In this document: positions 1 through 6,491 of the stretch, in pieces | Position numbering within the stretch: the first letter of the stretch is position 1 | Layout: every line of letters starts with the position of its first letter | Virus record (IMG/VR): IMGVR_UViG_2700989228_000001 | Coordinates: 1 to 6,491 of that record | Length of the DNA: 6,491 nt | Strand: one strand, 5' to 3' | From: a virus | Made by a program: the position numbers and the translations under genes | The notes under the pieces: model-generated | Database searches by the model: none | The model's input: the letters and a program-made list of their open reading frames with translations, nothing else | What the model was told of the DNA's origin: nothing

Positions 1-76
1 AGCCTGCTAAGTGATGGATGATTTCGAGGTGTCCGCTGCTGCTCTACGGCGGCTGCTTCGTCCTCTGGATGATGGG
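1..76. repeat. Terminal direct repeat, copy 1 (wrap-around of a circular molecule)
   Basis: 1-76 is identical base for base to 6416-6491. It contains the last 14 nt of the SSB-like CDS (stop TGA 12-14) and the first 63 nt of the next CDS. The repeat therefore continues the reading frames rather than bounding an element. Confidence 0.95.
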
Positions 77-277
77 TCTGTGTCTTTGGTGGTGACGTAT
101 CGCCGTCATGATGATTATATGGCCTATGAGCGTGAAATTGCGGATCTTCGTGCTAAGTGTAAGCGTATGGATCAGGATCTTGCTAAGTGGGCTTTGATGG
201 GCAATCGGTACATTGAATGCCTGGATGATATCAAGTATCTGAAATCTGTGCTTGATTCCTACAAGATATCTTATTGA
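14..277 (+). CDS. Hypothetical protein, 87 aa, charged and probably helical, no recognisable motif
   Basis: ATG 14 overlaps the upstream stop as TGATG. An in-frame GTG at 11 is an alternative start (GTGA overlap). The ORF stays open to TGA 275-277 and shares the T-ending codon bias of its neighbours. Confidence 0.7.
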   Translation: MDDFEVSAAALRRLLRPLDDGSVSLVVTYRRHDDYMAYEREIADLRAKCKRMDQDLAKWALMGNRYIECLDDIKYLKSVLDSYKISY

Positions 278-295
278 CGGAAGGGGAGTGGGTGT

Positions 296-1327
296 ATGTG
301 TGTGCAGCGTCGGCCTGTACCGAAGGATATGCCTACTCCCCTTGGTTCTATCCCGTATGGTCGTTTTTCTCGTTCTGTGGGGGATATCGTCTATTCTTTG
401 GATATGTTCCGTGCTCGGTTTCCTCTGCGCTGGGGTGCGCTGCGTATCAAGTCCGCTGCCGGTGAGTTTCTCCCTTTGACTGATGATAATGTCTATAAGG
501 CTGTCTGTGATTCTATTGTCCTTCCTTTGTTTGAGTTGGTGAACTATGTACCGTCTGGCGGTGATGCTCGTCGGCGTGGTGCCTTGCATTGGTGGTCTTT
601 TGATGGTGTCATTCTCACGCTTTACAAGTATCGTCCCTTCGGTATTCCTGATCCGGTCTATTCATTGACGTTGGAATTTAATCCTAATAAGCGTCTTGAT
701 AATCCTGTGATACTGGCTCTCATTGATCGTATCAAGTCTGTGTGTGCTGATCGTTTTTGCTGGTGCAACACTCGCTTGGACTATACTATCGATGTTCCAT
801 ATCCTATCTCTGATGTTCGGCTACTCTCTCGCAAGGTTGGCAGCACCTATGAGGGTACTTATTACTTTGGCCGTCGTGGTGATTCCGGCTATACTCGTGT
901 TTATGATAAGCGGCGCCAGATGATGGAGGTCTTTCATATTGATATCGGTACCGATGTTACCCGTATCGAGTATGAGACCCGTAACGGTGTCCCTTGTGTG
1001 ATGGATGCTCCTTATCGCCTTGGTGACCTTGGCAATTTTGGCGTGCTGCGGTATGTTCCCATGTCCGATTGGCCTGCGGCTCTTCGTTGCTATGATCCTC
1101 GCACGGCTCGTAAGATCAAACAAGATTGTTTGTATGCTATCTTTTTTGATGTGCAGATTTTTGATGATCTTCGGGATCAGTTTTTTGCTTATCTGGGCTT
1201 GTCCATGGATGATAACATTGATCGTATCGAGTCCCGCCGCCTGGACGAGGCCCAGCGTCTGGCTGAAGCTTCTGATCTGGAGCAGTTGGCTTCTTCTATC
1301 CGTAAGTTTGCAAAGGTTGCAGATTGA
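296..1327 (+). CDS. Rolling-circle replication initiator, Rep_trans-like (pT181 RepC / phage replication initiation factor type), 343 aa
   Basis: SD AAGGGGAG (281-288) lies 7 nt before ATG 296. Motifs recalled for Rep_trans: RLDYTIDV, YYFGRRGDSGYTRVYDK, TRIEYETR. It sits next to the SSB-like gene, as in inovirus replication modules. Confidence 0.8.
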   Translation: MCVQRRPVPKDMPTPLGSIPYGRFSRSVGDIVYSLDMFRARFPLRWGALRIKSAAGEFLPLTDDNVYKAVCDSIVLPLFELVNYVPSGGDARRRGALHWWSFDGVILTLYKYRPFGIPDPVYSLTLEFNPNKRLDNPVILALIDRIKSVCADRFCWCNTRLDYTIDVPYPISDVRLLSRKVGSTYEGTYYFGRRGDSGYTRVYDKRRQMMEVFHIDIGTDVTRIEYETRNGVPCVMDAPYRLGDLGNFGVLRYVPMSDWPAALRCYDPRTARKIKQDCLYAIFFDVQIFDDLRDQFFAYLGLSMDDNIDRIESRRLDEAQRLAEASDLEQLASSIRKFAKVAD

Positions 1328-1333
1328 TTATAT

Positions 1334-1407
1334 TGCGGGGTAGTTTAGAGGCAGAACGGTAGGCCCTACACCTACAGATGATGGTTCGATTCCATCCCCC
1401 GCCACCA
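1334..1407 (+). tRNA. tRNA with anticodon CTA (putative amber/UAG suppressor), CCA encoded
   Basis: Hand-folded cloverleaf. Acceptor 1334-1340/1397-1403: 6 Watson-Crick pairs plus a T1.C72 mismatch. T8 is present. D stem GTTT/GAAC (1343-1346/1354-1357); D loop AGAGGCA contains GG. Anticodon stem GTAGG/CCTAC (1359-1363/1371-1375). The 7-nt loop CCCTACA (1364-1370) places CTA at 1366-1368. Variable loop AGAT. T stem GATGG/CCATC with canonical T loop TTCGATT (1385-1391). Discriminator A1404, CCA 1405-1407. Caveat: positions 33 and 37 are both C, which is atypical. Confidence 0.75.
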
Positions 1408-1430
1408 TAAAGGAAGGTGTGTTATGAAAT

Positions 1431-2765
1431 ATGTTAAAAGGTCGCTCGCTAAGGGCCTGCGCTGCGCTGGTCGCTTTCTGCTGTTCCTTGCTTCTTGTCT
1501 CTATTAGACCGGCTGTTGCTGATGATACGTCTGATTATCTTCTTGGTACTTGGTATTGGGATTTCGGTGCTTCTCGTAGCGATTGGCCTCAACTTAATAG
1601 CGTTTATCAGTCCGACACTACTATGACGGCTTATGGTGTTAATGCTATGCCGTTTAATGGTAAAAATCTCGGTGGTGGTGATTCCCTTACTGATTATGTT
1701 GTTGGTAGTCTTGTTTCGAAGCGTTTTCAGTGGACTAATCCTATTACTTTTTATCCTGATATTGTTCTTTCTTCTACTTTTCAGGCTCCGCAGGTTGCTG
1801 ATAAGAAGCTTCATATGCTTGTAAAGTTTGGTGCTGGTTATCATATCAATTCTATTTCTAAGCTTGATTCTCCCGTCCATGGTTTTTGGTATGTTGGTAG
1901 CCAACCTTATTATGATGATAATTATGCTAAGGTGACTTATATTGGTTCTTCTGCTTGGCCTTCTGGGCTTAATTTGCGGTATCAAGAGCCTGGTTCTTCT
2001 TCGTCTACTAATATTTTCGCTGATTATACTTCTGGTTATTGTTATCGTGTGGATTTTGATGCTCCCGGACGTTATCCTGACGGTTCGTTTGCTATAACCG
2101 GTCTTGGCTTGTGGTGTGAAAACTGGTGTAGTCAATATAAGTCTGTTGCTGGTGCTATGGAAACTATGGGCTTGATGGTCGGGTATCTTGTTTGTTGGGC
2201 TGATACTGGCGTTGCTGCTATTGACGATGCTATCACAGATATTCTAACCCATGTTGCAAAGATAGATGGCAATGTTCAGTCTATCTATTCCGTCCTTACT
2301 AAGCTGCTTGCTGTGGCTAAAGAGATTGGTATTGATACTGATACTATGGTCAAGCTTCTGACTTCCATCAATAGTAATGTTGCCTTGTTGCAGTCCGATG
2401 TATCTGGTATCTATGAGCTGCTTAAAACTGCTTTGGCTGATGAATCTGCTGAGTTGGATAAGAAAACTGAGCAGGCTGCCGAATCCATTATGCAGCGTAC
2501 TGACAGTGAACAGTATTGGAGTGATAAGAACCAAGATAATTTCAATGCTTTGAACATTGATAATTTTTCTTTTGGTGATGGTGTTGTTTCTGCCCTTGGG
2601 ACTGTCGGAGGTCTCTTTTCTGGTCTCTGGGATGCGCTCGGTGATGGTATCATTGTCTATACGTTCCCGTTGATGTTGGGCGTGGCCCTTGTCCTTGTTG
2701 GCCGTCTTGCTCGTTCGTCTGGTAAGGGACATAATAAGTCTGGTTCCGGTGGTGATGATAAGTGA
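1431..2765 (+). CDS. Secreted, C-terminally membrane-anchored protein, 444 aa; candidate adsorption/minor coat protein (g3p-like role)
   Basis: N-terminal signal peptide (MLKGRSLRACAALVAFCCSLLLVSIRPAVA/DD). Aromatic-rich N-terminal half, helical central part, C-terminal TM (IIVYTFPLMLGVALVLVG) followed by a basic tail. This is the largest structural-module ORF. A competing ATG at 1424 in another frame is discussed in findings. Confidence 0.85.
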   Translation: MLKGRSLRACAALVAFCCSLLLVSIRPAVADDTSDYLLGTWYWDFGASRSDWPQLNSVYQSDTTMTAYGVNAMPFNGKNLGGGDSLTDYVVGSLVSKRFQWTNPITFYPDIVLSSTFQAPQVADKKLHMLVKFGAGYHINSISKLDSPVHGFWYVGSQPYYDDNYAKVTYIGSSAWPSGLNLRYQEPGSSSSTNIFADYTSGYCYRVDFDAPGRYPDGSFAITGLGLWCENWCSQYKSVAGAMETMGLMVGYLVCWADTGVAAIDDAITDILTHVAKIDGNVQSIYSVLTKLLAVAKEIGIDTDTMVKLLTSINSNVALLQSDVSGIYELLKTALADESAELDKKTEQAAESIMQRTDSEQYWSDKNQDNFNALNIDNFSFGDGVVSALGTVGGLFSGLWDALGDGIIVYTFPLMLGVALVLVGRLARSSGKGHNKSGSGGDDK

Positions 2766-2974
2766 TAGAAGCCCTTCGATCTATTCTTGATTTTTTCAAA
2801 ACTCTTCTTGACTTGGTCATGTATCTGGTCAATGGTCTTGCTCAGCTGTTTCTTATGATCCCTTCGGCTTTCAAGATGCTTACGTATTCTATCGGCTTTC
2901 TGCCGTCTGTGCTGCTGGCCTTCGCCGCTGTGGCTATCACGATCAGCATTGTTTATCTCATTATTGGGAGGTGA
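2762..2974 (+). CDS. Small hydrophobic membrane protein, 70 aa (two predicted TM segments)
   Basis: GTG start overlaps the upstream stop (aaGTGA). SD-like GGTGGTGA at 2748-2755. T-ending codon bias. Confidence 0.65.
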   Translation: MIEALRSILDFFKTLLDLVMYLVNGLAQLFLMIPSAFKMLTYSIGFLPSVLLAFAAVAITISIVYLIIGR

Positions 2975-2979
2975 TTCCG

Positions 2980-3138
2980 GTGACTTTCAACGATTGGCTT
3001 AACTGGTCTCTTTCGGTCATTGTTACCGGTGTTAATTGGCTCCGGTCTTGTACCTTGCTCGGTGTGCCTATCCTGTATTTGCTGATCGGTATCTTTGTGA
3101 TGGGGGTGGTGATTCGTGCGATTCCTTTTAGGGCTTAG
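2980..3138 (+). CDS. Small hydrophobic membrane protein, 52 aa (below the ORF-track cutoff)
   Basis: SD GGGAGG (2966-2971) lies 8 nt before GTG 2980. Translation: MTFNDWLNWSLSVIVTGVNWLRSCTLLGVPILYLLIGIFVMGVVIRAIPFRA. It ends at TAG 3136-3138, the only TAG stop in the genome. It overlaps the next gene by 23 nt. Confidence 0.5.
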   Translation: MTFNDWLNWSLSVIVTGVNWLRSCTLLGVPILYLLIGIFVMGVVIRAIPFRA

Positions 3139-3718
3139 TTTGGCTCTTCTCTGTATTTTTCCGGTCTATGCTTCCGAGGCCCCGGCGGATGGTTATCTGT
3201 CTGATGAAGAGCTCGCTTCTGTTGTCGGTGATGATGCCGATGGCGGTGTGATCTATGATGAAGATGGCAATGTTGTCTATGCTGCTGATGGTATTGCTCC
3301 TTCGGCTGCTGCCGGTGATCTGAAGTATGCTCCTTATATTGGCTCTTGTTGGATCAAGGGTACTGCTTCCGGTTTAGGTGAGGTGTATATCTATGTTCCA
3401 GTTTCTTCCCGTGGCAAGTGGGGTACTACTTCTTCTGGCTATCTTTGTAATGTTGATTCTTCTTCCGTTTCTGGGATCATGTTCAACGGTCAGGGGACGC
3501 AATATGCTTTTACTTGCTCTGGTTTTTCTGTTCCTCGCTACCGTTTGCATGACGGTTCAAGCTATCAATATTCTGATCTCTATTTGACTGTCACGGATAG
3601 TAACGCTCAGGTGGCTACCAGTTTTCCGCCGTCTGTCCCTGTTGCCGACGTGTTGCCGTATGTCACTGTTGTTCTTCTGATGGGGGTGATTCTGTGTTCG
3701 ATGCGATCACGTCATTGA
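3116..3718 (+). CDS. Secreted type-I membrane protein, 200 aa; candidate minor virion/assembly protein
   Basis: GTG start is preceded by GGTGGTGA (3105-3112). Signal peptide MRFLLGLSLALLCIFPVYA/SEA. C-terminal TM VTVVLLMGVILC followed by the basic tail SMRSRH. Confidence 0.85.
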   Translation: MRFLLGLSLALLCIFPVYASEAPADGYLSDEELASVVGDDADGGVIYDEDGNVVYAADGIAPSAAAGDLKYAPYIGSCWIKGTASGLGEVYIYVPVSSRGKWGTTSSGYLCNVDSSSVSGIMFNGQGTQYAFTCSGFSVPRYRLHDGSSYQYSDLYLTVTDSNAQVATSFPPSVPVADVLPYVTVVLLMGVILCSMRSRH

Positions 3719-3846
3719 TCGGTGAGGTTCCTGCTGGTTATGAGCCTCTTATTTATGCTCTTTGTGTGCCGTTCCTCATGTGGCTGCTCGGTCAGTTCTT
3801 TGGCATTCTATGGGCTTTGATGGAGGGTCTTTTCCATGTTAGATAA
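3694..3846 (+). CDS. Small single-pass membrane protein, 50 aa (below the ORF-track cutoff)
   Basis: SD GGGGGTGAT (3682-3690) precedes GTG 3694. Translation: MFDAITSLIGEVPAGYEPLIYALCVPFLMWLLGQFFGILWALMEGLFHVR. Stop TAA 3844-3846. It overlaps both neighbouring genes. Confidence 0.55.
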   Translation: MFDAITSLIGEVPAGYEPLIYALCVPFLMWLLGQFFGILWALMEGLFHVR

Positions 3847-3985
3847 TCTCAATGCAATCGTGGGGTTTGTCTTTTCGACTTGCTCCGATGTTCTGGCTTT
3901 GTATCTTGGTGGCGGGATCCTGACCGGCGTTCTTGCTATTTGGCTGCTCCGTAAGGTTTCTGCTCTCTTTGATAAGTTACGTTGA
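3836..3985 (+). CDS. Small coat-like membrane protein, 49 aa (TM plus basic C-terminus)
   Basis: SD GGAGGG (3822-3827) lies 8 nt before ATG 3836. Translation: MLDNLNAIVGFVFSTCSDVLALYLGGGILTGVLAIWLLRKVSALFDKLR. Stop TGA 3983-3985. Confidence 0.65.
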   Translation: MLDNLNAIVGFVFSTCSDVLALYLGGGILTGVLAIWLLRKVSALFDKLR

Positions 3986-3999
3986 AAGGAGGTTTTTTC

Positions 4000-4167
4000 A
4001 TGGCTGCGCTGCTTACTACTCTGGGTGAGGTTGTCTCCGCTGTTATGACCTACATCGGTACTATTTGTACCACTATTGTTGGTCAACCCCTGCTGCTGAT
4101 GACTACCGGCTTCCTGCTGATCGGCGGTTGTATCGGTATCTTTGGCCGCCTGCTCTCTAAGGGTTAA
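4000..4167 (+). CDS. Coat-like protein paralog 1, 55 aa (candidate major coat protein, no cleavable signal peptide)
   Basis: Strong SD AAAGGAGG (3985-3992) lies 7 nt before ATG 4000. The ORF-track start at 3982 is a TTG located before and partly inside the SD, so it is unlikely. Translation: MAALLTTLGEVVSAVMTYIGTICTTIVGQPLLLMTTGFLLIGGCIGIFGRLLSKG. It has an amphipathic N-terminus, a TM segment and a short basic tail. The gene pair is followed by a strong terminator. Confidence 0.8.
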   Translation: MAALLTTLGEVVSAVMTYIGTICTTIVGQPLLLMTTGFLLIGGCIGIFGRLLSKG

Positions 4168-4224
4168 TCCCTGCCGTTTTATCTCTCAGGTTAGGAGGTG
4201 AATTTGTAGACTACTGTCACTGCT

Positions 4225-4392
4225 ATGGGTTCTCTTTTGAAGGATCTCGGTACCGTCGTTGATGCTGTCATGGGGTATATTGGCAATATCTGTTCCACTA
4301 TTGTCTCTAATCCTCTGTTGCTGATGACTACCGGCTTCCTGCTGATCGGCGGTTGTGTCGGTATCTTCGGCCGTCTGCTCTCTAAGGGTTAA
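4225..4392 (+). CDS. Coat-like protein paralog 2, 55 aa from ATG 4225; possible 62-codon form from TTG 4204 through in-frame TAG 4207-4209
   Basis: Translation: MGSLLKDLGTVVDAVMGYIGNICSTIVSNPLLLMTTGFLLIGGCVGIFGRLLSKG. It aligns colinearly with paralog 1. The only SD (AGGAGG 4193-4198) is 26 nt from ATG 4225 but 5 nt from TTG 4204, whose next codon is TAG. Confidence 0.75.
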   Translation: MGSLLKDLGTVVDAVMGYIGNICSTIVSNPLLLMTTGFLLIGGCVGIFGRLLSKG

Positions 4393-4398
4393 CCTGCT

Positions 4399-4443
4399 GC
4401 CGGCCGCCGTGCATTATTTCACGGCGGCCGGTATTCTATTTTC
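4399..4443 (+). terminator. Rho-independent terminator after the coat gene pair
   Basis: Perfect 12-bp stem CCGGCCGCCGTG (4400-4411) / CACGGCGGCCGG (4420-4431). The loop is 8 nt (CATTATTT). A T-rich tail TATTCTATTTT follows. Confidence 0.8.
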
Positions 4444-4459
4444 GTGGAGGTGATTTTTC

Positions 4460-4609
4460 TTGTCTGATTTTTTGACTTCTTGTTTCGATGTTCTCTTTGA
4501 CCTTCTTCCTCGTATCGATAATATTTTGATCGTTCTTCCTTTTTGTGCTATTTGTTTGTCGGTTGTAATTTCTCTGACTTTCAAATTGATTCGAGGTGAC
4601 TACTGGTAA
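4460..4609 (+). CDS. Small single-pass membrane protein, 49 aa (below the ORF-track cutoff)
   Basis: SD GGAGGTGAT (4446-4454) precedes TTG 4460. Translation: MSDFLTSCFDVLFDLLPRIDNILIVLPFCAICLSVVISLTFKLIRGDYW. Its stop overlaps the next start as TAATG (4607-4611). Confidence 0.6.
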   Translation: MSDFLTSCFDVLFDLLPRIDNILIVLPFCAICLSVVISLTFKLIRGDYW

Positions 4610-5289
4610 TGACTTTTCTGATTTTTTGTTTTGTCTTTGTTGTTTTCTGCTTTTCCTTTCATTTTCTGACTAAGAAATATATCAATCCTTTTCGTTTGAT
4701 ATTTGTTTTTGGTAAAAAGGGAAGTGGTAAATCTACTCTACTTCAAAAACTTTCTTCTGATTATCTCCGTAAAGGTTGGATAATTTATTCTACCGAAGTT
4801 CCTGATGAAGGTAGAAGTTTTGATGATCCTATGCTTGATGAGATGAATTATATTGATCCTCGTCAGATCTACAAATATAAGTTTCCACCTAAGTCTTGTA
4901 TTTTCATTGATGAGGTTTCTTTGATCTGGGATAACCGCAATTTTAAGAATATGGATCCTAAAGTTGTTGCTTGGTTCCGTTACCAGCGTCATTATAAGGT
5001 TCGTGTCTATCTTTTCAGCCAGTCATTTGACATTGACAAGAAGCTGCGTGATCTCTGTGATGAAATGTATATTGTAAATAAGTTTGCTCGTGTCCTGGTT
5101 CGTGCTAAGCGTATCATTCGCAAGCCTGTTGTGGTGCATCCGTCCCCGGAGGCCCCGGCCCGTATTGACGAAGATCTCGTTGTTGATGGTCCTTTGATGG
5201 CTTTCTTTGGTGGCCGTATCTATGCCAGTATTCCGCATTGGTCTAAAGTCTATGATTCCTTCAAGCCTCTTGATGATCCCTCAGATTGA
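4609..5289 (+). CDS. Zot/pI-like P-loop NTPase, 226 aa, filamentous-phage assembly ATPase with an N-terminal TM helix
   Basis: Walker A GKKGSGKST (aa 35-43). Walker B CIFIDEV (aa 97-103). The downstream motif QRHYKVRVYLFSQS...IDKKLR resembles the Zot-family HRH...D...TQ block. Residues 3-20 form a hydrophobic helix. Confidence 0.85.
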   Translation: MTFLIFCFVFVVFCFSFHFLTKKYINPFRLIFVFGKKGSGKSTLLQKLSSDYLRKGWIIYSTEVPDEGRSFDDPMLDEMNYIDPRQIYKYKFPPKSCIFIDEVSLIWDNRNFKNMDPKVVAWFRYQRHYKVRVYLFSQSFDIDKKLRDLCDEMYIVNKFARVLVRAKRIIRKPVVVHPSPEAPARIDEDLVVDGPLMAFFGGRIYASIPHWSKVYDSFKPLDDPSD

Positions 5290-5340
5290 ACAAAATAAAA
5301 ATTTTTCTCCAATCCTATTTTGTCTCGAAGACGAGAAAAG

Positions 5341-5375
5341 GGAGGGGCTGCCCGTCTGGGCTGCTCCTCCTTTTT
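5341..5375. terminator. Probable bidirectional intrinsic terminator between convergent + and - transcription
   Basis: 13-position stem GGAGGGGCTGCCC (5341-5353) / GGGCTGCTCCTCC (5358-5370): 11 Watson-Crick pairs, 1 G.T and 1 mismatch. Loop GTCT. Flanked by an A-rich run (GAGAAAAG, ending 5340) and TTTTT (5371-5375). Confidence 0.6.
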
Positions 5376-5481
5376 CGATGGTCTCGCTGCATTGTGAAGG
5401 CCGTGCCTGGTCTCGATCTGATCGCTGTTTGCCTGGTATCCTTATGGCCGTAGCCATCTTCCCGGCGGGTCCGGCGTGGCC

Positions 5482-5517
5482 CATGAAATCCCCCGGTATA
5501 ATATTGGGGATTTCATG
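5482..5517. promoter_or_regulatory. Perfect 12-bp hairpin with TATAAT exposed in its 12-nt loop; candidate complementary-strand origin or packaging signal
   Basis: CATGAAATCCCC (5482-5493) / GGGGATTTCATG (5506-5517). The loop is CGGTATAATATT, with TATAAT at 5497-5502. It lies in the only long non-coding region and has no adjacent U-tract. Confidence 0.4.
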
Positions 5518-5543
5518 TGCATATATGTACTTTTTCCTTTCCC

Positions 5544-5810
5544 TTATCGTGGCCATTTTAGCCCACGTGGAAGCCCTAATATGTAGTCGGCGGATACTTC
5601 GTATAGTAGGCATAGCGTGCGTAAGTGTTCAATAGGAAGGGGGTGTTTCCCTGCTTCATATTTGGCATAGTAACTTCTTTCAGTTTTTAGAATTTCTGCT
5701 ATTTCTGTTTGTGTCATGTCTTTATCTGTTCTTAACTCTTTTAGTATTTCGTTGTATGGTTTGCTCATTTTTTCTGCTTCTCCTTTGTTCATATTTACTG
5801 AATGTATCAT
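5544..5810 (-). CDS. XRE-family helix-turn-helix transcriptional regulator (phage repressor-like), 74-88 aa
   Basis: HTH_XRE-like core MTQTEIAEILKTERSYYAKYEAGKHPLPIEHLRTLCLLYEVSADYILGL. It is the only minus-strand gene and is more AT-rich than the rest. An internal ATG at 5768 (MSKPYNEILKELR..., 74 aa) is preceded by GGAG and is a plausible true start. Confidence 0.85.
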   Translation of the reverse strand: MIHSVNMNKGEAEKMSKPYNEILKELRTDKDMTQTEIAEILKTERSYYAKYEAGKHPLPIEHLRTLCLLYEVSADYILGLPRGLKWPR

Positions 5811-5827
5811 TTGTTACCTTTTTTGTG

Positions 5828-5857
5828 TTGACGTGGGTCACTTCTGACTCTTATAAT
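5828..5857 (+). promoter_or_regulatory. Sigma70-type promoter for the + strand replication module
   Basis: -35 TTGACG (5828-5833), 18-nt spacer, -10 TATAAT (5852-5857). It lies in the divergent gap between the XRE gene and the + strand operon. The inverted repeat GGGTCA (5835-5840) / TGACCC (5876-5881) brackets the -10 box. Confidence 0.6.
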
Positions 5858-5881
5858 TGTTTTTGGGGTGATATATGACCC

Positions 5882-6178
5882 TTGCCGAAAATTACAGATC
5901 CATCGGCAACGTTGGTACAGTTCGGCAATTCTATTTTTGAAAGGTGGAAAGCAAGTATGTCTATTTATGAGTATTCTTCGGTTCCCGAAAAGGTGGCGGA
6001 TGAGCGATGCTTGGCCTATCGTCGGGCTATGGCTGATGCGTCTGATGTAAATGAGGTGATTTCTGTTTTGGATGAAGCTGCTGTAGATCCTATGGTGTCT
6101 GTGGTTGCTTTTGGTTTTCTCTGCGAGTATGCCAGGCGTATGTTGGTAGTGTTTCGTTCGGTACATTTTGACATGTGA
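5882..6178 (+). CDS. Hypothetical protein, 98 aa from TTG 5882 or 73 aa from ATG 5957
   Basis: The frame is open with T-ending codon bias. ATG 5957 has the better SD (AAGGTGGA 5942-5949, 7-nt spacer). TTG 5882 has GGGGTGA 10 nt upstream, very close to the predicted transcript 5' end. Confidence 0.65.
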   Translation: MPKITDPSATLVQFGNSIFERWKASMSIYEYSSVPEKVADERCLAYRRAMADASDVNEVISVLDEAAVDPMVSVVAFGFLCEYARRMLVVFRSVHFDM

Positions 6179-6192
6179 AAGGAAGGTAAGCT

Positions 6193-6429
6193 ATGACAGT
6201 AAAAATCATCGGTAAGTCCCATCGTAAGGGTGTTTCCAAGAAGGGTAACGACTACGATTTCAATGTCGTGTATTTTGTTGGCCCTGATCGTGGTGTGACC
6301 GGTATGAAGGGTCTGGAGGCCATTCTTGACCCTGTTTCTTATCCTCTGGAATCTATCAATGTAGGTTCTGACTATGAACTGGAGTGGGGGCCGGGTGGTT
6401 CCCTGGTCTCTTTCAAGCCTGCTAAGTGA
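6193..6429 (+). CDS. ssDNA-binding protein, g5p-like, 78 aa
   Basis: SD AAAGGAAGG lies 6 nt before ATG 6193. Its size, position beside rep, and resemblance to recalled Ff gene V protein features support the call: GVSKKGNDY vs GVSRQGKPY, and C-terminal GSL...FKPAK vs GSL...LVPAK. Confidence 0.7.
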   Translation: MTVKIIGKSHRKGVSKKGNDYDFNVVYFVGPDRGVTGMKGLEAILDPVSYPLESINVGSDYELEWGPGGSLVSFKPAK

Positions 6430-6491
6430 TGGATGATTTCGAGGTGTCCGCTGCTGCTCTACGGCGGCTGCTTCGTCCTCTGGATGATGGG
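6416..6491. repeat. Terminal direct repeat, copy 2 (wrap-around); includes a duplicate 5' fragment of the 14-277 CDS (6429-6491)
   Basis: Identical to 1-76. Confidence 0.95.

Follow-up and report, generated by a model that had tools for sequence, protein, structure and literature searches.

The window analysed here, a stretch of 6,491 nucleotides holding an inovirus-like phage genome (IMG/VR record IMGVR_UViG_2700989228_000001), contains a tRNA gene with the anticodon CUA, which most likely encodes an initiator-like tRNA dedicated to a private non-canonical start codon, in this phage UAG. As far as can be judged from sequence comparison, a family of small gut inoviruses, apparently with Clostridia-type hosts, probably uses a natural orthogonal initiation system, in which a non-CAU initiator-like tRNA and the complementary start codon of a coat gene have repeatedly switched together and coat expression would be strictly tRNA-dependent; this would make it the first system in nature to depart from AUG-family starts read by tRNA-fMet. 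Initiation by tRNA-fMet(CAU) at AUG, GUG, or UUG is held to be a near-universal rule of bacterial translation, and to our knowledge the dedicated initiators described for other triplets are all laboratory constructs. Literature searches for tRNAs in inoviruses, for natural non-CAU initiators, and for a natural precedent of such an initiator with a private start codon returned only engineered systems, the closest being engineered amber initiator tRNAs. The relevant features of the window are listed in Table 1.

Table 1. Features of the window related to the tRNA and its proposed client gene.
Feature	Position	Strand	Evidence or comment
Rolling-circle rep gene, 6 nt upstream of the tRNA	296–1327	+	
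tRNA gene, anticodon CUA, CCA encoded	1334–1407	+	ARAGORN, Rfam RF00005, cloverleaf, family alignment
Anticodon CTA (positions 34–36), loop CCCTACA	1366–1368	+	ARAGORN, sequence
First of two coat-like paralogues (78% identity between them), canonical SD AAAGGAGG, ATG start	4000–4167	+	
Strong Shine–Dalgarno sequence (SD) AGGAGGTG	4193–4200	+	6 nt before TAG 4207
UAG triplet proposed as start codon, complement of the anticodon CUA	4207–4209	+	SD spacing, covariation
Second coat-like gene, start codon plus 60 codons (X-TTVTAMGSLLKDLG...GRLLSKG), TAA	4207–4392	+	
14-bp G+C-rich hairpin with T-run, directly 3' of the UAG-start coat gene	4398–4433	+	

The tRNA gene and its genomic context

ARAGORN predicted a single tRNA in this region (1334–1407, plus strand, anticodon cta), and the Rfam model RF00005 matched 1334–1404 along its entire length (model positions 1–71 of 71) at 51.5 bits (gathering score 29, E = 4e-9), bearing out the cloverleaf and the UAG-complementary anticodon described in the original prediction. 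The minimum free energy fold is the cloverleaf, with a z-score of −1.22 that is weak by itself. The compensatory changes for which that prediction proposed to look in relatives were found: in an alignment of 23 family tRNAs, double substitutions that keep the pair occurred in 12 of the 20 predicted stem pairs, and the CTA anticodon was retained in all seven sampled genomes of the 97–98% clade. The tRNAs of the family sit at the same place in the relatives. The tRNA at 1334–1407 is genuine and under structural selection.

The window tRNA has a 5-bp anticodon stem, a 4-nt variable loop, GG in the D loop, the T loop TTCGATT, and A73 followed by the encoded CCA. The label 'Pyl' assigned to it by ARAGORN reflects the anticodon alone. 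The body of tRNA-Pyl has a 6-bp anticodon stem, a 3-nt variable loop, and a small D loop without G18G19, and pyl genes adjoin it; such an identity is ruled out by the anticodon stem, variable loop, D loop, and TTCGA T loop of the window tRNA, and ORF and domain searches revealed no pyl genes in the 6.4-kb genome. The anticodon loop, CCCUACA, carries C33 and C37, which are unusual for any decoding tRNA; U33 is present in a relative, L006 (CTCTACA; related genomes are denoted by L and a number).

The window carries a 76-bp terminal repeat and corresponds to a circular genome of about 6415 bp. Its gene content is inovirus-like, with Zot, an HTH repressor, an RstB-like protein, and a protein that weakly matches Rep_trans. 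The rep stop (1327) and the next ORF (1431) are 103 nt apart, and the tRNA lies in this gap, about 20 nt upstream of the next SD and in the same orientation. Transcription from the sole promoter-like site nearby (1307–1334) would begin within the tRNA, which is probably matured from a polycistronic transcript running from rep into the structural genes. The 15 ORFs end with TGA (nine), TAA (five), or TAG (one, the small ORF 2971–3138), and none of them contains an in-frame TAG. This stop codon tally, like the gap length and the features U1.C72, C3:G70, C33, C37, TTCGATT, A73, and CCA reported earlier, was reproduced from the sequence. Searches with Rfam found no known RNA elements, including T-box, near the coat genes; matches to RsaE and sau-5971 at 5285–5374 were far below threshold and overlap a dif-like site and a hairpin.

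No match was obtained when the genome was compared with the phage collection by megablast or when IMG/VR was searched for the exact tRNA sequence, and Rep-based scans of IMG/VR gave no relatives. The relatives were obtained by protein search, by scans of metagenomes and genomes, and from Zot relatives in GenBank. The earlier remark that inoviruses are not known to carry tRNAs held true, and in GenBank inovirus records tRNAs are present but unannotated; the annotation of PQ006129, for example, includes neither the tRNA nor the coat gene.

Initiator-like features of the tRNA

The acceptor stem of the window tRNA consists of the mismatch U1.C72 and the pairs G2:C71, C3:G70, G4:C69, G5:C68, G6:C67, and G7:C66, followed by A73. 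Pairs 2–6:67–71 (GCGGG/CCCGC) are invariant in all 23 family tRNAs, giving the acceptor pattern NGCGGG...CCCGCNNCCA, in contrast to the free covariation of the other stems. In E. coli, the initiator tRNA likewise combines a GCGGGG/CCCCGC stem with a 1x72 mismatch and A73; its sequence was found in 5426 of 5426 genomes with a median of four copies. Across the family lineages, the 1:72 pair is a mismatch (U.C, A.A, C.U, or G.A) or U-A and never G:C or C:G. Among control phage tRNAs, those with non-CAT anticodons have G:C or C:G at 1:72 in 62% of cases and a mismatch in 4.6%, while a mismatch occurs in 57% of those with CAT. Of the IMG/VR tRNAs sharing the 3' T-arm and acceptor pattern of the family, 57 out of 64 are tRNA-Met(CAT). 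The formyltransferase determinant comprises the 1x72 mismatch together with pairs 2:71 and 3:70, and this mismatch disfavours EF-Tu (PMC6393288). The 1:72 mismatch, listed as atypical in the original prediction, and A73 and C3:G70, noted there as not fitting GlnRS recognition, are acceptor features of bacterial initiator tRNAs and argue against the role of a read-through suppressor.

The likeness is less strict elsewhere in the molecule. The anticodon stem has A29:U41, G30:C40, and G31:C39 (au/GC/GC), that is, two of the three G:C pairs of the strict 3GC rule; au/GC/GC occurs naturally among initiators, and in E. coli the central pair G30:C40, the essential one, is sufficient (PMC5389676). Among the 23 family tRNAs, G30:C40 is present in 19, the full 3GC set in L126 only, and many members deviate further at pairs 29–31:39–41. 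The D stem of the window tRNA has the elongator-like pair U11:A24 and lacks A11:U24, which is the rule in bacterial initiator tRNAs. Judged by its bases, the tRNA is initiator-like only in the acceptor stem and, in part, in the anticodon stem. It is not a tRNA-fMet, given the anticodon CUA instead of CAU; what is proposed is that it works like an initiator, not that it belongs to that class.

The proposed UAG start site of the second coat-like gene

Among the 33 TAG triplets on the plus strand, only TAG 4207 is preceded by a strong, correctly spaced SD and followed by a substantial ORF. The GGAGG core of this SD lies 8 nt from the TAG, the SD itself lies 24 nt before the ATG (4225) used by ORF callers, and the first coat-like paralogue serves as an internal control for normal SD-to-start spacing. 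The same arrangement is kept in L005, L006, L007, and L024. In the CUA clade, an in-frame TTG (4204 in the window) is located directly 5' of the TAG in five of five genomes and an ATG is located six codons downstream, so that on paper there are two alternative routes to the protein.

The predicted product is small, with a single membrane span and a basic C-terminus, the architecture known from inovirus major coat proteins. The coat-like proteins of the window had no match among the Pfam and PHROG families, and the homologue in L040 matched phrog_2186, 'virion structural protein' (E = 7.7e-6). The architecture and the position of the gene suggest a coat role for its product. The hairpin downstream is likely the terminator of a highly expressed coat transcript.

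The original prediction of an amber suppressor was correct as to a real tRNA with the anticodon CUA that pairs with UAG, but its read-through elongator role found no in-frame UAG client. The sole SD-preceded TAG sits exactly where a coat-like gene would be expected to start, and the homologous codon in relatives covaries with their anticodons. The tRNA most likely reads UAG as a start codon and not as a stop to be suppressed.

Covariation of anticodon and proposed start codon in related phages

A homologous tRNA was found in almost every relative, with the anticodon UGU, CGU, AGU, UUC, CUC, CUG, GAG, or CUA; GAG is that of L035. In all 30 genomes tabulated, the complement of the genome's own anticodon occurs in frame after the strong SD of a coat-like gene, the anticodon/codon pairs being CTA/TAG, TGT/ACA, CGT/ACG, AGT/ACT, TTC/GAA, CTC/GAG, CTG/CAG, and GAG/CTC. 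In each of the 26 genomes measured, this codon lies 7–9 nt after the SD core, while complements of the other anticodons were found at this distance in only one of 182 comparisons. Both partners have switched together between close relatives: L039 (TTC/GAA) and L029 (CTC/GAG) show 9% Rep divergence, the mature coat proteins of L001 (CTC/GAG) and L021 (CTG/CAG) are identical, and L010 (CGT/ACG) is nested among TGT/ACA genomes.

In L126, L040, L051, L099, and L097, no ATG, GTG, or TTG occurs from the in-frame stop upstream down to the special codon, nor for 12–39 codons past it. In L010, L011, and L018, an in-frame TAA occurs a few codons upstream of the special codon (the third codon back). Since special codons such as ACG and GAG are ordinary sense codons, a dedicated tRNA would be needed for them only at the P site. 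An IMG/VR contig carrying a tRNA-Gln(CTG), L108, was left out as a bacterial fragment, and L122 ends right after its tRNA. For a low-confidence second tRNA-like call in L031 (anticodon GAG), no client gene was found.

Alternative explanations

It appears unlikely that the tRNA is an elongator amber suppressor, brought by EF-Tu to the A site to insert an amino acid at UAG, whether at stops of host and phage genome-wide or locally, at TAG 4207, once translation has started at TTG 4204. The anticodon CUA and the TTG found directly before the TAG throughout the CUA clade are consistent with it, and TAG stops are fewer in this clade than in its sister clades, a 70-aa ORF and zot ending with TGA here and with TAG in several relatives. 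In E. coli, moreover, initiator-type CUA tRNA that has not been formylated can leak into elongation (PMC6393288). However, the tRNA has a 1:72 mismatch unfavourable to EF-Tu and neither U33 nor a purine at position 37, and no phage ORF offers an in-frame TAG. The TAG of ORF 2971–3138 is common to clades whose tRNA reads Glu or Thr codons; programmed read-through of this ORF, which would add 21 aa, was rejected since its TAG also occurs in clades without a CUA tRNA. In the start region, just 5 nt separate TTG 4204 from the SD core, whereas the TAG is at the family-typical 8 nt, and in most relatives the special codon has no canonical start in front of it. Finally, the special codons of the relatives are sense codons that need no suppressor and yet covary with the anticodon.

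It is still less probable that this is an ordinary phage tRNA without a client gene, supplementing codons or replacing host tRNAs cut by anticodon nucleases, with CUA being a neutral or decaying G36A mutant of Gln(CUG). The window tRNA does share 'UA' at positions 8–9 and the loop C-U/C-C-U-N-C-A with the CUG tRNAs of L021 and L031, differing from them at position 36, and its odd anticodon-loop bases recall nuclease-evading phage tRNAs (PMC10264068). Codon supplementation was rejected after a comparison of Thr, Glu, and Gln codon usage, in which the slightly higher ACA usage of Thr-tRNA phages was a weak and confounded signal and phages with Thr(UGU/CGU) preferred ACT. A tRNA of this kind also leaves unexplained the perfect complementarity to the SD-proximal codon in 30 genomes, the invariance of the initiator-type acceptor stem across anticodon classes, the coat ORFs that have no canonical start, and the retention of CTA in the sampled clade along with the SD–TAG arrangement. 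The position of the gene, close behind rep, shortly before the next SD, in the same orientation, and with no usable promoter of its own, would equally suit a tRNA-like processing signal, at which RNase P and 3' processing split rep from the structural mRNA and the anticodon is irrelevant. Such a role could coexist with initiation, but as the whole explanation it is slightly less probable again, because positions 35–36 of the anticodon are conserved within clades while position 34 flips, and the anticodon tracks a codon up to 2.8 kb away, neither of which is expected of a neutral anticodon. The chance that the gene is a tRNA-derived attP for integration into a host tRNA gene is negligible, although many integrative elements, some inoviruses included, target tRNA genes (PMC8530359). 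Comparison of the prophages L015, L017, and L009 with the circular L019 placed the junction at a dif-like core (ATTGAACAAAATTTACAT) some 2.4 kb away from the tRNA and thereby refuted the attP reading for the relatives examined; the tRNA is internal to the prophage, circular genomes carry it complete, and the window has a matching dif-like site at 5285–5316.

Proposed mechanism and its implications

In the proposed private initiation system, an initiator-type tRNA with its anticodon changed from CAU to CUA would have the second coat-like gene as its client. The tRNA would be cut from the rep-to-structural transcript and charged by a host synthetase, possibly with Gln by analogy with the engineered amber initiator of E. 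coli. The unpaired 1:72 position together with G2:C71, C3:G70, and G4:C69 would then direct it to formylation, IF2, and the P site rather than to EF-Tu. On the mRNA, the SD would position the 30S subunit so that UAG 4207 lies in the P site, where it would be read by this tRNA only; the arrangement itself is observed. Translation of this coat paralogue would hinge on the phage's own tRNA. Related phages would use the same device with the private starts ACA, ACG, ACU, GAA, GAG, CAG, and CUC, both partners evolving together.

If this proves true, naturally diversified pairs of initiator-like tRNAs and private start codons would mean that the start signal itself is evolvable, and the natural first guess that a CUA tRNA serves stop-codon read-through would be corrected. 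It would explain why coat genes and tRNAs have been missed in annotations of these phages, such as that of PQ006129, and would provide ready-made orthogonal initiation parts for synthetic biology. It also raises two questions, namely the identity of the first amino acid of the coat protein and the reason for making one of two coat paralogues depend on a phage tRNA, which could be a lysogeny fail-safe, dosage control, or the privatising of expression against co-infecting relatives.

Comparison with known systems

Phages of the crAss-like and Lak groups with recoded stop codons also have tRNAs complementary to a stop codon, but these suppressors are elongators that serve many in-frame stops in late genes of large genomes. 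In contrast, the window phage has a 6.4-kb genome without in-frame TAGs, an initiator-type acceptor stem, and a single codon at a start position.

The amber initiator derived from E. coli metY (CUA) and other anticodon-mutant initiators resemble the window tRNA in the 1x72 mismatch, G2:C71, C3:G70, and the non-CAU anticodon, and in their client genes, too, the cognate non-AUG triplet, which may be UAG, comes after an SD. The engineered tRNAfMet(CUA) initiates efficiently at UAG in E. coli with formyl-Gln (10.1101/524249; PMC11744186). These initiators are laboratory constructs with the whole tRNAfMet body, including the three G:C pairs, whereas the system proposed here would be natural and phage-encoded and would comprise at least eight anticodon/start-codon pairs. 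In the PhiX174 biocontainment design of Tsoumbris, Vincent and Jaschke (bioRxiv 10.1101/2024.07.29.605542), capsid translation of a single-stranded DNA phage is likewise conditional on an amber initiator, phages with TAG starts on capsid genes growing only when this tRNA is supplied. That design is synthetic and takes the tRNA from the host strain, whereas the window phage carries its own and would have only one of its two coat paralogues on the private codon.

Natural relatives of the individual tRNA features retain CAU. The au/GC/GC initiators of alpha-proteobacteria and some mycoplasmas have the same A29:U41, G30:C40, and G31:C39 as the window tRNA (PMC5389676) but are cellular tRNAfMet. 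The tRNA-Met(CAT) genes of large tailed phages, initiator-type ones included, share the T-arm and acceptor 3' pattern and frequently the 1:72 mismatch; unlike the window tRNA, they read AUG. The best BLAST matches of the window tRNA in phage records were tRNA-Met genes.

A tRNA gene downstream of rep in the phage family

ARAGORN called a single tRNA in the window, with anticodon cta, and the Rfam tRNA model RF00005 matched it over the full model length with a score of 51.5 bits (gathering score 29, E=4e-9). The tRNA and anticodon of the original prediction were therefore borne out, and its structural details were reproduced: U1.C72, C3:G70, A73, the encoded CCA, the anticodon loop CCCUACA (C33, C37), the T loop TTCGATT, the 103-nt gap around the gene, and the stop codon tally of the window ORFs (9 TGA, 5 TAA and 1 TAG). 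A tRNA-Pyl identity was rejected on the cloverleaf structure.

An exact 76-bp terminal repeat indicates that the window is a complete, circularly closed genome of ~6415 bp; 55-bp assembler overlaps occur in several relatives. Its gene content is inovirus-like (Zot-type ATPase, weak Rep_trans match, RstB-like protein, HTH repressor). The G+C content is 45%, versus 53–59% in loci of integrated relatives (prophage and host flank), and codon preference is T-rich, with ACT making up ~58% of Thr codons.

Relatives' loci (L numbers) were gathered from genome, metagenome, and assembly collections, and 65 Rep homologues were found, mostly on contigs of ~6–7 kb. Nearly all relatives, several of them circular contigs, carry a tRNA directly 3' of rep, and its anticodon varies. 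CTA is conserved in all seven genomes of the 97–98% clade (the CUA clade: the window, L005–L007, and L024–L026), while others carry Thr TGT/CGT, Glu TTC/CTC, Gln CTG, or, in L035, a GAG-type anticodon. Among more distant GenBank inoviruses, relatives by Zot, such tRNAs are present but unannotated in three of the 14 records retrieved. A literature search revealed no description of tRNAs in inoviruses, and in a study of gut inoviruses (PMC8530359) tRNA genes come up solely in host prediction and as targets of integration.

Coordinates of features in the window and related genomes
Feature	Genome	Position	Remarks
Terminal repeat	window	1–76, 6416–6491	
tRNA	window	1334–1407 (+)	anticodon CTA
52–55-aa ORF	window	2971–3138	
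First coat-like gene	window	4000–4167	
Shine–Dalgarno (SD) AGGAGGTG	window	4193–4200 (+)	followed by AATTTG, then TAG
Second coat-like gene	window	4207–4392	
Proposed UAG start codon	window	4207–4209 (+)	in frame with 60 further codons; TAA 4390–4392
Gene callers' ATG start	window	4225	24 nt beyond SD
dif-like site GATTGAACAAAATAAAAATTTTTCTCCAATCC	window	5285–5316	
dif-like site	L019	778–810	
dif-like site	L015	6332 and 12796	
Unannotated tRNA	L040 (PQ006129.1)	4409–4482	anticodon CTG; titled "complete genome"
CAG-start virion-protein gene	L040 (PQ006129.1)	4511–4717	68 codons; right after tRNA(CTG); unannotated
Unannotated tRNA	L041 (MT135284.1)	2936–3009	titled "complete genome"
Unannotated tRNA	L051 (MT135301.1)	4278–4351	titled "complete genome"
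tRNA	L035	2413–2488	8-nt anticodon loop GTGAGTCG; client codon CTC
Second tRNA-like element	L031	2415–2490	anticodon GAG; 8-bp acceptor; just 5' of CTG tRNA
Family-type tRNA	L122	13858–13931	anticodon CAG
Family-type tRNA	L126	1931–2005	
GAG-start coat gene	L126	2033	matches CTC tRNA
Bacterial RNase P RNA	L002	14049–14307	adjoins prophage region

Covariation of anticodon and proposed start codon

The + strand of the window has 33 TAG triplets, all of which were screened; the one at 4207 is the only one with a strong, correctly spaced SD sequence and a substantial downstream ORF. It opens the second of two tandem coat-like genes (so named from architecture and position) that are 78% identical; a strong hairpin and a T-run lie 3' of this second gene. 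The first paralogue has an ordinary SD with ATG 7 nt later; the private start codon is proposed for the second copy only. Triplet counts on the + strand are strongly biased, with TAG occurring 33 times versus CTA 109 times, and TGA 194 times.

In the relatives, the homologous (client) gene has the same SD, followed at 7–9 nt by an in-frame triplet exactly complementary to the genome's own anticodon. In an objective SD alignment, the own-anticodon codon was found at this spacing in 26 of 26 genomes, and codons of other anticodons in 1 of 182 comparisons. On the Rep-based tree, anticodon and codon switch together even where genomes are closely related: between L039 (TTC/GAA) and L029 (CTC/GAG), with a Rep divergence of 9%, and between L001 (CTC/GAG) and L021 (CTG/CAG), which share an identical mature coat sequence, while L010 (CGT/ACG) sits nested among TGT/ACA genomes. 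The peptide joining the special codon to the conserved body (TTVTA, TEVTA, ATTTA, TTA) is conserved, its length shifting by whole codons. In L126, L040, L051, L099, and L097, no ATG, GTG, or TTG occurs from the preceding in-frame stop up to the special codon, nor for 12–39 codons past it, and in L010, L011, and L018 a TAA lies at the third codon back. The client gene is immediately 3' of the tRNA in L021, L031, L040, L001, and L126; the L040 product matches phrog_2186 (E=7.7e-6), and neither this gene nor the tRNA is annotated in the GenBank record.

Anticodons and in-frame triplets following the SD of the client gene
Anticodon	Triplet	Genomes
CTA	TAG	window, L005–L007, L024
TGT	ACA	L009, L012, L015, L019, L036
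CGT	ACG	L010, L011, L018, L032, L033, L051
AGT	ACT	L041
TTC	GAA	L020, L030, L039
CTC	GAG	L027, L029, L001, L126
CTG	CAG	L021, L031, L040, L097, L099
GAG	CTC	L035

L122 and L126 are 37-kb IMG/VR viral contigs; the L122 tRNA would pair with CTG, and the contig stops before any client gene. The second tRNA-like element of L031 was called by ARAGORN, not by Rfam, and no client CTC start was found for it in L031.

Initiator-like features of the tRNA

When 23 tRNAs of the family were aligned, the cloverleaf was upheld, 12 of its 20 pairs showing compensatory changes. All 23 share the same acceptor pairs 2-6:67-71 (GCGGG/CCCGC), and pair 1:72 is in every lineage either a mismatch (U.C, A.A, C.U, G.A) or U-A, never G:C. 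Among control phage tRNAs, those with non-CAT anticodons have G:C or C:G at this position in 62% and a mismatch in 4.6%, while 57% of CAT tRNAs are mismatched. An IMG/VR scan for the family pattern of T-arm and acceptor 3' strand returned tRNA-Met(CAT) in 57 of 64 cases, and in phage records it is tRNA-Met genes that the window tRNA matches best by BLAST. The E. coli initiator tRNA, whose sequence is present in every one of 5426 E. coli genomes (median four copies), has the same GCGGGG/CCCCGC stem, 1x72 mismatch, and A73. The determinant recognised by formyltransferase consists of the 1x72 mismatch plus pairs 2:71 and 3:70; the same mismatch is unfavourable for EF-Tu (PMC6393288). The anticodon stem of the window tRNA (A29:U41/G30:C40/G31:C39) matches the natural "au/GC/GC" initiator variant, in which the middle G30:C40 pair is essential (PMC5389676). 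Other initiator marks are missing: the window tRNA lacks a CAU anticodon and has U:A at pair 11:24. Many relatives depart further from the initiator at pairs 29-31:39-41.

Possible role of the tRNA

For ACG, GAA, CAG, and other sense codons of this kind, the host already has elongator tRNAs, so a dedicated, exactly complementary tRNA would be needed only at the P site during initiation. Taken together, the SD spacing, the perfect covariation, the fact that several genomes lack any canonical start, and the initiator-type acceptor make it likely that the window tRNA is a phage-encoded initiator-like tRNA serving UAG as a private start codon; our confidence in this reading is lower than in the covariation observed across the family. 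The tRNA would be expressed, processed, charged, and formylated, and would be used at the P site. Laboratory results demonstrate that such a mechanism is feasible: tRNAfMet(CUA) initiates at UAG with formyl-Gln (10.1101/524249; PMC11744186), many initiator tRNA anticodon mutants start at cognate triplets (PMC11744186), and PhiX174 with TAG start codons on capsid genes requires an amber initiator tRNA (10.1101/2024.07.29.605542). A literature search for natural non-CAU initiators returned engineered systems only; the phage system, natural and known here from sequence, would therefore be categorically new, although its mechanism was anticipated by synthetic amber-initiator work.

The original prediction of an amber suppressor was correct as to the CUA anticodon, but a read-through role explains neither the family-wide pattern nor the 1:72 mismatch. 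An elongator suppressor is an unlikely alternative; what speaks for it is mainly an in-frame TTG immediately 5' of the TAG in the CUA clade, and that clade's smaller number of TAG stops compared with its sister clades. Codon supplementation, for which the codon-usage signal is weak, and an anti-nuclease role both leave the covariation of anticodon and codon unexplained. A role in RNA processing may coexist with initiation, but does not account for the conservation of the anticodon.

As to individual stop codons, a 70-aa ORF ends in TAG in five of five Glu-tRNA genomes examined and zot does so in L039, L020, and L019, while in the CUA clade each of the two has a TGA stop; the small 52–55-aa ORF (window, L020, L029, L030, L033, L039) keeps its TAG whatever tRNA is carried. 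Genomes with a CUA tRNA may tend to avoid TAG as a stop, although the numbers are too small to tell.

Integration site

Junctions were mapped by comparing circular L019 with the integrated copies L015, L017, and L009. Prophage and host meet at a dif-like core, ATTGAACAAAATTTACAT; the tRNA is internal to the prophage, ~2.4 kb away from this junction, and was rejected as attP on these grounds. The host site reconstructed in the relatives is an inverted repeat, ATTGAACAAAA-TTTACA-TTTTGTTCAAT. The shape of the site suggests that these phages probably integrate via host Xer recombination at dif, without a phage integrase. MAG labels of integrated relatives (L001–L003) are Oscillospiraceae, Clostridiales (RUG294), and Flexilinea. 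Sub-threshold Rfam matches to RsaE and sau-5971 fall on the dif-like site of the window and the adjoining hairpin.

Follow-up and report, generated by a model that had tools for sequence, protein, structure and literature searches.

Bacterial translation is taken to begin with a single initiator tRNA, which has the anticodon CAU, on AUG or on a near-cognate codon. Phages that use genetic code 15 or 4 (crAss-like phages, Lak phages and other large phages) have many in-frame TAG codons running through their late genes and read them with suppressor tRNAs of the elongator type. Reassignment of the start signal by means of an initiator with another anticodon has been built in the laboratory and, to our knowledge, has not been reported in nature. 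In a full-text search of the openly accessible literature, no initiator tRNA occurring in nature was found described with an anticodon other than CAU.

In the laboratory system, GlnRS charges an initiator tRNA whose anticodon has been made CUA, and the tRNA is then formylated and starts translation at UAG (PMC6393288). The formylase determinants are the 1x72 mismatch and the pairs 2:71 and 3:70, and the mismatch also disfavours EF-Tu; if formylation runs short, however, an initiator of this kind can also enter elongation (PMC6393288). In the inovirus genome described here, a TAG codon at positions 4207-4209 of the + strand is probably the start codon of a coat gene, coat paralog 2, and would be read by an initiator-type tRNA(CUA) that the phage itself encodes.

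The genome and the leader of coat paralog 2

The stretch of DNA analysed (the "window") is 6491 nt long and consists of a circular genome of ~6415 nt with a 76-nt terminal repeat. It belongs to an inovirus, a small filamentous phage of the gut, with genes for Rep and Zot, for an XRE repressor and for a number of small hydrophobic proteins. The + strand holds all of the genes except the XRE repressor, which is on the other strand. Along the + strand lie a Rep_trans-like replication protein (296-1327), the phage tRNA(CUA) (1334-1407, found by both ARAGORN and Rfam), two 55-aa paralogs (4000-4167 and 4225-4392) and a Zot-type ATPase (4609-5289). A 444-aa protein is encoded on the same strand, and several small hydrophobic proteins are also encoded. 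In GenBank, the closest entries are genomes of uncultured gut Inovirus obtained from the faeces of pigs, rodents and lemurs. Prophage copies are found in Clostridia, namely in Lachnospiraceae, Oscillospiraceae, Oscillibacter ruminantium GH1 and MAGs binned as Selenomonadaceae.

Close relatives were not found when IMG/VR was searched with single proteins (coat, Zot), and a search with a Zot alignment gave only distant relatives without the tRNA, which were used as controls. The wider sample was obtained with a DNA pattern of the 3' half of the tRNA (IMG/VR), with a Zot alignment run on collections of metagenomes and genomes, and with three more protein look-ups.

Coat paralog 1 begins at a canonical ATG situated 7 nt after AAGGAGG and serves as an internal control for normal initiation. 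The core of coat paralog 2 (4225-4392) has 55 codons and a TAA, and is followed directly by a strong intrinsic terminator on the + strand (4398-4433) that has a 14-bp stem with 11 G-C pairs and then a T-run. The AlphaFold model of the protein is helical (pLDDT 79), with predicted helices at residues 5-33 and 35-58. The C-terminus, GRLLSKG, is basic, and the gene lies ~200 nt upstream of Zot. With its 55-61 residues, the protein thus has the features of an inovirus major coat protein, which is small and helical with a hydrophobic core and a basic C-terminus, and is encoded upstream of Zot/pI with a terminator after the gene. No described coat family was matched in Pfam, PHROG, a PDB sequence search or Foldseek, and it is the size, predicted helices, basic C-terminus, gene position and terminator that point to a coat protein.

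The sole ribosome-binding site for coat paralog 2 is the SD sequence AGGAGGTGA (4193-4201, + strand), which is invariant in the clade. The AGGAGG motif occupies positions 4193-4198. A GTG at 4198-4200, followed by AAT, lies inside the SD and is too close to it to be a start. A TTG (4204-4206) is found 5 nt after AGGAGG, and the TAG, the proposed initiation codon, 8 nt after it. The GTG, TTG, TAG and ATG 4225 share one frame, with ACT ACT GTC ACT GCT between the TAG and the ATG. The gap between the SD and ATG 4225 is 26 nt and has no further SD inside it. The positions stated in an earlier reading of the window made without database searches (the sequence-only reading) are all exact. The 62-residue product claimed there is correct when counted from the TTG; counted from the TAG, the full proposed coding sequence (4207-4392) has 61 residues. 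ATG 4225 would then be an internal methionine, aligned with the start of paralog 1. It is the start picked by gene callers, so that the protein is called as 55 aa; in GenBank record PQ006129 the coat gene is unannotated.

The arrangement of AGGAGGTGA with TTGTAG behind it is identical in all 13 of the 13 contigs of the CUA clade. TAG is scarce on the + strand, with 33 copies against ~106 expected from the base composition, about a three-fold depletion. Just two TAG codons combine an SD 4-12 nt upstream with an open frame that extends for at least 20 codons after the TAG, and of these only TAG 4207 runs on into a recognised gene. To judge from these counts, the SD-TTG-TAG arrangement is not due to chance. 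The TTG itself is not kept as a start codon in most sister clades; it is probably either an incidental triplet of a T/G-rich spacer or a start that is futile or used as a fallback.

In phage T4, gene 25 has a hairpin that brings its SD beside the start codon. The region 4168-4260 of the window folds no better than shuffled sequence (z = 0.24) and has no hairpin that would bring the SD near ATG 4225, and such a bridging structure was rejected on these grounds.

The five codons at 4210-4224 (+ strand) encode the peptide TTVTA, which is unchanged over the 8 leader haplotypes in the clade of the window. Just two sites vary between the TAG and the ATG, and both are synonymous third positions (GTC/GTT and GCT/GCA/GCG). 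This count was made on the CUA clade alone and is clean, whereas codon-position counts pooled over classes mix unrelated leaders. Relatives encode a homologous T-rich extension, and the TAG of the window aligns with a conserved Glu in it. Public homologues of paralog 2 are often 62-67 aa long, with N-termini such as MFSEATTTAMGSLLK. On this pattern of conservation, the five codons behave as coding sequence.

An initiator-type tRNA behind the replication gene

The tRNA gene at 1334-1407 is genuine: its score against the Rfam tRNA model is 51.5 bits (E = 4e-9), and ARAGORN calls it too. The anticodon CUA is at 1366-1368, and the CCA end is encoded. The acceptor stem has a U1·C72 mismatch, flagged by Rfam as non-canonical, followed by G2:C71, C3:G70 and G4:C69, and A73 is present. 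The anticodon stem contains A29:U41, G30:C40 and G31:C39, and the loop is CCCUACA. Its C33 and C37 together are odd for any tRNA, and unusual loops, in which position 33 is C and position 37 a pyrimidine or G, recur in the family; U33 is present in two other genomes, L005 and L008.

The end of the acceptor stem is mismatched or very weakly paired throughout the family. Position 1:72 is U·C, C·A, A·A, G·A or U:A, never G:C, and is left unpaired by RNAalifold. The pairs G2:C71 and C3:G70 occur together in 28 of the 28 aligned family members; among the parsed tRNAs there is one exception, L206, which has A2·C71. Positions 2-7, 66-71 and A73 of the window tRNA are the same as in E. coli tRNAfMet, the reference sequence of which was checked against 5426 E. 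coli genomes. Overall, the window tRNA shares 64% identity with this tRNAfMet and 42-51% with elongators of E. coli, the genome check having covered the tRNAfMet reference. A search of IMG/VR with the acceptor/T-arm pattern GGTTCGANTCCNNNNCCCGCNNCCA pulls out almost only tRNA-Met(CAU).

Other initiator features are found in part. Of the three consecutive G:C pairs 29:41, 30:40 and 31:39, the window tRNA has two; all three are present in L137, L210 and L211, and other members have fewer. The A11:U24 pair is replaced by U11:A24 in the window and is present in L208, L210 and L211, some members of the family having both features. The CAU anticodon, and with it methionine identity, is absent, the anticodon being CUA. 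The architecture of an elongator (paired 1:72, U33 and a purine at 37) is likewise absent, these positions being U1·C72, C33 and C37. By comparison with known tRNAs, the acceptor stem of the window tRNA is of the initiator type. This speaks against the elongator role given to the tRNA by the sequence-only reading. The molecule would work like an initiator without being tRNAfMet, and the anticodon is where it departs from one.

Compensatory changes are found in 16 of the 20 pairs of the cloverleaf over the 28 family members, and the family is, on this covariation, a genuine structured RNA. The tRNAs of all anticodon classes share one body and represent a single family that changes its anticodon, not copies of host tRNA-Gln, tRNA-Glu or tRNA-Thr. 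The class nearest to the window tRNA is CUG, with 76% identity. The relatives carry tRNAs with other anticodons in the same place, just after Rep. In prophages the gene is internal, between Rep and the next gene, and not at the prophage end. An origin as an attachment-site remnant was rejected on account of this internal position and the covariation of the full cloverleaf.

Co-variation of anticodon and leader codon

A total of 53 tRNAs of this one family, with eight different anticodons, were found in related Clostridia inoviruses. Wherever the coat region is present, a codon exactly complementary to the anticodon follows an SD and is in frame with the coat gene. The CUA anticodon is paired with TAG in the window, L005-L010 and L185. 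The UUC anticodon is paired with GAA (L015-L023, L323, L324) and CUC with GAG (L137, L198, L201, L208, L210-L212, L326). CUG is paired with CAG (L002, L108, L110, L193, L195, L268, L288, L303, L316, L318, L319) and UUG with CAA (L025, L192, L196). Three ACN pairs complete the set: AGU with ACT (L001, L194, L202, L204, L206, L265), CGU with ACG (L027, L186 and L308, the last being the cultured lysogen Oscillibacter ruminantium GH1) and UGU with ACA (L028, L187-L189, L210, L325). The wobble base co-varies too, as seen in ACT/ACG/ACA, GAA/GAG and CAA/CAG. In the tRNA(UUC) group, GAA is found exactly at the place of the window's TAG. A TAG at this position in the CUA clade and matching sense codons elsewhere, tracking the anticodon, is the outcome of the comparison of homologues for which the sequence-only reading had called.

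The tie between the TAG and tRNA(CUA) proposed in that reading is borne out, the tRNA being present in 8 of the 8 TAG-leader genomes that include the tRNA region. In the other direction, a visible cognate site is missing from just three tRNA-bearing loci, L190, L199 and L207, the contigs of which end before the coat region. The N-termini of proteins had served to predict several of the pairs (UUG with CAA, NGU with ACN, and others), and the DNA, fetched afterwards, bore the predictions out. Thus, P0013 (MFDQTTT…) has tRNA(UUG) and CAA, P0008 has tRNA(CGU) and ACG, and P0005 has tRNA(UGU) and ACA. In L002 a very different coat gene, unannotated in GenBank, lies right after tRNA(CUG), and its leader has AAAGGGGG, 8 nt and then CAG in frame. 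This unrelated coat protein scores 14 bits against PF25631, below the cut-off of 27.

The spacing is that of a start codon. In 27 of the 29 distinct leaders the cognate codon lies 7-8 nt from GGAGG, the same distance as that of the canonical ATG of paralog 1 and of the ATG of the extended coat gene in relatives lacking the tRNA, whereas the internal ATG lies 22-29 nt from the SD across the leaders. The codon before the cognate codon is mostly not a start (TCC, GAT, TTC, CGC, TGC, TTT, TCT, GCC, CTT); TTG, CTG or ATG is found there in a minority (L193, L198, L210, L268, L192, L196, L201, L195). Several genomes have an upstream in-frame stop or no start at all, and in many lineages, for example L028, L002, L108 and L137, the frame offers no canonical start from the last stop down to the cognate codon.

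A plain ATG occupies this place in relatives that lack the tRNA (L003, L029, L032, L050-L053, L058, L062, L197, L214, L217, L222, L231, L235, L237, L238, L258, L262, L263). In a census of coat-family ORFs, tRNA-bearing loci had 42 in which the cognate codon alone is present at SD+5-11. In tRNA-less loci a canonical start was present in 155 ORFs and missing in 20, and nearly all of the latter either are fragments, cut short, from tRNA-bearing clades or have a weak SD. The census gave no complete genome that lacks the tRNA and has a non-canonical leader.

In a loose automatic test, a random non-start codon gives some SD and coat-like site at a rate of 0.137 per genome. Assuming at least eight independent anticodon switches, the chance of the co-variation can be estimated as ~0.137^8, or ~1e-7. 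With a background rate that is not negligible, it is the number of independent switches that carries the statistical weight. The p-value of the automatic filter was not relied on because of this high background; the filter was also too strict in its coat-like requirement, losing L002, L186, L288, L316, L318 and L319, all of which were seen by eye. Left out of the eight pairs were L119 (GC-rich, tRNA CUG), L133, which has its tRNA CAG at the end of a contig, and L151, which has tRNA UAU. The conclusion best supported by these comparisons is that the matched tRNA/start-codon pairs represent a widespread and previously undescribed family in Clostridia inoviruses.

Proposed initiation at TAG and comparison with known systems

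According to the proposed mechanism, the phage would transcribe the tRNA that it encodes at 1334-1407, which would derive from an initiator by a change of anticodon from CAU to CUA. A host synthetase would charge it, the amino acid being probably Gln, as suggested by the engineered E. coli precedent and by the CUG class being the nearest to the window tRNA. The mismatched 1:72 position, together with G2:C71 and C3:G70, would allow formylation and keep the tRNA off EF-Tu. The tRNA(CUA) would then enter the 30S P site on the TAG positioned 8 nt downstream of AGGAGG, and translation would continue through TTVTA and Met 4225 to give a 61-residue coat protein having a first residue other than Met. 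If the TAG start is read by the phage tRNA, coat paralog 2 would be made only when that tRNA is present. Elsewhere TAG would stay an ordinary stop. We infer initiator function, initiation in the P site, the amino acid, formylation and the biological purpose from the comparison of genomes. Initiation is favoured over elongation because sense codons such as GAA, CAG and ACT need an initiator and not a suppressor.

TAG is still used for termination in the window. The ORF at 2971-3138 ends in an ordinary TAG stop (3136-3138, + strand), which is kept in clades with and without tRNA(CUA), and the read-through peptide behind it is not conserved. No other in-frame TAG was found inside any gene of the window. 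Recoding of the genome to code 15 was rejected for lack of in-frame TAG codons beyond this one genuine stop, and the parallel drawn by the sequence-only reading with the late-gene recoding of large phages finds no support for the same reasons. The tRNA(CUA) is probably not an efficient suppressor as well. That tRNA(CUA) reads the TAG to give an extended form of the protein, as the sequence-only reading proposed, is very probable; the route is probably initiation and not suppression of the code-15 kind. The gating of the extended form by the supply of the tRNA, suggested in the same reading, is likewise supported, because the TAG is tied to tRNA(CUA) and the extension behaves as coding sequence.

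In the model that follows from the sequence-only reading, the host fMet-tRNA would start at TTG 4204 and the tRNA(CUA) would suppress TAG 4207, giving a 62-residue Met-X-TTVTA protein. This model, which could also operate next to initiation at the TAG, seems unlikely to us. The position of the TTG, 5 nt after AGGAGG, and its invariance in the clade would suit such a start, and so would the minority of other lineages that also have TTG, CTG or ATG just before the cognate codon. Initiator-type tRNAs may moreover leak into elongation (PMC6393288). However, the match between tRNA and codon is kept in the majority of lineages, in which a non-start codon precedes it, and in sister clades the anticodons and the codons read are sense ones; a suppressor would have no purpose at GAA, GAG, CAG, CAA or ACN. 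The 1:72 mismatch, C33 and C37 speak against efficient decoding in the A site, and the retained TAG stop of ORF 2971-3138, with no gene having another in-frame TAG, argues the same way.

It is more doubtful still that only the 55-residue form is made, from ATG 4225, with an unrelated tRNA and with TTG-TAG being either a nonsense scar or a mini-ORF that feeds the ATG by re-initiation or 70S scanning. This would agree with the choice of the gene callers and with the conservation of the ATG, aligned with the start of paralog 1, and re-initiation after short ORFs has been described for E. coli (PMC2268962). It would leave unexplained why a codon 8 nt after the SD tracks the anticodon in eight classes, why the changes within TTVTA are synonymous only, and why the extension is kept as protein across clades. 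The start-stop arrangement is present only in the CUA clade and absent from the sense-codon clades, where both positions are occupied by sense codons, and no hairpin (z = 0.24) links the SD with the ATG. A tRNA-like gene with a role outside translation is highly improbable, be it an integration-site remnant, a structure for replication or packaging, or a decoy for anticodon nucleases, the match in the leader then being a coincidence or a regulatory RNA-RNA contact. The unusual anticodon loops (C33; pyrimidine or G at 37) would be understandable in such a molecule, and phage tRNAs have been proposed to evade anticodon nucleases (PMC10264068). Against this stand the location within the prophage, between Rep and the next gene and not at its end, and the full cloverleaf with its encoded CCA and abundant compensatory changes. 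A three-nucleotide, in-frame match at fixed SD spacing with each anticodon switch is what pairing on the ribosome predicts, and would not be predicted for an att site or an origin.

Initiation by the phage tRNA thus remains the reading that we prefer. We consider it likely that gut Clostridia inoviruses carry natural orthogonal initiation systems, in which an initiator-derived tRNA has undergone at least eight anticodon switches, each matched by the start codon of the coat gene, which is UAG in the present genome. The coat protein would begin with Gln, Glu or Thr and be made only in the presence of the phage tRNA. If true, this would be a natural reassignment of the start signal by private initiator tRNA/start-codon pairs, here to a stop codon, and would give phage tRNAs a function beyond codon supply or suppression. 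It would also provide eight orthogonal pairs, shaped by evolution, that could be used as parts. In gene finding, such coat genes would be truncated or missed. Lysogens available in culture, such as Oscillibacter ruminantium GH1 (L308), offer a way into experiments. Why a coat gene should be tied to a phage tRNA is a matter of speculation: timing, a non-Met N-terminus on a coat protein that has no leader peptide, silencing in the prophage state, or incompatibility between related phages.

Among known systems, start-stop mini-ORFs with re-initiation (PMC2268962) resemble the locus in the TTG-TAG right after the SD and the ATG 15 nt downstream. They differ from it in that the sense-codon clades share the architecture without a start-stop, and in that the peptide between TAG and ATG is under constraint at the protein level. 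Natural non-AUG starts (GUG, UUG, CUG, AUU), served by the ordinary initiator tRNA, similarly lie at normal SD spacing. These codons are, however, near-cognate to CAU and need no special tRNA, whereas TAG, GAA, GAG, CAG, CAA and ACN are not, and each comes with its matching tRNA. The recoded large phages likewise have a phage tRNA(CUA) and TAG in the frame of a structural gene, but the present genome has a single TAG of this kind, located where initiation would occur, and otherwise keeps TAG as a stop, and its sister phages put sense codons to the same use. Phage tRNA-Met(CAU) species with initiator-type acceptor stems have the acceptor/T-arm signature in common with the present family; they read AUG, whereas the inovirus family is without CAU and has changed its anticodon repeatedly.

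The closest counterpart is the engineered amber initiator of Varshney and RajBhandary, in which E. coli metY with a CUA anticodon is combined with a UAG-start reporter (PMC6393288). Both systems have a CUA tRNA of the initiator type with the same 1x72, 2:71 and 3:70 determinants and a UAG at normal SD spacing as the actual or, here, the proposed start, and in both UAG is still a stop elsewhere. The window tRNA retains two of the three G:C pairs and is without A11:U24, and is predicted to be charged and formylated. The engineered pair is man-made, whereas the inovirus pair would be natural, encoded by the phage, used for a structural gene, and present in at least eight anticodon/start versions.

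Coat genes and their proposed start codons

The GenBank record PQ006129, locus L002 among the loci compared with the window, has an unannotated gap between positions 4389 and 4763. Inside this gap, at 4409-4717, lies a tRNA(CUG), immediately followed by a major coat gene of classical appearance. The first codon of this gene is CAG 4511, complementary to the anticodon of the tRNA, and the order is AAAGGGGG, 8 nt, CAG. The L002 coat gene lacks a canonical start with a Shine-Dalgarno sequence (SD).

The pairing of tRNA and start codon is repeated in L210, where two inovirus prophages are arranged in tandem, each having its own pair (3715-3789 and 8319-8392). The same arrangement is seen in L211. 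One pair consists of a UGU tRNA and an ACA start on a gene of the type of coat paralog 2, whose proposed coding sequence in the window is 4207-4392; the other consists of a CUC tRNA and a GAG start on a coat gene of the L002 type. In L195 (about 2350-2370) a canonical ATG immediately precedes the cognate CAG, despite the presence of a tRNA(CUG), and in several lineages (L193, L198, L210, L268 and the window, at 4204) the codon just before the cognate one is TTG or CTG. These neighboring codons may represent transitional or fallback states of start-codon switching.

The tRNA family and its anticodon loop

The anticodon loop of the window tRNA (1364-1370) reads CCCUACA, with C33 and C37. The clade members L005 and L008 have U33 in place of C33, and across the family position 37 is commonly a pyrimidine or G. 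Both C33 and such a residue at 37 are very unusual among tRNAs.

An initiator-type acceptor stem combined with a non-CAU anticodon is also found on contigs of non-inoviral or not clearly inoviral type. These tRNAs have the anticodons CAG, reading CUG (L133, 105-178, minus strand), UAU, reading AUA (L151, 1115-1189), and CUG (L119, 386-459, minus strand). No target genes were found for these three tRNAs. The phenomenon may reach beyond the inoviruses.

TAG codons in the window

The plus strand, with 37% T and 18% A, is rich in T. As a trinucleotide, TAG occurs 33 times on it, against about 106 expected, a three-fold depletion that extends over all frames. The TAG stop (3136-3138) of the ORF at 2971-3138 falls within the stretch where the following gene starts (GTG 3116), and clades keep it as a stop whether or not they carry tRNA(CUA). 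Downstream of the tRNA, the SD AAGGAAGG is followed by two ATGs in different frames, at 1424 and 1431 (region 1424-1433). The frame of ATG 1424 ends at TAG 1505; ATG 1431 alone opens a 444-aa ORF, the product of which has a signal peptide.

Intergenic elements

Two elements stand out at 5479-5520 and 5828-5857. One is a 15-nt inverted repeat, GCCCATGAAATCCCC / GGGGATTTCATGTGC, in the intergenic stretch that separates Zot from the gene for the repressor. The other is the best promoter-like site (TTGACG, 18 nt, TATAAT), which runs divergently from the gene for the XRE repressor. The two may jointly make up an operator, promoter or origin region. The segment 5286-5372 gives a weak match to RsaE in Rfam, its 30 bits falling far short of the cut-off of 79. 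It has the look of a G+C-rich hairpin behind the Zot gene, not of an sRNA.

Directly 3' of coat paralog 2 is a strong intrinsic terminator (4398-4433), having a 14-bp stem with 11 G-C pairs and a T-run. The Ff phages have a comparable terminator downstream of the major coat gene.
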